Assembly (NCBI RefSeq): GCF_029227855.1
Contig: NZ_CP074356.1
Strand: one strand, 5' to 3'
DNA from: Escherichia coli
GTDB taxonomy: Bacteria; Pseudomonadota; Gammaproteobacteria; Enterobacterales; Enterobacteriaceae
Length of the DNA stretch: 64,000 nucleotides
Positions within the stretch are counted from its first letter, which is position 1; each line of letters begins with the position of its first letter. This document shows, one piece after another, positions 1 through 64,000 of this stretch. A model generated the notes under the pieces. The model had not been told where the DNA came from. It did not search any database and saw only the letters and a list, made by a program, of their open reading frames with translations. The position numbers and the translations under genes are program-made.

Positions 1-18
1 TCACAGTACCGACCTGAT

Positions 19-672
19 ATGCCGTTTTGGCGATTACAAGGCGACGGATTCTGGCAATTACACAATGCCGAGCTTTGCTCAACAGCAGGGAGCAGCCGAC
101 AACCGCCAGTGAAGGAACTGAACGAATACCACGTTGCAGGCGGTTTCGATGAACAGCACTACGCCCTGGTAACCGGCAATAAAAAACTCATCAATACTCT
201 GGCGCAACAGATACTCGAAGCGCACTTCACCGAGAGTATTCAGGAAGAAATTGCTGACGAGCTGGGTTTTGATCTCCAGCAAATCCGTAAACAGCGCGAC
301 CCGTTATTTCGCAAAAATGTATTACGCGCTTATAACTACCAGTGCGCGATATGTGGCTTTAATATGCGCCACGACGACACCACCGTCGCGCTGGAAGCGG
401 CGCATATAAAATGGAAACAGCACGGCGGCCCTTGTGAAATCCCCAATGGTCTGGCGCTTTGCGCAATACACCATAAAGCCTTTGATAAAGGATCGATTGG
501 CCTGGATGAAAATATGCGGGTACTGGTCTCGGATGCGGTAAACGGCGGAGGGATCGTTGAGAGATTATTCTGGGATTTTGACGGGAAAACTATTGCGTTG
601 CCACAGGTGCGTAAAAATTACCCTTTTGAGGGGTTTGTGGAGTGGCATCGAAAAGAGGTTTTTAGGGGGTGA
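19..672 (+). CDS. HNH (His-Me finger) endonuclease-domain protein; possibly 5'-partial, since the frame is open from position 1
   Basis: Translation carries a CxxC...H...N...H pattern (YQCAICGF ... EAAHIKW ... NGLALCAIHHKAFDKG). No in-frame stop between position 1 and the ATG at 19, so the N-terminus may lie outside the window. Confidence 0.6.
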   Translation: MPFWRLQGDGFWQLHNAELCSTAGSSRQPPVKELNEYHVAGGFDEQHYALVTGNKKLINTLAQQILEAHFTESIQEEIADELGFDLQQIRKQRDPLFRKNVLRAYNYQCAICGFNMRHDDTTVALEAAHIKWKQHGGPCEIPNGLALCAIHHKAFDKGSIGLDENMRVLVSDAVNGGGIVERLFWDFDGKTIALPQVRKNYPFEGFVEWHRKEVFRG

Positions 673-984
673 GGTAGCCATTATATATCTTTCACCTAGG
701 ATTTTAAATGTAATAGATAAAGTATTTTCTGACACCGAAAGTAGTATTTATGAGTACATAGCCACAAATCAATTTTAAAATCTCAATATAAAATACGTTT
801 ACAAATATTCTAGTCAGAGTAAATATATATTCATTATAAGAGAATCCAATTATTAACCAATCGAAATTACAAATTAAAAAACAATTGGCATGTTGAATTG
901 TACACTAATTTATATACATAGTAAATTTACATCTATTCATGATATAATTATCGTGATATCAATTCATTAATCAGGAAAATCATA

Positions 985-1287
985 ATGGAATTGTTAAATA
1001 CTTATGATGATAAAGAAACAGCTGAAATATTTTTTGAAAAAATAGACGGAGAGAAAAGATTAGCAAGTGAGAGAGATGCTACAGAAACAGTCTATAACCT
1101 CTTCGGGCAACCAACATGGAAAAACTTTTATCTTCTTGATATGTTTAACCTAAAAGAGTTACAAGGGATTATAGAGTGTAGAAAAAATGGACAGCCGTTC
1201 GACCAGGAACGACACAGGGAAATAATAAAAATGCTTGAATATGCAGCAAAATCGTTTGACCTAATTATTCCTGCACATTGGCGATAA
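985..1287 (+). CDS. hypothetical small protein (100 aa), convergent with the Res-like gene
   Basis: ORF with ATG start preceded by a very AT-rich putative promoter region (672..984); no recognisable motifs. Confidence 0.4.
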   Translation: MELLNTYDDKETAEIFFEKIDGEKRLASERDATETVYNLFGQPTWKNFYLLDMFNLKELQGIIECRKNGQPFDQERHREIIKMLEYAAKSFDLIIPAHWR

Positions 1288-1290
1288 TAT

Positions 1291-1321
1291 CTGTTCCATA
1301 TCTCACAGAGATATGGAACAG
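1291..1321. terminator. perfect 14-bp inverted repeat between convergent genes; likely bidirectional intrinsic terminator
   Basis: ctgttccatatctc / aca loop / gagatatggaacag read directly; sits between the stop of the + strand ORF (1287) and the stop of the minus-strand Res-like gene (1334). Confidence 0.5.
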
Positions 1322-1333
1322 AATCATAATTAT

Positions 1334-4300
1334 TTACTCGCTAACCATCTTACTGAATAACTTCTCCAGATAAACGGGGCCTGTATCCTCAATAAAAAGC
1401 ACATTTCTGGCTTCCAGATTTTCTTTTGAGTCAGGTACGTTTACTAAGTCAACATAACAAGTTTCAGAAACAATAAATGCACTTAATGATAAGTTATCAT
1501 CCGATAATTTATGTTCAAGATTCTTAATTTCTTTATATAATCCGAACTTCGGATCATCAAGATTAAGATTGCGAATGCCTTTTGGATCAATAAGACTTAG
1601 CCATTGTTTACCACTTTTATCATCGACTAACCACAATAAGAAATCCGGATAAAAATTACCCGCAGTAGCAAAGCCCAGGCCTTTATTTTTAGAATCCGCA
1701 TTTCTTAGCAGATATAAACTTTTATCACCAATAATTTTCTGCCCTTTTGTCGAATCAACAAAAGACTGAAGATCCTGAACAAAAGTAATCTCGCTTGGCG
1801 CACCAAGTGCTGCCGGTCGCATTTTTAGCGGTATATTGGCATTTTTTTCAATCGAAAGAAGCGGGTAATAGAGATGTTTATCAAAGGTAATAGCAACCAT
1901 CCCGGATGCACTCCAGGATTTTGCTTTACCGATTTCGCCGTCGATGACCAATTGTTGTAATTGTTCCAGCCGACTGGCATAAGCCAACCCATCATCAGTT
2001 TCTTCGATCTCGAAATGGTACATTTTGATCATACCAGGATCATCTTCTTTCACCTGCGTGACTTCATAAAACTGACCTTCATAAGCATTTTTCAAGGTGT
2101 TGTAAAAGCGATCAGTATAATCAGTCAGCAGACGAAGCATAATATCTTCCTGCTTAGCAATATCTGCATATTGCTTAATCTCAAGCTCTGAAGCTGGAAT
2201 CAAAAGGGTATACCAACTATTTCCGATCTTTGTCTTACCGGTACAAAAGTCGATCAAACGTTGTTTATCCACACGTAAATTTGACCAGCCGCGTTGTAGT
2301 TTATAATTCTGAATGGCGAGATAAAGCCGATCAAAATCAAATGCACTAATGATTTTATAATCTAACTTCGCTTCATTGCGCACGTTAACCGGAGTATTGT
2401 CCCCTTTTCTGCTGGTATCAATCGACTCAAGTTTCGGGTATAAGTCCAGCTTAATATGCGGCTGCTTAATTTTCCCCTGAAAATCAGCAGGAACTTCATA
2501 CAATTCGGGAAAATAGACACGTTTAAAGCCGAGTCTTTGATTATCTTTATAACCATCTTTAAGCTTAAGTGTTTTAAGCCTGGTTGCTGGCATATTTGGC
2601 CGAGTTTCAAAATTCAGCTCAAGGATCTCGTCACTTGGCGTAATCCCTTCATCTTCCAGGTATTGTTTAAAGGTTGCCATGTAATCGGCACGTACACCGA
2701 ATACATTCAGTGTCTCTAATTTTTCCAGATGCAACCCTTTCGGACGCTCACCGGGTGTACTGCGTTTCAAAGAATAATTGCGACCTTTAAGGCGTACGCC
2801 ACGACCAAATAACTGAATGATCTGTGAACCTTCTCCACGGCCCATATTGAGCAATCCCATCGTTGAGACGCGCCAACTGCTCCAGCCTTCAGTAAATTTT
2901 CGCGAGCCGATCAAAATATGTAGTCGCGAGTCTTTGTCATTTAACGTATGAAAGAGTGACTTTGCAAAATCATCTCTCTGATAATCAAATGTCGTATCCT
3001 CTTCACACATTTTGTAAAGAGACGGTGCATCACCAATATTGATAAGGCCAAACGGTTCGGCCTCACCAACCTGTAATGCCAGTTCACCTTTACTGCCTAT
3101 TAAATTCAGAACTCGCAGTCGCTGACCAGAGTGAGTGGTGTTAAACAAGCGAGAAAGAATATCTGCGTAGATATCTTCCGGAGCGTTCATTAGTGCAGTA
3201 AAGCGATTTTCAAAAATGTTACGCTCTTTGGTATCGAGGATTCGCGCTTTATTTTTAATGAGATCGTTAATCCACGCTTTTGCCTGCGTTTCGTGGTTTA
3301 AAAACCATGCTAAAAAACGCAATACTGCGTGAATGTCTGAATCTTCACCACTTACCGTATTACCGACAAAAACCCACAGCGGTTTTTCGATATTAAATTC
3401 ACTTAATTTTTCTTTATTCTTATTGAATAAATATTGTTGCTGATAAAAGCTGAGCAAACACGCGGTAAAATACTCATACCGACGCTCATCTTTTTTATCC
3501 TCTTCAGGATTAAGGTTAAGAATCAGTGATTCTTTACCATAACCATCCTCATAGAAGAATTTATAGGAGTAATCGAACAGAATCGATTTTCCATAGACCT
3601 CTCGCGTCGCCTGAATACGCGCATCTCGTTTTTCTTCGCTGGTTAATGCTATTTGCGCTAACTCTTCTTCGTTCAGTTTACCTAAGGCCGTTGTTTCAAA
3701 AAGCAGCTTTGCTTTTTTCTTCTGAATTTCTGTTTCAACTGCCTCAACATTATTGCCACCGGCTACTGCCTGGCCAAAAGTTGCTGAATATTCAAACGCA
3801 AATCCGTCACGTGTTAATTTGTCACGACGGCGCATCCAGGCACCAGCAGCACTTCCGGTGCCTTTATGCCCTTCATCAATCAGAACCAGATTGTTGCCTT
3901 CAAATGCCTCAACGGCAACAGTTTTGTCACCCATTTCATCGGCAAGTTTATTGATATCAATAACTTCAATCGTGCCTTTGAAGGGCGCAGATTTACTCTT
4001 ATCGAATAACTGGTATTGGGTAAATCCTGAGTTTTCCAGCTCATCTAAATGTTGCTTCGACAGGCGTTCATCCGGCGTAAGCAGGATGATTTTATCCGGG
4101 TAATGGTGGGTATTACCGTTCTGGAAATAATGTAAATATTGCAAAATATTGACATGCAATAGCAGTGTTTTACCCGAACCGGTAGCGTTCCAGTATGCAA
4201 GTTTATTCAAGTCATCTAGAATGTATGATTTGAACTGATTAGCCCGGTCTTTTGCTGTTTTATCATTTTCAGCATTGTATGCTGCCAGCTCGTTATTTAG

Positions 4301-4714
4301 CCCATCGAGTAATTGCTGTTTACGATTGAAGTACCAGTCCAGGTAGATCTCGGTAAACAGAAGCGACAAGTACTGAAAATATTTCATATTCAGCACGGTG
4401 TCTTCTTTGCGATTACGGTGCTCAGTTATCTGCTGCCAGTGCTGTACGATATTGAGATCGTAACGACGCAGTTCATCGAGATCGATAAGATCGACCTCGA
4501 ATAAATAGTTACTCAGCTCATGGAAGAACAAGCTTTGGCCATCTTCATGGATGCCTTCAAAGCGATCTTCACCTAACCGATTTTTTAAACCTTGCAATGT
4601 GCCATCTTTAAAAAAATGGAACATAAAGCGGTTCAAAACCAGTTGCTTATGAAAGCTCAGTTTGCTGTTTGTCTCTTTTTTAACAGCTTTACCGGTGGTC
4701 GGTTTTTTAGCCAT
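1334..4714 (-). CDS. Type III restriction Res-like protein: superfamily-2 helicase with C-terminal PD-(D/E)xK nuclease motif (1126 aa)
   Basis: Walker A ATGSGKT, motif II LVLIDEGH, motif III SAT (EYSATFGQ), motif VI QLFGRGVRL; C-terminal NFYPDFLLWLV ... LSLIDPKG fits PD...DxK. ATG at 4714 lies 2 nt after the upstream gene's stop, with a GGAGGAGG Shine-Dalgarno inside that gene's 3' end. Confidence 0.8.
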   Translation of the reverse strand: MAKKPTTGKAVKKETNSKLSFHKQLVLNRFMFHFFKDGTLQGLKNRLGEDRFEGIHEDGQSLFFHELSNYLFEVDLIDLDELRRYDLNIVQHWQQITEHRNRKEDTVLNMKYFQYLSLLFTEIYLDWYFNRKQQLLDGLNNELAAYNAENDKTAKDRANQFKSYILDDLNKLAYWNATGSGKTLLLHVNILQYLHYFQNGNTHHYPDKIILLTPDERLSKQHLDELENSGFTQYQLFDKSKSAPFKGTIEVIDINKLADEMGDKTVAVEAFEGNNLVLIDEGHKGTGSAAGAWMRRRDKLTRDGFAFEYSATFGQAVAGGNNVEAVETEIQKKKAKLLFETTALGKLNEEELAQIALTSEEKRDARIQATREVYGKSILFDYSYKFFYEDGYGKESLILNLNPEEDKKDERRYEYFTACLLSFYQQQYLFNKNKEKLSEFNIEKPLWVFVGNTVSGEDSDIHAVLRFLAWFLNHETQAKAWINDLIKNKARILDTKERNIFENRFTALMNAPEDIYADILSRLFNTTHSGQRLRVLNLIGSKGELALQVGEAEPFGLINIGDAPSLYKMCEEDTTFDYQRDDFAKSLFHTLNDKDSRLHILIGSRKFTEGWSSWRVSTMGLLNMGRGEGSQIIQLFGRGVRLKGRNYSLKRSTPGERPKGLHLEKLETLNVFGVRADYMATFKQYLEDEGITPSDEILELNFETRPNMPATRLKTLKLKDGYKDNQRLGFKRVYFPELYEVPADFQGKIKQPHIKLDLYPKLESIDTSRKGDNTPVNVRNEAKLDYKIISAFDFDRLYLAIQNYKLQRGWSNLRVDKQRLIDFCTGKTKIGNSWYTLLIPASELEIKQYADIAKQEDIMLRLLTDYTDRFYNTLKNAYEGQFYEVTQVKEDDPGMIKMYHFEIEETDDGLAYASRLEQLQQLVIDGEIGKAKSWSASGMVAITFDKHLYYPLLSIEKNANIPLKMRPAALGAPSEITFVQDLQSFVDSTKGQKIIGDKSLYLLRNADSKNKGLGFATAGNFYPDFLLWLVDDKSGKQWLSLIDPKGIRNLNLDDPKFGLYKEIKNLEHKLSDDNLSLSAFIVSETCYVDLVNVPDSKENLEARNVLFIEDTGPVYLEKLFSKMVSE

Positions 4715-4716
4715 TC

Positions 4717-6513
4717 TTAAACCTCCTCCGCAAACATCAGGTTCAAGAATTCAGGTTCGATCTGGCGGATTTTCAGGCTACGAACAATCTCGCCGTCTTC
4801 TTCATCAACAGTAAAGGCGGTAGGTAAGTTATGATCGCCATTGATATAGATAACGTCGAACGTGTTTTCTTTTGCATATAAATCGAATCGGTTGGCATAT
4901 TTATTCAATTCTTCATAACCGATCTTGTCGCAATCGCGCCACAGAATAAGGGTACGCTCGCCTGTTGGTAGCATTCCTTCAACACGCACATAGCCACGTT
5001 CGATATTGGATTCGATGGATTTCACATGTAAACCAATGAGATAGTTGAAAGTTTCAACTAAATCGATGTTTTTACGCTCAGTGGCACCGGCGGAATCCGT
5101 CGCAATATCCATTTCGTAGTTAAATGGTTTTTTGAAATTATCAGTACTGAGTAGTGAACCTTTGCTTTCTGTTTCAAGCATATATTTTATTAAATACTCA
5201 TTTGCTACTGATTCATTCACTGTATCAAAAAGATCTTTTATTTCTTTTTGTTGTTCAAATCGAAGGCTATTTAATACATCTTCGTAACTTTCTATTTTCA
5301 TAACTTTAAGTATATGAGATGAGCCTGTCGTTGAATCCATAGCTTTACCATCTTTCCAATTGCTACTGAATATAACTTTTCTCAACCTGCTTAAAGTTAC
5401 ATTTTGTGCATACTCCCCCTGTTCAACAAGTATATATTTCCTTGAACCCGCATCCTTACGATTCAACTCTATGACTGAGTGGCCACTTGTTCCTGAACCA
5501 GCAAAAAAATCTAATATTATCTCATTTTTATTATGAGATGCACTCCCAATTAAATAATTATATAAAGAAGTTGAGTGACAATAAGGAAAATCAATTCCAA
5601 GATGAGTTGTTTGAGTTTTTCCTTTTTTAGCATCCTGAATTATTGATGTTATTTGCTTTTTAGCGTCAGCATATAAATATGCTTTCTGTCTAGGTTGCGT
5701 TGTTTCATCAACACCAAATAGTATATCCCCCTTATCCATCATATCTTTTAATGTTTCTGGGGTACGAGAAAAACCATTTGGTGGCATAGCGCATGGTTTC
5801 CCGGTAACTGGATGAATTAATGGTATATAGAATTTCTTGTCAGTCCTTGGCTCTGGGGCACGGAGGCTGACACTCTGGTACACTCGACCTTTCTCATCGA
5901 TATATTTGTAAGCTTGTTCACCTCCAGTAAGTTTTTTATTCTTTGTTACCCAATCATAAAATTTTTTCTTTGCTTCACTGTTAATTACAGGATATTTATT
6001 CTTAATTAATTTTGCATATTCGAGTATTTCTAATACATTCTCATTTTTCTTATTAATAGAAATCATGTTCTTTGTAAAACAAGTAGTATATTCATGTTGA
6101 ATCGCAATGCCACTACCACCATTCATGGGATTGCGTTTATCCCAAATAATTGTCCCTGCATCGATAAGACCTAACTGTTTATTAATTAAATAAAGTCGCT
6201 CATATTCATTTTCATCAATATGACAAAAAAATACACCATTTTCACTGAGTAAATTTTTAACAAAAAGCAAACGGCTATCCATCATACTCAGCCAACTTGA
6301 ATGCTTAAAGCTATTTTTATATAAAAAACCACTAGTATCTGTGTTATATGGTGGATCTATATGGACACAATCAATTACGGAATTATATTTTTTCTTCAAA
6401 AGATTTAACGCTTGATAATTATCACCATTAATAAAAACGCCATCAACATTATCGTCAATATCATTGATACTATTTAATATTTTTTCCTTAGATCTCCGTT
6501 TAAATGAGATAAA
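4717..6513 (-). CDS. beta-class N6-adenine/N4-cytosine DNA methyltransferase (Mod-like); no canonical start, probably joined to the upstream ORF by a -1 frameshift
   Basis: Motif IV IDPPYN followed later by motif I LDFFAGSGTSG (order IV then I is beta class). The ORF track starts at a TTG (6399), but the frame is open upstream to 6513 and encodes a conserved-looking pre-motif segment (DGVFINGDNYQALNLL). No ATG/GTG between the stop at 6514..6516 and 6399. Confidence 0.75.
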   Translation of the reverse strand, partial: FISFKRRSKEKILNSINDIDDNVDGVFINGDNYQALNLLKKKYNSVIDCVHIDPPYNTDTSGFLYKNSFKHSSWLSMMDSRLLFVKNLLSENGVFFCHIDENEYERLYLINKQLGLIDAGTIIWDKRNPMNGGSGIAIQHEYTTCFTKNMISINKKNENVLEILEYAKLIKNKYPVINSEAKKKFYDWVTKNKKLTGGEQAYKYIDEKGRVYQSVSLRAPEPRTDKKFYIPLIHPVTGKPCAMPPNGFSRTPETLKDMMDKGDILFGVDETTQPRQKAYLYADAKKQITSIIQDAKKGKTQTTHLGIDFPYCHSTSLYNYLIGSASHNKNEIILDFFAGSGTSGHSVIELNRKDAGSRKYILVEQGEYAQNVTLSRLRKVIFSSNWKDGKAMDSTTGSSHILKVMKIESYEDVLNSLRFEQQKEIKDLFDTVNESVANEYLIKYMLETESKGSLLSTDNFKKPFNYEMDIATDSAGATERKNIDLVETFNYLIGLHVKSIESNIERGYVRVEGMLPTGERTLILWRDCDKIGYEELNKYANRFDLYAKENTFDVIYINGDHNLPTAFTVDEEDGEIVRSLKIRQIEPEFLNLMFAEEV

Positions 6514-7838
6514 TTAACTGTTGCAAACTTGAGCAACTCCACATCAGAGGTAGATGGCTTCTCATCTAAGATGCCTAATTCAATCCATTCTTGGACTATT
6601 TTTTCATTATTAATTATTTCACTGTAAAACTCTGAACTTATTTTGTCCATAGTAATATAGTAATTACTTGAAACAACAAACTTCTTCTTAGTCCAAAGTT
6701 TCTTCTGGAAATTCTCAATTTGTGCCAAAAATGCAATGAGTTCCAGCGCAACAGTACGCAAACATTGAATCATGCGCAATTGTTTCTCAATATTGGCAAA
6801 CACTTCTGCATTTTGCACATTATCGAGATTCATTACTTCATTTTTAATATAAAAATCCAGTTCGTTAGTTAAAAAACCACCGAGATCTTTATGAATAAAG
6901 TAGTCTGCTGTATTACGCTGGGTATAAGTTGTAAGATGACGCTCCAACTCTGTACGTGACGGATTTTTTTCTGTTGGCGCACGTTTAGCAAGATCAACCC
7001 AATGCTGTTGAACTGTTTTATCAGCCAGAATTGTTGAAATAGCGGACTGCACTAAAGCATCCTGCTTAGTGCCCTTTTTCATGGCCTTATATTCGAAGTG
7101 AATAACTAACTCTTCTGTTTCAACGAGTTTACCGTCAACCACAGATGAAGTTTTCACCACTTCTACTGGCTTATATTCTTGTTCGTACTCATCGCCTTCT
7201 TCATCAATTTTGGTACGAACATGCGGCTCAATAAGTACAAAGCAGCGATCTAATTCATTATCTTTACGGTTATCTTTTGCTGTGTCCGCTGCGAGCAATT
7301 TAAAGCTAACTTTACGACCCTCATCTAATTTAAATGAATAATTAGCAAAGTTTTCACCGCTTTTAATGTAGTACTGGTCCTTATTTGCCCAGTGCAACAT
7401 CACTTCTTCGCCAGAATAAGGGATGGCGTAGGTATTACCTTTATAACGGCGTTTGCTGATAAAATCGCCGTTGTCATAATAACGCGAAAAGAAAGTCAGC
7501 AGATGGGAAAATACTGCATTTTCATGCTCATTTGCTCCGGATGCCATAGCCGCCAGTTGCTTTTTAAGCTCCTGTACTTTCGGGCTATCAGCAGGGTCCA
7601 CACCCGCATCAGTTGCCGCTTTTATTGTCAGTTGCAACTGATGTTCTAATTCTGATTTATTGGCATTTCCTGCATCCGCCAGCGCAGACTGGATTTTGGC
7701 CTTCAGCTTATTATCCAGATAGTCGTTAATTTCATCAGCACGTGCATTTAAAATACGATAAATACCGAAATCCAGTTCTGGTCGATCAATCTGAAAAATT
7801 TCTTTTAGCTTCTTAACTAATTCGTTGTACTTACTCAT
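6474..7838 (-). CDS. uncharacterised protein (454 aa from ATG at 7838); possible N-terminal part of a fused methyltransferase
   Basis: Long ORF with no motifs I recognise. Lies 20 bp downstream of the SNF2 gene stop; its 3' end overlaps the open methyltransferase frame (6474..6513). Confidence 0.7.
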   Translation of the reverse strand: MSKYNELVKKLKEIFQIDRPELDFGIYRILNARADEINDYLDNKLKAKIQSALADAGNANKSELEHQLQLTIKAATDAGVDPADSPKVQELKKQLAAMASGANEHENAVFSHLLTFFSRYYDNGDFISKRRYKGNTYAIPYSGEEVMLHWANKDQYYIKSGENFANYSFKLDEGRKVSFKLLAADTAKDNRKDNELDRCFVLIEPHVRTKIDEEGDEYEQEYKPVEVVKTSSVVDGKLVETEELVIHFEYKAMKKGTKQDALVQSAISTILADKTVQQHWVDLAKRAPTEKNPSRTELERHLTTYTQRNTADYFIHKDLGGFLTNELDFYIKNEVMNLDNVQNAEVFANIEKQLRMIQCLRTVALELIAFLAQIENFQKKLWTKKKFVVSSNYYITMDKISSEFYSEIINNEKIVQEWIELGILDEKPSTSDVELLKFATVNLSHLNGDLRKKY

Positions 7839-7858
7839 TATTTTCTCTTTCAAATCAA

Positions 7859-16129: not shown

Positions 16130-18976
16130 TCAGAAAGTCACATTCAGCGTGGCCTGACCGTTATAACCTTCAGCGCTGCTGCCGCTGACACTGTGGGCAT
16201 AACCGGCCTGAACGCCCAGGGTGATATTTTCCCGGACACGGGCTTCCAGTCCGGCCTGCAGGTCCAGTGACGTGCCATTCCGGGACGGTGAGAACGTCAT
16301 GTTACTGCCGGCGGCGGCTGTCCCCATGCTCATGTCACCCCGGGAACTGAAGGTGCGGATAACAGAAGGCTGTACCCACCAGTTCACCGGCAGTTCACGC
16401 ACACGGTGTTTTGCACTGTCGCGCAGGGTGTCACGGGATGAGGTGCCTTCACCAAAGCTCATATCGTTGTGGCTGCCCAGACGGAAACCGGCACGCACAT
16501 GTTGTGCACTGCCATGCCCGAACTTCACATAACCGGCGTTATCCTGGCCGTCATCCAGGGAAAGTCCCTGCCAGGTATACTGCAGTTGTGGCTCCAGCAT
16601 CAGGTTGTCAGTGATACTGAAGGGCAGACCGGTTTCCAGTGAGCCCAGCCAGCCCCAGCCGCGGGCGCGGAAGTCGTTATTGTCCGATGACGCTTTCATG
16701 CTGTGGCGGGTTCCCTGTGCCACAATGTCAGCCCACAGGCCGGAGGACGTGTGTGTCAGATTCAGGTATCCGCCCAGGCTGCCGGCATCATCCCGGACCG
16801 TGCCGGCGCGGGAACCGTCATCATCCTTAACATCAACGGAAGAATGGCCTGCGGCACCATGCACCCCTGTCGTCAGAGACATACCGGCAACCTCTGTTCT
16901 GAGCAGGTCACCCTCCAGACGGACGAAGCCATAGCTGCCGCTGCTTTCCGGCGTGGCTCCACGGGCAATACCGCCGTTGTTATCGTGACCGAGATGACCG
17001 CCCTGAATGCTGAGACGGACGCTGTTATTTTCACCGTTTACACCGGTCTGATGGCTGCGGGAGCCTGCCAGAATCCGGTCATAGTCCATTGCCTGTGTCA
17101 GCATGGAGGCATACAGGGGGACTTCAGCACGATAAGCATTTTCACTGCGCAGGTACCAGTCTTCATCGCTGTCACGGTTCAGGGTGTAGTTAAAGGCGCC
17201 GGCCTGAAGCGGGCGACTCAGGGCAAATGCACCTTCTTCTGTGGTGGCGCCATTCTGTGCATCCACAACCCGGATACCCTGTCCGGAGGTTGCCACCCCG
17301 AGGTTACTGTTTCCGACATTTGTAAACGCAAGCCAGGTTTTGCCGGTTGCCTGACCACCATTAATCACCAGCTGGTCAGAGGTATTGCTGCCATCAAGGC
17401 GAACACGCATATTGATGGTGCCACCCTGACCGGTGAGGTTACTGGTGGTCAGTTTATGGAACGTTACCGGGGAGTCGCCTTTTGCAACAGCACGGCTCAG
17501 CGCGGCATCCGGTGTCGTCTGATTATCAAAGCGAATCTCCCCTGCGTTAACAATATCGCCGGTACTGACCACATCGCCATTCAGTACCATGCTGGCACCT
17601 TTACTGAGCTGTGTTCTGCCACTCAGACTTCCCCCGGCAGCCAGCGTCAGTGTTCCACGATGTCCGACAGTGGTGTTGCTGGCCAGTCCTCCGGCATTAA
17701 CCGTAAAGCTGCCGCCATTTTCCAGCAGCAGTCCGCTGGCCTGACCGGATGTGCCATCAATACTGAACTTACCGCTGGCATTGGTCCCCTCAACAGTGGC
17801 ACCACTGTCTGCAATCAGGGCACTACCGGATGTCATGGTGACATCTGTTGCCTTACCACCGGCAGACACTGCCAGGGTTCCGCCGTCATCCACCAGTGTT
17901 TTCCAGGCTGAATGGCCCTCCAGTACATCCAGGCGACCACCGGACTCCAGAACAACACCGTCAGCATTACCGTTTTCCACAGTGAAATTGCCCAGACGGT
18001 TGCTGCCGGTGACGGTTGCCGCCGTACTGGTGACCAGTGCGCCTCCCTGCTTCAGGGTGACATTCGTGGCTGTACCACCGGCGTTCACCTGCAGTTTGCC
18101 TTTCTGGTTAACGGTGGTGAAATCCGCCAGACCACCTTCCTTGACAATCTGCCAGCCGTCACTGTTTACAACCGTGTCAGAGGCTGTGCCTCCGTTGTGC
18201 ACATACTGGTAACCGCCATTCAGTGTGGTATCCAGCGCATGCCCGTGTACCGTCTGGTCGCCGCCGGCATAAACCACAGTGGTATTTGCTGTTCCTTCAG
18301 CAGCCACAATCTGACGACCATTTTCATTGATAGTGGTACGTACGGCATTTCCGCGAACAAACTGCCCGGTATCACCATTTTCTGCATCCGGTCCCCCTTC
18401 CGCGCCGGTATTCACAACCGTGTCGGTTGCCATTGCGCCGGATTTGACGGCCTGCCAGCCCTTCTCATTAATGACGGTACCCGTTGCAATCCCGCCTTCA
18501 TGTACCCACTGCTCACCGCCGTTCAGAGTGGTGTTCACTGCCTGCCCCTGAAGGCTCTGTCCGCCTCCGGCACTGATAACCGTGTCTGAAACGCTTCCTC
18601 CGGCATTCACTCTCTGAAGACCACCACCGGTGACAGTAGTGTTGTTGGCGATACCGCCATTTTGTATCCATTGTCCGCCGGTATTGGCCTCGTTATCCGG
18701 CCCATACTCCAGACCGGTACTGATGGTCATTCCGTTGGCCGTACCGAAGACAATCTGGTTGTCATGATTTGTCAGTGTTCCGCCGCTCACGGTTTCTCCC
18801 GCCTGTACGACCGTGTCAGCAGCCAGTACCGGGACTGACGTGACAGCAGCAAGAGACAGCGCAACCGCCACACCGGTGCGTTTTCCCCGTGAGCGCGCCA
18901 GTTCGGAAGCCACCACCAGGGTGCCCGTAATGTGATTCCATACCAGCCTGTAGCTGGTGTTCAGATGTCGTTTCAT
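16130..18976 (-). CDS. flu: antigen 43 (AIDA-I-type self-associating autotransporter adhesin)
   Basis: 948 aa; N-terminal extended signal peptide [15 protein letters not shown], repetitive beta-helix passenger, C-terminal beta-barrel ending …ATLNVTF. Confidence 0.9.
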
Positions 18977-19194
18977 CAGCTTTTCCTTACAGAGGGTGAA
19001 TAAAAAAGCCGGTACCCACAAATGTGGATACCGGCAGGTACAAAACAGCATGGTCAGATAAAGTGGTTTTTCCCGGACATAAATGCTTCCCCTCTCTCAT
19101 CCGCCAGAGAAGTATCAGTCCGTTGTGTGCAATTCCGTTCTGCATGATGAAGAGATTCAGCTGCCTTTTCGCAGGCCATTAACCACTATAAACG

Positions 19195-19230
19195 ATCGAT
19201 AGCAACGATCGATACCTGTTTTATCGATCG
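19195..19230. promoter_or_regulatory. three clustered GATC sites upstream of agn43 (Dam/OxyR phase-variation switch)
   Basis: GATC at 19195, 19208 and 19227 in the leader region of flu; the arrangement matches the known agn43 switch. Confidence 0.6.
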
Positions 19231-19347
19231 TTTTATTCTATTGATTACAAGGCGGTCACGCAAGAGAAACAGGAGGAGTATGAGGGGTTTGTGTCATGTT
19301 TTCAGTTGGTTAACGTAATGTTATCAGGCATTTCCCTGGCAGACTGT

Positions 19348-20220
19348 TCAGAAGAAAATCCAGTTCCATACAGCGCGGGCAACAGAGACCACCGTGTCAC
19401 GGACGGCACGCAGAACCGTACGGGCAACAGAGGCAACACAGACGCTCTCCGCCGTGTCAAATATCCGGTCCACCGCACCGGTAAACTGTTCACGGGCCTG
19501 AGCGCGGACAGATTCCGTGCGCAGCTCGTCCTGCAGGCGGGTCATCAGGGGACTGGCGGCATGGTCGGGAAGTGCTGTCATTAGCGCACTGACCAGCGTA
19601 TCCAGTTCCCAGCCGGTGCGGGCCGATACGGCAACAACCGGATGTACGGGCCGGAACAGCCGGAATACCGCATCTGTTTTCTCACGAATGTTCTGTGCCT
19701 GTGCGGGAGAAGGCTGAATGCCGGCCATATCCCATTCATGGCAGGGCTCCGTTTTGTCGGCCTGCGTCACCACAAACAGCACCTGCTGATGTCCCCGGTG
19801 CAGGATGTGTCGCCAGAAATACTCATCCACAGACAGGGCACGGTCATCGGCTTTAATCAGCCACAGTACCAGGTCAAGTTCAGGCAGAATGTCACGGTAC
19901 AGGGCTTCATACTCTGCATCCCTGTCCCGGCTCTCGCCCACCCCGGGCAGGTCAGTGATAATCATGCTGTGACCGTGGCCACTCAGACGGAAGCGCCGCA
20001 CTTCCCGGGTGCCGGCGTGAACATCACTGACCGGGGTGACCTCCCCCTGAAACAGTGCATTACAGAGTGAGGATTTACCGGCCCCGCTTTTACCCATAAT
20101 GCCAATCACGGGTTCGTGACTGGTGAGTTTGCGCAGATGTTCCAGGATGTGACGGGAAAGTGAGTAAGGCAGGGAGGGGAGCGGTTTTTCAATTGCCTCA
20201 ATGGCATCAGACGGATTCAT
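19348..20220 (-). CDS. YeeP/YfjP/YkfA-family putative GTPase
   Basis: P-loop GIMGKSGAGKSS and a downstream DLPG motif; start at MNPSDAIEA. Confidence 0.75.
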   Translation of the reverse strand: MNPSDAIEAIEKPLPSLPYSLSRHILEHLRKLTSHEPVIGIMGKSGAGKSSLCNALFQGEVTPVSDVHAGTREVRRFRLSGHGHSMIITDLPGVGESRDRDAEYEALYRDILPELDLVLWLIKADDRALSVDEYFWRHILHRGHQQVLFVVTQADKTEPCHEWDMAGIQPSPAQAQNIREKTDAVFRLFRPVHPVVAVSARTGWELDTLVSALMTALPDHAASPLMTRLQDELRTESVRAQAREQFTGAVDRIFDTAESVCVASVARTVLRAVRDTVVSVARAVWNWIFF

Positions 20221-20304
20221 ACATGTATTCCCGGTGAAAAAAGACAAAACCCCCGCACACCGGAAAGGTGGTGGGGGACTCACGGAGATAATATATGTCT
20301 GAAA

Positions 20305-21018
20305 TTATCTGGAATGTCGGTACCTTTTATACTCTTCAACAATCAGGTCATGCAGCATTTCGCCGGTACTGAGTCTTCTGACCCTCGATAATTCTTTGAG
20401 CTGCGCCCTGGTTTCTGCGTCAAGAAAAAACTGTACATTGACTTTATCTTCCTGCATTTTTTTGTACTTGCGCTGCGCCTTGGCCTTATTGAAACTGTTT
20501 CTGAAATTTTTTATATCGTCAGGTGAGGTGAGTGGACAGGTAACCCATATGTCAAATGAAAGGTGAATTGCGTGGTAAATATCAGCAGAACCAGGAAAAC
20601 TGGCCAGTTTTTCCAGTGCAATATTTTTTCCCTTCAAATAATTCCATGTCCATATGCATTCATGTTCGTTCTCCGGGAGGAGGTAACTGAAAGGACTCTT
20701 TGATTTAAATGCCCGCATCCATCTGTCTTTGGTCTGGATTATCCACTCATCCCGCAAATTCTTATCAGAAAGAATATCGAGAACTCTGAGTATTTGTCTG
20801 AACTGTGTCGATGAGTCCGACGGGAAGGCATTCCCTTCTAAATACTCTTCTTTAAGATACAGTTTATTCTTTTGAAGCAAGTCTGCGCTTATTTTTGTCC
20901 TGTTATTCTGGATAAACTGCATCAACAGATACCAGGAAAATAAGCATGCACGTTCACTGCCCGCGATCCAGGATATTTTTTCCAGGGGCACCAGGGAGGC
21001 CAGTGCCTTCAGACGCAT
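20305..21018 (-). CDS. hypothetical protein (237 aa)
   Basis: ORF only. Confidence 0.5.
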   Translation of the reverse strand: MRLKALASLVPLEKISWIAGSERACLFSWYLLMQFIQNNRTKISADLLQKNKLYLKEEYLEGNAFPSDSSTQFRQILRVLDILSDKNLRDEWIIQTKDRWMRAFKSKSPFSYLLPENEHECIWTWNYLKGKNIALEKLASFPGSADIYHAIHLSFDIWVTCPLTSPDDIKNFRNSFNKAKAQRKYKKMQEDKVNVQFFLDAETRAQLKELSRVRRLSTGEMLHDLIVEEYKRYRHSR

Positions 21019-22406
21019 ACCAGAAATGATTTGTTCAAGTTCAAAATCTGAAAGTGTGATGTTCAGATTTTCTCTGTTTTTTTTATGTAAGCGATAAAAC
21101 GTTCCGGGGGATCATAAACATTAAGGGGCAGTACGGAGATATTACGCTCTCCAAGATAATAAGAGTAATACGCATTTGTTCTTTCATTCATAACCTTATC
21201 CGACAAAATTTTCTGAACCATCCTCTTTCTCCGGTTGCTTAAAAATTAAACATAATAAGGTGATAATAACATGATAAAAAGAAGTTTATAATGGTATATT
21301 AAGGTGGTCAATAAAAAGGCAATCTGCGCGCTGTACAGTCATTCTGACAGGAAATGCAGGAGGAAGGGAAGGTAACCGGCTTCGTTATGCTGACAGGAAT
21401 ACCTGTTATCATGGAAGTGCACTCATGTGGCCGACGTAGCTTAAGAGGATGGAAGAGTGGAGACTGCAGACAGGGGGTATTGAAAGGTAAACATGTTTCG
21501 CCCGCCAGCTGCACCGGGGGCCAGCATCACTTTTTTTACGTTGTAACCCGGTATGCATTCCGGCTTTGATGATTACAGTCAGAGGGCAGCAGACTGACGT
21601 TATTTAACCGGACAGAAAAATTATGGACACTGAAATATCGTCTGTTAATACCTCGTTTGTCGGTGTGGTATTCCCTGTATTACCGGCGTCACCGATAAAG
21701 AGAGTTATAAACGCCAGAAAGGTACCTCCTTTATGCCGGGGAACACTTACGGAAAATGAAGTCTGAAAAGGAGCACAATGAAAAGAGGCGTGTCCCGTAA
21801 ATATAGGGGCAAATCCAAGGTGATACCAGAGGGCATTAAACTGTCGCCACGGATAAGAATATACAACATTTCTGATAACAAAACATCATAACGTGTTTCA
21901 GATATGTTCCGGCATCAGTCTGACGGATATTATTTCCCGGTAAAACAAACCGGCTACTGTAACGGTTAACTGTATCTGCATAAATTATTTATGATGAAAG
22001 AACAGTATTACGGATTCAAATATCATCCTGTTTGCATTCAGGCGGACATTCCCGGATGCCGGAAAGAATATCCTGCAGGCTGAGTGAGTCTCTTCCACAG
22101 TGCCGGGATCGCTGTCGCCACGTACATATTGTCACCAGGATGGGTATGTACCGCAGCATGCCATTTCTGGTGAATAACCGCACCTGCACATTCAGTCTGC
22201 TGAGAACCTGGCGTGTATCGGGCTGTAAAGAACATCCCTGTCCGTGGCTCCTCTGGTGGTGTTGCCTGCTCAGCAATGACAGGATGCCCTTAAGACGCCC
22301 GTCATGGCTCAGTATGATGACGACGAACACGCTCTGCAGGTGAGCATGCGGGGCCGGGAGCATCATCATTTCCGTATTTTGTCACACCTTCCGGAAGCAA
22401 CCGGCA

Positions 22407-23024
22407 TCAGTTGCGGCTATCGTCAACCGTTGTGCGGTATGCCAGGAGCACGTACTGATCCATCAGATCCGTCAGTGCTGCGCTCTGCCTCTGACGGTTG
22501 ATGATCCATTCCTCCAGCTCTTTTTCTGATTTCCGTTTCAGGTTCTCTTTCCAGTCTTCAAGGCTGTTTCCGGTCATTAAATCAAGCCAGCAAAGCCAGA
22601 CCAGTTTGAGGCGCAACTCCGTGCCACCAAACTGACGGAAGAGGCTGATCAGTTTATTTGCCAGAGAACGCTGCCTCAGACGTTCACATTCAGACAGGAG
22701 AATGCCTTCCAGCATCGGATGATGAACCAGCAGATGTTCACTGGTGCATAAATTCACAATCAGATCATCATCCAGGGGCGGCGTGGCCCGTTTGTCAGGG
22801 CCATAAATCAGCCGGTGCAGGCTCTGGGGTACGATGGCAATCTCCGGTTTTTCACCATTGAATGACACCCAACCGGGCGTCAGATTATGGAAGTAGTAGA
22901 TATTCGGATGACACACGCCCCAGGATACGGCGTGCCGGGTGAAGCCGGTCAGCCATTTCTGGTAGCTTTCGTGGAGCCATTCGTAGCGGGTCTGATACTG
23001 TTGTTTCATTTTCATATTCCTCAC
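22407..23024 (-). CDS. hypothetical protein (205 aa)
   Basis: ORF only. Confidence 0.5.
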   Translation of the reverse strand: MRNMKMKQQYQTRYEWLHESYQKWLTGFTRHAVSWGVCHPNIYYFHNLTPGWVSFNGEKPEIAIVPQSLHRLIYGPDKRATPPLDDDLIVNLCTSEHLLVHHPMLEGILLSECERLRQRSLANKLISLFRQFGGTELRLKLVWLCWLDLMTGNSLEDWKENLKRKSEKELEEWIINRQRQSAALTDLMDQYVLLAYRTTVDDSRN

Positions 23025-23103
23025 GGGGATATAACAGGCAGCAGAATGCCGCCGGCAGGCCGGGGATTACGTCTGCTGCGGGTGAACGGATAACGGTCAG
23101 AAA

Positions 23104-23310
23104 TTACGGGCGGGGCTGTGCAATACGCGCCTGTAGCCAGGCTTCCACTTCACTTTTCAGCCAGCGGGAGCTGCGGCCCAGCTTGATGGGAGCCGGAAAG
23201 GCCCCATCCCTGATGAGCCTGTAAAACCACTTATCTGTCAGGCCGTTCAGTTGAGTGATAAATGCCATGTCGACCATCTGGTCATCCATCAGTGAAACTG
23301 GGGTAGCCAT
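23104..23310 (-). CDS. alpA: AlpA-family phage transcriptional regulator
   Basis: 68 aa, …MAFITQLNGLTDKWFYRLIRDGAFPAPIKLGRSSRWLKSEVEAWL…. Confidence 0.7.
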   Translation of the reverse strand: MATPVSLMDDQMVDMAFITQLNGLTDKWFYRLIRDGAFPAPIKLGRSSRWLKSEVEAWLQARIAQPRP

Positions 23311-24538
23311 GAGAATGTTCCTCCGGATGTTGTTAAACCAGCCGGTGTGGTCATGAAAACAGCGCGCCACCTTCACCGGCATAACAACCGGGGAGAAACG
23401 TAAAAAATAATCGGGAATGTGACCGCCAGGAGATAAACGGGGAGGTTGCGGTGGCTGAGCCGTACCGGTATACCGGGTGGTTGTTGCGAAAAGATGCTTC
23501 CGCACGCACGCGCGATAAAGAGGGGATAGTTTTCGTGAGGACAGGGAGAGAAGCAGGCGTTCTGATAATTGCAGAGTTGTTTTCGGAGGTGGTTACAGTG
23601 AGTCAGCCCGTTCCTGGCGAGGAGGAGACTGATATCACCGATGGGATAAGGCTGTCTGATTGGTATTATAAATATAAGAAGTCATCAGAGAGTAACGTAA
23701 AGGATTTGCCAGAGTAAGCTAAGAGAGTAAATCTCTCCGGTAACAGAGCGCTGTGAATCGTTCATGTATCAGAGTGCAGATACATGAACGCTGATGCGTA
23801 AAATCAGCAGTGACACGCCAGCTCCCCCTGTGCCCATTCCTGTATAAGACATGAACTGAGCGTATTAATGCTCCTGCCCTGAGACTGAGCGGTGAGTGAG
23901 GGGCTGAGAAATCCCTCTTGACAATGCTCTAAACCAGAAATACTTCCCCGGTTGTTGCGGTGCGTCCGGATCCCCGATAACGGAACACTAAGGCTGTATT
24001 GCGGGACACCAGGTAAGTGGCAGCCCGTAATACGTCAGGAGACGCGGGAAAAGTGAATTCCCACACGCGTTATAAACTTACCCTTGCGGAGCTGGAAGCC
24101 TTTAACTCTGCCGTTGACAACCGGCTGGCAGAACTGACAATGAACAAACTTTACGATCGCGCGCCGGCTTCCGTCTGGAAATATGTCACCTGAATATTGA
24201 AGCAGCGCTACGATGACTCCGGTGTTATCTGCACCGGAGGACCGGGAACATTAAGCGGTATAGCGACAACAAAGAATTCGAAATCAAAAGGGAATGGTGC
24301 CGGAGGCGTGGGCGGTAATAGGCTGATTTTCAGGTATTACCGGCTTACAACGTGTGGTTGATATTGAGGGGCTGTGAGTTTCGCGTATTTGTCAGAAACC
24401 CAGATGAGTTTTCCTGTATGGGACGAAATAAGGCAGCGGCAATACCTGGAAAATTTAATATGGTATGAAGGAGAACCTGTCGGTTACGCTTAATATACAC
24501 GGTACACTGTCAGCTCAGGGGATACATGAACCGTTATC

Positions 24539-24742
24539 TCACCAGCTACACAGTATACACACACTGACGCTGACAGTAGTCAGCAGGACCACAATAATCA
24601 GCGCCAGCAGTATGGTAACGATACGGTCTGTATTCCGGTAGTAGCCGAAGGGGTCGACAGAACCACAATACGGGCAACACACTGTATTATGAGTAATCGC
24701 GTTTCCACAATCCCTGCACTTCTTTTTGCGTATCACCATCAC
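24539..24742 (-). CDS. small zinc-ribbon protein with C-terminal transmembrane helix (67 aa)
   Basis: CRDCG...CPYCG followed by a hydrophobic stretch. Confidence 0.35.
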   Translation of the reverse strand: MMVIRKKKCRDCGNAITHNTVCCPYCGSVDPFGYYRNTDRIVTILLALIIVVLLTTVSVSVCILCSW

Positions 24743-24901
24743 TCCCTCCTCACAGCCTTACCCGTAACCGGTTTTTTACATTAAAAAACGACGCTGAAAA
24801 TTCAACCGTCAGTCCGGAGACGACCGTTCGGGTTATCACAGAGTGCCTGAGACAGTGTCCTGCCGGAGGTCACTTCAGGGACTCTGCGCATTTTTTACGA
24901 C

Positions 24902-25507
24902 GTGGCTATTCCGTATGAACCATACGGAGATTTAACCATGACCTACAAATACAACCCCTTCTGGCAGCAACGTATTCGTGAGACGGTGCGGCACGCACTG
25001 AATGTTCATCCCCGCCTGACGGCATTGCGGGTTGACCTGCGTCTCCCGGATGTACCGGCAGCAACGGACGCAGCTGTGATATCCCGCTTCATCAATGCCC
25101 TGAAAGCCCGAATCGACGCTTACCAGAAACGTAAGCATCGGAAAGGTAAACGCGTGCATCCCACCACCCTGCATTACGTCTGGGCCCGGGAGTTTGGGGA
25201 GTTCAAAGGTAAAAAACACTATCACCTGATGCTGCTGGTCAACCGGGATACCTGGTGTCGTGCCGGTGATTACCGCGCTCCGGAGTCTCTGGCCGGGATG
25301 ATTAAACAGGCGTGGTGCAGTGCCCTGGGAGTGGATGTCGGGTGCCATGCCACGCTGGTGCATTTTCCGGCCTGGCCGGCGGTGTGGCTGGCGCGTAATG
25401 ATGACACCGGCTTTCAGCAAGTGCTGGAACGTGCTGACTATCTGGCGAAAGAGCATACCAAAGCTCACTGCACCGGTGAGCGCAATTTTGGCTGTAGCCG
25501 GAGTTGA
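24902..25507 (+). CDS. YagK/YfjJ-family (inovirus Gp2-like) protein
   Basis: Family resemblance recalled from memory; start may be the internal ATG (MTYKYNPFWQQ). Confidence 0.5.
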   Translation: MAIPYEPYGDLTMTYKYNPFWQQRIRETVRHALNVHPRLTALRVDLRLPDVPAATDAAVISRFINALKARIDAYQKRKHRKGKRVHPTTLHYVWAREFGEFKGKKHYHLMLLVNRDTWCRAGDYRAPESLAGMIKQAWCSALGVDVGCHATLVHFPAWPAVWLARNDDTGFQQVLERADYLAKEHTKAHCTGERNFGCSRS

Positions 25508-25760
25508 GCACGACTGGCGCGCCAATATCCGGCAAACCAAAAGTATGGGTTGTTGTCTGGCGGCAACGATGTATCCACTCGCCCACTGACTGTTTTTTAC
25601 GTCAGTGTTCCATTGTGTGACAACCACAGTGCTGTAACAGCAACCAGCCTGCTTTACCCAAACTCCAGTCCAGATTTTAACTGAACCGCCATTCACACCC
25701 TGACCACGCTGCCCGTACCGGGACGGCTGTTGCCTGCGTGTCGTCTGGCGGCTAAGGAAT

Positions 25761-26168
25761 ATGACTATGTACGCAAAATCCTTTATCGCTCTTGATGGCA
25801 ACGGACGTCTGACGGGCGCCCGTACTGCACAGGACGCACCTTATGCTAACTACACCTGCCACTTGTGTGGCAGTGCACTCAGATACCATCCGCAATACGA
25901 CACTGAACTTCCCTGGTTTGAACACACTGACGACAGGCTGACAGAGCACGGTCAACAGTGCCCTTATGTCAGGCCGGAGCGCAGAGAAATACAGTTGATT
26001 AAACGTCTGCAGCAATTCGTATCGGATGCCTTACCCGTGGTGCGTAAAGCCAGCTGGCACTGCAGACAATGTCACCACGATTATTATGGGGAGCAGTACT
26101 GCACACACTGCCAGACCGGAGGATTCAGTATTCCCCGGACAACTCAGGAGGAAATATGCGAATTCTGA
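25761..26168 (+). CDS. cysteine-rich putative zinc-binding protein (135 aa)
   Basis: CHLCG ... PWFEH ... WHCRQCHHDYYGEQYCTHCQTG. Confidence 0.5.
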   Translation: MTMYAKSFIALDGNGRLTGARTAQDAPYANYTCHLCGSALRYHPQYDTELPWFEHTDDRLTEHGQQCPYVRPERREIQLIKRLQQFVSDALPVVRKASWHCRQCHHDYYGEQYCTHCQTGGFSIPRTTQEEICEF

Positions 26169-26590
26169 ACTGTTATATGGCGAATGACAGCAAAGGCCAT
26201 TTTGTTACGGCGAAAGAAGCTGCGAAGCACAACCGACAGGACGTTTTGTGCTGTGTGTCCTGTGGATGCCCGTTAACACTTCAGCGGGGCAATGACGGAC
26301 AACCACCGTGGTTTGAACATGACCAGATGACTGTCGCTGAAAAAATCCTGCTGCGATGTACCTGGCTTGACCCGGCGGAGAAAGAGGCCCGTCGTTTGCA
26401 TCTGCAGGGCATGACGGTTCCGGATTATACGGTGAAGGTGAGAAAGTGGTTTTGTGTGATGTGTGACGAAGATTATGAGGGGGAAAAGTGCTGCCCACGC
26501 TGCGGTACCGGGGTATACAGCAGGGCGTGGGGGCGGCAGGAGGTGCCGTCGGAAGATGCCAGGGCTGATAATCCGTTACAGAGGCTGTAA
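26157..26590 (+). CDS. cysteine-rich putative zinc-binding protein, tandem paralog of the preceding gene
   Basis: CVSCGC ... PWFEH ... WFCVMCDEDYEGEKCCPRCGTG; start at MRILNCYMAND overlaps the upstream stop. Confidence 0.5.
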
Positions 26591-27321
26591 TGGTTGCCTC
26601 CGGAGCAGTTTGCGGTGATGCCTTTCCCGGGAATGGATTGCCAGTGCGGGGACTGTGGAGCTTAATTCCGGTGTTGGTGGCCTTTCCGTTGATTTTATGC
26701 CAACAGCCCCCTGTGACTGACAGGCTGCCTCGTCATTCCATTCGTATCTCCAGTAACAGGGGGTTGTATTGTATTTTATTGTGCCGGTTCAGGTGTGCGT
26801 TTCCCGGCGCGTCTGCACCGGCTTAACCAAATTCAACAGGGATAAAATAGTGGTAAGCGTACAGCCTGAACCGTCTGGTCAGAATCTGACGAATTAGACA
26901 AAGTGGTGTCCACCAAATAAGTAGTGGGAACCAAAGTGTCAGATATGCAGAAAAATGTGACTCCCGGCAGGTGAAAAGGCTGCCCTAATTATCCTCCCGA
27001 ATTTAAACAGCAGCTCGTTGCTGCCTCCTGTGAACCCGGGATATCCATCTCAAAACTTGCTCTTGAAAATGGCATTAACGCCAATCTGTTGTTCAAATGG
27101 CGACAACAATGGCGCGAGGGAAAGCTGCTATTACCTTCTTCAGAGAGCCCCCAGCTACTTCCTGTGACTCCCGATGCAGCTGCCGAACAGCCAGAATCGC
27201 TCGCAGAGGACCCGGAAACCCTCAGTATCAGCTGTGAGGTAACGTTCCGGCACGGGACGCTCCGCTTCAATGGCAATGTCAGCGAAAAGCTCCTGACTCT
27301 GCTGATACAGGAACTGAAGCG

Positions 27322-27669
27322 ATGATCCCGTTACCTTCCGGGACCAAAATTTGGCTGGTTGCCGGTATCACCGATATGAGAAATGGCTTCAACGGCCTGG
27401 CTGCGAAAGTACAGACGGCGCTGAAAGACGATCCCATGTCCGGCCATGTTTTCATTTTCCGGGGCCGCAGCGGCAGTCAGGTTAAACTGCTGTGGTCCAC
27501 CGGTGACGGACTGTGCCTCCTGACCAAACGGCTGGAGCGTGGGCGCTTCGCCTGGCCGTCAGCCCGTGATGGCAAAGTGTTCCTTACGCAGGCGCAGCTG
27601 GCGATGCTGCTGGAAGGTATCGACTGGCGACAGCCCAAGCGGCTGCTGACCTCCCTGACCATGCTGTAA
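27322..27669 (+). CDS. tnpB: IS66-family accessory protein TnpB
   Basis: 115 aa, MIPLPSGTKIWLVAGITDMRNGFNGLAAKVQ…. Confidence 0.8.
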   Translation: MIPLPSGTKIWLVAGITDMRNGFNGLAAKVQTALKDDPMSGHVFIFRGRSGSQVKLLWSTGDGLCLLTKRLERGRFAWPSARDGKVFLTQAQLAMLLEGIDWRQPKRLLTSLTML

Positions 27670-27721
27670 ATCTCTTTATCCTGGTTGTCACAGAATAAGC
27701 CCGGTAAAATACGGGCTTATG

Positions 27722-58509: not shown

Positions 58510-59529
58510 ATGTCGATGATAAAAAGCTATGCCGCAAAAGAAGCGGGCGGCGAACTGGAAGTTTATGAGTACGATCCCGGTGAGCTGAAGCCACAAGATG
58601 TTGAAGTGCAGGTGGATTACTGCGGGATTTGTCATTCCGATCTGTCGATGATCGATAACGAATGGGGATTTTCACAATATCCGCTGGTTGCCGGGCATGA
58701 GGTGATTGGGCGCGTGGTGGCACTCGGGAGCGCCGCGCAGGATAAAGGTTTGCAGGTCGGTCAGCGTGTCGGGATTGGCTGGACGGCGCGTAGCTGTGGT
58801 CACTGCGACGCCTGTATTAGCGGTAATCAGATCAACTGCGAGCAAGGTGCGGTGCCGACGATTATGAATCGCGGTGGCTTTGCCGAGAAGTTGCGTGCGG
58901 GCTGGCAATGGGTGATTCCACTGCCAGAAAATATTGATATCGAGTCCGCCGGGCCGCTGTTGTGCGGCGGTATCACGGTCTTTAAACCACTGTTGATGCA
59001 CCATATCACTGCTACCAGCCGCGTTGGGGTAATTGGTATTGGCGGGCTGGGGCATATCGCTATAAAACTTCTGCACGCAATGGGATGCGAGGTGACGGCC
59101 TTTAGTTCTAATCCGGCGAAAGAGCAGGAAGTACTGGCGATGGGTGCCGATAAAGTGGTGAATAGCCGCGATCCGCAGGCACTGAAAGCCCTGTCGGGGC
59201 AGTTTGATCTCATTATCAATACTGTGAACGTCAGCCTCGACTGGCAGCCTTATTTTGAGGCGCTGACCTATGGCGGTAATTTCCATACGGTCGGTGCGGT
59301 TCTCACGCCGCTGTCTGTTCCGGCCTTTACGTTAATTGCGGGCGACCGCAGCATCTCTGGTTCTGCTACCGGCACGCCTTATGAGCTGCGAAAGCTGATG
59401 CGCTTTGCCGCCCGCAGCAAGGTTGCGCCGACAACCGAACTGTTCCCGATGTCGAAAATTAACGACGCCATTCAGCATGTACGCGATGGTAAAGCTCGCT
59501 ACCGAGTAGTCCTGAAAGCCGACTTCTGA
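58510..59529 (+). CDS. ahr: NADPH-dependent aldehyde reductase Ahr (zinc alcohol dehydrogenase family)
   Basis: Start at [22 protein letters not shown]; zinc-ligand GHEVIG and cofactor-binding GIGGLGH motifs. Confidence 0.9.
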
Positions 59530-59656
59530 TCCCTTTGCCGGGTGCTGTCGCCCGGCACTTAAATCTCTTTGGAAGGCGTCTCGCAATCTGCTGAATTTAG
59601 CGGTGAAGAGTGCACAGCCGTTGCCTATACTCCAGGCAGGAACTGGAGGAAATCTC

Positions 59657-61159
59657 ATGAGCGAACCCCTGTTAATTGCCCGCACGCCGGACACAGAACT
59701 GTTTTTACTGCCGGGAATGGCTAACCGTCACGGGCTGATTACTGGCGCAACGGGGACGGGTAAAACCGTTACGCTGCAAAAACTGGCAGAGTCATTGTCG
59801 GAAATCGGCGTGCCGGTGTTTATGGCTGATGTGAAAGGCGATCTGACCGGTATCGCGCAGGCAGGAACGGCGTCGGAAAAACTGCTCACAAGGCTTAAAA
59901 ATATCGGCGTCAATGACTGGCAACCGCATGCCAATCCTGTGGTGGTGTGGGATATCTTTGGCGAGAAAGGCCATCCGGTGCGGGCGACGGTTTCGGATCT
60001 GGGGCCGCTGTTGCTGGCGCGGCTGTTGAATCTCAACGATGTGCAATCTGGCGTGCTAAATATCATCTTCCGCATTGCTGACGATCAGGGGCTGTTACTG
60101 CTCGACTTTAAAGATTTGCGGGCGATTACCCAGTACATCGGCGATAACGCCAAATCATTCCAGAATCAGTACGGTAATATTAGTAGCGCATCGGTTGGTG
60201 CCATCCAGCGCGGATTACTGACGCTGGAACAGCAAGGGGCAACGCATTTCTTTGGTGAGCCGATGCTGGATATCAAAGACTGGATGCGTACTGATGCCAA
60301 CGGTAAAGGCGTTATCAATATCCTCAGCGCCGAGAAACTTTATCAGATGCCGAAACTGTACGCCGCCAGCCTGCTGTGGATGCTTTCAGAGTTGTATGAA
60401 CAATTGCCGGAAGCGGGCGATCTGGAGAAACCAAAACTGGTGTTTTTCTTCGACGAGGCACATCTGCTGTTTAACGATGCACCGCAGGTACTGCTGGATA
60501 AGATTGAGCAAGTGATAAGGCTTATTCGCTCAAAAGGCGTGGGCGTCTGGTTCGTTTCGCAAAACCCGTCTGATATTCCGGATAATGTGCTCGGGCAGCT
60601 CGGTAATCGCGTTCAACACGCTTTGCGGGCTTTTACGCCCAAAGATCAGAAAGCGGTAAAAGCTGCGGCGCAAACCATGCGGGCCAATCCGGCATTTGAT
60701 ACCGAAAAGGCAATCCAGGAACTGGGGACCGGCGAGGCGTTAATCTCGTTTCTCGATGCAAAAGGAAGTCCTTCTGTGGTGGAACGGGCGATGGTGATTG
60801 CGCCTTGTTCGCGGATGGGACCGGTGACGGAAGATGAGCGTAATGGCTTGATTAATCACTCTCCGGTGTATGGCAAGTACGAGGATGACGTGGACCGGGA
60901 ATCCGCCTATGAGATGTTGCAAAAAGGCGTACAGGCAAGCACCGAGCAGCAAAATAATCCTGCCGTGAAAGGGAAAGAGGTGGCGGTGGATGACGGCATT
61001 CTTGGTGGATTGAAGGATATTTTGTTCGGCACTACCGGACCACGCGGCGGGAAGAAAGATGGTGTTGTGCAAACAATGGCGAAAAGCGCCGCCCGCCAGG
61101 TGACGAATCAGATTGTGCGTGGAATGTTGGGGAGTTTGCTGGGAGGGAGAAGAAGGTAA
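59657..61159 (+). CDS. yjgR: predicted P-loop ATPase YjgR (DUF853)
   Basis: Start at MSEPLLIAR with ggagga Shine-Dalgarno; Walker A GATGTGKT; 500 aa. Confidence 0.85.
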
Positions 61160-61283
61160 GTCAGGTGCGATTTGTCTTTGCCTGATGCGACGCTGGCGCG
61201 TCTTATCATGCCTACACCACTGCAATATATTGGATTTTCATGATTTTTCAGGCATGAACGAAGCACACTTTGCTAACAATAAT

Positions 61284-61305
61284 AAAGGGAGCTTTCGCTC
61301 CCTTT
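61284..61305. terminator. stem-loop between convergent yjgR and lptG (likely bidirectional terminator)
   Basis: aaagggagc tttc gctcccttt, flanked by A/T runs. Confidence 0.5.
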
Positions 61306-61319
61306 ATTCGTTCATCAGG

Positions 61320-62402
61320 TTACGATTTTCTCATTAACAGCCACAGGCTGATTAAGAAGAAGCTGGCGCTTGGCAACAGTGCGCCGATGATCGGCGGGAT
61401 GCCATAAACCAACGTCAGCGGGCCGAAGATCTGGTCCAGTACGTAGAAGACAAAACCGAAGCTGATACCGGTGACCACACGCACGCCCATCGGTACGCTA
61501 CGCAGTGGGCCAAAGATGAACGACAGCGCCATCAGCATCATCACCGCCACGGATAGCGGCTGGAAGATTTTGCTCCACATATTGAGCTGATAACGTCCGG
61601 CATCCTGACCGCTCGACTTCAGATACTTCACGTAGTTGTGCAAACCGCTGATTGAGAGTGCATCCGGGTCCAGCGCCACCACGCCCAGTTTGTCTGGCGT
61701 GAGGTTGGTTTTCCAGGTGCCGCTCACCGTCTGCGAACCGGTGATCTGTTTCGGATTGGTCAGATCAGATTCATCAACCTGCGACAGACGCCAGACTTTA
61801 TGTTCCGGGTCAAACTTCGCGGTAGCGGCATAGCGTACGGATTGCAGACGACGATTCTCGTTAAAGGCATAGATACTGATGCCACCTAACTCTTCGTCAC
61901 CTTTAACCCGCTCAATGTAGACGAAGTTGTTGCCATCTTTCGCCCATAAGCCTTGCTGGGTAGAGAGCAACGAGCCGCCGTACATCGCCTGCGCACGGTA
62001 GTTACGCGCCATCTGCTCGCCCTGCGGCGCGACCCATTCGCCAATCGCCATCGTCAGCAAGACCAGTGGAATGGCGGTTTTCATCACCGACAGCGCCACC
62101 TGCATACGGGTAAAACCAGAAGCCTGCATCACCACCAGTTCGCTGCGCTGCGCCAGCATCCCAAGACCAAGCAACGCCCCAAGCAGAGCCGCCATCGGGA
62201 AGAAGATTTGCACATCTTTCGGCACGCTCAGCAAGGTATACATTCCTGCGCCTAACGCGTCGTAACTCCCCTGCCCGGCTTTTTTCAGCTGATCGACAAA
62301 CTTGATAATGCCCGACAGCGACACCAGCATGAACAGCGTCATCATGATGGTGGTGAAAATAGTTTTACCGATATAGCGGTCAAGTACGCCAAAAGGTTGC
62401 AT
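61320..62402 (-). CDS. lptG: LPS export ABC permease LptG
   Basis: 360 aa, MQPFGVLDRYIGKTIFTTIMMTLFMLVSL…. Confidence 0.9.
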   Translation of the reverse strand: MQPFGVLDRYIGKTIFTTIMMTLFMLVSLSGIIKFVDQLKKAGQGSYDALGAGMYTLLSVPKDVQIFFPMAALLGALLGLGMLAQRSELVVMQASGFTRMQVALSVMKTAIPLVLLTMAIGEWVAPQGEQMARNYRAQAMYGGSLLSTQQGLWAKDGNNFVYIERVKGDEELGGISIYAFNENRRLQSVRYAATAKFDPEHKVWRLSQVDESDLTNPKQITGSQTVSGTWKTNLTPDKLGVVALDPDALSISGLHNYVKYLKSSGQDAGRYQLNMWSKIFQPLSVAVMMLMALSFIFGPLRSVPMGVRVVTGISFGFVFYVLDQIFGPLTLVYGIPPIIGALLPSASFFLISLWLLMRKS

Positions 62403-63502
62403 CACACCGCTCCTTTACGCGAAAAACTGGCGCGCAGGCGGCGGACCGGCACGGTGTCCCAAAGGTTGAGAACAATCGCCAAAGCCAGATAAATCAGGTT
62501 AACGGTCCACATCCACAGCGTCGGGTCCAGCTTACCTTTACCGCCGTTCGATTTCAGGGAGGTCTGGATCAGGAAGAAAAGTAGATACAGCAGCATGGCT
62601 GGCAGCATCGACAGTACGCGTCCCTGACGCGGGTTAACCACGCTCAGCGGTACGACCATAAGTGCCATCATAAACACGGTGAATACCAACGTGATACGCC
62701 AGTTCAGTTCTGCGCGAGCACGATCGGTATCAGTGTTCCACAATGTACGCATGTCCATCTGGTCGGTATCGTTCGGGTCGAGCGCCACCGCCTGGTGACC
62801 AATGATCGCCTGATAATCCTGGAAGTCCGTAATGCGGAAATCACGTAACAGTGCAGTGCCTTCGAAGCGCGTTCCCTGGTTGAGAGTGACGACCTGGGAG
62901 CCGTCGCGCAGCTGGGTTAAATGTCCGGAATCGGCCACCACCACAGAAGGACGAGCATTACCTTTTGGTCGAATTTGCGCGAGGAACACATCTTTGAAAT
63001 CGCTGCCGTCAACGCTTTCGATGAACAGCACCGAGCTGCCATTAGTCGCTTGCTGGAATTGCCCTTGCGCCAGCGCCGCCATGCCAGGGTTCGCTTTCGC
63101 TTCTGCTAACACTTCATCCTGATGACGCGATGACCACGGTCCCGCCCACATCACGTTAACCGCCGCGACGATTGCCGTGAATACCGCAAGGATCATTGCC
63201 GCTTTCACCAGAACCGCTTTGCTCAGGCCGCAGGCATGCATTACCGTAATTTCACTTTCGGTATACAGTTTGCCCAGCGTCATCAGCAGCCCGAGGAACA
63301 GGCTTAATGGCAGGATAAGCTGCGCCATTTCCGGCACGCCCAACCCGAGAAGGGAGAGCACCAGATTCGCCGGAATATCGCCGTCAACCGCTGCGCCGAG
63401 GATCCTCACTAACTTTTGACAGAAGAAGATCAAAAGCAAGATGAAGAGTATCGCCAGCTGGCTTTTGAGCGTCTCCCGCACCAGATATCTTATGATTATC
63501 AC
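62402..63502 (-). CDS. lptF: LPS export ABC permease LptF
   Basis: 366 aa, MIIIRYLVRETLKSQLAILFILLLIFF…. Confidence 0.9.
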   Translation of the reverse strand: MIIIRYLVRETLKSQLAILFILLLIFFCQKLVRILGAAVDGDIPANLVLSLLGLGVPEMAQLILPLSLFLGLLMTLGKLYTESEITVMHACGLSKAVLVKAAMILAVFTAIVAAVNVMWAGPWSSRHQDEVLAEAKANPGMAALAQGQFQQATNGSSVLFIESVDGSDFKDVFLAQIRPKGNARPSVVVADSGHLTQLRDGSQVVTLNQGTRFEGTALLRDFRITDFQDYQAIIGHQAVALDPNDTDQMDMRTLWNTDTDRARAELNWRITLVFTVFMMALMVVPLSVVNPRQGRVLSMLPAMLLYLLFFLIQTSLKSNGGKGKLDPTLWMWTVNLIYLALAIVLNLWDTVPVRRLRASFSRKGAV

Positions 63503-63765
63503 TTTAAATACGCCCGTAAAAACTCGTCTTTTGCAGGATTTTAGCTTGTTTCATGGCTTAAACGTCATTTATTCTCTTGAGTCGTCGAAATCGTCGCTAA
63601 GATAATTATACTCAACGGATTCACCTCTCAGATTTTGTTCTGACGTGCCAATGCCGTAATAACGTTAAGATTAACACGAAGTCATCGCAACAGCGGACAT
63701 GAGTTACGAAAGCTTGCAATTCTATCTGTAGCCACCGCCGTTGTCTTTAAGATTCAGGAGCGTAG

Positions 63766-64000
<235 letters not shown>

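Follow-up and report, generated by a model that had tools for sequence, protein, structure and literature searches.

An EcoWI-type HNH gene, a conserved small gene facing methylation-based defence operons and a paired stem-loop at the distal border of the Escherichia coli leuX island

The window, meaning the whole 64,000-nt stretch of Escherichia coli DNA that was analysed (contig NZ_CP074356.1, assembly GCF_029227855.1), opens inside an HNH nuclease gene. This is followed by an AT-rich spacer, a small gene of an uncharacterised family (hereafter S), a perfect inverted repeat and, on the opposite strand, a cassette of three large genes that encode Res-like, Mod-like and SNF2 proteins (Table 1). 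The spacer contains an extended -10 promoter-like element, TGATATAAT, at 940-948, which was read from the sequence and is putative. The HNH gene adjoins nanS at the far edge of leuX, a defence hotspot of E. coli (PMC12707154), and a tRNA-Leu(CAA) gene is located at 58230-58314 of the window. Upstream of the HNH gene only a 105-nt HNH pseudogene remnant and a truncated nanS are found, followed by nanM, nanC and fim, and not the continuation of the defence segment that an earlier, sequence-only reading had expected beyond the window edge. A plasmid collection searched with 673-1340 returned only two partial E. coli matches.

Table 1. Features at the left end of the window and the basis of each assignment
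Feature	Position	Strand	Basis
ecoWIR-like gene, 3' part (codons 68-290 + stop)	1..672	+	NF045808 full-profile match
Sulfur-binding domain (SBD), C-terminal half (residues 68-142)	1..225	+	5ZMO, 7CC9 and PADLOC alignments
HNH nuclease domain (residues 182-236)	343..507	+	Pfam HNH_2, E 1.1e-9
AT-rich spacer (~28% GC), two recombination junctions	673..984	.	Homology ends 675-677 (E. coli), starts 979 (Salmonella cassette)
Gene S, 100-aa acidic protein, uncharacterised family	985..1287	+	115 homologues, genomic context
Perfect inverted repeat, 15-bp arms, 3-nt loop	1290..1322 (arms 1290-1304, 1308-1322)	.	Between two convergent stop codons
Res-like helicase/nuclease gene, 1126 aa	1334..4714	-	PADLOC REase_III PDLC03654, 2326 bits
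Mod-like N6-adenine methyltransferase gene	4717..7853	-	PADLOC MTase_III PDLC03646
DrmD-like SNF2 helicase gene, 963 aa, first cassette gene	7859..10750	-	DISARM_DrmD_b, PADLOC DrmD

The HNH gene enters the window in frame 1, which is open from the first base to the stop codon at 670-672, and begins 201 nt upstream. The complete gene was read from strain E24377A (locus tag ECE24377A_RS25955), whose copy is identical to the window over 1-672, and all statements on the full-length 290-aa protein refer to that copy, the window itself holding only the last 223 codons. The sequence-only reading had recognised both the HNH signature, now a Pfam HNH_2 match, and a start outside the window; with the upstream sequence recovered the gene proves to be intact and not a fragment. 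The full protein scores 438.6 bits with NCBIfam NF045808 (PT-DNA_restrict), for which the cut-off is 180, and its residues 6-289 cover positions 2-284 of the 284 in the profile. The suggested DUF262/DUF1524 type was not borne out, the N-terminal domain being a sulfur-binding domain instead: residues 5-142 align with the SBD structures of ScoMcrA (5ZMO, E 6.3e-8) and SprMcrA (7CC9, E 5.6e-3), the PADLOC mREase_IV match spans residues 5-139, and the motifs HKP and MPFW align with HRP and YPFW of ScoMcrA. The HNH domain aligns with TagI (6GHS), with conservation of C182/C185 (CxxC), H202, N216 and H224. By identity and architecture, 1..672 is the end of an intact SBD-HNH enzyme of the EcoWI type.

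E. coli W encodes, at the same nanS-side locus, a protein that shares 286 of 290 residues (99%) with the HNH protein. No accession for EcoWI is listed in the supplement of PMC7461809, but the naming convention and the matching mass (33.4 kDa published, PMC7461809; 33.3 kDa computed here) make it very probable that the E. coli W protein is EcoWI. The published enzyme is a dimer that cuts GpsAAC/GpsTTC at N7/N6 with Mg2+, restricts dnd+ plasmids in vivo and works alone when cloned (PMC7461809). From these properties and the 99% identity, we infer that the window allele would likewise perform phosphorothioate (PT)-dependent cleavage and restrict dnd-modified DNA. The N-terminal domain would recognise PT links in foreign DNA and the HNH domain would cut nearby, with neither a partner nor a methylase required. 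Taken by itself the gene is nothing new, being a characterised enzyme type in a known E. coli defence hotspot.

In the cassette, the Res-like protein carries Pfam ResIII and DEAD matches. MTase_III PDLC03646 scores 2204 bits on the intact Mod protein of E24377A. In the window this gene has lost 1 nt from a homopolymer, which is T6 at 6480-6485 and T7 in the intact allele of E24377A, and falls into two ORFs of 560 and 459 aa; the cassette of the source strain is therefore probably switched off. The SNF2 protein matches NCBIfam DISARM_DrmD_b with 666.7 bits, below the cut-off of 950, and PADLOC DrmD with 663 bits.

The S protein (12.0 kDa, pI 5.0) is labelled a hypothetical protein in RefSeq, and no paper was found in a literature search on five RefSeq protein accessions of the locus. 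Its 115 homologues are nearly all about 100 aa long and align over their full length with 50-70% identity in more than 30 genera. Eleven residues are invariant and synonymous sites are saturated, the invariant positions standing beside saturated third codon positions (e.g., R25-D31, P96 and H98). The AlphaFold model is confident (pLDDT 96.4) and predicts a β-α-β-β arrangement followed by four helices, a fold for which the PDB offered no analogue. Family and fold libraries gave no significant sequence or structure match, and Pfam gave none even at E 10. A profile search of 1.84 billion representatives returned 78 small clusters only, in which no known domain was credibly fused to S; the sole long match (1510 aa, E 1e-4) was spread over four stretches. 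The conservation pattern shows S to be a protein under strong selection at the amino-acid level. Conservation as a DNA site, for example a recombination target, was rejected on the saturation of third codon positions even at invariant residues, and an origin as a phage gene on the presence of S in only two IMG/VR contigs. A role as CbtA-like toxin partner of the CbeA antitoxin encoded upstream in Aeromonas was also discarded: S has no CbtA match, and CbeA is absent from most loci. S is unlikely to be a recombination directionality factor, being adjacent to an integrase in a minority of loci, with no integrase near it in strain Q5.

S converges on the Res-like gene, as the sequence-only reading had stated, and the two stop codons are 46 nt apart. 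It is more than the flank of the cassette for which it had been taken: a single 9.8-kb alignment between E. coli and Salmonella runs from 979, 6 nt before the ATG of S, to 10752 at the ATG of the SNF2 gene, where the conserved block ends. S is therefore the fourth gene of the cassette, a mobile module that reads S -> <- Res-Mod-SNF2. The same arrangement, with a gap of 47-50 nt, recurs in nine of nine distinct loci from eight enterobacterial genera, which were chosen through homologues of Res and not through S; within E. coli, 183 of the 190 genomes with Res also carry S. Outside this module the convergent placement persists. Among 72 species-level S loci, 60 of 69 have a convergent gene downstream of S (median gap, 38 nt), and a methyltransferase-based system adjoins S in at least 60 of the 72 (at least 83%). 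The facing operons belong to at least seven types, including Type III-like, BREX types 1 and 3 and Hma. The S family is linked, tail-to-tail, to methyltransferase-based defence operons of many types in Gammaproteobacteria.

S nonetheless diverges faster than its neighbours (62-75% protein identity, vs. 89-93% for Res), and its tree follows host taxonomy and not system type, which disposes of co-evolution with any one type. Nor is S specific to SNF2-containing systems, for BREX type 1 loci (BrxL-PglZ-PglX) carry it too. Nearly identical S genes (80-87% at the nucleotide level) stand beside different systems, and where the cargo differs homology stops at the start and stop codons of S. This last observation is equally compatible with an anchor gene of a hotspot and with an accessory factor.

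What S does for these operons can be proposed only tentatively. It may be a generic accessory or regulatory factor of methylation-based defence that, for example, tempers or conditions the facing operon, an effect to which convergent transcription might contribute. Put more broadly, and with the same reserve, S could be an accessory protein that has so far escaped recognition and serves methylation-based immunity whatever the system, be it Type III-like R-M, BREX types 1 and 3, Hma or a relative of these. Such a protein might set the balance of methylation and restriction at establishment, or sense a common phage counter-measure, and the tail-to-tail placement together with the stem-loop of Enterobacterales would be part of its wiring to the operon. 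Cloned BREX type 1 systems work without an S-like gene, so S is not essential to them.

A role outside defence is conceivable at a similarly guarded level. S would then mark a hotspot for cargo, as an anchor gene or as part of the backbone of integrative islands; defence operons would be swapped in beside it by recombination, and S itself would serve the island, for instance in establishment, anti-restriction or maintenance. The host-like tree of S and its near-identical copies beside different systems suit this view, as do some 20 loci in which S is co-oriented with, and directly follows, backbone genes (DUF932/TIGR03299, a YqaJ-type exonuclease, Gp3-like, RadC or a P4-type integrase). In five enterobacterial loci S follows a P4-type integrase gene on the same strand, at a distance of 71-86 nt. 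A published island hotspot of Pseudomonas has a Ser/Thr kinase gene and a YqaJ-like gene as its borders (PMC12629846), and genes of both kinds also occur near S. In E. coli, however, the cargo separates S from the backbone, which is oppositely oriented, and Q5 has S and the cassette without backbone genes or integrase. The conserved E. coli/Salmonella block moreover holds S and the cassette in one piece, with its edge at the start codon of S. Across loci, variability is far greater among the genes upstream of S than in the class of system found downstream of it, and a cargo that is at least 83% methyltransferase-based is more uniform than expected of a generic hotspot. Either outcome would be of use. 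BREX, Hma and Type III-like systems are currently studied as fixed gene sets; if S modulates them, a shared regulatory or accessory layer has been missed by current annotation tools, and if S only anchors a hotspot, it would be a practical marker for large methylation-based defence operons in Gammaproteobacteria.

The inverted repeat between S and the Res-like gene had been described as a perfect 14-bp hairpin at 1291..1321; perfect it is, but its arms measure 15 bp. The predicted fold reaches -22.9 kcal/mol for the + strand and -24.1 kcal/mol for the - strand (z ~ -7), and none of 200 shuffled sequences folded as well. The sequence is unique in the window, with no match among 100 shuffles. 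Homologous hairpins occur in eight other enterobacterial genera, with 96.2% of cells paired and six of 16 pairs altered on both sides. The covariation score, to which about three independent lineages contribute, is 0.304; shuffles give 0.122 (0/500 attain the observed value), and slid controls do not exceed 0.153. The stem contains six G-C pairs out of 15 (40% GC). No U tract follows it on either strand, where the next 8 nt are AUCAUAAU (+) and UAUUAUCG (-), and the hairpin is therefore not a canonical terminator. A consensus terminator scan of 600-1500 found three other sites and did not call it, and Rfam found nothing in 1-1600 with permissive filters. On balance, and by a modest preference, the stem-loop is taken as a selected structure common to the two convergent transcripts, acting as a 3'-end-forming or stabilising hairpin or as a weak bidirectional terminator.

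Action of the palindrome at 1290-1322 as double-stranded DNA, whether bound by a protein dimer (perhaps of S) or used for recombination at the junction of the cassette, is distinctly less probable. The core CCATATCT..AGATATGG is invariant while the flanking arms change symmetrically, a pattern that a palindromic protein-binding site fits equally well, and the missing U tract points the same way. Single-sided changes favour neither strand consistently: in Q5 the change yields a G.U pair in the - strand RNA only, and in Cronobacter a U.G pair in the + strand RNA only. Against a DNA site, homology is continuous through the hairpin with no break there, and a position between convergent stop codons is the usual one for a terminator. 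Nor does a common DNA site accompany S, since elsewhere the S junction holds an unrelated hairpin or a canonical bidirectional terminator, or lacks a spacer altogether. In Aeromonas the junction is a textbook bidirectional terminator (AAAAGGCCGG-TTTC-CCGGCCTTTT), and many junctions, with gaps of 0-20 nt or overlapping stop regions, leave no room for a hairpin.

The sequence-only reading had treated the HNH nuclease and the R-M-like cassette as clustered members of a defence island. The island stands, in the form of the leuX hotspot, but the HNH gene is no part of the cassette. That the two form one multi-gene defence system running off the window edge is very unlikely, even though they adjoin each other and two diverged E. 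coli haplotypes have the HNH 3' part, S and the cassette adjacent. The HNH gene occurs in 2142 of 5426 E. coli genomes (~40%), only 183 of which also carry S and the helicase; in about 1950 it has other neighbours (in some strains McrBC plus type I, or P4-like elements, downstream), and most E. coli genomes cease to be homologous to the window at 675-677, 3-5 nt past its stop codon. In the 72 loci of other species an HNH homologue never adjoins S. GC content steps down at the boundary, from ~50% in the HNH gene to 28-40% in the cassette. In Q5, where the order is leuX / SNF2-Mod-Res <- -> S / truncated HNH, identity to the window is 89% for the HNH part and 98% for the cassette, which is intact beside a 5'-truncated HNH gene. 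The autonomy of cloned EcoWI (PMC7461809) also speaks against a partner. The HNH gene is a resident stand-alone anchor gene beside nanS, outside the neighbouring cassette. As a whole, the region is best understood (with a probability of roughly three in four) as three separate things side by side, the HNH gene, the S module and the stem-loop, at the distal border of the leuX genomic island. The idea that the 100-aa ORF arose by chance in AT-rich spacer DNA, to which the missing family annotation and the hypothetical-protein label might lend colour, is refuted by the conservation pattern, namely length and identity kept across more than 30 genera and invariant residues next to saturated synonymous sites, with the confident model also against it.

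Several characterised systems resemble parts of this locus. EcoWI (Lutz et al., 2020, PMC7461809; EcoWI-seq, PMC9521924) has the same two domains and the same 290-aa length as the HNH protein, the window and E. coli W alleles differing in four residues (G156R, H208Q, F286Y and G288V, window > W). ScoMcrA and SprMcrA, the type IV PT-dependent enzymes of Streptomyces (5ZMO, 5ZMM, 7CC9), share a homologous SBD, with H-(R/K)-P and PFW aligned, followed by an HNH domain. Their sequence similarity to the HNH protein is low (E 1e-7 to 6e-3), and ScoMcrA, at 561 aa, has extra domains where the HNH protein has 290 aa. Both Streptomyces enzymes cut at variable distances and need Mn2+ (PMC7461809).

The resemblance of the cassette to Type III R-M lies in the full-length matches of its Res-like and Mod-like proteins to REase_III and MTase_III. 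However, the conserved block of the cassette always includes an SNF2 gene and a convergent small gene, both of which are absent from classical Type III systems. With DISARM it shares only the DrmD-like SNF2 gene; DrmA, DrmB (DUF1998) and DrmC are all missing from the conserved block and the DrmD_b score is below its cut-off, and the cassette is thus Type III-like with extra genes and not DISARM.

The hairpin shares with bidirectional intrinsic terminators a stable stem-loop between convergent stop codons and a stem kept by compensatory changes. It differs from them in an AT-rich stem without flanking A and U tracts, which the scan left uncalled. S, finally, recalls the controller (C) proteins of R-M systems, which are likewise small and constant companions of restriction-modification genes. 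C proteins are helix-turn-helix regulators, encoded upstream of the nuclease gene and co-oriented with it. By contrast, S gives no helix-turn-helix match and is placed tail-to-tail at the 3' end of the operon that it faces.

The small protein S, encoded convergently with the Res-like gene, is the unexpected result of this analysis: it belongs to a Type III-like/SNF2 module and is found repeatedly at the 3' end of other operons (BREX, Hma and related ones). Both its 100-aa ORF and the facing 1126-aa gene, which ends at 1334, were confirmed. A search of 5.8 billion proteins returned 115 homologues, nearly all of about 100 aa and 50-70% identical, from Aeromonas, Vibrio, Shewanella, Pseudoalteromonas, Klebsiella, Salmonella, Marinomonas and others. 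Of the positions in an alignment of 35 members, 11 are invariant and 21 nearly so, among them the motif KRLASERD..T...YNLFG..TW. Third codon positions in 61 full-length genes are near maximal entropy, even at invariant residues, and the constraint therefore lies on the protein and not on the DNA. The AlphaFold model (pLDDT 96.4) comprises a β-α-β-β unit followed by four helices. No match to S was found in Pfam, NCBIfam, PADLOC or PHROGs, nor by sequence in the PDB; AFDB50 held family members only, BFVD nothing, and an exhaustive profile search gave only 78 small clusters, with no credible fusion. Conservation indicates that S is a real gene, whose protein is unnamed and strongly selected. Only 2 viral contigs carry it. 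A copy 100% identical to that of the window adjoins a 1126-aa Res-like gene on a 5.7-kb contig (USKA01000072.1) of a metagenome bin named 'uncultured Streptococcus sp. UMGS1794', most likely through bin contamination.

Features at the S locus and in compared genomes (window coordinates unless stated)
Feature	Position	Strand
HNH (PT-HNH) gene, start outside window	1-672 (stop codon 670-672)	+
Inverted repeat within HNH gene	358-370 / 399-411	
End of homology in most genomes	675-677	
Extended -10 element	940-948	
E. coli/Salmonella alignment	979-10752	
S	985-1287	+
Hairpin arms	1290-1304 / 1308-1322	
Res-like gene	1334-4714	-
Mod-like gene	4717-7853	-
Homopolymer in Mod gene	6480-6485	
DrmD-like SNF2 gene	7859-10750	-
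leuX	58230-58314	
Region of the HNH remnant, compared locus L001	13507-13700 of L001	opposite to HNH gene
Minimal leuX locus, strain Q5	12003-22983 of NZ_CP127255	

In E. coli, the Res-like gene is present in 190 genomes and S together with it in 183. Loci were also sampled through Res homologues, and not through S, in Salmonella, Yersinia, two Serratia species, Pectobacterium, Cronobacter, Pantoea, Enterobacter and Klebsiella; all nine contain a 100- or 101-aa gene convergent with Res and 47-50 nt beyond it. Alignment established homology to S for three of these genes; identity to S is 57-64% in the remaining six. E. coli and Salmonella match in a single alignment running from 6 nt before the S ATG to the SNF2 ATG, and Salmonella/Yersinia homology begins precisely at the S ATG. 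A module of 9.8 kb, S -> <- Res-Mod-SNF2, therefore has S as its fourth gene, and S diverges faster than its partners (protein identity 62-75% for S vs 89-93% for Res). A perfect extended -10 element, TGATATAAT, is located 37 nt 5' of the S start codon in a 28%-GC spacer, and a Shine-Dalgarno-like GGAA lies 8 nt ahead of the ATG. Homology to the modules of Salmonella and Yersinia leaves out this region, which suggests that the S promoter differs between hosts. In Yersinia, Serratia, Pectobacterium, Cronobacter and Pantoea, a P4-type integrase gene precedes S in the same orientation at a distance of 71-86 nt, giving small islands of the form int -> S -> <- Res-Mod-SNF2, with lptF/lptG adjoining in three of the five loci. 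S may be co-transcribed with the integrase in these islands.

The neighbourhood was surveyed across Gammaproteobacteria in 72 independent loci, one genome per species, by clustering the surrounding genes and annotating the clusters with PADLOC and NCBIfam. The gene after S converges on it at 60 of 69 loci, the median distance being 38 nt; some junctions have no gap at all, or ends overlapping by 13 nt. A methyltransferase-based system adjoins S in at least 60 of the 72 loci. Counted downstream of S unless marked, these are Type III-like Res/Mod, usually with SNF2 (12 loci), BREX type 3 (BrxA-PglZ-BrxHI-PglXI-BrxC; 11), Hma (9, of which 2 upstream), BREX type 1 (BrxL-PglZ-PglX; 6), BPTD_3080 nuclease with a Type III methylase (6), PLD-helicase with a DUF1156 methylase (3), other operons with a methylase (9, of which 2 upstream) and further BREX, DUF1156 or type II systems that were at first unclassified (4). 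Three Hma operons contain nested Septu genes, PtuA and PtuB, flanked by HmaB and the SNF2 gene HmaA, and in a Marinomonas locus S and HmaC are separated by a SMODS and S_4TM pair. Large methylation-based operons thus have small systems inserted inside or next to them.

The stop codons of S and the Res-like gene are separated by an inverted repeat that the sequence-only reading had described as a perfect 14-bp hairpin. It is perfect, although its arms are 15 bp long, one pair more, around a 3-nt loop. Its sequence is unique in the window and folds with -22.9 kcal/mol on the + strand and -24.1 on the - strand (z about -7). The stem is 40% GC, neither strand has a U tract, and the terminator scan did not list it. 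The hairpin is homologous across enterobacterial cassettes, with an invariant core, CCATATCT..AGATATGG, and outer arms of an E. coli (TCTGTT/AACAGA), a Yersinia (CCAGTA/TACTGG) or a Salmonella type (CTTGCC/GGCAAG). Pairing holds for 96.2% of cells in a set of 10 distinct sequences, and both sides have changed in 6 of 16 pairs; the covariation score, drawn from only about three lineages, is 0.304, vs 0.122 when shuffled (0 of 500 reach 0.304) and at most 0.153 in slid controls. Two single-sided changes produce G.U on opposite strands, so neither strand is favoured. While the repeat may be a palindromic protein-binding site, the most economical reading is a selected 3'-end hairpin common to both convergent transcripts. 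A covarying, conserved stem-loop accompanies S in Enterobacterales; other S junctions have unrelated hairpins, a textbook bidirectional terminator (Aeromonas) or no spacer.

The HNH gene on the other side of S is a stand-alone resident. It occurs in 2142 of 5426 complete E. coli genomes, only 183 of which have S and the helicase as well. Homology ends 3-5 nt past its stop codon in most genomes, and GC drops from about 50% to 28% at the gene boundary. Its neighbours vary: McrBC and a type I system lie downstream in E. coli W, and in O157:H7 the gene is preceded by Zorya II and followed by a P4-like element. The gene is therefore no partner of the cassette, and the idea that one defence segment continues through it beyond the window was wrong. 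E. coli Q5 has a minimal leuX locus consisting of tRNA-Leu, SNF2-Mod-Res <- -> S, a 5'-truncated PT-HNH gene and a truncated nanS, with no integrase and no island backbone; identity to the window is 89.4% in the HNH part and 95-98% in the spacer, S and Res.

In itself the HNH gene is ordinary and of an already known kind. Its frame is indeed open from base 1, and extension upstream through strain E24377A places the start 201 nt before the window, giving a 290-aa product of which residues 68-290 are encoded inside. This protein matches NCBIfam NF045808, "phosphorothioated DNA-binding restriction endonuclease," over the whole profile (438.6 bits vs a cut-off of 180), and the HNH domain was recovered as Pfam HNH_2 at residues 182-236. 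Over residues 5-142 the protein aligns with the sulfur-binding domain structures of ScoMcrA (5ZMO, E 6e-8) and SprMcrA, and alignment of the HNH part with TagI keeps the metal and catalytic residues. E. coli W encodes at the same position a 290-aa protein (286/290 identical), and the computed mass of 33.3 kDa compares with 33.4 kDa published for EcoWI (PMC7461809). EcoWI is a dimer that cuts GpsAAC/GpsTTC at N7/N6 with Mg2+ and restricts dnd+ plasmids in vivo (PMC7461809). Since the publications consulted give no accession for EcoWI, the link rests on naming convention and matching mass. A 13-nt inverted repeat (92%) within the gene, around its CxxC and His codons, is probably due to chance.

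The Mod gene of this strain is broken into ORFs of 560 and 459 aa (1040 aa in the intact methyltransferase) because one T was lost from a homopolymer, which is T6 in the window and T7 in E24377A and an IMG/VR contig. The T6 state could reflect phase variation or an inactivating mutation. Classical Type III Res requires Mod for activity, so the cassette is probably off here.

Window bases 1-1400 match E. coli chromosomes, with 100% identity in F9792, NCTC86 and others and one mismatch in E24377A. Upstream of the window, E24377A carries nanC, nanM, a 3'-truncated nanS and a 105-nt pseudogene remnant of another HNH endonuclease, followed by the PT-HNH gene, which therefore lies within a segment that has taken the place of the nanS end. 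Because the nan genes are upstream and leuX, a tRNA-Leu(CAA) gene, is inside the window, the HNH gene, S and the hairpin are placed at the distal edge of the leuX island, hotspot number 37 and the most heavily occupied defence hotspot of E. coli (PMC12707154). The earlier defence-island reading stands in general, but not as to the extent of the island or the link between HNH gene and cassette.

S could serve integrative islands as a hotspot anchor. Its tree tracks host taxonomy rather than system type, nucleotide homology between loci with different cargo is limited to the S coding region, and in about 20 loci the gene preceding S belongs to the island backbone (DUF932, YqaJ-type exonuclease, RadC) or encodes a P4-type integrase. 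Moreover, a kinase and a YqaJ-like gene bound a Pseudomonas island hotspot (PMC12629846), and genes of both kinds are found near S. A generic accessory factor of methylation-based defence nevertheless appears the better candidate, because the limits of the block shared by E. coli and Salmonella link S to the cassette, Q5 has both without backbone genes, the cargo next to S is consistent in type and the tail-to-tail arrangement is constant. In three Pseudomonas loci, the gene immediately upstream of S, on the other strand, encodes a 745-aa protein kinase, with BPTD_3080 nuclease/Type III methylase/SNF2 operons alongside. This kinase resembles MAD6 of MADS and PglW of BREX, scoring 180 bits against a cut-off of 460.

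Follow-up and report, generated by a model that had tools for sequence, protein, structure and literature searches.

Introduction

The Mod2Res complex of Type III R-M systems adopts a sliding state upon ATP hydrolysis, and DNA is cut once it has collided with another complex located at a site in inverse orientation. The single Type III system of Escherichia coli NCTC86 has been characterised as Eco86II (Murray et al., 2021, PMC8259958). Its methyltransferase, M.Eco86II, recognizes GAGCC and converts the fourth base into N4-methylcytosine (m4C); the enzyme cloned alone modified 98.9% of the sites to GAG(m4C)C (PMC8259958). Partially purified native extract cleaved DNA approximately 25 bp 3' of GAGCC, and partial cutting was obtained on plasmids with head-to-head sites (PMC8259958). 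Directly 5' of the Eco86II mod gene lies an extra gene for a helicase-like ATPase without an endonuclease motif, which is dispensable for methylation and whose gene is co-located in more than 500 genomes; no helicase peptides were found by MS-MS in the partially purified Eco86II enzyme (PMC8259958). EcoF9792I and EcoB4103II are GAGCC enzymes, and Sen6016III is likewise an isoschizomer of Eco86II, a Type III enzyme producing m4C (PMC8259958). A literature search revealed no follow-up work on Eco86II or on m4C Type III systems with an SNF2 gene beyond this study (PMC8259958).

Here, we analysed a stretch of E. coli DNA of 64,000 nucleotides (GCF_029227855.1, NZ_CP074356.1), referred to as the window, with emphasis on a gene cassette at positions 1,334 to 10,750. 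The original prediction, made from the DNA alone, had proposed a candidate undescribed defence system of four genes. We found that the cassette is an already known system and not a new four-gene one, and that the region is with high probability a chromosomal copy of the Type III R-M system Eco86II.

Results

The cassette comprises three genes, one of which is split

Four co-directional ORFs are indeed present on the minus strand (Table 1), but they make up only three genes. As predicted, 20 nt separate the stop codon (TAA) of the SNF2 gene from the ATG at 7838, and mod is located immediately upstream of res, as in Type III systems, with 2 nt between its stop codon (TAA) and the res ATG. The ribosome-binding site GGAGGAGG lies inside the mod end.

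Table 1. Features of the cassette and its flanks, with positions counted from the first nucleotide of the window
Feature	Position	Strand	Remarks
100-aa ORF, conserved, convergent with res	985..1287	+	possibly travels with the cassette
res, SF2 helicase with C-terminal PD-(D/E)xK nuclease, 1126 aa	1334..4714	-	identical to R.Eco86II
mod (M.Eco86II allele)	4717..7838	-	1040 aa when intact; disrupted by 1-nt deletion
C-terminal mod frame	4717..6513	-	DPPY (motif IV), variable target-recognition region, FAGSGT (motif I)
ORF3	4717-6399	-	560 aa
N-terminal mod fragment ('unknown protein' of the original prediction)	6474..7838	-	454 aa
ORF2	6474-7853/7838	-	459 aa from TTG, 454 aa from ATG 7838
T6 homopolymer (A6 on coding strand), frameshift site	6480..6485		T7 in intact alleles
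SNF2-family helicase-like ATPase, 963 aa	7859..10750	-	Eco86II 'additional ATPase 5' of mod'
14-nt copy of leuX 3' end (att-like repeat)	11145..11158		blastn-short

A single mod gene is split into ORF2 and ORF3. Both E24377A and NCTC86 carry a single 1040-aa CDS where the window has the two ORFs, and the same Type III methyltransferase model of PADLOC (PDLC03646), which has 1057 positions, aligned with ORF2 over positions 1-458 and with ORF3 over 486-1057. The 454-aa ORF consists of Mod residues 1-452, with one substitution (D173E), and a 'KY*' tail. What had been taken for an additional protein of about 450 aa is encoded by the N-terminal half of mod, which is frameshifted here. The predicted overlap of this ORF with the methyltransferase frame appears because the downstream mod frame is open from 6513; both frames belong to the same gene. 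The first start codon in the C-terminal frame is the TTG at 6399. Its first ATG, at 6285, follows DPPY, and no ATG precedes motif IV.

The assignment of the methyltransferase to the beta class held, with DPPY located 284 residues before FAGSGT and Pfam N6_N4_Mtase (PF01555) spanning Mod residues 489-812. The Mod core (residues 505-810) aligned with the EcoP15I Mod subunit (4zcf_A, E = 1.7e-39), and the PADLOC profile matches of Mod were to Type III and Type II methyltransferase models only. For the N-terminal 450 residues, we found neither a Pfam domain nor a solved structural relative. The middle region of Mod varies between alleles, and database matches to Mod are often broken up into separate stretches.

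Res carries the motifs GSGKT (residue 179), DEGH (280), SAT (310), QLFGRGVR (634), PDF (1023), and DPK (1043). Among 44 Res orthologues, GSGKT, DEGH, SAT, QxxGRGVR, P1023, and D1024 were invariant and K1045 nearly so. The PADLOC model REase_III (PDLC03654) was the only one matched by Res, with 2326 bits, and the MTase_III and REase_III models matched Mod and Res end to end. A sequence search of solved structures with Res returned nothing at E < 0.1. The pair of a beta-class methyltransferase and a helicase-nuclease is Type III-like, as proposed, and the SNF2 gene is genuinely an additional component in the same orientation. All motifs listed in the original prediction for SNF2, methyltransferase, and Res are present in the translations.

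The cassette matches the Eco86II locus

To place the cassette among sequenced strains, we compared it with 5426 complete E. coli genomes, 148 of which contained it at a coverage of at least 80%. Strains NCTC86, F9792, B4103-1, and E24377A matched over 10.5 kb with 99.9-100% identity; F9792 and B4103-1, the source strains of EcoF9792I and EcoB4103II, both carry the cassette. The NCTC86 locus was 99.9% identical to the window at the DNA level. Window Res and SNF2 proteins were each 100% identical to their NCTC86 counterparts (WP_001085525.1 and WP_000580534.1, respectively), and the repaired window Mod differed from NCTC86 Mod in only 2 of 1040 residues, D173E and V778F. The 10.5-kb alignment with E24377A revealed two substitutions and one missing T, with no other indel.

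The reading of the region as an undescribed system, composed of SNF2 helicase, unknown protein, methyltransferase, and helicase-nuclease, could draw on four mechanically called ORFs, on an SNF2 gene that is foreign to classical Type III systems, and on the 450 N-terminal Mod residues that lack a Pfam domain or solved structural relative. ORF2 and ORF3, however, form one gene in all near-identical genomes with a T7 tract (see below), the REBASE-derived Type III models of PADLOC match end to end, and the three-gene system has been published and named, together with its biochemistry (PMC8259958). This reading retains hardly any probability. A search for the same gene content and order in an already named system, the point on which its novelty hinged, led to Eco86II (PMC8259958). 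Methylation and restriction, suggested as experimental checks, have both been shown for the NCTC86 copy (PMC8259958). By analogy with M.Eco86II, from which it differs at D173E and V778F, the window Mod is predicted to recognize GAGCC.

The T6 tract and the state of the window copy

The T missing from the window in the E24377A alignment belongs to a T7 run. Of 33 complete genomes containing the mod segment in question, 30 had a T7 tract, two a T6 tract (H22 and MS 21-1), and one a T8 tract. The mod gene of H22 is annotated as 'frameshifted' by PGAP. Because the H22 cassette is 196 substitutions away from that of the window (98.07% identity) and occupies a different context, directly beside leuX, its T6 represents an independent occurrence.

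The 1-nt deletion in the A7 tract of the coding strand would truncate Mod at residue 452, that is, before the catalytic motif IV. Since Res depends on Mod for site recognition in Type III systems (PMC8259958), methylation and restriction are most likely both off. Judged from the reading frame, and provided that the indel does not stem from a sequencing error, the window copy of the system is probably inactive. The loss of both activities would be non-lethal and without toxicity. An N-terminally truncated Mod may be translated from the TTG at 6399, in a frame that keeps DPPY, the variable region, and FAGSGT.

Alternatively, the system might be intact and active here, with T6 resulting from a homopolymer sequencing or assembly error. 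Single-base homopolymer indels are the commonest long-read error, 30 of the 33 genomes have T7, and neither Res nor SNF2 carries a lesion, both being identical to the functional NCTC86 proteins. Such an error would, however, have to be reconciled with T6 in two further complete RefSeq assemblies, one of which, H22, represents an independent lineage, and with the existence of a T8 variant. Furthermore, degraded cassette copies are common in E. coli, indicating that loss of the system is frequent. One of them is P0003, an IS1-truncated mod-res remnant indexed in 305 blocks of the assembly collection; the frequent loss seen in such copies also speaks against an error. On these grounds, we consider an error rather unlikely. 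P0003 was also considered as a second frameshifted allele and rejected, since its truncation is due to IS1 and its recognition region is a different one.

A second alternative is that the A7 tract acts as a phase-variation switch, providing phasevarion-like ON/OFF control. Phase variation of Type III mod genes is well documented in other bacteria (PMC8259958) and sets a precedent. Tract lengths of 6, 7, and 8 among otherwise near-identical alleles, and T6 in two lineages separated by 196 substitutions, would agree with such a switch. Seven bases are short for an efficient contingency locus, though, and off-length tracts were confined to 3 of the 33 complete genomes plus the window, where a sequencing error is itself a possible source of the tract length. 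Moreover, none of the phasevarions described so far belongs to an m4C Type III system. Phase variation is in our view very unlikely. With respect to the preferred reading of an inactivated system, the T6 and T8 alleles fit recurrent slippage or decay at the tract.

The SNF2 protein and other helicase-methyltransferase systems

According to Pfam, the SNF2 protein comprises an SNF2-rel_dom (residues 42-289) and a Helicase_C domain (residues 437-544). Its ATPase motifs GLGKT (residue 66), DEAH (163), TATP (195), and QRIGRCHRYGQ (535) were invariant in 38 orthologues. The best match of the core among solved structures was RapA (3e-36), with the best stretch at residues 37-227, and the PADLOC model BrxHI/BrxHII matched the protein with 2e-75. 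A PDB profile search with the C-terminal 370 residues gave no meaningful match, and an alignment of the C-terminal region revealed no conserved acidic/lysine triad of the nuclease type.

The best PADLOC match of the protein was DrmD (1e-199), and its best NCBIfam matches are DrmD models as well. This raises the question of whether the cassette is a reduced or variant class 1 DISARM, in which a DrmD-like SNF2 protein and a methyltransferase are combined with Res in place of DrmABC. The NCBIfam scores, however, fell short of the curated cutoffs: DrmD_b reached 666.7 bits (cutoff 950) and covered the helicase core only (residues 31-678), and DrmD reached 294 bits (cutoff 610). Neither DrmA nor DrmB (DUF1998) nor DrmC (PLD) occurs among the annotated neighbours in E24377A, none of the cassette proteins has DrmA, DrmB, or DrmC as its best PADLOC family, and the Pfam-annotated contexts collected with SNF2 as the query contain no DUF1998 or PLD gene. 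Mod, in addition, belongs to the beta class (PF01555) and is related to EcoP15I Mod. The partners linked to the SNF2 gene across 55 Res-seeded loci and six SNF2-seeded contexts (see below) are consistently a long Mod and Res. A variant DISARM is exceedingly improbable, and the original prediction was right to set the cassette apart from DISARM, given the scores below the DrmD cutoffs and the missing DrmABC partners.

Two further systems were considered. Hma (helicase-methylase-ATPase) has been defined with an m5C methyltransferase (PMC8565338); it was rejected, as the methyltransferase of the cassette is of the N6_N4 class and no HmaB or HmaC matches were obtained. BREX-related (BR) systems are centred on DUF499 and include an N6-methyltransferase and a Swi2/Snf2 helicase (PMC12839542). 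They were rejected as well, since the cassette lacks DUF499 and consists of the SNF2, mod, and res genes only.

Conservation of the SNF2-Mod-Res triad

We scanned for Res relatives using one genome per species, which gave at least 558 relatives, and fetched 80 loci. Fifty-five of these had enough flanking DNA to be assessed for an SNF2 gene within 3 kb. Such a gene was present in 50 of the 55 loci (91%), in the order SNF2-Mod-Res in 42 and in the order Mod-Res-SNF2 in eight (Pasteurellaceae, Neisseriaceae, and Cardiobacterium). The remaining five loci had Mod and Res and no SNF2 gene within 3 kb. The triad occurs in Proteobacteria, Chlorobi, Verrucomicrobia, Planctomycetes, Chloroflexi, Actinobacteria, Acidobacteria, Nitrospirae, and a Clostridium. 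All six contexts retrieved with SNF2 as the query (Legionella, Desulfurispira, Vibrio, Citrobacter, a proteobacterial MAG, and a TARA scaffold) contained the triad as well. The helicase on the TARA scaffold is named for Dasania marina. At 50% identity, the long-Mod family resolved into 1936 clusters with E below 1e-30.

The identities of SNF2 and Res to the respective E. coli proteins were correlated (Spearman 0.54, p = 5e-5). Over long evolutionary range, SNF2 was the best conserved of the three proteins, with an identity of ~52-55% compared to ~40% for Res and 32-39% for Mod. Our census confirms and broadens the association published for more than 500 genomes, and it shows that the SNF2 gene is frequent but not obligatory. 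In the Type III clade with long Mod and long Res, the SNF2 ATPase is a conserved companion.

As a separate observation, the site between mod and res is a recurrent hotspot for embedded defence genes.

Genomic context of the cassette

The cassette lies in a defence islet of low G+C content at the leuX hotspot, as had been proposed. The G+C content of the cassette is 0.31-0.45, compared to 0.52-0.59 in the adjacent island. The predicted att-like repeat is an exact 14-nt copy of the leuX 3' end and bounds the cassette from an island of ~47 kb inserted at leuX, the gene itself being located at 58230-58314. This ~47-kb island lies between cassette and leuX in both the window and NCTC86, and in STEC1575 and H22 the cassette directly adjoins leuX.

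On the res side, homologues of the 100-aa ORF (50-68% identity) follow res in seven other loci, with position and orientation unchanged, and locus L007 gave an additional partial match. The ORF had no match in Pfam, NCBIfam, or PADLOC. At the opposite end, a 62-aa ORF (10747-10935) overlaps the SNF2 start. Vibrio, Citrobacter, and Legionella have an HTH_17 gene at this position, and E. coli has none; an assignment of the 62-aa ORF as an HTH_17 gene was rejected, the two being unrelated.

Discussion

The properties of Eco86II suggest how an intact copy of the cassette would work. Mod, a beta-class amino-methyltransferase, would bind the asymmetric sequence 5'-GAGCC-3' and convert its fourth base into N4-methylcytosine on one strand. 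Res would function only in complex with Mod and would cleave approximately 25 bp 3' of unmodified sites. The SNF2 ATPase, encoded in the same operon and equipped with an intact ATPase core without nuclease motif, would be an accessory factor in vivo. It might serve as a DNA translocase or remodeller that aids the enzyme where DNA is invading or covered by protein; alternatively, it may keep restriction of self under control or counteract anti-restriction.

The SNF2 ATPase is dispensable for methylation and for partial cleavage in vitro (PMC8259958). We nevertheless put forward, as a tentative proposal, that it is a real third functional partner that gives the clade a property absent from classical Type III systems. 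Its presence in 50 of 55 loci, the two gene orders, the invariant ATPase motifs, and the highest long-range conservation are compatible with this proposal. The property in question may be that a motor opens access to invader DNA that is coated by protein or replicating, that self DNA is protected under conditions of under-methylation, or that anti-restriction proteins are resisted. If the proposal is true, the clade would represent a mechanistically distinct 'Type III plus SNF2' subclass.

A call that looked novel has resolved into two ordinary facts, namely a frameshifted gene that was read as two proteins and a system that already had a name in REBASE and in the literature. At the same time, the analysis sharpens a question that the authors of the Eco86II study had raised, namely why an SNF2 motor is retained beside mod and res in hundreds of Type III systems. 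The linkage of 91%, the two gene orders, the five two-gene variants, the hotspot between mod and res, and the convergent 100-aa ORF provide natural controls for addressing it.

Comparison with known systems

The nearest profile family of the SNF2 protein is DrmD of class 1 DISARM, and this likeness concerns the helicase core. The C-terminal ~285 residues of the window protein are unmatched, and its partners are a Type III Mod and Res instead of DrmA/B/C/MI. To RapA, considered here together with the BrxHII-type Swi2/Snf2 ATPases, the similarity is restricted to the ATPase core, and none of the components of Type 3 BREX or DUF499 systems is present in the cassette.

The classical Type III enzymes EcoP15I, EcoP1I, and StyLTI are encoded by a mod-res operon, as is the pair in the window. 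Shared with them are the beta-class Mod and a Res with SF2 motifs and a C-terminal PD-(D/E)xK nuclease. The asymmetric site and the cut ~25 bp downstream, taken from the Eco86II data (PMC8259958), are further features in common with the classical enzymes.

BspHIV of Acinetobacter sp. H is the other characterised three-gene m4C Type III system (PMC8259958). It likewise consists of a helicase-like ATPase, mod, and res, and its Mod alone produces m4C (PMC8259958). It differs in its CGCCC specificity and in the ~140 bp between the ATPase gene and mod (PMC8259958). The closest known system is Eco86II of NCTC86 itself, which shares locus, gene order, and sequence with the window, including the helicase-like gene 5' of mod. 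The window copy is distinguished from it by the 1-nt deletion that splits mod and by the substitutions D173E and V778F.

Conservation of the SNF2 gene and its flanks in related loci

Loci from Pasteurellaceae, Neisseriaceae, and Cardiobacterium have the SNF2 gene downstream of res (Mod-Res-SNF2) rather than upstream. The linkage of the SNF2 gene to mod and res is maintained, although the gene order has been rearranged. Natural two-gene relatives, defined as loci that encode a long Mod and a long Res but lack an SNF2 gene in the 3 kb to either side, accounted for five loci in the census of 55. In locus L038, an SNF2 gene was likewise not seen, but the contig stops at res. The long N-terminal domain of Mod is retained in all five two-gene relatives and in L038.

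In several loci, a gene abuts or overlaps the SNF2 start. It encodes a 57-61-aa HTH_17 protein in Legionella, Vibrio, and Citrobacter, and a BrxR-type WYL regulator on the TARA scaffold (L091). Upstream of SNF2 in the E. coli cassette, we found neither an HTH_17 gene nor a BrxR-type WYL regulator. A 62-aa ORF overlapping the E. coli SNF2 start was considered as a counterpart of the HTH_17 gene and rejected, as it is unrelated.

On the res side, the cassette is followed by a 100-aa ORF. Homologues of 50-68% identity occur after res, with position and orientation unchanged, in loci from Vibrio, Shewanella, Arsukibacterium, Pseudomonas, a Burkholderiales MAG, and a Gammaproteobacteria MAG (UBA3532). 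The SNF2 gene is missing from one of the loci carrying such a homologue. Searches of Pfam, NCBIfam, and PADLOC with this ORF returned no match. It may be a small gene with an accessory or regulatory role in this subclade.

Genomic setting and mod alleles in E. coli

The cassette is adjoined by a gene for a phosphorothioated-DNA-binding Type IV restriction endonuclease (SBD-HNH, ScoMcrA-like). Therefore, the leuX-nanC interval is a small defence islet. The ~47-kb island towards leuX contains CbtA/YeeU toxin-antitoxin genes, an antirestriction gene, Ag43, and DUF-family genes; strains in which the cassette abuts leuX lack this island.

A remnant common across E. coli consists of IS1, a 556-aa 5′-truncated mod, and an intact res. 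It lacks the SNF2 gene, and its mod recognition region differs. Moreover, the mod segment of the window is present in only 33 of the 148 genomes having the full cassette. Thus, several mod alleles are in circulation.

Features of the cassette surroundings and of related loci
Feature	Locus	Coordinates	Strand	Remark
~47-kb island	window	11300-58314		separates cassette from leuX
Type IV restriction endonuclease, C-terminal 217 aa	window	19-672	+	NCBIfam NF045808, 330 bits; cut by window start
100-aa ORF	window	985-1287	+	convergent with res
SNF2 gene downstream of res	L042, L046, L050, L051, L053, L055, L056, L058, L059
Two-gene relatives	L009, L021, L024, L027, L041
Gene upstream of SNF2	L003	9816-10001
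Gene upstream of SNF2	L006	7835-8008
Gene upstream of SNF2	L092	7835-8008
Gene upstream of SNF2	L091	7105-8001
Truncated mod of IS1 remnant	L087, L088 (E. coli)	8001-9671
mod-res insert	L005	16279-17831
mod-res insert	L021	8225-9999
mod-res insert	L041	8911-10011
mod-res insert	L082	8645-9760
mod-res insert	L031	8891-9934
mod-res insert	L065	8518-9600
mod-res insert	L027, L045, L048, L086

Defence genes embedded between mod and res

Additional genes spanning 0.6-2 kb occupy the gap between mod and res in 22 of the 55 loci. Among their products are DUF1016/YhcG-type nucleases (PADLOC PDC-S02), a pair of an AAA ATPase and a DUF4276-like protein (HEC-01A/B), SoFic, PDC-S05, and an AbiU-like protein. 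The junction between mod and res forms a hotspot of embedded defence genes, and hotspots of this kind are known in other multi-gene systems.

Follow-up and report, generated by a model that had tools for sequence, protein, structure and literature searches.

The closest described systems to the locus studied here are the N4-methylcytosine (m4C) Type III restriction-modification (R-M) systems Eco86II, EcoF9792I and EcoB4103II, which share the site GAGCC and have the same gene order and flanks as our locus. Eco86II, whose source strain is NCTC86, has been tested biochemically (Murray et al. 2021, PMC8259958). By itself, M.Eco86II is sufficient to methylate GAGCC. On plasmids with head-to-head sites, native enzyme makes its cut about 25 bp to the 3' side; cleavage was only partial, with a partially purified native extract as the enzyme (PMC8259958). 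F9792 and B4103-1 are listed in Table 4 of that study as GAGCC m4C systems (PMC8259958), and both strains carry the locus described below at about 100% identity. Our literature search returned no other paper on an Eco86II-type system.

Identity of the res gene

We analysed a 64,000-nucleotide stretch of an Escherichia coli genome (hereafter the window), whose restriction operon is mapped in Table 1. The res gene is listed among the open reading frames of the window as an ATG-started frame of 1126 aa on the minus strand, and RefSeq annotates the same coding sequence in E24377A, NCTC86 and other strains. Its product agrees at every residue with the Res that NCTC86 encodes at this locus (WP_001085525.1), and the PADLOC profile REase_III covers its full length with 2326 bits. 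NCBIfam holds no model matching Res and gave only weak CcrM-like matches for either half of Mod. A promoter and terminator scan found nothing above background bearing on the operon. Judged by sequence, the frame at 1334..4714 is the cutting-and-motor subunit (R.Eco86II) of the known E. coli Type III enzyme Eco86II. We hold with high confidence that the gene is the res of an Eco86II-type Type III R-M system, in which Mod makes N4-methylcytosine at GAGCC and Res is a single-chain motor-nuclease, with mod frameshifted in this copy. Against Eco86II, Res and the SNF2-like protein are both 100% identical and the repaired Mod differs at 1 of 1040 residues; the only notable difference is a mod tract of A6 rather than A7, which splits the gene.

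Table 1. Features of the restriction operon in the window, in order of transcription
Feature	Position	Strand	Basis
SNF2-related, DrmD-like ATPase, 963 aa, first operon gene	7859..10750	-	PADLOC, NCBIfam, NCTC86 identity
mod, M.Eco86II-type beta-class N4-cytosine methyltransferase, 1040 aa if intact, split into two ORFs	4717..7838	-	
mod homopolymer (A on coding strand), -1 frameshift site	6480..6485	-	
mod-res junction: GGAGG 4726-4722; mod stop TAA 4719-4717; 2-nt spacer; res ATG 4714-4712	4712..4726	-	
res, Type III restriction subunit	1334..4714	-	ORF, PADLOC, RefSeq annotation, sequence identity
All-helical N-terminal domain, Res residues ~20-150	4265..4657	-	AF2 model and family alignment
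Walker A / motif I, TGSGKT, residues 178-183	4166..4183	-	Motif and family conservation
Walker B / motif II, DEGH, residues 280-283	3866..3877	-	Motif and family conservation
Motif III, SAT, residues 310-312	3779..3787	-	Motif and family conservation
Helical insertion, Res residues 321-372	3599..3754	-	AF2 model and family alignment
Motif VI, QLFGRGVR, residues 634-641	2792..2815	-	Motif and family conservation
PD-(D/E)xK nuclease domain, Res residues ~965-1085 of 1126	1460..1822	-	Alignment, AF2 model, fold neighbours

The first-pass annotation had called Res a cleavage-competent effector, and this is borne out by its identity with NCTC86 Res and the published site-specific cleavage by Eco86II (PMC8259958). 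Since Eco86II was already characterised in 2021, that description was right yet not new. The Eco86II-type Res is already known and its family is already contained in REBASE-derived PADLOC models; the gene therefore carries little weight as a discovery, the protein being identical to the Res of the source strain of a biochemically tested enzyme (2021). The same annotation left the strand unstated and missed the mod frameshift, the SNF2-like first gene, the lack of significant sequence similarity between this family and EcoPI/EcoP15I Res, and the prior publication of the system. What our analysis adds is confirmation at the fold level of the PD-(D/E)xK domain with a proposed set of catalytic residues (E975/D1024/D1043/K1045), a helical N-terminal domain kept across the Res family and absent from EcoP15I Res, and a frameshift in mod at a homopolymer whose length varies in three further E. 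coli genomes as well.

Domain architecture and proposed mechanism of Res

SF2 motifs I, II (DExH), III and VI all lie in the N-terminal two-thirds of Res, with the QLFGRG portion of motif VI at residues 634-639, and a PD-(D/E)xK domain follows C-terminal to the motor. We aligned 55 family representatives (33-60% identity) and found G-GKT, DE-H, SAT, Q-FGR-R, E975 and P1023-D1024 invariant in every one; because the motifs are conserved across the family, they are not chance occurrences. Pfam ResIII likewise matches 55/55 representatives. The AF2 model (pLDDT 89.1, pTM 0.79) predicts two RecA-like lobes whose structural matches are SF2 proteins. The helical insertion within the motor is confined to the closest relatives, a median of 45 of its 52 positions being gapped elsewhere in the family.

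Within the C-terminal domain, FYPDF occupies residues 1021-1025 and IDPKG residues 1042-1046. Of the 55 representatives, 49 have D and 6 have E at position 1043; at position 1045, 46 have K and 9 have H. The model shows an alpha-beta-beta-beta-alpha-beta core in which the acidic residues and the lysine occupy their canonical places, and the structural neighbours of the domain are PD-(D/E)xK folds. We propose a catalytic set made up of E975 in helix 1, D1024 where strand 2 begins, and D1043-P-K1045 in strand 3. A search of the PDB with a profile of the domain gave non-significant matches only. The layout agrees with the first-pass annotation, which had assigned a helicase-then-nuclease order typical of Type III Res rather than HsdR and had named a predicted C-terminal structure lacking the PD-(D/E)xK fold as refuting evidence: REase_III matches over the full length, and the predicted fold has canonical PD-(D/E)xK topology. 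Its motif positions (~178, ~283, ~640 and near 1000) were right to within about 20-45 residues.

The domain order also excludes a Type I HsdR-like or Type ISP-like motor nuclease, a reading to which we give virtually no credence. In HsdR the nuclease is N-terminal to the motor and hsdM and hsdS accompany it, whereas the nuclease here is C-terminal (residues 965-1085), the operon contains neither hsdS nor hsdM, and Mod, the partner, belongs to the beta class (DPPY precedes FxGxG). Neither a methyltransferase nor a target recognition domain (TRD) is fused to the motor, and the similarity in the motor itself is that of SF2 proteins generally.

The annotated N-terminal extension of ~170 aa was also confirmed, in that 177 residues precede Walker A and the model places a helical domain at ~20-150. 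This domain is predicted to be all-helical at a pLDDT of about 88-97 and is kept family-wide, almost gap-free, at a median identity of 36.5%. It has no Pfam match, no PDB sequence match and no nuclease motif. By motif offset, the extension relative to EcoPI Res is ~90 aa (EcoPI Walker A at 87); as a separate domain it amounts to ~130 aa, because RecA1 of EcoP15I begins at residue 7 (PMC4490356).

The alignment with EcoPI/EcoP15I Res that the annotation had suggested was uninformative. Neither phmmer with Res nor hmmsearch with the 55-sequence profile retrieved EcoP15I Res (4ZCF) from the PDB, and hhalign against EcoPI Res aligned motifs II-III only (E 0.027), amounting in these searches to no significant sequence similarity.

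Our reading divides Res into four parts: at the N-terminus the helical domain, next the SF2 motor with RecA1/RecA2 and its insertions, then a mixed spacer, and at the C-terminus the PD-(D/E)xK nuclease. Type III enzymes are characterised by cleavage that depends on Mod and ATP, falls about 25-27 bp from an asymmetric site and requires sites in inverse orientation, and by methylation of one strand. From the established Type III mechanism and the published Eco86II assays, we infer that Res, which has no DNA-recognition module of its own, would bind a Mod dimer on unmethylated GAGCC. ATP hydrolysis would then bring the Res-Mod complex into a sliding state. Once it met a second complex whose site has the inverse orientation, the nuclease would cut the DNA about 25 bp to the 3' side of GAGCC.

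The mod gene and its homopolymer tract

In the window, mod is split into ORFs 6474..7853 and 4717..6399, which match positions 1-458 and 486-1057, respectively, of the single PADLOC profile MTase_III. The ORF adjoining res encodes no more than the last 560 aa of the 1040-aa Mod, and the earlier claim that Res is coupled to the upstream methyltransferase is therefore unsupported as stated. The N6_N4_Mtase core, which spans residues 489-812 when Mod is intact, lies wholly within this downstream ORF, where DPPY (motif IV) precedes FAGSG (motif I, FxGxG) in the beta-class order. The N-terminal region of Mod ahead of the core measures ~490 aa. In this operon res comes immediately after mod, which is beta-class but frameshifted in the window. 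The stop and start codons, previously described as nearly overlapping, do abut across a GA spacer but do not overlap, and GGAGG stands 7 nt upstream of the res ATG; at 3/3 loci of distant relatives (35-47% identity) these two codons either overlap or abut.

The mod tract is A6 in the window, A7 in genomes with an intact mod and A8 in one genome. The -1 frameshift (A7 to A6) leaves Res, as sequenced, without an intact targeting partner. A Type III Res needs Mod for target finding, and with Mod split the system, as sequenced, is probably off. If the window sequence is correct, methylation and restriction would both be off, with res intact but idle; should the frameshift instead reflect an error of assembly, the locus would be a working copy of Eco86II.

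Such an error, which would make this a functional Eco86II-type system with Res active on unmethylated GAGCC DNA, is a plausible explanation to which we give slightly less than even odds. Compared with Sanger-sequenced E24377A over about 53 kb, the only clean indels in the window are three one-base homopolymer contractions (7 to 6, 9 to 8 and 10 to 9), a pattern typical of assembly error, and the 'off' state of mod is accordingly uncertain. Apart from the frameshift, the repaired Mod differs from NCTC86 Mod by one conservative substitution in 1040 residues (D173E), and the Res and SNF2-like proteins are unchanged, suggesting no decay. Exact-product look-ups of the truncated N-terminal Mod fragment, with either start, found no copy on record. 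However, A6 also occurs in two further complete genomes and A8 in a fourth, and this recurrence could mean real, repeated slippage. In one of the A6 genomes, H22, the locus is only 97.7% identical, and a tRNA-Leu gene lies ~400 bp beyond its SNF2 end without an island between them.

Off-length tracts were found at 4 of the 34 loci with this mod allele (33 genomes and the window), in at least two sequence backgrounds and with changes in both directions. This would fit a contingency switch in which A6/A7/A8 slippage toggles Mod, and with it restriction and m4C methylation, on and off, a behaviour of phase-variable Type III mod genes in other pathogens. We consider such a switch distinctly unlikely. 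Seven bases are short for efficient slippage, other homopolymer contractions are present in the window, and the off-length records all have recent accession numbers, for which a long-read origin is our guess. Type III mod genes are classic phase-variable methyltransferases (PMC5909438), but no m4C phase-variable example is known according to PMC8259958.

The SNF2-like gene and comparison with known systems

Every residue of the SNF2-like protein agrees with its NCTC86 counterpart, and the protein lacks a nuclease motif. It matches DrmD models (PADLOC 1.3e-199; NCBIfam DISARM_DrmD_b 666.7 bits), and its gene is kept beside mod-res in more than 500 genomes (PMC8259958), which could suggest that the three genes form a DISARM-like system in which Res would serve the DrmD-like protein as a helicase of the DrmA type. 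We dropped this very improbable reading as largely refuted, because DrmA, DrmB (DUF1998) and DrmC (PLD) genes are absent from the locus, where the low-GC block 1..~11500 holds no further genes, and the DrmD score falls below the curated cutoff of 950. Class 1 DISARM combines DrmA, DrmB and DrmC with DrmD/DrmMI, and here only a DrmD-like protein was found. PADLOC, moreover, assigns Res to REase_III only and not to DrmA, and distant Res-family members are paired with mod alone. Active Eco86II fractions held Mod and Res and no SNF2 peptides, and F9792, whose SNF2 gene is frameshifted, is nevertheless listed as GAGCC-methylated (PMC8259958).

For the Eco86II-type R-M system that we prefer, the ATPase may still be a true third component in vivo, for example in restricting phage or protein-coated incoming DNA, while dispensable for cleavage in vitro; this proposal, like its variant in which the A6/A7/A8 tract is a real ON/OFF switch, is unlikely. 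If the former held, Eco86II-type systems would be a mechanistically distinct three-component Type III class; if the latter, no earlier m4C Type III system would share such phase variation. What the SNF2-like partner does is a question worth experiment, as the Eco86II authors already flagged (PMC8259958).

Among known systems, class 1 DISARM (DrmD, DrmMI and DrmA/B/C) resembles the locus in placing an SNF2/DrmD-like ATPase gene beside a large amino-methyltransferase gene; it differs in that our locus lacks DrmA/DrmB/DrmC, has a Res-type helicase-nuclease as effector and gives a sub-cutoff DrmD score. EcoPI/EcoP15I Res (4ZCF) shares with the Eco86II-type Res an SF2 motor followed by a C-terminal PD-(D/E)xK domain, similar spacing from PD to (D/E)xK (19 residues in the window, 18 in EcoPI) and a position directly downstream of a beta-class mod. 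In contrast to these prototypes, the window Res is longer (1126 versus 970 aa), has an extra ~130-aa helical N-terminal domain and has fewer residues from Walker A to motif II (101 versus 139). Its partner is a 1040-aa Mod with a ~490-aa N-terminal region and m4C specificity, whereas EcoPI/EcoP15I make m6A, and its locus carries the additional SNF2 gene.

The res locus and its relation to Eco86II

The res open reading frame and all the motifs named in its product by the first-pass annotation were found, with only its minus-strand orientation missing from that account. Three minus-strand genes form a block here: first an SNF2-related ATPase gene, then the methyltransferase gene mod, and last res. 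The mod stop codon (TAA, 4719-4717) and the res start codon (ATG, 4714-4712) lie two bases apart, and GGAGG is located 7 nt 5' of the res ATG. GC content around the block is low (0.31-0.45) up to about 11500 and exceeds 0.5 beyond that point. A large mosaic island (window ~11000-58314) has the block at its far end. In E24377A, the counterpart of this island is annotated with CbtA/YeeU toxin-antitoxin genes, an antirestriction gene, Ag43, the fec operon, IS66/IS3 copies and a group II intron.

On the plus strand, window 1-672 belongs to a gene whose start lies ~200 nt outside the window. The RefSeq annotation of this gene is a phosphorothioated-DNA-binding restriction endonuclease, and PADLOC HNH models also match it. 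Only a 100-aa ORF, without a match among PADLOC models, separates it from res; the proximity of this HNH-type gene to res therefore makes the island end a small defence cluster.

Features of the res locus, the Res protein and the surrounding island
Feature	Position	Strand	Details
res	1334..4714	minus	ATG start, 1126 aa, single long ORF
mod region	6474..7853 + 4717..6399	minus	methyltransferase read as two ORFs
SNF2-related ATPase gene	7859..10750	minus	963 aa
Hypothetical ORF	985-1287	plus	100 aa, WP_000421875.1, convergent with res
tRNA-Leu(CAA)	58230-58314		boundary of mosaic island
Res TGSGKT	residues 178-183	minus	Walker A / motif I
Res DEGH	residues 280-283	minus	Walker B / motif II
Res SAT	residues 310-312	minus	motif III
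Res QLFGRG	residues 634-639	minus	motif VI
Res FYPDF	residues 1021-1025	minus	PD of PD-(D/E)xK
Res IDPKG	residues 1042-1046	minus	(D/E)xK of PD-(D/E)xK
Homopolymer contraction vs E24377A	6479	minus (mod)	7 to 6
Homopolymer contraction vs E24377A	21084		9 to 8, within CDS for hypothetical protein in E24377A (coordinate mapping)
Homopolymer contraction vs E24377A	31843		10 to 9

Pfam recognized only a ResIII/DEAD region in Res (167-313), whereas the PADLOC REase_III model PDLC03654 matched residues 3-1124 (2326 bits), and one PADLOC MTase_III model was covered by both mod ORFs (positions 1-458 and 486-1057). The DNA belongs to E. coli, and at least 80% of window 1-12000 is present in 135 of 5426 complete genomes, including E24377A, F9792, B4103-1 and NCTC86. 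The Type III system Eco86II of NCTC86 has a Mod that generates m4C at GAGCC and a Res that carries Walker A, DExH and C-terminal PD-(D/E)xK motifs, and its operon includes, 5' of mod, a further gene for a helicase-like ATPase; with native enzyme, plasmid cleavage ~25 bp 3' of the site was partial, and EcoF9792I and EcoB4103II are assigned the same specificity (Murray et al. 2021, PMC8259958). Translation comparison revealed that the Res and SNF2 proteins of the window are identical to the NCTC86 locus products, and that Mod, after frameshift repair, differs by a single residue (D173E). From gene order and strain, we infer that the NCTC86 locus compared here is Eco86II, and the res product is therefore R.Eco86II. 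The anatomical reading of the first-pass annotation was correct and is now supported at the fold level, and the system itself is known and experimentally characterized.

A one-base contraction in mod

E24377A, NCTC86 and F9792 each carry mod as an uninterrupted CDS of 3123 nt encoding 1040 aa. The coding-strand A tract at window 6480-6485 contains six A's in place of the seven in these strains, so that the frame ends with GDLRKKY-stop after Mod residue ~452, a split that the first-pass annotation had missed. The Pfam N6_N4_Mtase core (intact Mod residues 489-812) falls entirely within the downstream ORF, which could begin at the earliest from a TTG at 6399. A DNA-recognition module is lacking from Type III Res enzymes, which depend on complex formation with Mod for their activity (see also PMC4490356). 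With mod split, the system as sequenced should therefore neither methylate nor restrict, a combined loss that is tolerated by the cell. Hence, of the earlier proposal of a cleavage-competent effector coupled to the methyltransferase, the helicase/nuclease anatomy stands, but the partner in this copy is broken as sequenced.

Whether the short tract reflects a homopolymer assembly error or a real mutation through recurrent slippage is roughly an even choice. Three one-base homopolymer contractions are the only clean indels against Sanger-sequenced E24377A over ~53 kb, a pattern typical of error. On the other side, six A's also occur in the complete genomes of MS 21-1 and H22 and eight in MB06101, compared with seven in ~30 others, and RefSeq marks mod as frameshifted in all three strains; the H22 locus is only 97.7% identical, and a tRNA-Leu gene lies ~400 bp beyond its SNF2 end without an island in between. 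Exact-product look-ups returned no exact copy of the truncated Mod product. A true phase-variation switch at this tract is a minority possibility.

Domain architecture of Res

The C-terminal PD…DxK nuclease proposed earlier was borne out by both conservation and modelling. Across 55 family representatives (33-60% identity), there is no variation at E975, P1023-D1024 or P1044; residue 1043 is aspartate in 49 sequences and glutamate in six, and residue 1045 is lysine in 46 and histidine in nine. A confident AlphaFold2 model of whole Res (pLDDT 89.1, pTM 0.79) comprises, at its C-terminus, helix 973-987, strands 999-1004, 1025-1030 and 1037-1045, helix 1055-1070 and strand 1075-1083, which in the model is a canonical alpha-beta-beta-beta-alpha-beta PD-(D/E)xK core. 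Within this core, the first helix carries E975, D1024 sits where strand 2 begins, and strand 3 contains D1043-x-K1045.

Within the ~170-aa N-terminal extension noted earlier, residues ~20-150 form an all-helical domain in the model (pLDDT 88-97). Since RecA1 of EcoP15I starts at residue 7 (PMC4490356), this unit is a real extra domain. It is kept family-wide (median 36.5% identity, almost gapless), without a Pfam or PDB match by sequence. Members with 35-47% identity at plain two-gene mod-res loci, without an SNF2 homologue, also carry it, making it a family feature rather than an SNF2-specific adaptor. A helical insertion of ~52 aa that follows motif III (residues 321-372, window 3599-3754) is confined to the closest R.Eco86II relatives, most of the family having gaps there.

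Comparison with known systems

The SNF2 protein, which has no nuclease motif and no domain match in its C-terminal ~280 aa, is DrmD-like (666.7 bits). This score is below the NCBIfam cutoff of 950, and DrmA, DrmB and DrmC are absent from the locus; DISARM was accordingly rejected. Murray et al. 2021 left the role of the operon ATPase as a question and did not detect peptides of the SNF2 protein in the active Eco86II fraction (PMC8259958); the SNF2 gene is frameshifted in F9792, a strain given as GAGCC-methylated (PMC8259958).

The mod family occurs in 166 E. coli genomes, only 33 of which match over the full length; in the other 133 the gene ends alone match (~53% coverage, ~97% identity), and the unmatched part coincides with the low-GC (0.31) middle of mod (window ~5500-7000). 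This distribution suggests that target-recognition regions are exchanged among mod copies, which would place other specificities alongside the same, conserved Res. The ~490 aa preceding the methyltransferase core (residues 1-488 of intact Mod, window ~6375-7838) have no Pfam match; in EcoP15I Mod, by comparison, DPPY lies near residue 125 (PMC4490356).

In Foldseek searches, the full Res model resembled SF2 translocases generically (CSB, SMARCAD1, SsoRad54, MDA5, XPB and EcoR124I HsdR). The alignment with EcoPI/EcoP15I Res envisaged in the first-pass annotation gave little: hhalign of the Res family against EcoPI Res aligned just 38 columns around motifs II-III (E 0.027), and neither phmmer with Res nor the family HMM found EcoP15I Res in the PDB. 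As far as sequence methods reach, the family is not linked to the prototype Res proteins. Relative to EcoPI Res (970 aa; GTGKT 87, DEPH 226, QEVGR 530, PD 897, ETK 916), Res of the window has ~90 more residues ahead of Walker A and a shorter interval between motifs I and II (101 versus 139 residues), whereas the PD-to-(D/E)xK spacing is near-equal, at 19 residues versus 18.

What the first reader, a model, noticed from the sequence alone, without database searches (positions are those of the whole stretch)
6390..6520. Methyltransferase lacks its own start; conserved coding sequence continues upstream and overlaps the preceding ORF at an A6 tract (probable -1 frameshift fusion)
On the minus strand the methyltransferase frame is open from 6513 down to the TTG at 6399 with no ATG or GTG, yet this stretch encodes FISFKRRSKEKILNSINDIDDNVDGVFINGDNYQALNLL, whose hhxGDxxxxL pattern directly precedes IDPPYN and resembles the conserved region preceding motif IV in N6-adenine methyltransferases. 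The upstream 454-aa ORF ends (…GDLRKKY, stop at 6474..6476) inside this open frame, and the mRNA at the overlap reads AGGAAAAAAUAUUAA. A -1 shift here would yield one ~1030-aa protein (unknown N-terminal domain plus methyltransferase). Possibilities: a genuinely fused gene broken by a 1-bp indel (assembly error or inactivating mutation), a slippage-prone tract giving phase-variable expression as seen in many Type III mod genes, or programmed frameshifting.
Basis: seen in the sequence. Interest (0 to 1): 0.75.

Follow-up and report, generated by a model that had tools for sequence, protein, structure and literature searches.

The report
Methylase gene broken by one-base slip
A single 1040-residue DNA methyltransferase gene of an E. 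coli restriction-type defence cassette is split in two here because a run of seven A's has shrunk to six, an ordinary slippage frameshift that recurs in other strains, not a programmed one.

Summary
On the minus strand, the 454-aa ORF (6474..7838) and the start-less methyltransferase frame (open from 6513, ending at 4717) overlap at an A6 run (6480..6485). They are two halves of one gene. A 1057-position Type III methyltransferase profile covers both, and distant homologs run straight through the junction.

Thirty of 33 complete E. coli genomes carrying this allele have A7 and one 1040-aa ORF. The window differs from the intact allele at this site only by the missing A, and a -1 shift would restore exactly the intact protein.

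Programmed frameshifting is not supported:
- About 97% of sampled contigs carrying these exact protein variants are in frame.
- The slippery site is not canonical.
- No downstream RNA structure is predicted.

The run is a recurrent slippage site. A5, A6 and A8 alleles occur on at least four haplotype backgrounds. A6, A7 and A8 all occur on one 9.4-kb operon haplotype with zero SNPs. No other indel was seen in the operon apart from two in one short, low-quality contig.

Best reading: a spontaneous A7→A6 null mutation of a Type III-like mod gene in a SNF2–Mod–Res cassette on the leuX-anchored island. It probably silences the whole system. A read-level error in this particular assembly cannot be excluded. 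True phase variation remains a minority possibility. Interest is low.

The parts
7859..10750 (-). SNF2-family helicase gene (963 aa), first gene of the cassette. It is intact here.
   Evidence: PADLOC DrmD PDLC02619, 663 bits. NCBIfam DISARM_DrmD_b scores 667 bits, below the cut-off of 950. The gene is 2892 nt in 59 of 60 listed complete genomes.
6474..7838 (-). 5' part of the mod gene: the conserved N-terminal domain, now a 454-aa ORF ending ...GDLRKKY* (an alternative TTG start lies at 7853).
   Evidence: Matches PADLOC MTase_III PDLC03646 at profile positions 1-458. It is identical in sequence to WP_275877442.1. No Pfam domain. About 60% identical across distant taxa.
6480..6485 (-). A6 run (T6 on the + strand). 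It is the site of the 1-nt contraction relative to the A7 of the intact allele.
   Evidence: Alignments to L001, L003 and L017. Alleles A5, A6, A7 and A8 are found in other E. coli.
4717..6513 (-). 3' part of the mod gene in the -1 frame. The frame is open from 6513, genuine coding runs from the A run (about 6483) to the stop at 4717, and the first canonical start is the TTG at 6399.
   Evidence: Matches PDLC03646 at profile positions 454-1057. Pfam N6_N4_Mtase covers residues 489-812 of the intact protein. EcoP15I Mod 4zcf_A matches at E = 1.7e-39. DPPY and FAGSGT motifs are visible in the translation.
1334..4714 (-). Res-like helicase gene (1126 aa), starting 2 nt after the mod stop. It is intact here.
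   Evidence: PADLOC REase_III PDLC03654, 2326 bits. Pfam ResIII covers residues 167-293. The gene is 3381 nt in 60 of 60 listed complete genomes. A PD...DxK-like motif (YPDF...LIDPKG) near the C-terminus was noted by eye only.
985..1287 (+). Convergent 100-aa ORF that travels with the cassette. Function unknown.
   Evidence: A 100-aa ORF sits in the same position in every E. coli locus where that flank was held and in Thalassolituus L018.

Best explanation
The window carries a loss-of-function allele of a single 1040-aa Type III-like DNA adenine methyltransferase (mod) gene. The gene is the middle one of a three-gene SNF2-helicase / Mod / Res-like-helicase cassette on the leuX-anchored island.

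Replication slippage shortened an A7 run to A6. The run encodes Lys-Lys-Ile at the junction between the conserved N-terminal domain and the methyltransferase core. Translation now stops five nucleotides after the run, leaving a 454-aa N-terminal fragment.

The methyltransferase core has no usable start of its own. The first canonical start is the TTG at 6399. It lies after the conserved GDNYQALNLL segment, and I saw no obvious Shine-Dalgarno sequence upstream of it.

Shown: one gene, the position and nature of the lesion, and its recurrence in other lineages.

Inferred: the allele is null for methylation. By analogy with Type III enzymes, where Res needs Mod for DNA recognition, restriction is also off, which would explain why the mutation is tolerated. 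At most a trace of full-length protein could arise from non-programmed slippage on the A6 run.
For: One gene:
- The PADLOC profile is split across the two ORFs.
- Alignment with a homolog at 51% identity is collinear across the junction.
- The consensus of 50 homologs is continuous through the junction.
- RefSeq annotates a single 1040-aa CDS in E24377A, WP8-S18-ESBL-07, F6326-C1 and NCTC86.

Nature of the lesion:
- The only indel between the window and these operons is A7 versus A6.
- RefSeq flags the A6 gene of MS 21-1 and H22, and the A8 gene of MB06101, as 'frameshifted'.

A6 alleles are real elsewhere:
- The same ORF1 protein occurs on at least 24 contigs from NCBI, Logan and ENA samples.
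- The H22-type A6 protein occurs on 6 contigs under 4 accessions.

The window is not error-ridden:
- Over 64 kb it has only two private indels against its closest relatives.
- The second of these (A9→A8) is itself an established polymorphism, present in 80 of 1370 genomes.

In frame is the norm:
- Thirty of 33 complete genomes are in frame.
- Exact intact proteins are found on 566 + 482 + 85 + 13 contigs.

Other points:
- Indel rates in E. coli rise exponentially with homopolymer length (PMC8510543).
- The mod gene of this family is also broken in other ways elsewhere: IS1 insertion, core deletion, and a different frameshift.
Against: - Without reads I cannot show that the A6 in this particular assembly is a real mutation rather than a homopolymer under-call. 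Its exact ORF1 sequence is known only from one RefSeq protein.
- All indels in good-quality sequences fall on this one of seven 7-nt runs in the operon. This hints at something beyond neutral decay, either a context-specific hot spot or selection.
- The dependence of Res on Mod is an analogy only. The Res-like protein has no detectable sequence match to EcoP15I Res in the PDB, and the role of the SNF2 gene is unknown.
Confidence: 0.68

Rival explanations
1. Contingency locus (phase variation). The A7 run is a selected, reversible ON/OFF switch for the Mod-dependent defence system. A6 and A8 are OFF phases that can revert, as with homopolymer-driven Type III mod genes in Helicobacter and other genera.
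For: - Run-length alleles A5, A6, A7 and A8 exist.
- A6 (L007, L008), A7 (F6326-C1) and A8 (MB06101) sit on operon haplotypes with zero SNPs over 9.4 kb.
- NCTC86 (A7) differs by 1-3 SNPs from the A5 and A6 members of the MS 21-1 group.
- At least 5-6 independent events hit this run. None hit the six other A7/T7 runs in good-quality sequences.
- Three of 33 mod genes carry an indel, against 1 of 120 copies of the flanking genes (Fisher p = 0.03).
- SNF2 and res stay intact in all the OFF alleles except the low-quality contig L013, whose res has a 1-nt deletion.
- Tracts of 7-8 nt can phase-vary in some species (PMC5909438).
Against: - Seven nucleotides is below the 9-nt criterion for mononucleotide tracts.
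- E. coli is mismatch-repair proficient, unlike the cited C. jejuni case (this is my own knowledge).
- About 97% of sampled contigs are ON. A freely switching locus would give a mixture.
- The run is specific to this allele and is not conserved in the other mod alleles or in distant homologs.
- A9→A8 in an unrelated neighbouring gene is polymorphic at a similar frequency of 6%, so this level of variation is background for long A runs in this island.
- The sample is partly biased, because L005-L013 were retrieved through frameshift-specific proteins.
Confidence: 0.13
2. Sequencing or assembly artefact. The strain really has A7 and an intact mod gene, and the assembly under-called the homopolymer by one base.
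For: - Both private indels of the window are 1-nt contractions of long A/T runs, A7→A6 and A9→A8. This is the typical signature of homopolymer under-calling.
- The window's exact ORF1 is not seen on any independent contig.
- MB06101 (A8) and F9792 (SNF2 gene 1 nt short) may be similar one-off cases.
Against: - Only 2 of about 24 A/T runs of 7 nt or more in the window differ from close relatives, and there are no indels at all in 31 kb of core sequence.
- The same A6 state is reproducibly sequenced in other strains and projects.
- The A8 state of the second run is common in high-quality genomes, 80 of 1370.
Confidence: 0.15
3. Programmed recoding. A -1 ribosomal frameshift or transcriptional slippage on the A run is the normal way this strain makes full-length Mod, with the 454-aa product as a second functional protein.
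For: - A -1 slip on the run would give exactly the wild-type sequence ...DLRKKILNS....
- A GGAG lies 8 nt upstream of the run, and the 0-frame stop follows 3 nt after it.
Against: - The out-of-frame arrangement is not conserved. Thirty of 33 genomes and all distant homologs examined across this junction are in frame here.
- The heptamer G-AAA-AAA is not X-XXY-YYZ.
- There is no stable downstream structure. The 141-nt fold is -14.2 kcal/mol against a shuffle mean of -18.7 (z = +1.5).
- Six A's are short for RNA-polymerase slippage (my own knowledge).
Confidence: 0.02
4. Functional split. The N-terminal domain and the methyltransferase core work as two separate polypeptides, with the core started at TTG 6399 or at a non-canonical codon.
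For: - RefSeq carries both halves as separate proteins, WP_275877442.1 and WP_275877441.1.
- The break sits precisely at a domain boundary.
Against: - No homolog shows a natural two-gene arrangement at this junction.
- The TTG start would remove the conserved hhxGDNxQxLxLL segment that precedes DPPY.
- I saw no obvious Shine-Dalgarno sequence upstream of the TTG.
- The split alleles are rare and recent, differing from intact alleles by 0-3 SNPs.
Confidence: 0.02

Closest known systems
Frameshifted pseudogenes at homopolymer runs (replication-slippage indels), as flagged 'frameshifted' by NCBI PGAP
   Same: A single-base length change in an A/T run breaks an otherwise intact, recently functional ORF. 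RefSeq already annotates the A6 lesion this way in E. coli MS 21-1 and H22, and the A8 lesion in MB06101.
   Different: The same run has been hit repeatedly on different haplotypes, which is more than expected if all seven 7-nt runs of the operon were equally mutable.
[quoted passage not shown] Helicobacter pylori modH with a G[n] tract; survey in PMC5909438
   Same: A Type III-like beta-class mod gene carries an intragenic mononucleotide run whose length differs between isolates and switches the reading frame. Loss of Mod would also disable restriction.
   Different: - The run is A7, not 9 nt or longer.
- ON alleles make up about 97% of the sample.
- Switching has not been demonstrated.
- The run sits at residue ~452 of a 1040-aa protein carrying a 450-aa extra N-terminal domain.
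- The host is mismatch-repair-proficient E. coli.
- The one phase-variable E. coli mod reported in that survey uses a CAGCGAC[n] repeat.
EcoP15I-type Type III restriction-modification (Mod + Res)
   Same: - The Mod core is homologous to EcoP15I Mod (4zcf_A, E = 1.7e-39), with DPPY before FxGxG.
- mod lies immediately upstream of a large ResIII-domain helicase gene.
- PADLOC calls the pair MTase_III and REase_III.
   Different: - Mod has an extra, highly conserved N-terminal domain of about 450 aa with no Pfam or PDB match.
- The Res-like protein has no detectable sequence match to solved Res structures.
- A DrmD-like SNF2 helicase gene is a conserved third component.
dnaX-type programmed -1 frameshifting (A AAA AAG with upstream SD-like element and downstream hairpin)
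   Same: A lysine-codon A run with a GGAG a few nucleotides upstream. A -1 slip would give a meaningful product.
   Different: The heptamer is not in the right register or sequence, there is no downstream hairpin, and the frameshifted arrangement is not conserved.

Membership tests
Type III R-M Mod subunit (beta-class N6-adenine methyltransferase) | N6_N4_Mtase domain with motif IV (DPPY) N-terminal to motif I (FxGxG), and homology to EcoP15I Mod | tested here: met
   Pfam PF01555 covers residues 489-812, E = 6e-29. 4zcf_A matches at E = 1.7e-39. IDPPYN precedes DFFAGSGTSGH in the translation. PADLOC MTase_III PDLC03646 matches at E = 0.
Type III R-M (whole system) | A Res subunit with an SF2 helicase plus a C-terminal PD-(D/E)xK nuclease, encoded just downstream of mod and dependent on Mod for DNA recognition | tested here: inconclusive
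   Gene order and tight spacing are met. There is a Pfam ResIII hit and a PADLOC REase_III hit. There is no sequence match to solved Res proteins. The nuclease motif was seen by eye only. Dependence on Mod cannot be tested here. The extra SNF2 gene and the extra Mod N-domain are not part of the canonical type.
Phase-variable mod gene (phasevarion) | An intragenic simple-sequence repeat long enough for high-frequency slippage (mononucleotide 9 nt or more in the survey's criteria) | tested here: not met
   The run is A7 in the intact allele and A6 here. The criterion comes from PMC5909438.
Phase-variable mod gene (phasevarion) | Repeat-length polymorphism between closely related isolates that toggles the reading frame | tested here: met
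   A5, A6, A7 and A8 alleles exist. A6, A7 and A8 occur on haplotypes identical over 9.4 kb.
Phase-variable mod gene (phasevarion) | Reversible, high-frequency ON/OFF switching within a clonal population | not testable with these tools
   This needs fragment-length analysis or deep sequencing of cultures. Indirectly, about 97% of sampled contigs are ON, which argues against free switching.
Programmed -1 ribosomal frameshift | The two-frame arrangement is conserved among homologs | tested here: not met
   Thirty of 33 complete genomes are in frame. Distant homologs are in one frame across this junction.
Programmed -1 ribosomal frameshift | An X-XXY-YYZ slippery heptamer in the 0 frame plus a downstream stimulatory structure | tested here: not met
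   The 0 frame reads AGG-AAA-AAA-UAU, so the heptamer is G-AAA-AAA. The downstream fold is no better than shuffles, z = +1.5.
DISARM class 1 | DrmD together with DrmMI, DrmA, DrmB (DUF1998) and DrmC | tested here: not met
   The SNF2 protein scores 667 bits on NF038318, below the cut-off of 950. The 1126-aa protein hits only REase_III and no DrmA, DrmB or DrmC model.

The most novel reading that the evidence does not exclude
The A7 run at the domain junction is a genuine low-rate contingency switch. Selection repeatedly toggles it (A6/A8 OFF, A7 ON), and it controls an uncharacterised three-gene SNF2–Mod–Res defence cassette on the E. coli leuX-anchored island. That would be a homopolymer-driven, phase-variable Type III-like methyltransferase in a mismatch-repair-proficient enterobacterium, with possible epigenetic (phasevarion-like) side effects.
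Probability: 0.12. Interest if true: 0.5.

Novelty: already known. Interest (0 to 1): 0.22.

Why it matters
Mostly for annotation. The two ORFs, which RefSeq carries as separate proteins WP_275877442.1 and WP_275877441.1, should be treated as one frameshifted mod pseudogene. The strain should be predicted to lack this methylation and, probably, this restriction activity.

There is a modest biological point. A short A7 run at a domain boundary is the preferred breaking point of this defence gene across several E. coli lineages. This illustrates how defence cassettes in the leuX region are switched off without being deleted.

If the switch proved reversible and selected, it would extend phase-variable Type III-like systems to E. 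coli homopolymers. The present evidence does not favour that.

Tried and rejected
- Programmed frameshifting: rejected on lack of conservation, the heptamer and RNA folding.
- Plasmid origin: no match in PLSDB.
- DISARM class 1, and BREX-related 'BR' systems (DUF499 ATPase + DUF1156 methyltransferase + SNF2; PMC12839542): components do not match.
- Identity of the N-terminal domain:
  - No Pfam or NCBIfam hit.
  - AlphaFold2 on a 50-sequence alignment gave pLDDT 72.
  - Foldseek against the PDB gave nothing (best E = 0.09, TM ~0.1).
  - The domain stays unassigned.
- Res-like protein against PDB sequences, at E up to 10: only chance hits.
- Literature searches for a described SNF2 + Type III Mod/Res system or for this E. 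coli cassette found nothing specific.
- Representative proteins from the large protein search were mostly contig-end fragments, so they were uninformative about run length.
- The source genome of the window is not among the 5426 complete RefSeq E. coli genomes, so its own reads and platform could not be assessed.
Full report
**1. What is in the sequence**

Four co-oriented genes on the minus strand form a tight cluster:
- a 963-aa SNF2-family helicase (7859..10750);
- a 454/459-aa ORF (6474..7838, or ..7853 from a TTG start);
- a methyltransferase ORF (4717..6399 from a TTG start, frame open back to 6513);
- a 1126-aa helicase (1334..4714) that starts 2 nt after the methyltransferase stop.

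At the overlap the mRNA reads CUA AGG AAA AAA UAU UAA. The stop is at 6476..6474 and the A6 run at 6480..6485. The methyltransferase frame lies at -1 relative to the upstream ORF. It has no ATG or GTG between 6513 and the TTG at 6399.

Thirty-eight stop-free codons would occur by chance about 5% of the time at this composition. The open frame alone is therefore weak evidence, and the case rests on homology.

**2. The two ORFs are one gene**

- A single PADLOC profile, MTase_III PDLC03646 with 1057 positions, matches the upstream ORF over profile positions 1-458 and the extended downstream frame over 454-1057.
- Pfam finds N6_N4_Mtase at residues 489-812 of the reconstructed protein and nothing in the first 450 residues.
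- The core is homologous to EcoP15I Mod (4zcf_A, E = 1.7e-39).
- A metagenomic homolog at 51% identity aligns collinearly through the junction...NGDLRKKILNSINDIDDNVDGVFINGDNYQAL against ...DGEFKRILLSGIEDLDAQLNGLLVHGDNFQGL.
- The consensus of 50 homologs is likewise continuous.

The stretch FISFKRRSKE in the methyltransferase frame upstream of the run is out-of-frame noise. The true protein there is ...LSHLNGDLRKK.

**3. The lesion**

The window is E. coli. Its closest complete genomes are E24377A and O169:H41 F6326-C1. In these, and in WP8-S18-ESBL-07 and NCTC86, RefSeq annotates one 1040-aa 'site-specific DNA-methyltransferase'.

Across the 3.1-kb gene the window differs from these alleles by one or two SNPs and a single missing A. 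The intact allele reads AGG AAA AAA ATA TTA (A7) and the window has A6. Adding one A, or a -1 ribosomal slip on the run, regenerates exactly the intact sequence.

**4. How common it is, and whether it is real**

An 81-nt probe across the run finds 33 complete E. coli genomes:
- 30 with A7;
- 2 with A6 (MS 21-1 and H22);
- 1 with A8 (MB06101).

RefSeq annotates all three out-of-frame genes as 'frameshifted'.

Exact-sequence look-ups in the large protein collection give these contig counts:
- intact 1040-aa variants: 566, 482, 85 and 13 contigs;
- MS 21-1-type A6 fragment: 14 or more contigs by the cluster look-up (at least 24 contigs were read, in 31 index blocks);
- H22-type A6 fragment: 6 contigs, under four accessions;
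- A8 fragment: 2 contigs;
- A5 fragment: 1 contig.

That is roughly 2-3% out of frame.

A6 alleles are therefore real in nature.

For the window itself I cannot see reads. The sequence is not generally error-prone, however. Over 64 kb it has only two private indels relative to its nearest relatives, and none in 31 kb of core sequence. The second private indel is A9→A8, and it splits a 305-aa hypothetical gene at 21077..21084. It is itself a common polymorphism, with an exact match in 80 of 1370 complete genomes.

**5. Recurrence**

I aligned the 9.4-kb operon from 16 sources. Non-A7 alleles lie on at least four backgrounds:
- the window (A6; 2 SNPs from E24377A);
- a haplotype on which L007 and L008 (A6), F6326-C1 (A7) and MB06101 (A8) have zero SNPs between them;
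- the MS 21-1 group (A6, with one A5 derivative, L012), which is 1-3 SNPs from NCTC86 (A7);
- H22 (A6; 162 SNPs away from the rest).

That makes at least five or six independent events.

The operon has six other A7/T7 runs, and none varies in the good-quality sequences. The short, low-quality contig L013 is the exception: it also carries a 1-nt contraction of the T7 run in res and a single-T deletion in ORF1. The res gene is 3381 nt in 60 of 60 listed genomes, and SNF2 is 2892 nt in 59 of 60. Three of 33 against 1 of 120 gives Fisher p = 0.03.

This enrichment is real but modest, and partly biased. L005-L013 were found through frameshift-specific proteins: L005-L011 through the A6 ORF1 fragment, L012-L013 through the window's TTG-start downstream half. 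Slippage rates are also strongly context-dependent (PMC8510543).

**6. Mechanism**

The best-supported reading is a spontaneous replication-slippage contraction that inactivates mod. The 454-aa N-terminal fragment is probably still made. The methyltransferase core lacks a usable start, because the TTG at 6399 falls after the conserved GDNYQALNLL segment that precedes DPPY.

In Type III enzymes, Res depends on Mod for site recognition (established knowledge of EcoP15I-type enzymes; an analogy here). A mod null should therefore also switch off restriction. That would explain why the lesion is tolerated while SNF2 and res remain intact.

Programmed frameshifting is rejected for three reasons:
- The frameshifted state is the rare one.
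- The 0-frame heptamer is G-AAA-AAA.
- The 141-nt region folds less stably than the mean of its shuffles (z = +1.5).

Phase variation stays possible but unproven. The run is shorter than the 9-nt criterion of the mod survey, although that paper notes that 7-8-nt tracts vary in some species (PMC5909438). About 97% of alleles are ON. A neighbouring unrelated A9 run shows a similar 6% polymorphism.

**7. What the system is**

PADLOC names the pair MTase_III and REase_III. The SNF2 protein is DrmD-like but falls below NCBIfam's DISARM cut-offs, and no DrmA, DrmB or DrmC is present.

The same arrangement occurs in Thalassolituus: HTH gene, SNF2, mod, res, and a convergent 100-aa ORF. A truncated version occurs in Castellaniella. 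So this is a conserved three-gene module, Type III-like but with two non-canonical features:
- the SNF2 gene;
- a 450-aa Mod N-terminal domain. It is about 60% identical across distant taxa, has no Pfam match, and shows no PDB fold match for a model at pLDDT 72.

I found no paper describing this module. The cassette lies on an island anchored at tRNA-Leu (leuX). In H22 and 806883-11-2019 it sits directly beside the tRNA gene. A review names leuX as the anchor of the most occupied E. coli defence hotspot (PMC12707154).

The mod gene of this family is also found broken in other ways:
- by IS1;
- by deletion of the core in a Salmonella protein;
- by a different frameshift in Thalassolituus.

This fits frequent loss of function.

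**8. Verdict**

The favoured 'frameshift fusion' is right as gene structure. As a mechanism it is an ordinary 1-nt homopolymer indel, already flagged as 'frameshifted' in other strains by RefSeq.

Interest is low. The only unusual aspect is the repeated use of this one A7 run, which leaves a roughly 12% chance of a genuine contingency switch.

Noticed in passing
window 20305..21221 (-), A8 run at 21077..21084: A second gene is split by a homopolymer contraction. The 305-aa hypothetical protein WP_000250236.1 of E24377A and F6326-C1 is broken here into 52-aa and 237-aa ORFs by A9→A8. The exact A8 context occurs in 80 of 1370 complete E. coli genomes, so this run is polymorphic too.
   Followed up: partly
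window ~31826..31834 (+): An intergenic T9 run. E24377A has T10 here, while F6326-C1 matches the window. This is another length-variable homopolymer in the island.
   Followed up: partly
window 6474..7838 and homologs P0014, P0016, P0020, P0025: E. coli mod alleles of this cassette share a nearly identical N-terminal ~390 aa, and the Salmonella deletion variant P0025 shows the C-terminal ~150 aa is shared too. After ...KKLWTKKKFVV they carry unrelated central sequences. This looks like cassette-style allele shuffling, as in Type III mod genes. In complete genomes, 166 match part of the gene but only 33 carry this allele.
   Followed up: partly
L020 6534..7231; L018 10230..10330; L019 6353..7563; P0025: The mod gene of this family is inactivated in other ways elsewhere. 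IS1 is inserted just before DPPY in E. coli LR890606.1. A different frameshift lies just before the FxGSG motif in Thalassolituus. An IS interrupts the gene in Castellaniella. A Salmonella protein lacks the whole methyltransferase core.
   Followed up: partly
window 6474..7838 (Mod residues 1-450): The N-terminal domain is more conserved than the methyltransferase core, at about 60% identity across distant taxa with many invariant residues. It has no Pfam or NCBIfam hit and no PDB fold match (AF2 pLDDT 72). Its function is unknown.
   Followed up: partly
L018 (Thalassolituus) 4843..15877; L019 (Castellaniella) 888..6387: The cassette is conserved outside E. coli. Thalassolituus has an HTH_17 gene, SNF2, mod, res and a convergent 100-aa ORF, with a RhuM-family gene inserted between mod and res. 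Castellaniella holds a truncated copy (HTH_17, SNF2 and an IS-interrupted mod).
   Followed up: no
NZ_CP024273.1 (F9792) 4671512..4674402: The SNF2 gene of strain F9792 is 2891 nt instead of 2892 nt, a 1-nt deletion. It is the only length deviation among 60 listed SNF2 copies. I did not check whether it falls in a homopolymer.
   Followed up: no
L014 (H22) and L016 (806883-11-2019), locus positions 2297..12190: In these strains the SNF2–mod–res cassette and the neighbouring phosphorothioate-DNA-binding HNH endonuclease gene lie directly next to tRNA-Leu (leuX). The window's CP4-like island (yeeS/yeeT/cbtA/Ag43) is absent, so the cassette and the island are separable modules.
   Followed up: no
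window 1..672 (+): The 3' part of a gene for a 'phosphorothioated DNA-binding restriction endonuclease' (SBD-HNH, ScoMcrA-like) is cut by the window start. It is a second, independent defence gene next to the cassette.
   Followed up: no

Follow-up and report, generated by a model that had tools for sequence, protein, structure and literature searches.

A 454-residue reading frame without recognisable motifs is the N-terminal part of a frameshifted Type III Mod subunit in Escherichia coli

The 454-residue open reading frame at 6474-7838 of the window (the whole 64,000-nucleotide stretch of E. coli contig NZ_CP074356.1 that was analysed) is almost certainly the N-terminal part of a Type III modification methyltransferase (Mod), split from the remainder of that protein by a frameshift. 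It probably represents an N-terminal, non-catalytic module of about 450 residues (NTD) of the Mod of an Eco86II-type restriction-modification (R-M) system of Type III, and a scaffold role coupled to the restriction subunit (Res) is tentatively proposed for it. The cassette in which it lies corresponds to a Type III R-M system that has already been published, here in a copy predicted to be inactive.

Identity of the Reading Frame

The locus comprises the following features:

1334..4714, minus strand: Res subunit of 1126 residues, an SF2 ATPase whose C-terminal part bears a PD-(D/E)XK-like motif (PADLOC REase_III PDLC03654, 2326 bits; Pfam ResIII)
4717..6513, minus strand: remainder of Mod in the -1 frame, with methyltransferase core, central target-recognition domain (TRD) and C-terminal domain (frame open from 6513; PDLC03646 positions 454-1057)
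6474..7838, minus strand: the 454-residue frame, that is, Mod residues 1-453 (NTD), one out-of-frame Tyr and a premature stop
6480..6485, minus strand: site of the frameshift, where the coding strand reads A6 (T6 on the plus strand) and the intact gene A7 (alignment to E24377A, F9792, and NCTC86)
7859..10750, minus strand: accessory SNF2-family (DrmD-like) ATPase, 963 residues (Pfam SNF2-rel_dom and Helicase_C)

On the minus strand, the frame opens with ATG 7838 and closes with a stop at 6476-6474. An alternative TTG start at 7853, present in the program-made ORF list, would lengthen it to 459 residues; ATG 7838 is judged the better start because it agrees with the RefSeq start of the intact E24377A gene and with the MSKYNELV N-termini of the homologues. 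The frame is also judged to be far from a chance one, since 2354 cluster representatives matched it in sequence searches (E ≤ 1e-3). The sequence-only reading was thus right to treat it as real and to place it between the SNF2 gene (7859-10750) and the methyltransferase (4717-6399/6513). It covers positions 1-458 of 1057 in the PADLOC MTase_III profile PDLC03646 (1031 bits), and the next ORF covers positions 454-1057 of the same profile (1160 bits), so that the two ORFs tile a single Type III methyltransferase profile. Compared with the N-terminus of the intact 1040-residue CDS of E24377A (WP_000049824.1), only two differences were found (E173D and Q307R). The frame had been described as a component in its own right; it is instead the first ~453 residues of the methyltransferase. 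The fusion to the methyltransferase that had been thought probable is borne out, the split being a 1-bp homopolymer deletion at a point where relatives are uninterrupted.

The earlier observation that the frame carries no recognisable motif held: Pfam gave no match even at E ≤ 10, and searches of NCBIfam and PDB sequences gave none. Pfam, NCBIfam, PHROGs, and PDB sequences, searched with both the ORF and a 71-sequence profile, returned nothing significant. The NTD profile matched no catalytic family, and Pfam was empty in the 71 NTDs. Homologue NTDs were cut from their loci for alignment, because the tail of the truncated query became scattered when full-length homologues were used.

The catalytic signatures of Mod are found downstream. 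Motifs DPPYNT (motif IV) and then DFFAGSG (motif I), in the order typical of the beta class, occur in the downstream frame, and neither lies inside the 454-residue ORF. The sole Pfam family found in Mod was N6_N4_Mtase (PF01555), at residues 489-812 of the intact protein. Residues 505-810 match residues 163-472 of EcoP15I Mod (4zcf; E = 1.7e-39), and Foldseek matched intact Mod to the same structure (E = 1.6e-23) as well as to 6k0w and 7dsu. As read from sequence, the intact product is a 1040-residue beta-class amino-methyltransferase, a Type III Mod. Canonical Type III Mods with solved structures (EcoP15I, 4zcf; Helicobacter pylori, 6k0w; Mbo45V, 7dsu) match the core, the TRD, and the C-terminal part of intact Mod, whereas they comprise 567-644 residues and are without the NTD; by alignment offset, the Mod described here has about 340 extra N-terminal residues. 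Neither the ORF nor the NTD profile matched the EcoP15I, H. pylori, or Mbo45V Mods even at E ≤ 10.

In the Res subunit, the motifs GSGKT, DEGH, and YPDF...IDPK could be read directly; the protein showed no sequence match to any PDB chain, EcoP15I Res included. The SNF2 protein scored 667 bits against the DrmD_b model NF038318, below the cut-off of 950.

Relation to the Eco86II System

With the missing A restored, Mod of the window is identical to that of E. coli NCTC86 at 1038 of 1040 residues; one of the two substitutions, F778V, adjoins AdoMet motif I. Res (1126/1126) and the SNF2-like protein (963/963) are 100% identical to their NCTC86 counterparts. Gene order and genomic island are the same as at the Eco86II locus, and F9792 and B4103-1 were among the direct DNA matches. 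NCTC86 is the source strain of Eco86II, a Type III R-M system that recognizes GAGCC and produces m4C (Murray et al., 2021, PLoS One, PMC8259958). Eco86II methylates GAG(m4C)C and, with Res, cleaves about 25 bp 3' of it; expression of M.Eco86II by itself gives full methylation, and EcoF9792I and EcoB4103II are isospecific systems of the same m4C Type III kind (PMC8259958). The extra 5' gene for a helicase-like ATPase was already noted in that study, and the SNF2-family gene of the window encodes this "additional helicase-like ATPase", which Eco86II-type systems carry. The partially purified Eco86II endonuclease yielded no SNF2 peptides, and methylation did not need SNF2 (PMC8259958). The ~450-residue N-terminal region is not discussed in the same paper, in which "N-terminal" occurs 0 times.

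Eco86II thus occupies the same locus as the window cassette and differs from it in having an intact Mod where the window has the A7 to A6 interruption. The sequence-only reading had recognized a defence cassette, which stands; its suggestion of a new candidate system does not, given that Res and SNF2 are 100% and repaired Mod 99.8% identical to the NCTC86 Type III locus. Because the proteins are 99.8-100% identical, the activity of Eco86II may be assigned to the window system, that is, m4C hemi-methylation of GAGCC and ATP-dependent cleavage about 25 bp away, both predicted to be lost through the frameshift.

Frameshift in the Adenine Tract

The shortened tract lies where the NTD meets the methyltransferase core and is the sole indel in 16.8 kb between the window and E24377A. 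A7 is present in 30 of 33 complete E. coli genomes. Annotations were inspected for three of these, E24377A, F9792, and NCTC86, and each shows a single intact CDS of 1040 residues. Deletion of one A at this junction would cut the NTD off from the rest of Mod, and the gene as written would yield a free NTD and no methyltransferase. Mod is predicted to be inactive because of this interruption. Type III Res relies on Mod to recognize its site; for this reason both modification and restriction are predicted to be off in the window strain.

Tract length varied (A6, A7, or A8), with changes in 4 of 34 sequences on differing backgrounds: the window, MS 21-1, and H22 have A6 and MB06101 has A8. PGAP labels the gene "frameshifted" in MS 21-1, H22, and MB06101. 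The nearest relative is E24377A for the window and NCTC86 for MS 21-1; H22 is 162 substitutions away, and MB06101 carries the F9792 allele. For each variant the nearest relative carries A7, which implies at least four independent length-change events. All four fall in one of the seven A/T7 tracts of the 9.4-kb operon.

Homopolymer indels are the commonest error of long-read assemblies, and the split could be such an artefact, with an A6 miscall in the record and an intact, active Mod in the strain, so that the 454-residue ORF would exist only in the database. The related F9792 assembly has G5 to G4 in the SNF2 gene and C5 to C4 nearby, and the A6 or A8 tracts of the three other assemblies could reflect a context-specific basecalling error. 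The absence of any other indel from the 16.8 kb speaks against a miscall, however, and four variants at one of seven A/T7 tracts would be rare under random error, although a systematic context error could produce them. We regard this explanation as somewhat unlikely.

Alternatively, the A7 tract may be especially prone to slippage and so toggle Mod, along with the entire system, between ON and OFF in the manner of phase-variable Type III mod genes, the window being an OFF variant. The independent events, each on its own background and concentrated in a single one of several equally long tracts, favor slippage, and losing Mod is a safe way of turning a Type III system off. However, a classical contingency locus would be expected to have a longer tract than A7, the system is ON in 30 of the 33 genomes, and sequencing artefacts may account for the variants; we consider such switching quite unlikely. 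The Eco86II study points out that phase variation had not yet been described for any m4C Type III Mod (PMC8259958).

Programmed -1 frameshifting as the normal mode of expression was rejected from the sequence, G AAA AAA T not being a canonical X XXY YYZ heptamer and the gene being in frame in 30 of 33 genomes. Independent translation of the methyltransferase half is unlikely: the first start in frame is TTG 6399, which has no evident Shine-Dalgarno sequence and falls downstream of the conserved segment DGVFINGDNYQALNLL. Finally, it is hardly tenable that the ORF is an independent gene whose product serves the cassette as sensor, regulator, or target-recognition protein. In the window sequence it does have a start and a stop of its own and carries no catalytic motif, but the stop arises from the 1-bp deletion, and the NTD and core share one frame without stops in 70/70 usable loci of other species as well as in 30 of the 33 E. 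coli genomes.

Conservation and Possible Role of the N-Terminal Domain

The NTD is the best-conserved part of Mod, with 55% mean pairwise identity over 40 systems. The hypervariable TRD (21%, against 47-55% in its flanks) lies at about residues 561-750 of intact Mod, in the downstream ORF. Being the best-conserved part, the NTD is not the specificity domain, and on this conservation pattern the target-recognition role once suggested for it was rejected; the regulatory or sensor role suggested alongside may or may not apply to the domain. Among 71 NTD sequences, 53 columns are invariant, and the invariant polar residues include D125, E144, E145, N152, Q155, K159, D312, H316, and K386. The most conserved segments (135-160 and 378-391) have low model confidence. 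The domain had been thought specific to this cassette, and AFDB50 and sequence searches indeed found it only in this Mod family, at the N-terminus of proteins of ~1000 residues. No solved structure resembles the NTD. The Res gene lies immediately downstream of Mod in 69 of 70 determinable loci, and of the ~71 loci from other species in which this could be determined, 66 have an adjacent SNF2 gene, in two gene orders.

Pairwise distances over the 40 systems correlated strongly between the NTD and Res (r = 0.86-0.91) and between the NTD and the Mod C-terminal domain (r = 0.83); the values for the NTD and the methyltransferase core/TRD were r = 0.13-0.21. In a partial Mantel test with the Res helicase core controlled, NTD residues 1-255 correlated with the N- and C-terminal regions of Res (0.61, p = 0.001); within loci having SNF2 upstream, the partial correlations were 0.47 and 0.38. 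Correlations between distance matrices can mirror the shared descent of linked segments rather than contact.

We tentatively read the NTD as a constant, Res-coupled scaffold module of Mod, a proposal based on sequence comparisons to which we would give slightly less than an even chance. On this view, the NTD and the Mod C-terminal domain would jointly make up a family-specific interface with the diverged, N-terminally extended Res, an interface that might also take in the accessory SNF2 ATPase. The central methyltransferase/TRD cassette is exchanged freely between systems. Since M.Eco86II methylates fully alone (PMC8259958), methylation does not depend on recruitment of Res by the NTD.

The NTD could instead serve mainly to dock the accessory SNF2 ATPase, and having it would be what makes this a Type III variant of three components. 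The frequent adjacency of the SNF2 gene in two gene orders and the confinement of the NTD to this Mod family are consistent with docking. The C-terminal region of SNF2 also covaried with NTD residues 256-440 (partial r = 0.38-0.41, p = 0.001, 40 systems), but this signal was largely lost upon stratification by gene order (0.11, p = 0.12), so it is essentially one between-clade difference, and specific covariation of the two regions was dropped. Moreover, the NTD is equally conserved in four loci whose flanks contain no SNF2 gene for at least 3.5 kb in both directions, the Eco86II endonuclease and methylation results cited above involve no SNF2, and the SNF2 gene of F9792 is frameshifted, yet F9792 is listed as methylating GAGCC. 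Docking as the main function is thus fairly unlikely.

A more elaborate proposal, which we consider improbable, would make the NTD an adaptor that couples the Mod dimer to the extended Res and a DrmD-like SNF2 motor, defining a three-component Type III branch found in at least 557 species; the A7 tract would act as an ON/OFF switch, and the OFF state would leave a free NTD sequestering the motor subunits. It is very improbable that the NTD is a cryptic or degenerate enzyme, such as a PD-(D/E)XK-like nuclease around D125 and E144-E145, even though many of its invariant residues are polar and the model shows, at 121-149, a helix and then short strands that loosely recall the nuclease core.

Comparison with Other Defence Systems

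Class 1 DISARM and the BREX-related BR/Hma systems were considered because the SNF2 protein is DrmD-like. As in Class 1 DISARM, a DrmD-like SNF2 ATPase adjoins a large DNA methyltransferase, and the best PADLOC and NCBIfam matches of the SNF2 protein are DrmD models; however, its score lies under the DrmD_b equivalog cut-off, and the third gene here encodes a Type III Res. No operon protein had its top match to the PADLOC models of DrmA, DrmB (DUF1998), or DrmC. No DrmMI model matched the NTD, and DrmMI was absent among the 25 PADLOC families listed for the Mod core. With components missing and scores sub-threshold, Class 1 DISARM was rejected. BR/Hma systems likewise pair an SNF2 helicase with a methyltransferase carrying a conserved helical N-terminal domain (PMC12839542). 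They consist of a DUF499 ATPase, a DUF1156 N6-methyltransferase, and an SNF2 helicase-nuclease, whereas in the window Mod has no DUF1156, no DUF499 gene is present, and no nuclease domain was detected in SNF2. This assignment was rejected as well, DUF1156 and DUF499 being missing from the Pfam matches and the operon genes.

Significance

These results dispose of a supposed "unknown component": the cassette is a Type III R-M system already in the literature, in a copy predicted to be inactive, and not a new defence system. What they bring into view is an NTD of ~450 residues, present in at least 2,300 protein clusters and without a Pfam family or structural relative. It belongs to the Type III subgroup that has the extra SNF2 ATPase. 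Repeated, independent changes in the length of the A tract would be the first sign that an m4C Type III Mod may be phase-variable.

Identity of the 454-aa ORF

The 454-aa ORF is located between an SNF2-family gene and an ORF with methyltransferase motifs, which is followed by a Res-like gene:

7859-10750, minus strand: SNF2-family gene (963 aa), co-oriented with the 454-aa ORF
6474-7838, minus strand: 454-aa ORF, read from the sequence, ATG at 7838, TAA stop at 6476-6474
4717-6399, minus strand: co-oriented ORF with the methyltransferase motifs DPPY and FAGSG
1334-4714, minus strand: co-oriented Res-like gene (1126 aa)

All four genes share a low-GC block (36-45% GC vs 52-58% over most of the remaining window). 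No match to the 454-aa ORF was found in Pfam (even at E<=10), in NCBIfam or among PDB sequences; the sequence-only reading of a motif-less ORF between the SNF2 gene and the methyltransferase was thus borne out. Its description as an unexplained component of a candidate system did not hold: the ORF corresponds to the N-terminal half of a Type III methyltransferase that is already characterised and is frameshifted here.

The PADLOC Type III methyltransferase model (PDLC03646; 1057 positions) was matched by the 454-aa ORF over positions 1-458 (1031 bits) and by the next reading frame over positions 454-1057 (1160 bits). Open from 6513, the methyltransferase reading lies in the -1 frame and overlaps the last part of the 454-aa ORF. 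Alignment revealed T6 at 6480-6485 (A6 in the mRNA) in the window vs T7 in E. coli E24377A and F9792. This is the sole indel in 16.8 kb between the window and E24377A (99.97% identity), where one 1040-aa CDS covers the whole gene, under the annotation 'site-specific DNA-methyltransferase'. Because the N-terminal domain (NTD) and the methyltransferase core form one unbroken frame in 70/70 usable loci of other species, the ORF is identified as the N-terminal part of the Mod subunit (residues 1-453), severed by a 1-bp deletion. Through the frameshift, Mod loses its catalytic core, target-recognition region (TRD) and C-terminal domain. From established Type III biology, there would be no methylation and no site recognition for Res without Mod, so the system would be off in the window sequence.

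Relationship to Eco86II

The Type III system Eco86II is encoded by E. coli NCTC86 (Murray et al., 2021; PMC8259958), which is among the DNA matches of the window. M.Eco86II expressed alone generates m4C at position four of GAGCC, and native enzyme, after partial purification, cleaves ~25 bp to the 3' side of this site (PMC8259958). An 'additional helicase-like ATPase' gene is located 5' of mod; the ATPase is dispensable for methylation and was not detected by mass spectrometry of the endonuclease fraction, and the three-gene layout occurs in >500 genomes (PMC8259958). The N-terminal region of Mod is not mentioned anywhere in that paper. Res and SNF2 of the window match their NCTC86 counterparts at 100% identity, whereas the window Mod, with one A restored, differs from that of NCTC86 at 2/1040 residues (E173D, F778V). 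EcoF9792I and EcoB4103II were entered as GAGCC systems (PMC8259958), and their loci are also direct DNA matches. The window cassette is an already characterised, published Type III system, and its novelty is low. In F9792 (L002) the SNF2 gene is frameshifted (G5 to G4, corresponding to window ~8921); the listing in PMC8259958 matches EcoF9792I to GAGCC m4C methylation, consistent with modification not requiring the accessory ATPase.

Variation of the A-tract

Among 33 E. coli complete genomes carrying the locus, A7 was found in 30, A6 in two (MS 21-1, H22) and A8 in one (MB06101); the Mod gene is annotated 'frameshifted' in the last three. The window (A6) differs from E24377A by 2 substitutions, MS 21-1 is closest to NCTC86, H22 is 162 substitutions away from the others, and MB06101 shows zero substitutions relative to F9792. 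The tract-length variants (window 6480-6485; loci L090, L091, L092) thus occupy four different allele backgrounds. Because the backgrounds differ, at least four independent length-change events would be implied; the 9.4-kb operon contains seven A/T7 tracts, and all events hit the same one. The tract may be a slippage hotspot, possibly with phase variation; alternatively, the variants may reflect a context-specific, systematic sequencing error. This recurrent variation is one of two points of residual interest.

Surrounding island

A gene for a phosphorothioated-DNA-binding HNH restriction endonuclease (NF045808, 330 bits) is cut by the window start, leaving codons for the C-terminal 217 aa at 19-672 (plus strand); E24377A has the full 873-nt CDS. 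Side by side in the same low-GC block, this gene and the Type III operon are a small defence island. A CP4-type island segment (~11600-19100), identified via annotation of the near-identical E24377A region, adjoins the operon. It encodes DUF957, DUF5983, the CbtA toxin with YeeU antitoxin, DUF987, a JAB-domain protein, an antirestriction protein, DUF932 and an Ag43-family autotransporter. The antirestriction gene lies ~6 kb from the restriction system.

Locus context in other species

In 80 loci of other species, Res was immediately 3' of mod in 69/70 determinable cases. An SNF2 gene was present at 66 of ~71 determinable loci (53 upstream of mod, 13 downstream of res). The mod-res-SNF2 order (L044-L053, L056, L063, L065) was found in Pasteurellaceae, Neisseria, Moraxella and Cardiobacterium; the NTD is ~50 residues shorter in these loci. 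SNF2 was absent from both flanks (each >=3.5 kb) in four loci, and NTD conservation was no lower in loci without SNF2.

A mod-res gap of 1.1-3.2 kb with a same-strand ORF was observed in 18/80 loci (L014, L016, L019, L023, L024, L025, L030, L035, L037, L042, L057, L061, L065, L067, L072, L076, L086, L088). Six gap ORFs were scanned with PADLOC:

L016: PDC-S02 (PD-DExK)
L019: PDC-S05
L023: HEC-01A (AAA ATPase)
L057: SoFic
L065: AbiD
L072: AbiU

Other defence genes appear to insert at the mod-res junction.

The N-terminal domain and the mosaic structure of Mod

Homologues of the NTD comprise 2354 cluster representatives (E<=1e-3) and were found in at least 557 species of the genome collection, across many phyla. 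In the 150 best matches the domain lies at the N-terminus or close to it; the full-length proteins among them have ~950-1170 aa. Among 71 sequences 53 columns are invariant, with clusters at DLDFGIYR (21-28), FFSRYY..GDFIS.RRYKG.TYAIPY.GEEV.LHWANKDQYY.KS (116-160), DYFIHKDLGGFL..ELDFYIKNE (312-334) and FQKKLW.KKKFV (377-388). AlphaFold models of full-length Mod (pLDDT 83, pTM 0.80) and of the NTD alone (pLDDT 83) agree. They predict that residues 34-120 form a long helical hairpin and 155-254 a beta domain, followed by a helical region running into the methyltransferase (259-465); residues ~135-160 have low model confidence yet are rich in invariant residues. The hairpin carries a variable tip.

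Regional pairwise-distance matrices were compared for 40 complete systems (among L009-L088). Mean identity was 55% for the NTD vs 21% for the TRD (561-750). NTD distances correlated with those of Res (r=0.86-0.91) and the Mod C-terminal domain (r=0.83), but barely with the catalytic core or TRD (r=0.13-0.21). Likewise, Mod 1-440 and 831-1040 track Res (r 0.75-0.91), and core plus TRD (466-830) vs these two regions gave r 0.1-0.3 (window 4717-7838). Given these correlations, Mod is a mosaic, in which a constant N- and C-terminal frame travels with Res and the central methyltransferase/TRD cassette is exchanged. This suggests that entire methyltransferase/TRD cassettes, beyond TRDs alone, are swapped between systems.

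The NTD may also be linked to the SNF2 ATPase, though support is weak: specific co-variation of NTD 256-440 with the C-terminus of SNF2 (0.38-0.41) was mostly lost on stratification by gene order (0.11, p=0.12). Within the SNF2 protein, conservation is lowest at 681-963 (38% vs 57% in the core). Its C-terminal ~100 residues (within window 7859-8500, SNF2 ~750-963) have a high content of Lys, Glu, Arg and Gln, are thus strongly charged, and likely form a coiled coil. Co-variation of NTD 1-255 with the N- and C-terminal regions of Res, controlled for the Res helicase core, gave a partial r of 0.61, and persisted in the SNF2-upstream subset (0.47 and 0.38; p=0.001). In Res, which has no match among PDB sequences, ~165 residues precede the Walker A motif. 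From conservation and co-variation we tentatively propose that the NTD could be a structural module, which with the Mod C-terminal domain would form the family-specific interface to the diverged Res. This uncharacterised domain is the other point of residual interest.

Follow-up and report, generated by a model that had tools for sequence, protein, structure and literature searches.

The window, that is, the whole 64,000-nucleotide stretch of Escherichia coli DNA analysed here, carries on its minus strand an intact gene for an Ag43/Cah-family autotransporter adhesin (18976..16130, 948 aa), and the gene is annotated as such in matching genomes. The protein matches the NCBIfam Ag43/Cah equivalog model NF033177 over its full length (1-948 of 948) with 1991 bits, the cut-off being 1200, and presents the ESPR signal, the AIDA repeats, the autochaperone (AC_1) and the beta-barrel (Pfam Autotransporter). 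It is 74% identical to K-12 Flu (1039 aa), the main difference being a passenger domain 91 residues shorter. The initial annotation had placed the start of the gene at 18976, which is correct, with the ATG at 18976..18974 on the minus strand. An extended ORF of 973 aa from 19051 was discarded, as it does not use the annotated start and would run through the terminator described below. Upstream, a YeeP-like GTPase gene (19348..20220, minus strand) marks the island backbone; it is context and lies outside the switch. In K-12 MG1655, agn43 (flu, b2000) likewise follows a yeeP-type GTPase gene in a CP4-44-like island, although yeeP is a pseudogene in K-12 and intact in the window.

The window is about 99.9% identical to ETEC E. 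coli E24377A over 56 kb. A 501-bp regulatory query taken from it was 100% identical to an E. coli dog isolate and found matches in 4195 of the 5426 complete E. coli genomes searched, at 7,654 places in all, the median number per genome being two; matches covering at least 80% of the query occurred in about 3,400 of the 5,426. Neither dam nor oxyR lies within the 64-kb window. Each of these genes is present in 5425 of the 5426 complete E. coli genomes.

Motif search and reading of the sequence located GATC tetramers at 19194-19197, 19207-19210 and 19226-19229. The initial annotation had given these sites as 19195, 19208 and 19227; they are real, each position being one higher than the tetramer start and corresponding to the methylatable A of the plus strand. 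Read along the gene, GATC-I (19229..19226, minus strand) is the promoter-proximal Dam site, homologous to the K-12 site at L001:1818, and transcription is predicted to start at its G (19229, +1). GATC-II (19210..19207, minus strand, +20..+23) follows 19 bp later and GATC-III (19197..19194, minus strand, +33..+36) a further 13 bp later, so that by homology the three sites begin at leader positions +1, +20 and +33. They are situated upstream of the flu start, as had been stated, at 253, 234 and 221 nt before the ATG. The arrangement had also been described as the known one, and this is borne out for the spacing, since the 19/13-bp intervals are the same as in K-12 agn43, where the GATCs start at 1818, 1837 and 1850 of L001. 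Outside the cluster, the closest GATC on the upstream side is 1.7 kb away and the closest on the downstream side 7.5 kb.

A putative promoter precedes GATC-I on the minus strand. Its -10 hexamer, TAGAAT (19235..19240), is identical in K-12 and in window-type alleles, as is its distance to GATC-I, and the complete stretch AATAGAATAAAACGATC, comprising the -10 hexamer, a five-base gap and GATC-I, is the same in the window and in K-12. The -35 hexamer, TTGCGT (19258..19263), is separated from it by a 17-bp spacer and is the positional homologue of TTGTCC in K-12; it matches the consensus at 3/6 positions, compared with 4/6 for K-12. A generic sigma-70 promoter scan called nothing here, which was attributed to the -35 hexamer having only 3/6 of the consensus. 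The reading of that scan as absence of a promoter was set aside, given that both hexamers occupy positions shared with K-12 and conserved from allele to allele. In addition, both the isrC annotation and the Rfam model start at this point of the predicted layout. Wallecha et al. 2002 reportedly found that K-12 transcription starts at the G of GATC-I and that OxyR(C199S) protects positions -16 to +42. By homology, we take these to be 19229 and 19245..19188 in the window.

The sites had been assigned to the agn43 leader, and rightly so. A leader RNA of the IsrC/IS102 family is matched by the Rfam covariance model RF00124 at 19231..18995 on the minus strand, with 73.6 bits against a gathering threshold of 46, an E-value of 2.8e-12 and the model covered from 1 to 206 of 206. 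The intrinsic terminator that ends the leader was found independently (18998..19035, minus strand); it consists of a 12-bp stem (19035..19008) followed by TTTTTTATTC, is conserved in K-12, is more stable than any other element of the folded leader and ends about 20 nt before the start codon. The K-12 counterpart is bounded in the same way, as RefSeq has isrC begin at the G of GATC-I (1818) and end at 2012, inside the T-run of the terminator just before flu. The ribosome-binding site AAGGA (18984..18988, minus strand) was read from the sequence and is also conserved with K-12.

The long leader contains an ORF of 41 codons (19053-19179, minus strand, +51..+176), which is intact in most alleles. 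It was considered as a conserved leader peptide and rejected, as its variable sites are distributed 11/6/6 by codon position, with no third-position enrichment, and several alleles truncate or frameshift it. The ORF is thus probably not a leader peptide.

Comparison of eleven genome loci revealed two leader types, a short one represented by K-12, with GATC-I about 222 nt before the ATG, and a long one represented by the window, with about 253 nt. The window leader is 31 nt longer than that of K-12 (253 vs 222 nt). Blocks common to both types are the promoter, the three GATCs with their immediate flanks, and the terminator with the ribosome-binding site, whereas the window and K-12 are unrelated at +5..+16 and mostly so from about +38 to the terminator. 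Between GATC-I and GATC-II, for instance, K-12 reads ATCTAT where the window has AAAACA. A MAFFT pairwise alignment with K-12 introduced a 13-bp gap between the GATCs, placing GATC-III of the window on GATC-II of K-12; it was rejected because the ungapped alignment keeps the three sites in register and the spacing is identical in every allele. The O157:H7 cah gene (a calcium-binding Ag43 homologue) and other long-leader Ag43/Cah alleles (L009, L003-L008) have the same leader type, half-sites and GATC positions as the window and an ATG distance within 1 nt; they differ from it by point differences only, concentrated in the promoter spacer and at +25..+29. The literature search found no experiment on this particular allele, the published dissection being that of the K-12 (short-leader) allele, and for methylome data on the long leader it returned generic mentions only.

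To locate OxyR sites, every 15-mer in the window was scored against the half-site consensus ATAGnTnnnAnCTAT, which has 10 specified positions and is quoted for gtr and opvAB (PMC2909390, PMC4856963). Scores of at least 8/10 were obtained at 20 positions in the 64 kb. Predicted half-site A, ATAGAATAAAACGAT (19227..19241, minus strand, -12..+3), scores 8/10, overlaps the -10 hexamer and has GATC-I as its right arm. Predicted half-site C, ATCGTTGCTATCGAT (19195..19209, minus strand, +21..+35), also scores 8/10, and its left and right arms are GATC-II and GATC-III. A third 8/10 match, at +17, represents the same palindrome in a register displaced by 4 bp, which leaves two independent half-sites of at least 8/10 at the switch. 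Half-sites A and C are 32 bp apart and form the only pair of this quality at a spacing of 21-23 or 31-33 bp in the whole window; a centre-to-centre spacing of 32 bp is canonical for reduced OxyR (PMC4856963). The K-12-type allele has the same two 8/10 half-sites at the same spacing. The assignment of -12..+3 and +21..+35 is a motif-level reading, and the binding is predicted.

A 22-bp site of the oxidised type, from -2 to +35, was considered and discarded, its first half-site scoring 2/10 in the window type. The 32-bp register was preferred since it gives 8/10 in both leader types. It would also account for all three GATCs mattering and for the tolerance of the divergent +5..+16, which would then be the spacer between half-sites.

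Natural variation was studied in 128 regulatory regions, obtained from genome loci and from a metagenome scan anchored on the terminator and hence independent of the GATCs. All three GATCs at the 19/13 spacing are kept in 122 of these 128 alleles, and GATC-I in 126. The long leader type makes up 109 of the 128 sampled alleles, with 69 distinct 130-nt sequences, and nucleotide diversity was calculated by block for this set. Upstream of the promoter it amounts to 0.218, falling to 0.015 in the -35 hexamer, rising to 0.217 in the 17-bp promoter spacer (19241-19257) and dropping to 0.003 in the -10 hexamer. From +1 to GATC-II it is 0.013, at +25..+29 (19201-19205), the centre of half-site C, 0.266, in the GATC-III arm 0.013, and in the next 33 nt of the leader 0.031. 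The variable +25..+29 coincides with the unspecified centre of half-site C, while A30, which is specified in the OxyR consensus, is invariant. Such a footprint is what an OxyR site overlapping a promoter would be expected to leave. The window allele has the conserved state at every constrained position.

Some features of this variation are worth recording on their own. The 109 long-leader alleles contain 17 different pentamers at +25..+29 and 25 variants of the promoter spacer, in surroundings that are nearly invariant, and in all 19 short-leader alleles the pentamer is TTTAT. Switching rates may be tuned by these variable blocks, or the blocks may simply be under no constraint. A point change has removed one GATC in 6 of the 128 alleles (L015, L026, L031, L038, L061 and L085): GATC-II became AATC three times, GATC-I became AATC or GATG, and GATC-III became TATC, the last change improving the match to the OxyR consensus. 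These six are candidates for altered or biased switching, and assembly error is possible. In addition, a 1.5-kb contig labelled as a Collinsella MAG (L137) has the E. coli long-type agn43 promoter and leader, diverges inside the terminator stem and runs on into an unrelated small gene, without an Ag43 start. Most probably this is E. coli DNA that ended up in the wrong bin, and it may represent a deletion or recombinant allele.

With high confidence, the region is identified as the long-leader regulatory region of agn43 (flu/cah), containing the canonical Dam/OxyR phase-variation switch with all its cis elements intact. The elements, their homology, spacing and conservation, and the intact gene that follows them were observed directly. 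The initial annotation had called the switch apparently intact, and for the cis elements this is justified. Taken over by inference from work on the K-12 allele are the start site, the occupancy by OxyR, the dependence on methylation and the switching itself.

For that system, OxyR bound to the unmethylated site is known to repress agn43 and to protect the GATCs (OFF), while methylation prevents OxyR binding (ON); OxyR and Dam compete anew after replication, the states are heritable with switching at about 10^-3 per generation, and a dam mutant is locked OFF whereas an oxyR mutant is locked ON (PMC2909390, PMC3764049, PMC4872104, PMC13337833). Applied to the window, the sigma-70 promoter (-35 at 19263..19258, -10 at 19240..19235) would direct transcription from the G of the first GATC (19229). 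A reduced OxyR tetramer on the half-sites at -12..+3 and +21..+35 would extend over the -10 hexamer and the start site as well as the three GATCs, blocking RNA polymerase and shielding the GATCs from Dam; the sites would stay unmethylated and the gene OFF. Should Dam act on the GATCs before OxyR does, in the interval after replication, OxyR would not bind and transcription would follow, giving the ON state with methylated sites. Both states would be heritable, with low-frequency switching. Transcripts would then have to read through the intrinsic terminator that closes the leader, and the terminated ones would constitute the IsrC-type RNA.

The switch is a textbook element in a common allele, and as such already known. 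An intact switch predicts a mixed population of Ag43-ON cells, aggregating and biofilm-forming, and Ag43-OFF cells, a heterogeneity that bears on all phenotypic and expression work with the strain (PMC3764049). What is added here is the natural-variation footprint of the promoter and the OxyR half-sites, the list of alleles that have lost one GATC, and two side observations, on a GATC-purged island and on Citrobacter cargo.

Other phase-variation systems share parts of this design. The Dam/OxyR switches of Salmonella gtr (P22) and opvAB likewise have OxyR half-sites with GATC arms, in which methylation blocks OxyR (PMC2909390, PMC4856963). In gtr, a GATC pair 13 bp apart lies in one half-site (GATC1 at -110, GATC2 at -97), as in predicted half-site C (PMC2909390), and opvAB presents the 32-bp half-site spacing for reduced OxyR that is seen in the window (PMC4856963). 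Both differ in having three or four half-sites upstream of the promoter, with alternative OxyR positions that are activating or repressing, whereas the window has one predicted site that overlaps the -10 hexamer and the leader start and would be purely repressing. An arrangement of the gtr/opvAB type, with at least three separate half-sites and two mutually exclusive tetramer positions, was not found at the window switch. The pap Dam/Lrp switch also works with heritable methylation patterns and competition of Dam with a DNA-binding protein (PMC2909390, PMC13337833), but it relies on Lrp/PapI and on two alternative binding sites, and its two GATCs are separated by 102 bp.

Three other explanations of the GATC cluster were weighed. 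The one given most room, though still improbable, is that a switch is present and the long-leader variant is not equivalent to K-12, being biased or locked. The long type has no counterpart of the central K-12 element (CTAT at +10..+13), +5..+16 being unrelated between the types, and K-12 has a third, weaker half-site at -2..+13, with a score of 6-7/10, at which the window type scores lower. The -35 hexamer is also the weaker one, with its 3/6 against 4/6, and in opvAB single-base changes in OxyR half-sites shift the switching bias (PMC4856963). Nevertheless, the two strong half-sites and their 32-bp spacing are identical in both types, and the long type is far the commoner (109/128), with strongly conserved elements, which is hard to square with a dead switch. 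Moreover, three similarly spaced GATCs have been noted in both groups of agn43 alleles, which are expected to phase-vary (PMC2808357).

An even smaller probability was assigned to the palindromes being conserved mainly for a role in RNA, with GATC-II and GATC-III forming a 5' hairpin of the leader/IsrC RNA that serves stability, termination control or sRNA function, and Dam and OxyR being secondary. The Rfam IS102 consensus structure does pair two CGAUCG blocks, and the minimum free energy fold of the window leader pairs the 5' region, with the hypervariable +25..+29 in the loop; the centroid structure, on the other hand, drops this hairpin. GATC-I lies outside the hairpin and is equally conserved, the stem has about 6 bp in the window vs 9 bp in K-12 with no compensatory changes seen, and the natural G-to-A losses of GATC-II are uncompensated at GATC-III. 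A30 would be in the loop and is nonetheless invariant, being specified in the OxyR consensus, and the DNA-level mechanism is established for K-12 (PMC2909390, PMC4872104, PMC13337833). Finally, a functionless chance occurrence of the cluster has a negligible probability and is counted as excluded. Loose clusters, with three GATCs within 40 bp, are not rare, as the window has three of them. The exact K-12 pattern GATC-N15-GATC-N9-GATC, by contrast, occurs once in the 64 kb, on the strand of the gene, where 0.02 are expected (100 shuffles); the region is also homologous to the K-12 regulatory region, its sites are conserved in 122 of 128 alleles, and no further GATC is found in 9.3 kb around them.

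The scarcity of GATC around the switch was itself noticeable. From 11638 to 20964 (9.3 kb), the three switch sites are the only GATCs, where 33 would be expected, and none of the other 256 possible tetramers is as depleted in this interval; in the rest of the window the observed/expected ratio is 0.74. The depleted stretch contains a hypothetical gene, the YeeP-like GTPase, Ag43, DUF905, DUF932, antirestriction, RadC/JAB, YeeT, YeeU, CbtA, DUF5983 and DUF957 genes. Of 104 complete copies of the Ag43 coding sequence, 97 lack GATC altogether. Equal depletion is seen in L139, a related E. coli island that has no switch, with 4 GATCs observed vs 26.6 expected, and K-12 yeeS-yeeW is GATC-depleted too, a GATC-rich yeeR sitting between it and flu. 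Insulation of the switch from Dam/SeqA by GATC-free surroundings was considered as an explanation, and it is weakened by the equal depletion of the switchless island. Since that island and K-12 yeeS-yeeW are also depleted, the depletion belongs to the island family and not to the switch. It probably reflects the mobile history of the element rather than insulation, restriction avoidance by a mobile element being one possibility. The literature search on GATC depletion of these islands gave generic mentions only.

The flanks of this stretch were described by comparison with E24377A. Identity to that genome assigns to positions about 1-10750 a phosphorothioated-DNA-binding restriction endonuclease (about 1-672, plus strand), a DEAD/DEAH helicase (about 1334-4714, minus strand), a 1040-aa site-specific DNA methyltransferase (about 4717-7839, minus strand) and an SNF2-related protein (about 7860-10751, minus strand). 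It looks like a defence cluster directly adjoining the island module, and its GATC content is normal (52 observed vs 50.7 expected). On the other side, from about 21500 to 64000, the window is 99.3-100% identical to E24377A, with IS-related rearrangements. This part is a pathogenicity-island-like mosaic that contains IS66 copies, the fecIRABCDE ferric-citrate operon (about 32.4-41 kb), a group II intron and a virK/capU/lpxM(msbB-like)/polysaccharide deacetylase cluster.

A scan of species-representative genomes was also performed with the switch pattern, independently of promoter and gene. It turned up the switch in Citrobacter braakii and C. amalonaticus, where the same promoter, the GATC triplet with its 19/13 spacing and a pair of 8/10 OxyR half-sites come after a YeeP-like GTPase gene, the switch sites lying at 5108-5146 of L136 (minus strand) and 940-978 of L138 (plus strand), respectively. 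The genes that follow encode two small signal-peptide proteins of 154 and 157 aa and not Ag43, and DUF932, antirestriction and RadC genes come after them. Neither small protein has an NCBIfam match, and the first (154 aa) has no Pfam match either, while the second (157 aa) resembles the E. coli YfjT/YkfB family. Those E. coli homologues of the small proteins that were looked at do not have the switch. Tentatively, and with more doubt than belief on our part, the switch might belong to the backbone of YeeP-type (CP4-44-like) islands as a portable module, controlling whatever cargo follows the GTPase gene, rather than being specific to Ag43. Both the GATC-purged island and the Citrobacter cargo could merit a separate look.

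Follow-up and report, generated by a model that had tools for sequence, protein, structure and literature searches.

Two ORF-poor stretches of a leuX-associated Escherichia coli island probably consist of ordinary DNA of a decaying mosaic

What is contained in the two stretches 21020-22400 and 23315-24535 of an E. coli genomic island? A sequence-only reading of this DNA had found nothing but short overlapping ORFs on both strands, which was confirmed, and had proposed decayed genes, regulatory RNAs or binding sites associated with an AlpA-like regulator. The window, the whole stretch of 64,000 nucleotides that was analysed, represents a leuX-associated island and is near-identical to strain E24377A; the compared copies and variants of the island are designated L001-L012. 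The core module of the island comprises a YagK/YfjJ ('Gp2') gene, an Hha paralogue, alpA and a 200-aa gene, and it is joined to a variable cargo of a 305-aa gene, a YeeP-type GTPase and Ag43. This gene order has long been known from the Shigella SRL island. Both stretches are probably ordinary DNA of a mosaic, decaying island, largely non-functional or merely regulatory, and harbor no hidden element.

Frame lengths were compared with dinucleotide-preserving shuffles. The longest stop-to-stop frame of the first stretch was 121 codons (shuffle mean 103; 18% of shuffles reached 121) and that of the second stretch was 110 codons (shuffle mean 117; 53% reached 110). An open frame of at least 150 codons was missing from seven stretches of 700 bp or more in the window, two of them being the stretches under study, and the description of an 'otherwise dense island' was overstated in view of the five further ORF-poor stretches. 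The first stretch and its surroundings were resolved into the following features.

20305-21221, minus strand: 305-aa hypothetical gene, RefSeq CDS WP_000250236.1 in E24377A, frameshifted in the window
21222-21382, minus strand: upstream region of the 305-aa gene, with a promoter-like site and a GGAG-type ribosome-binding sequence before the ATG
21527-21712, plus strand: fossil comprising the alpA leader and the initial ~95 nt of the alpA coding sequence, detected by nhmmer, unannotated
21713-22083, no strand: AT-rich spacer confined to this island lineage, unassigned, without homologue beyond near-identical copies
22084-22406, no strand: non-coding flank directly 3' of the 200-aa gene, common to sister island variants and decaying
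22407-23009, minus strand: 200-aa hypothetical gene of the core module, between the two stretches, RefSeq CDS

The claim that the first stretch lacks convincing ORFs held for 21222-22303 and failed for 21020-21221, which had been counted as ORF-free and is the 5' part of the 305-aa gene. This CDS is annotated in E24377A and in about 1290 other genomes and belongs to no family in Pfam, NCBIfam or PHROG. The frameshift was located at a T8 run at 21077-21084 (A8 on the coding strand), which is T9 in L001, L002 and L003; the T8 allele was present in 80 of 1370 genomes. Slippage in the homopolymer would explain the frameshift in the window. The true unannotated gap of the first stretch, hereafter gap 1, spans 21222-22303 (1082 bp), and its longest frame of 106 codons was not above chance (shuffle mean 102, sd 24; 36% of shuffles reached it).

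Immediately upstream of the 305-aa gene, a promoter scan showed a promoter-like TTGACC-17-TAAACT at 21311-21283. Six further promoter-like matches were obtained, and the counts of promoter-like and terminator-like pattern matches were within shuffle expectation; the promoter positions are putative. The segment 21222-21382 accompanies the 305-aa gene elsewhere, as in the BL21-type strain C43, where it lies beside a truncated integrase at tRNA-Phe (98% identity over 160 bp). A promoter or control role of this segment is suggested by its sequence.

The segment 21527-21712 was matched by an nhmmer profile of alpA plus its leader, built from 9 variants, with 19.8 bits (E = 6.2e-6 over the whole window; the next non-self match had 3.9 bits). 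This score was reached by 0 of 1000 shuffles (maximum 7.6), and the match was recovered again with a sub-profile. The segment is about 68% identical to the real alpA copy (119/174 in the pairwise comparison) and frameshifted, and both have in common TTTTTTACGTT..CCGGT..CCGG and an aligned ATG (21623). At the protein level, the best six-frame segment of the AlpA profile was 21649-21756 (+), a weak match (E = 0.0056) and the sole segment below the inclusion threshold. The intact gene of the window matches Phage_AlpA, as a member of the AlpA/Vis family (CP4-57 AlpA, P4 Vis and P. aeruginosa AlpA), whereas the fossil was not detected by this Pfam model and retains no intact ORF or helix-turn-helix domain, its frame shifting between 21623-21766 and 21649-21756. 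The 3' half of alpA was not detectable at the fossil, and nhmmer sub-profiles found no remnant of this 3' half, of the 200-aa gene or of its flank in 21713-22083; the sub-profiles were used in place of a long module profile, which gave no matches with a padded target. Judged by its homology to alpA at the DNA level, 21527-21712 is an alpA pseudogene fragment. An old rearrangement, as we infer, would have left it behind as the relic of a second alpA and its leader in opposite orientation.

For the adjacent spacer 21713-22083, the only homologues found were copies of at least 96% identity, carried by about 1290 E. coli genomes, and there was no phage match, no protein-family remnant and no homology to the module. 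Full-length matches in a plasmid collection were confined to near-identical E. coli records, two of which resemble chromosomes. In other genomes the spacer is a site of IS insertions and deletion breakpoints; IS1, IS2, IS3, IS21, IS66 and IS110 as well as deletion breakpoints occur in and around both stretches. Repeat searches found no iterons and no tandem arrays. These 371 bp count against reading the gap as debris, as the part for which that reading does not account. Since the ~860 bp of lineage-specific DNA are at least 96% identical in all ~1290 carriers, conservation analysis is powerless over them, and a young functional element may reside there.

To find protein remnants in gap 1, its six-frame segments of 38 aa or more were compared exhaustively by phmmer with 1.84 billion representatives, and this search recovered its positive control. 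All 41 matches were short ORF calls on the same DNA, 62-100% identical (37 of 41 at least 78%). The two matches of lowest identity were checked as leads to diverged copies of the left part of gap 1 and were rejected, being a contig end with an IS fragment and an indel-ridden assembly. The translated search for gene remnants, as had been suggested, thus yielded only ORF calls on the same DNA, with the exception of the alpA fossil, which was seen only with a dedicated profile. Decayed genes were indeed present in three places, namely the frameshifted 305-aa gene, the alpA fossil and an N-terminally truncated Hha paralogue, and the phmmer search detected no other protein remnant in gap 1.

Diverged copies were available for the right part of gap 1. 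The 200-aa gene shows a substitution pattern by codon position typical of a coding gene, and a search of genome contigs with its protein found only two loci, in Yersinia similis and Serratia sp. (62-65% identical), where alpA, a 198-aa gene and a Gp2-like gene are contiguous. Neither the flank 22084-22406 nor the rest of gap 1 has a homologue at these loci, which therefore gave no comparative power for gap 1. Among the island variants, the identity of the flank was 89% in L007/L008 and 66% in L006/L009/L010, and no flank was found in L012, compared with 95%, 94%, 79.5% and 73% at the four-fold degenerate sites of the adjacent gene. The flank diverges faster than these synonymous sites and carries a 104-bp deletion in L008.

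Could gap 1 encode functional RNA or small proteins? A functional non-coding RNA, be it an sRNA or the long 3' UTR of an operon of alpA and the 200-aa gene, would fit the retention of 22084-22406 beside the 200-aa gene in several island variants and the local hairpin 22143-22162, which has the best-conserved flanks. However, this flank diverges beyond synonymous sites, with indels in addition to the deletion, is absent in L012, Yersinia and Serratia, folds no better than shuffles (z-scores +0.23 and -0.60) and shows no compensatory changes. No Rfam match was obtained in 20900-25000 even at E <= 5, the gathering-threshold matches of the window all lying elsewhere, and no 120-nt window of gap 1 (21222-22406) was among the 15 most stable of 196 windows. 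The regulatory RNAs proposed earlier found no support here, and an RNA function of gap 1 is highly improbable. Unannotated small protein genes, such as a 37-aa ORF at 21778-21891 (+) or a 65-aa ORF at 22038-22235 (-), are likewise very unlikely. The basic 37-aa ORF has a strong Shine-Dalgarno-like AAGGAG 4 nt ahead of its ATG at 21778, and an in-frame 15-bp indel in this region distinguishes the majority allele; for the 65-aa ORF, part of the genomes carry a RefSeq annotation. Yet the ORF lengths of gap 1 are those of shuffled sequence, and its ORFs have no homologues beyond the same DNA and no Pfam or PHROGs family, the seemingly diverged copies being the contig end and the indel-ridden assembly mentioned above. 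The 65-aa, 103-aa and 117-aa ORFs are broken by stops or frame breaks in the sister islands L006, L007 and L008, with indels that are not multiples of three; this test of frame conservation rests on diverged copies, of which 21383-22083 has none.

The second stretch, with the core genes and leaders that border it, is composed of the following features.

23104-23310, minus strand: AlpA-family helix-turn-helix regulator of 68 aa (Pfam Phage_AlpA, E = 1e-7; PHROG 'excisionase and transcriptional regulator')
23352-23408, minus strand: conserved core of the alpA upstream leader (57 nt), containing TTTTTTACG and a CCGG..CCGG hairpin
23451-23717, plus strand: 88-aa hypothetical ORF, RefSeq annotation
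23723-23808, no strand: cluster of three hairpins, including a perfect 12-bp palindrome (23759-23770 / 23779-23790)
24017-24193, plus strand: truncated Hha/YmoA-family gene of 58 aa (Pfam HHA)
24539-24739, minus strand: 66-aa zinc-ribbon (CxxC..CxxC) protein with a C-terminal hydrophobic helix, RefSeq CDS, weak zinc-ribbon matches
24839-24929, plus strand: leader of the YagK/YfjJ ('inovirus Gp2') gene with two hairpins, outside the coordinates of the second stretch

Here too no frame exceeded chance length, so that part of the claim of no convincing ORFs stood, but three short RefSeq CDSs are present, at 23451-23717 (+), 24017-24193 (+) and 24539-24739 (-). The ORF-poor region extends beyond 24535 to the start of the Gp2-family gene at 24938. 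The 88-aa ORF at 23451-23717 has stops and 43-55 gapped positions in L007, L011 and L012 and no family in Pfam, NCBIfam or PHROGs; from its sequence it is probably not a gene. The 58-aa Hha fragment matched Pfam HHA with E = 1.5e-17 (64 bits vs a cut-off of 25) over profile positions 14-57 of 57 and fell below the NCBIfam Hha cut-off (66 vs 90 bits). Homology to the 70-aa paralogue, which other islands keep intact, is confined to 24050-24190, and the C-terminal 46 residues align to residues 26-71 of the 72 residues of Hha (PDB 1jw2). Compared with the Hha/YmoA family and its island-borne paralogues, the fragment matches the C-terminal part without the N-terminal ~25 residues of the 70-aa form of sister islands, and it is not a full-length protein of ~70 aa with the N-terminal helix. 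Across the variants, the paralogue is intact with 70 aa in L007 and L012, has 49 aa in L008 and L011 and is a pseudogene in L009. The truncated copy in the window has probably lost its function. The 66-aa zinc-ribbon gene is intact in L006, L009 and L011, internally deleted in L007 and L012 and frameshifted in L002. The whole alpA-Gp2 interval shows a mosaic identity pattern among the variants, with large indels.

The core of the alpA leader at 23352-23408 is 93-100% identical in all variants. The cleanest comparison is with L012, where its identity was 93% vs 74% at four-fold sites (p = 0.002). An N-terminally extended AlpA (133-aa ORF, 23104-23505) was ruled out by one-base indels between the leader core and the ATG in L008, L011 and L012. 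The leader of the Gp2 gene includes a predicted terminator-like, G+C-rich hairpin (24839-24851 / 24873-24886) followed 4 nt later by T6 (24891-24896), and a second hairpin (24909-24917 / 24921-24929) that pairs the Shine-Dalgarno GGAG (24926-24929). Its fold (24830-24945) had a z-score of -4.4, reached by 0 of 200 shuffles, and 7 variants retain the leader; a 5-nt insertion among them lies in the loop, and 0 compensatory pairs were seen. Because the hairpin cluster 23723-23808, the Gp2 leader structure, the alpA leader core and the enrichment of TTTTTTACG all exceed chance locally, parts of the second stretch are likely functional control DNA and not debris.

How far such control might reach was weighed in three forms. 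The stretches could partly be cis control sites of one circuit acting through the TTTTTTACG leaders of alpA and the Gp2 gene. The AlpA-like protein would regulate these leaders, for instance as an antiterminator in the manner of its Pseudomonas counterpart, or H-NS/Hha would silence the AT-rich DNA. In P. aeruginosa, AlpA loads at promoters that precede intrinsic terminators and works as a processive antiterminator (PMC7969949). In favor of the circuit, TTTTTTACG occurs 5 times vs 0.67 expected, with four of the five in this module, the Gp2 leader fold is stable and conserved, the core of the alpA leader has changed less in L012 than synonymous sites have, and in Yersinia similis a terminator-like hairpin followed by TTTTTTAC likewise lies upstream of alpA. 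However, compensatory base changes are absent, common descent accounts for the TTTTTTACG copies of the fossil and of the alpA leader, and the circuit would cover only about 300 bp, mostly beyond the two stretches. In E. coli, CP4-57 AlpA is known to activate integrase expression and excision and is not known as an antiterminator. The Pseudomonas AlpA-binding element GGGACG-N5-GGTA (PMC7969949) belongs to a distant homologue. Binding sites for the AlpA-like regulator, as proposed from the sequence, may lie in the stretches; the circuit as a whole is rather unlikely. Quite improbable is its extension, in which the TTTTTTACG leaders of alpA, the Gp2 gene and the fossil would be cis elements of a shared switch, AlpA-like or zinc-ribbon proteins would turn on the core of this very common island family by antitermination, and the fossil would be a retained decoy or a second entry site. 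The hairpins and palindrome at 23723-23808 could instead serve the YagK/YfjJ ('inovirus Gp2'-like) protein as an origin or nick site, and the core would then be a replicative module. A perfect 12-bp palindrome has an estimated expectation of about 0.005 per 4 kb, the fold is stable (23720-23839; z = -4.6 to -5.1 for the cluster), and Pfam REP_ORF2-G2P matches the Gp2-family gene weakly, below threshold. However, L006 carries uncompensated mutations in the left arm of the palindrome, and L007, L011 and L012 have another sequence here. We know of no replication function of YagK/YfjJ proteins, and a literature search likewise found none; an origin at this site is extremely improbable.

Under the preferred reading of both stretches as ordinary DNA of a decaying mosaic, the first would be the junction of core and cargo, made up of the beginning of the 305-aa gene with its upstream region, the alpA fossil and a spacer that would evolve at or above the neutral rate and receive repeated IS insertions and deletions. 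The second would be the divergent control region of the core, with the alpA leader, the Hha remnant, the gene of the small zinc-ribbon membrane protein, the spurious 88-aa call and mosaic spacers presumably swapped by recombination between island copies.

Known islands offer close parallels. The Shigella flexneri SRL pathogenicity island was reportedly described by Luck et al. in 2001. Its orf39-orf47 were re-annotated (PMC6980539, Table 2), and by the published annotation the order is as in the window: YfjJ/'inovirus Gp2', Hha/YmoA-like, Vis/AlpA-like, 'no similarity' ORFs, YeeP-type GTPase and Ag43 (PMC6980539). Whereas the SRL annotation places four hypothetical ORFs (orf42-45) between AlpA and YeeP, only the 200-aa and 305-aa ORFs behave as genes in the window. 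The 200-aa, the 58-aa and other proteins of the window are recorded from Shigella too. RgdR and P4-like regulators (PMC3378721) were considered and set aside as belonging to a different element. The cryptic prophages CP4-44, CP4-57 and CP4-6 of E. coli K-12 share with the window YeeP/YfjP/YkfA GTPases, Ag43/flu with IsrC, antirestriction, CbtA/CbeA-type toxin-antitoxin, AlpA and YfjJ/YagK, and are in the same state of mosaic decay. To our knowledge, the AlpA / 200-aa / 305-aa arrangement and gap 1 are absent from the K-12 elements.

For annotation, the 1.1-kb unannotated gap carried by about a quarter of complete E. coli genomes would be junction debris with an unannotated alpA fossil, the homopolymer A8/A9 recurrently breaks the 305-aa gene, and the 58-aa 'Hha/YmoA family' CDS is a truncated remnant. 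The annotated 88-aa and two 65-aa 'hypothetical proteins' are probably spurious calls. These results matter little beyond annotation hygiene, and the leaders of alpA and the Gp2-family gene would be the only pieces of regulatory interest.

The 5.5 kb around the two ORF-poor stretches (21020-22400, stretch 1; 23315-24535, stretch 2) were 99.9-100% identical to the chromosome of E. coli E24377A and many other strains. At least 80% of this locus was present in 1285 of 5426 complete E. coli genomes, and parts of it occurred in 4333 genomes, at a median of three places per genome. A tRNA-Leu(CAA) lies at 58230-58314. Neighbouring genes were placed by mapping the E24377A RefSeq annotation onto the window with a one-base offset corrected.

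Features around the two stretches (RefSeq annotation of E24377A unless stated)
16130-18976, minus strand, Ag43 adhesin
18995-19231, minus strand, IsrC/IS102 RNA between the GTPase and Ag43 genes (Rfam match)
19348-20220, minus strand, YeeP-type GTPase
20305-21221, minus strand, 305-aa hypothetical gene, followed by the gap
22407-23009, minus strand, 200-aa hypothetical gene
23104-23310, minus strand, AlpA-family regulator
23451-23717, plus strand, 88-aa hypothetical ORF
24017-24193, plus strand, Hha/YmoA family protein
24539-24739, minus strand, 66-aa hypothetical protein
24938-25507, plus strand, YagK/YfjJ ('inovirus Gp2') family protein, followed by two zinc-ribbon proteins

The gene order from YfjJ to Ag43 is identical to that of the Shigella flexneri SRL island, which reads YfjJ, Hha-like, Vis/AlpA, 'no similarity' ORFs, YeeP and Ag43 (PMC6980539, Table 2).

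The longest open frames, 121 codons in stretch 1 and 110 in stretch 2, were no longer than those of dinucleotide-preserving shuffles, and both stretches therefore look non-coding by ORF length. The sequence-only reading had reported only short overlapping ORFs here, which holds except that 21020-21221 belongs to a gene and stretch 2 carries three annotated short CDSs. Seven such ORF-poor stretches were found in the window. The other five, each of at least 700 bp without an open frame of at least 150 codons, are 10799-11663, 26733-27586, 30731-32603, 40168-41309 and 52356-53487; the largest spans 1.9 kb with 38% G+C.

At 21077-21084 the window has T8 (A8 on the coding strand) where E24377A, F070 and C43 have T9. 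The frameshift cuts the 305-aa CDS into ORFs of 237 and 52 aa, so 21020-21221 counts as gene and the unannotated gap proper is 21222-22303 (gap 1). The T8 allele was present in 80 of 1370 genomes, S88 and EC958 among them, and could reflect recurrent slippage, phase variation or sequencing error. The first 160 bp of gap 1 also accompany the 305-aa gene in another setting, in a BL21-type strain where a truncated integrase at tRNA-Phe is the neighbour, and contain a promoter-like site by pattern scan; we infer that they are the upstream region of this gene. The 90%-identity protein cluster holding the 305-aa protein also includes many 220-aa YtfE iron-sulfur repair proteins, which resembles a clustering artefact that a chimeric representative may have produced.

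Further into gap 1, 21527-21712 is the fossil of a second alpA in the opposite orientation. In the repeat analysis, 21532-21563 formed an inverted repeat with 23376-23407 in the alpA leader. Nine variants of alpA and its leader were then combined into a nucleotide profile, which matched 21527-21712 (plus strand) at 19.8 bits, with E = 6.2e-6 for a search of the whole window; the next non-self match scored 3.9 bits, and no shuffle among 1000 exceeded 7.6 bits. The alignment to alpA extends from TTTTTTACG across an aligned ATG to some 95 nt of the coding part, with 68% identity. The sole significant six-frame match of the AlpA protein profile was the frame-shifted 21649-21756 (E = 0.0056), where IPCITGVTDKESYKRQKGTSF aligned with itqltGltdkWfyklikdgaf. 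Pfam gave no match to the fossil, and profile searches found no remainder of the module downstream of it.

Gene remnants in stretch 1 were sought exhaustively with HMMER in every six-frame segment of 38 aa or more. Besides the control, which was recovered, this returned 41 short ORF calls on the same DNA (62-100% identity, at least 78% in 37 of them) and no real family. The longer matches were read-through chimeras that included Ag43 repeats, a frameshifted 200-aa gene or a BioD C-terminus. Of the matches followed up as possible diverged copies, the two with the lowest identity traced to an indel-ridden assembly and to a contig end where an IS fragment lies. A word-indexed protein search with a long chimeric query can miss identical short proteins, and an earlier six-frame negative of this kind was discarded because its control was missed. 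Similarly, nhmmer gives neither output nor warning when the model window exceeds the target length; negatives from either kind of search need a positive control. The protein-level check found no family by HMMER, and the alpA fossil emerged from repeat analysis and a dedicated profile. The proposal of decayed genes was correct in three places, namely the frameshifted 305-aa gene, the alpA fossil and a truncated Hha paralogue; the HMMER search gave no other protein remnant in gap 1.

In sister islands the right-hand flank, 22084-22406, was always placed immediately 3' of the 200-aa gene, with differing cargo beyond it. Constraint on it was not detectable. Its identity was 89% in the sister variants L007 and L008, 66% in the L006 type and nil in L012 (GPEC1222); four-fold degenerate sites of the adjacent 200-aa gene were 95%, 94%, 79.5% and 73% identical, respectively. 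Variants carried a 104-bp deletion and indels not divisible by three, each ORF was disrupted in at least one variant, and neither strand folded better than shuffles. The flank was not found in the Yersinia and Serratia relatives of the module. An antisense 65-aa 'hypothetical protein' (22304-22501, plus strand), which overlaps the real 200-aa gene at its 3' end, had a stop or frameshift in two variants. The RefSeq 'hypothetical protein' CDSs annotated in various genomes at 22304-22501 (plus), 22038-22235 (minus) and 23451-23717 (plus) are disrupted where copies have diverged and probably represent spurious calls. The lineage-specific DNA, including the 371 bp of unassigned sequence at 21713-22083, is young, and its copies were all at least 96% identical; comparative tests therefore had no power on it. 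Long unannotated stretches directly 3' of the 200-aa gene also occur in L012 (90-1528, 1.4 kb) and L006 (4571-5307, 0.7 kb). Their sequences are unrelated, and few genes seem to occur at the core-cargo junction in general.

In stretch 2, the Hha-family CDS at 24017-24193 (Pfam HHA, E = 1.5e-17) aligned with Hha residues 26-71 only and is a remnant truncated at the 5' side; elsewhere the paralogue is an intact 70-aa protein in sister islands and a 49-aa form or annotated pseudogene in others. The 66-aa protein, with CxxC..CxxC and a hydrophobic tail, is probably encoded by a real small gene because this is intact in several diverged variants; in others it is damaged. Three variants have stops and 43-55 gapped positions in the 88-aa ORF, which probably does not represent a gene. 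Between alpA and Gp2, blocks of 96-99% identity adjoin blocks of 50-70%, with indels up to 239 nt, a mosaic pattern that points to recombination between copies of the island.

Upstream of alpA, a 57-nt core (23352-23408) was almost invariant among variants; in L012 its identity was 93%, versus 74% for four-fold sites (p = 0.002). A recombinant block confounds the comparison with the L006 type. At 23723-23808, three adjacent hairpins with a perfect 12-bp palindrome, CGTTCATGTATC-N8-GATACATGAACG, were far more stable than shuffles; the L006 copy is degraded without compensation and other variants carry replaced sequence. Just outside the range of the sequence-only reading, the Gp2 leader (24839-24929) is predicted to form a long terminator-like hairpin followed by T6, then a second hairpin pairing the Shine-Dalgarno GGAG, and looks like an attenuator. 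The fold (z = -4.4) is kept in seven variants, with a 5-nt insertion placed in the loop. Five copies of TTTTTTACG were found in the window versus 0.67 expected, at 21532, 24891 and 25593 and, on the minus strand, at 23407 and 31635. The four in the alpA/Gp2 module lie upstream of alpA, in the alpA fossil, upstream of Gp2 and between the Gp2 and zinc-ribbon genes. The Yersinia similis locus (L004, 3571-3599) has a similar hairpin followed by TTTTTTAC, upstream of alpA.

The suggestion of regulatory RNAs was unsupported: Rfam matched no family in 20900-25000 even at E <= 5, no 120-nt window inside gap 1 was among the 15 most stable of 196, and no predicted pair showed compensatory changes. Elsewhere in the window, Rfam matched an ALIL frameshift pseudoknot (IS3-type; 53685-53801, plus strand) and a group II intron domain near tRNA-Leu (56328-56414, plus strand). 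AlpA-associated binding sites are credible for the short conserved leaders only, as candidates. Both stretches hold nothing new in kind; they consist of debris at the junction, gene fragments, control regions and short genes from an island family that is well known, decaying and recombining.

Follow-up and report, generated by a model that had tools for sequence, protein, structure and literature searches.

Zinc ribbons of the generic kinds (Zn_ribbon_3 PF13248, DZR PF12773, Zn_Ribbon_1 PF13240, zf-ChsH2 PF12172 and DUF2116 PF09889) are often found N-terminal to a membrane helix. Among the small membrane proteins of bacteria some of those characterised are encoded on prophages or plasmids, and the 2025 review of the group does not mention zinc at all (PMC12648545). 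There is also DanI (UTI89_RS27595, WP_001298030.1), a 69-aa zinc-finger antagonist of DanR encoded on the leuX island of UPEC UTI89 (bioRxiv 10.1101/2025.06.10.658900). We discuss here a small gene for a protein with a predicted zinc ribbon and membrane helix, in a window of 64,000 nt of Escherichia coli DNA (RefSeq assembly GCF_029227855.1, contig NZ_CP074356.1), to which all positions refer unless another locus is named (Table 1). The published annotation of the SRL island goes from orf39 (YfjJ-like) to orf40 (Hha) and omits the gene (PMC6980539), and searches of the literature and supplements by accession and by peptide, and of the Sakai Ribo-seq small genes, found no experimental report of it.

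Table 1. Features of the small gene, of its surroundings in the window, and of sister-family genes on conjugative elements (positions in the last two rows are those of the loci named)
Feature	Position	Strand	Remarks
Small-protein CDS	24539..24739	-	66 aa + stop, ATG start; matches the position of the RefSeq CDS in M217 and E24377A
Shine-Dalgarno AGGAGG	24745..24750	-	5 nt upstream of ATG; read from sequence
N-terminal domain, residues 1-39 (predicted cytoplasmic)	24623..24739	-	basic MVIRKKK, zinc ribbon, linker DPFGYYRNTDR
Zinc ribbon C8-x2-C11-x10-C22-x2-C25	24665-24718	-	motif
Transmembrane helix, residues 40-62 (23 residues)	24554..24622	-	hydrophobicity, AF2
Uncharged four-residue periplasmic tail LCSW	24542..24553	-	predicted; 1-4 residues in all variants
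Stop codon of small gene	24539-24541	-	
Divergent intergenic region, small gene to Gp2/YagK-like gene	24740..24937	.	198 nt; highly conserved in five diverged copies
Palindrome GTTTTTTAcatTAAAAAAC	24771-24789		inverted repeat I5 or I6; AT-rich
Palindrome TCCGTATGaacCATACGGA	24910-24928		inverted repeat I5 or I6; directly upstream of Gp2/YagK-like gene
Inovirus Gp2 / YagK_YfjJ_C family gene, 189 aa	24938..25507	+	divergent; Pfam PF11726, E=4e-48
Two tandem DUF7828 + Zn_ribbon_11 genes	25761-26168, 26156-26590	+	Pfam PF25165, PF11682
Hha/YmoA-family gene	24017..24193	+	convergent, 345 nt from the stop of the small gene; Pfam PF05321, E=1.5e-17
Sister-family gene L020	5001-5219	+	Shigella flexneri plasmid NZ_CP024475.1, IncFIA/MPF_F
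Further sister-family genes	L014 5001-5219; L012 5001-5237; L015 3002-3181		lone opposite-strand ORFs in conjugative-element operons

The original prediction placed a small membrane-anchored zinc-ribbon protein in an ORF at 24539-24742 with the motifs CRDCG and CPYCG followed by a hydrophobic segment, and an uninterrupted ORF of that description is present on the minus strand at exactly those coordinates, with 67 aa if counted from the GTG at 24742. Counted from the ATG at 24739 the same ORF gives 66 aa plus stop, with the protein sequence MVIRKKKCRDCGNAITHNTVCCPYCGSVDPFGYYRNTDRIVTILLALIIVVLLTTVSVSVCILCSW, and the ATG is the more likely start. The RefSeq CDS (201 nt, WP_001297219.1, “hypothetical protein”) starts at this ATG in strains M217 and E24377A, and the Shine-Dalgarno sequence is kept as GAGGAGG or GAGAGGG in five aligned island copies. 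Three candidate start codons, GTG-ATG-GTG, follow one another at 24737-24745. The variant-D copy L005 (6001-6006) has ATC in place of the ATG and the following GTG as its sole usable start, so that start-codon use differs between variants. It had also been suggested that proteins of this kind are easily missed, which does not hold for this one: in an even sample of 60 genome matches RefSeq/PGAP annotates a CDS in 53, under the name “hypothetical protein” or “zinc-ribbon domain-containing protein”, and has none in the other 7.

The cysteines of the protein are spaced C8-x2-C11-x10-C22-x2-C25, with the two pairs within CRDCG and CPYCG, and all four are invariant in a superfamily alignment of 25 sequences (A3). 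The most hydrophobic window of 19 residues is at residues 40-58, with a Kyte-Doolittle mean of 2.99. When stop-to-stop segments of at least 50 aa were searched for the combination CxxC...CxxC followed by a hydrophobic 19-mer, a single case turned up over all six frames of the window, and none in 100 triplet-shuffled windows. The N-terminal 39 residues include 7 K/R and the C-terminal tail has no charge; as the positive charges precede the helix and none follow it, the positive-inside rule favours a predicted N-in topology, and a Cys4 zinc site also suits the reducing cytoplasm. There is a single predicted transmembrane helix near the C-terminus with four residues after it and no signal peptide, as in tail-anchored proteins.

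Run on the family alignment, AlphaFold2 predicted a helix at residues 31-65 with confidence but the N-terminus only weakly. With distant relatives added the mean pLDDT was 79.3, and the model has strands at 5-7 and 14-16 (pLDDT about 69-76), which flank the first knuckle as a beta-hairpin, and a helix at 33-65 (about 90). Foldseek found local matches to solved zinc ribbons, at 1.0-1.5 A rmsd over about 23 residues and with every E-value above 1; the fold search of the PDB and of the viral models in BFVD gave non-significant local matches only, all of them zinc ribbons, and an HMM search of PDB sequences gave nothing significant (E>=0.3). No gathering score was reached in Pfam, the best being zf-ChsH2 at 16.4 against 23.2 bits and Zn_ribbon_3 at 13.7 against 27, and no threshold in NCBIfam (best 16.6 against 32). 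Other members of the family likewise score below threshold only, and the sub-threshold matches are all to zinc-ribbon families. Three functionally uncharacterised PHROG families match weakly, and these also have an N-terminal ribbon followed by a helix in longer profiles of 136-178 positions. The reading as a small membrane-anchored zinc-ribbon protein is thus supported by the motif, the hydrophobicity, the AlphaFold models and the pattern of conservation, and we think it probable that the protein is an N-in, tail-anchored inner-membrane protein with a C4 zinc ribbon; zinc binding, the N-in topology and membrane insertion are what we infer from its sequence.

The reading frame, the loss of which in homologous islands had been named beforehand as counting against the gene, is kept in every island variant examined. 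We aligned the DNA of the window with four diverged copies (L005, L007, L009 and the Salmonella copy L010) and estimated dN/dS by the method of Nei and Gojobori. The ORF is open at 64-66 aa in all five copies. Over the whole gene dN/dS is 0.20-0.55, falling to 0.07-0.29 in the zinc-ribbon half (codons 2-39), and the variable columns of the N-terminal half are distributed 9/6/26 over the three codon positions. In the tail dN/dS is 0.4-1.4, but hydrophobicity is kept and the second codon position varies least. There are four tail variants among the relatives while the N-terminal 39 residues are nearly invariant, with residues 1-9, 17-20, 22-23, 32-35 and 37-39 invariant in alignment A1. A constrained ribbon together with a tail that is free to vary but stays hydrophobic is what marks a translated protein whose helix needs only to be hydrophobic. 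Nucleotide similarity between the variants collapses directly after the stop, whereas the intergenic DNA upstream is highly conserved, and a stop at 64-66 aa in four tail variants despite unrelated downstream DNA indicates that the short form is itself maintained. We are confident that the small gene is a real, protein-coding gene.

There are also rare alleles (P0002, P0008, P0026, P0048 and P0053; L016 271-597) with C25R, C25F, C25S, C11S or C21Y substitutions or with frameshifts in the tail; C25 and C11 are ligand cysteines, and C21 is adjacent to a zinc-ligand cysteine. Some copies of the gene are probably decaying, and the approximately 7 of 60 copies that are unannotated or frameshifted, taken with these cysteine-substituted alleles, suggest that constraint within E. 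coli is only moderate.

The window covers a CP4-like island at the tRNA-Leu(CAA) gene leuX (58230-58314), which marks the attachment site, and is collinear with the islands of E24377A and 042 and those of the SRL type, with Ag43, a YeeP-like GTPase, KlcA, RadC, CbtA/CbeA, IS66 and the fec operon. Elsewhere in the window there are a group II intron domain (56328-56414), an ALIL frameshift pseudoknot of IS3 type (53685-53801) and an IS102 RNA match (18995-19231). Across the CP4-like genomic islands of E. coli the small gene is part of the conserved backbone. It is followed across the divergent region by the Gp2/YagK-like gene and then the two DUF7828 genes in 6 of the 7 island loci of the L005-L011 set; the seventh, L008, begins at the small gene, so that the count for DUF7828 covers the other six. 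The two DUF7828 genes are paralogous, overlap by 13 nt and have no PADLOC match. The Hha-family neighbour on the other side is annotated in E24377A and present in most island variants, and a metagenomic contig also has the arrangement of hha-like gene and small gene. Genome counts are alike, with the small gene in 3472 of 5426 genomes and the Gp2-like and DUF7828 gene sets in 3847 and 3821, but this co-occurrence may merely reflect shared island ancestry. In K-12 there is no copy of the small gene beside yfjJ in CP4-57 or yagK in CP4-6, from which it follows that the Gp2-like family does not need it.

With regard to transcription, the minus strand was scanned for a sigma-70 consensus promoter of the small gene and none was found, and no terminator was found either; the putative promoter must lie in the divergent intergenic region. 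This region includes two palindromes. That at 24771-24789 has the form GTTTTTTA-cat-TAAAAAAC and is about 20 nt upstream of the Shine-Dalgarno sequence of the small gene; its core TTAATGTAAAAAAC is invariant across the five aligned island copies, and the palindrome may serve as an operator or form the core of a divergent promoter. The second, at 24910-24928, is perfect (TCCGTATG-aac-CATACGGA), and its 3' arm overlaps the Shine-Dalgarno sequence of the Gp2/YagK-like gene, which has its ATG at 24938. The arms are kept in five diverged copies, and this palindrome could be an operator or a hairpin for translational control. A plus-strand promoter-like site inside the small ORF (24570-24598) was treated as due to chance because it falls in the part of the tail that is not conserved between variants, and an overlapping plus-strand ORF of 58 aa (24465..24641), which runs into the non-conserved 3' flank, was rejected as a gene. 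Downstream of the hha-like gene there is a block of about 58 nt (24242-24299) that is conserved in 4 of the 5 aligned copies, and partly in L009, in DNA that is otherwise not alignable and has no annotation; a plus-strand ORF starting with TTG (24197-24361, 54 aa, Gly-rich) spans it.

The coding sequence is present in about 64% of the complete E. coli genomes counted above, at a median of 2 copies and a range of 1-6, and many E. coli chromosomes have the locus in identical form. The exact protein is on at least 1000 contigs, where its source names include “predicted nucleic acid-binding Zn ribbon protein”. Among 5.8 billion proteins searched there were 75 relatives, and all that have a named source are from Escherichia, Shigella, Salmonella or Klebsiella. 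A scan of the GTDB species representatives by peptide patterns gave 34 pattern matches with none confirmed, which is about what we estimate would arise by chance for patterns of 8 residues in 298 Gb. The island protein itself is in 8 plasmid records, several of them megabase-sized “plasmids”. From the 50,697 phage genomes searched it is all but missing, with only one fragment of 20 residues found.

An exhaustive profile search of 1.84 billion representatives gave 59 matches, of which the strong ones belong to the enterobacterial family described above. Those with weak scores (E about 1e-5 to 1e-3) are proteins of 59-83 aa that share its colinear layout and have the DPFG..R..DR linker in common with it, and two of these relatives have hhalign probabilities of 97.7-97.8% against the island family. 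Contexts were examined for five relatives, and three are inside gene clusters of conjugative elements on the strand opposite to their neighbours, the other two being on very short contigs. When the profile was widened and the databases were searched again, a coherent sister family was recovered, with the pattern M..L..CxDCGK.LS.TA..C..C.S.DPFGKKR..DR-helix and 36-40% identity over 50-56 residues to the island protein, of which these are the nearest relatives. By tblastn it is in 121 plasmids, 116 of them conjugative, mostly in E. coli and Shigella, and it is usually unannotated. In the Shigella flexneri plasmid the gene is on the anti-tra strand and occupies the interval that separates traN from the neighbour of trbC. 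Two diverged copies of the sister family have a dN/dS of 0.10 and differences distributed 14/8/32 by codon position, which indicates that it too is a real gene. The sister family is like the island protein in its layout of zinc ribbon, linker and transmembrane helix, in being limited to mobile elements, in being a lone gene opposite its neighbours and in being under purifying selection, and differs in its length of 72-83 aa, in a longer periplasmic tail (GGLWYTG..D.P..) and in lying inside T4SS operons, where the island gene adjoins the Gp2-like gene. Judged by these sequence comparisons, the island gene is a member of a mobile-element-restricted, uncharacterised superfamily of predicted tail-anchored zinc-ribbon proteins.

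A more distant architectural relative, P0180 (L021 5001-5204), is another E. coli protein of 67 aa with a zinc ribbon and a transmembrane helix. Its gene is between genes for a FaeA-like regulator and an Ail/Lom outer-membrane protein on one side and for an ecotin-like inhibitor on the other. It is not beside a LytTR gene, and its context is uninformative.

For function, we suggest that this backbone island gene encodes a tail-anchored zinc-ribbon adaptor, an account which as a whole is plausible but falls somewhat short of being likely. The basic cytoplasmic C4 zinc ribbon (residues 1-39) would be joined through the linker DPFGYYRNTDR to one C-terminal helix, with about 4 residues in the periplasm. 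The ribbon would bind a specific cytoplasmic partner that belongs to the element, be it protein or nucleic acid; the helix would hold that partner at the inner membrane and so modulate its activity, making the protein an adaptor or a sequestering factor. As a speculation, a candidate for the partner is a product of the divergent operon of Gp2/YagK-like and DUF7828 genes. Constraint is tight on the ribbon and linker and loose on the helix, and there is almost no periplasmic tail, which favours an adaptor or sequestering factor, but the mechanism taken by itself is tentative. A wider reading, which we hold with more doubt, is that the protein and its plasmid sisters are an undescribed mobile-element family of the Enterobacteriaceae and related bacteria with a dedicated mobile-element role. 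That role might be to couple the Gp2-like initiator on islands, or the T4SS on plasmids, to the membrane, or alternatively to switch such functions off when the surrounding operon is silent, in which case the placement on the opposite strand would provide antisense control.

Several other explanations have to be weighed against the adaptor reading. The protein could be a small membrane toxin or addiction factor resembling the type I toxins, in which the helix would damage or depolarise the inner membrane on loss or silencing of the element and so stabilise the island or plasmid, with the zinc ribbon gating or regulating toxicity. It is a small hydrophobic protein with a single helix of loosely constrained sequence, confined to mobile elements, on an island that already has other toxin-antitoxin genes in CbtA/CbeA, and the sister genes are lone ORFs opposite tra/conjugation operons, so that the operon transcript would be a built-in antisense RNA. 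However the strongest selection is on the predicted cytoplasmic ribbon, a domain absent from the known type I toxins, and no known toxin family (Hok/Gef, Ldr, TisB, Ibs, ShoB, Fst and others) was found in Pfam and NCBIfam scans at E<=10. Nor did any Rfam family, antitoxin RNAs included, match at the locus (23000-26000 at E<=1, and the whole window at gathering score); on the opposite strand the sole consensus promoter is the one in the non-conserved part of the tail, the 3' flank is not conserved, and the RNA fold of the 5' region of the gene is unremarkable (z=-1.9). We therefore think a toxin unlikely. The protein could instead regulate a membrane protein or complex by contacts between helices, as MgrB, AcrZ and MgtS do, with the ribbon as a cytoplasmic sensor or accessory. 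Most characterised bacterial small membrane proteins act in this way (PMC12648545), and residues L44, L47, L52, V58, S59 and L63 are conserved in the helix, while the plasmid sister family is inside T4SS gene clusters. This reading too is improbable here, as the helix is the least conserved part of the protein and four quite different tails coexist in E. coli, the conserved positions are not significantly clustered on one helix face (p=0.14), and the periplasmic tail is of just 1-4 residues.

Small inner-membrane proteins encoded by prophages and islands can exclude phages, and CP4-type islands often carry defence genes, such as abpAB and rnlAB in CP4-57. Phage exclusion, here by a block to phage DNA entry or the triggering of abortive infection, was one of the roles that the original prediction suggested, the other being regulation. 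The only match of the protein in PADLOC (PADLOC-DB v2) is to Cas12f at E=0.25, which is noise, and of six neighbours the Gp2-like, both DUF7828, Hha and 200-aa proteins have none and the AlpA-like protein two weak ones (E 0.002 and 0.005). The near absence from phage genomes argues against exclusion, as does the position in the conserved backbone beside replication-like and regulatory genes and not in a variable cargo hotspot, and with almost no predicted part outside the cytoplasm the protein could hardly meet incoming phage components. We found no support for phage exclusion and consider it very unlikely. Finally the ORF could be non-functional, either a by-product of conserved regulatory DNA for the Gp2-like gene or the decaying remnant of a longer zinc-ribbon membrane protein: its 5' half adjoins the highly conserved intergenic control region, no promoter has been located, the PHROG relatives are longer, and frameshifted and cysteine-mutant alleles exist. 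However, the predominance of third-position substitutions and dN/dS values down to the lowest given above would be unexpected for regulatory DNA, the stop is at the same length in all four tail variants with unrelated DNA downstream, and the independent plasmid sister family carries the same signature, so that this is very improbable indeed.

At present the small gene is a well-supported but ordinary “conserved hypothetical”, carried by roughly two in three complete E. coli genomes and with relatives that lie, without annotation, in the transfer regions of F-type plasmids. If it is true that the protein tethers or silences a function of the element at the membrane, then a zinc-ribbon class would join the few small membrane proteins that are understood mechanistically, and this might partly explain the control of CP4-like islands and conjugative plasmids.

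In comparison with known systems, the sequence is already public as a hypothetical protein and has no characterised relative. DanI, which came to our attention through a literature match to DUF2116, is like the small protein in being a small C4 zinc protein encoded on a leuX island, and as it binds and inhibits the product of a neighbouring gene it is a precedent for the idea of an adaptor or antagonist. However, it was rejected as a relative: the hhalign probability is 4.5% over 21 columns and the two are not homologous, DanI is soluble with no transmembrane helix, and its neighbour is a LytTR regulator and not a Gp2-like gene. MgrB, AcrZ and MgtS and the type I toxins Hok, TisB and Ldr share with our protein the size class, the single helix and the inner-membrane location (here predicted), but none of them has a cytoplasmic zinc ribbon or any sequence similarity to it. 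With the generic zinc ribbons listed at the outset the small protein shares two CxxC knuckles 10 residues apart and a predicted beta-hairpin, with a transmembrane helix after the ribbon. It differs in that it has its own linker, ends directly after the helix and is below the curated thresholds, and most of the named zinc-ribbon relatives carry a further extracytoplasmic domain (as in the longer PHROG profiles) that it does not have. Some RefSeq, UniRef and IMG records already use the name “zinc-ribbon domain-containing”, and it is with such generic membrane proteins that the small protein can, loosely, be filed.

Follow-up and report, generated by a model that had tools for sequence, protein, structure and literature searches.

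A tandem pair of DUF7828 zinc-ribbon genes in CP4-type islands of the Enterobacterales and their conserved linkage to a YagK/YfjJ-family Rep-like gene

Background

Among the HUH enzymes, the IS91/ISCR transposases and the Helitron Rep proteins carry N-terminal zinc-binding domains. The competence protein CoiA, a PD-(D/E)XK-class ssDNA endonuclease, has a small N-terminal putative zinc finger (bioRxiv 10.1101/2024.02.06.579203; PMC1189080). The genes described here lie in a CP4-type integrative island. Such islands are among the commonest mobile elements of E. coli and its relatives and carry adhesins, toxin-antitoxin pairs and anti-phage systems; their typical set comprises a P4-like integrase, AlpA, YagK/YfjJ, a GTPase, DUF932, an antirestriction protein, RadC/JAB and CbtA/YeeU, together with variable cargo. 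The genes yagK and yfjJ are listed in the K-12 y-ome of uncharacterised genes (PMC11551758). For Pseudomonas islands that are transduced by a jumbo phage, a 2025 PNAS paper regards the inovirus Gp2-like, AlpA and RadC genes as the likely core, with no mention of zinc-ribbon genes (PMC12595487).

The zinc proteins that are the subject of this report belong to a family that is already catalogued, under Pfam DUF7828 (PF25165) and Zn_ribbon_11 (PF11682, formerly DUF3279), and a literature search with DUF7828, DUF3279, Ybl85 or the RefSeq product names returned nothing relevant. UniProt gives the name "DNA-directed RNA polymerase, beta subunit/140 kD subunit" to many members of the family and "Competence protein" to one; as far as the sequences can tell, both names are unsupported. 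What is new here is the synteny of these genes with YagK/YfjJ, their A-then-B gene order, and their fusions to an inactivated YagK-like domain.

The znA/znB locus

By "the window" we mean the whole 64,000-nucleotide stretch of E. coli DNA that was analysed. Three co-oriented plus-strand genes occupy 24.9-26.6 kb of the window: a YagK/YfjJ gene and two small genes that we call znA and znB. Over positions 24800-26900 the window is 100% identical to the chromosome of E. coli O139:H28 E24377A. The features of interest are as follows.

23104..23310, minus strand: AlpA-type helix-turn-helix regulator, from the RefSeq annotation of the identical E24377A and ATCC 25922 loci
24938..25507, plus strand: YagK/YfjJ-family ("inovirus Gp2 family") HUH Rep-like gene, with an alternative GTG start at 24902; RefSeq annotation
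25767..26168, plus strand: znA, A-type DUF7828 + Zn_ribbon_11 protein of 133 aa; RefSeq WP_000270983, "putative zinc ribbon protein", at the same place
26146..26168, plus strand: znA/znB coupling junction, a Shine-Dalgarno sequence and the znB start inside the last znA codons; read from the sequence
26156..26590, plus strand: znB, B-type DUF7828 + Zn_ribbon_11 protein of 144 aa; RefSeq WP_001221615, "zinc-ribbon domain-containing protein"

An earlier first-pass annotation of this DNA had described two adjacent, slightly overlapping ORFs, and both are indeed found on the plus strand with an overlap of 13 nt (26156-26168). Its outer coordinates stand, but two starts are corrected here: znB begins at 26156 rather than at 26069, and znA most likely begins at the ATG at 25767 (MYAKSF…), as in WP_000270983 and all orthologues, rather than at 25761, use of which would give a product of 135 aa. 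The longest-ORF start of znB at 26069 was rejected because the ATG at 26156, which agrees with WP_001221615, stands 4 nt past the Shine-Dalgarno sequence AGGAGG (26146-26151); the znA stop codon, TGA, is at 26166-26168. As the products are identical to the annotated RefSeq proteins WP_000270983 and WP_001221615 and are members of catalogued Pfam families, they are proteins already known. Two antisense ORFs (24932-25801 and 25752-26015) were disregarded, since they overlap conserved genes and carry no RefSeq annotation. An Rfam search of 21-28 kb gave no match, a repeat scan around znA and znB found nothing notable, and promoter-like and terminator-like sites were no commoner than in shuffled sequence.

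Paralogy and predicted zinc sites

The two products had been taken for paralogues on the strength of shared motifs, and the pairwise alignment that was proposed as a check upholds that view: BLASTP aligns them at 30% identity over 125 aa with E=1e-14, which is well beyond chance and argues against a merely coincidental resemblance of motifs. Both products have significant full-length matches to the same two Pfam models, with E-values for znA of 4.9e-31 for DUF7828 (model positions 1-86 of 87) and 8.6e-9 for Zn_ribbon_11, and for znB of 9.3e-31 and 1.7e-18, respectively. The first-pass annotation had not recognised the family; it is true that no function has been assigned to it, but the databases already hold it as DUF7828 + Zn_ribbon_11. 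Sequence searches of NCBIfam, PADLOC, PHROGs and the PDB gave no significant match for the zinc proteins.

The motifs that had been listed, C-x2-C, PWFEH, W-x-C-x2-C and C-x2-C-x-TG, are confirmed. In an alignment of 37 diverse family members having 22-46% identity with the znB product, the residues C33, C36, F53, H55, C100, C103, C113 and C116 (B numbering) are invariant, and C68 is kept in at least 90% of the members. The resulting family pattern of ligands, C-x2-C…F-x-H…C followed by C-x2-C…C-x2-C, is present in the products of both genes. The eight cysteines that the two proteins were said to share in the same spacing therefore need a correction of number: the spacing pattern holds, but the invariant residues, H55 among them, make the conserved set one of seven cysteines and one histidine. 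The eighth cysteine of the znA product (C131) is not conserved, and the znB product has 11 cysteines in total. This conserved set corresponds to a predicted CCHC site and a predicted C4 ribbon, in keeping with the earlier suggestion of a zinc-binding protein.

znA predicted ligands: C31, C34, H53, C65 and C99, C102, C112, C115
znB predicted ligands: C33, C36, H55, C68 and C100, C103, C113, C116

From the pattern of ligands and a confident AlphaFold2 (AF2) model we infer two zinc ions per protein. The AF2 model of the znB product (pLDDT 87.7, pTM 0.57) has an N-terminal β-β-α-β-β module followed by a helix (residues 73-85) and, at the C-terminus, a ribbon of three strands, and its pTM suggests that the two lobes may not be fixed relative to one another. 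In a linker-fused A-B AlphaFold model, the A half has the same order of secondary-structure elements as this model of the znB product. The fused model gave no confident A-B heterodimer (pTM 0.37), a crude and uninformative test in which three rows of the alignment were padded with the query's B half because MAFFT kept placing unpaired A-type sequences on it. In a Foldseek search against AFDB50, the matches listed were solely members of the family.

Distribution and history of the duplication

The spread of the pair across E. coli, which the first-pass annotation had named as a point to check, turns out to be wide: the 830-bp znA-znB pair was matched in 3787 of 5426 complete E. coli genomes (2983 of them at coverage of at least 80%), with a median of 2 and a maximum of 7 places per genome, almost all of them chromosomal. 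The family is a small one: among 1.84 billion representatives it forms only 264 clusters (50% identity, E<=0.001), nearly all of them stand-alone proteins of 120-160 aa. The named sources are almost all Enterobacterales and include Escherichia, Salmonella, Klebsiella, Citrobacter, Enterobacter, Serratia and Yersinia as well as Edwardsiella, Pectobacterium, Budvicia, Hafnia, Moellerella and others; large IncHI1B/IncFIB Klebsiella plasmids also carry the family. Some copies that are 97-99% identical to those of E. coli are labelled Collinsella (L004), Veillonella sp. (P0004) or Pseudomonas aeruginosa (P0034); they lie on short contigs, that of L004, assigned to a Collinsella MAG, consisting of DNA that is at least 97% E. 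coli-like, and are probably contamination or binning errors. A PHROG search with the zinc proteins found no significant match, and a tblastn search of 50,697 phage records with the znB product found no match.

A genome scan with B-clade sequences returned 16 loci, a set that is biased towards B-type Enterobacterales because a single peptide pattern was used. A-type and B-type proteins fall into separate clades, and wherever tandem pairs occur the A-type gene comes before the B-type gene, with an overlap of 10-13 nt in the window and in L002, L010, L011, L012, L013 and L015; in L016 an A-type ORF lies directly upstream of the B-type gene and overlaps its start. The overlapping A-then-B pair recurs in Klebsiella-type plasmids and in Hafnia, Yokenella, Superficieibacter, Serratia, Citrobacter and Pseudocitrobacter. 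Loci with a single zinc gene (L005, L006, L008/L009, L014, L017/L018, L020, L023 and L024) have the B-type only. Because of the separate clades, the recurrent order and these B-only loci, the A-type gene can be read as an old duplicate of the B-type that has stayed attached to it. The earlier proposal of a tandem duplication is supported, with homologous products in two clades and an arrangement that recurs across genera.

Several E. coli alleles (P0033, P0038, P0041, P0047, P0052, P0054 and P0040) are mosaics with breakpoints around the WFEH motif. One type joins a different N-terminal half (MNGIKTGLG…) to a window-like B C-terminal half, and the other joins a B N-terminus to an A-like C-terminus. 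These mosaics suggest recombination between island copies, or else chimeras of assembly.

Evidence that the genes are coding

Comparisons between genera gave a median dN/dS of 0.21 for the A-type (11 pairs) and 0.19 for the B-type (39 pairs), as calculated by the Nei-Gojobori method from unsaturated pairs only. Together with the invariant ligands, the conserved overlap and ribosome-binding site and the identity to RefSeq coding sequences, these values of about 0.2 mark znA and znB, on sequence grounds, as real protein-coding genes; they also argue against the ORFs being untranslated, which had been named as a ground for giving up the first-pass reading. Many database entries for the family are truncated, frameshifted or chimeric, and A-type copies are the more often degenerate (in L007, L010, L015 and L016), as might be seen if the two ORFs were decaying remnants of an island or were not translated at all. 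Such decay is hard to square with the low dN/dS between genera, with metal ligands that stay invariant at 22-46% identity, with a conserved overlap and Shine-Dalgarno sequence, and with intact copies in thousands of genomes, and we give it very little credence.

Linkage to YagK/YfjJ

The upstream neighbour of the pair had been called an inovirus Gp2-like (YagK/YfjJ) gene, and the identification is borne out by a match of the gene at 24938-25507 to Pfam YagK_YfjJ_C (PF11726) with E=5.8e-48; there is also a weak match to REP_ORF2-G2P (E=4.4e-5). Its protein has the motifs RVDLR, HYHLMLLV (HUH) and YLAKEHTK (Tyr motif), so that the HUH and Tyr motifs of Rep proteins and relaxases occur in their canonical order. 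In an alignment of 25 homologues, the upstream YagK copies of all loci keep RxDL, HYH plus hydrophobic residues, and YLAKxxxK, again in canonical order, and these copies look catalytically competent, as predicted from their motifs. The only match to the Gp2-like protein in a phage collection was at 244-831 of OR844780.1 (93% identity), an unannotated 4468-bp record entitled "Escherichia phage ECO111 5-P". True inoviruses in that collection gave no match, and the name "inovirus Gp2" therefore lacks backing at the level of BLAST.

Synteny was assessed by searching the six-frame ORFs of every locus with purpose-built HMMs. The loci that include upstream sequence are the window, L002, L003, L005-L009, L011-L020, L023, L024 and L030, representing about 15 genera, and in all of them the zinc gene or genes lie 0.1-1.4 kb downstream of a YagK/YfjJ gene and in the same orientation. 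In other genera AlpA often stands between the two (L002, L020, L024 and L030). The adjacency is a conserved linkage across genera and not an incidental neighbourhood. There is no zinc-ribbon gene near the K-12 genes yagK (CP4-6, NC_000913.3 292322-292948), which is adjoined by IS1, or yfjJ (CP4-57, NC_000913.3 2760547-2761173), which is adjoined by the AbpAB defence pair, so the zinc proteins are not obligatory partners of every member of the YagK/YfjJ family.

Fusions and inactivated YagK copies

In some loci the association goes further. P0183 is a 454-aa protein (L003, 2797-4161) in which DUF7828 and Zn_ribbon_11 are followed by a YagK-like domain; this domain matches the neighbouring full-length YagK gene with E=1e-23 and has lost the HUH and Tyr motifs. 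P0072 (238 aa; L030, 6001-6717) consists of a DUF7828-only module fused to a complete zinc protein, and its gene is preceded by another zinc gene, by AlpA and by a YagK-like gene. The AlphaFold database also has a Serratia oryzae protein of 466 aa with a zinc module at one end and about 320 further residues. Several other loci have a second YagK/Gp2-like gene immediately after the zinc pair (L002, 8493-9059; L011, L012 and L013, at about 8405-9058). In these second copies the HUH motif is gone (HYH having become, e.g., ECK), as is the tyrosine of YLAK, and each is apparently an inactive Rep paralogue. A DUF2913 gene comes after the second YagK-like gene of L002.

Strict synteny and gene fusion in combination classically indicate that proteins act together, and it is on these two grounds that we regard the zinc proteins and YagK as probable functional partners. 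Since the fused and downstream YagK domains are without HUH and Tyr motifs, the link may be to a non-catalytic and possibly regulatory Rep-like protein.

Position of the pair within the island

The pair had been placed inside an island, and genes of the CP4-type backbone are present in the window. We count znA and znB among the backbone genes and not the cargo, because they keep the same position in islands that have different cargo. The IS66-family genes tnpA, tnpB and tnpC (27242-29103) start about 650 bp past znB, and strain ML35 has different genes where the window has these; the zinc pair thus forms the boundary of the backbone with the variable cargo. The opposite end of the island has a cluster on both strands (19-10750, RefSeq annotation only) with genes for a phosphorothioated-DNA-binding restriction endonuclease (19-672, plus strand), a DEAD/DEAH helicase (1334-4714), a methyltransferase and an SNF2-related protein (7859-10750), which looks like defence cargo. 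Over positions 1-11000, the window differs from E24377A by three mismatches and one indel. The gene for the methyltransferase, a site-specific DNA methyltransferase (4717-7853, minus strand), is split into ORFs of 459 and 560 aa in different frames, where E24377A has an intact CDS of 1040 aa; the split reflects either a frameshift in the gene or an error in sequencing.

The border position could also be read as a sign that znA and znB serve an accessory or cargo function unrelated to YagK, for example in anti-restriction, anti-defence or as part of an anti-phage system, especially as cargo often includes defence genes, the same islands have antirestriction, RadC and toxin-antitoxin genes, and anti-defence factors are often small zinc proteins. 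We consider this quite improbable, for the cargo varies but the place beside YagK does not, the zinc protein also occurs fused to a YagK-like domain, no homologue was found in the 50,697 phage records, and the defence models of PADLOC-DB 2.0 gave no match for znA and nothing significant for znB (best E=0.063).

A proposed role for znA and znB

The reading that we favour, tentatively, is that znA and znB encode zinc-dependent accessory subunits for nucleic-acid recognition that belong to the YagK/YfjJ HUH module and act in the replication or mobilisation of the island. It is drawn from the paralogy, the ligand pattern, the purifying selection, the synteny, the fusions and an apparent similarity of fold; the binding of zinc and of DNA, the contact with YagK and the process in which the proteins act are the inferred part. 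Each protein is predicted to begin with a CoiA_N-like zinc module, followed by a helix and, at the C-terminus, a C4 zinc ribbon; neither has a catalytic domain. An ancestral single B-type gene would have been duplicated, and the A and B copies, made from translationally coupled genes, presumably act together. ZnA and ZnB would then help the predicted YagK/YfjJ nuclease to find or hold its DNA substrate, be it an origin, a nick site or ssDNA, when the excised island is replicated or mobilised.

A different role for small zinc-ribbon proteins of an island would be the regulation of transcription, either through DNA binding or through binding to RNA polymerase in the manner of RPB9, TFS or DksA-type factors, with nothing more than operon co-regulation behind the link to YagK. 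The likeness to the RNA polymerase factors consists of two Cys-rich modules with a linker between them and a similar Cys spacing, and a profile comparison gives a weak match to RPB9 (E=0.013). The matches to RPB9 and RPB12 are, however, at chance level and are driven by the Cys spacing, and the acidic stretch between the knuckles of the znB ribbon (DEDYEGE) is not conserved in the family. Membership of the RPB9/TFS/TFIIS group was rejected on both counts. The fusion to a Rep-like domain and the putative CoiA_N-like fold also point to DNA processing rather than to RNA polymerase factors, and we hold a regulatory role to be unlikely.

A broader and more speculative proposal can also be made, one that we think doubtful as it stands. 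Together, and in some cases with an inactivated YagK paralogue, the HUH protein YagK/YfjJ and the zinc proteins of the DUF7828 family may constitute an unrecognised module for replication or mobilisation of CP4-type islands, in which the CoiA_N-like domains direct the HUH nuclease to ssDNA or to an origin-like site. Were this true, it would account for the replication after excision, or the mobilisation, of these very common islands, which are without conjugation and capsid genes. Zinc genes that are locked to an HUH Rep-like gene and sometimes fused to a copy of it make a concrete candidate for a three-protein module of island replication or transfer. Taken by themselves, znA and znB are an ordinary uncharacterised pair of backbone genes that now has a clear candidate partner.

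Comparison with known systems

The N-terminal module of the znA and znB products may, to judge by its sequence, be of the kind that accompanies DNA nucleases. Pfam CoiA_N (PF25164, the zinc module of CoiA) matches the DUF7828 residues weakly, with E=0.39 and 0.1, and the best 120 matches in a profile search with the N-terminal domain were all members of the zinc family, with no CoiA_N among them. The products differ from CoiA in having neither the PD-(D/E)XK domain nor the CoiA C-terminal region and in carrying an extra C4 ribbon. The CoiA nuclease model, PF06054, finds no match in them, their 133 and 144 aa being filled by two zinc modules, and because the nuclease domain is absent, membership of the CoiA competence nuclease family was rejected. 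Unlike the nuclease of CoiA, the partner nuclease here is a predicted HUH enzyme, for which there is usually a separate gene. The settings differ as well, znA and znB being found in islands of the Enterobacterales and CoiA in competence regulons.

With the IS91/ISCR transposases and the Helitron Rep proteins there is a likeness of composition, in that a small zinc module is associated with an HUH-type domain, in cis in P0183 and in trans in the window. In contrast to those systems, the zinc domains here have no sequence match to theirs, the fused YagK domain is without HUH and Tyr motifs, and no transposon ends are evident. It is with the DUF7828 + Zn_ribbon_11 family that the agreement is complete: znA and znB encode full-length members that show no difference from it.
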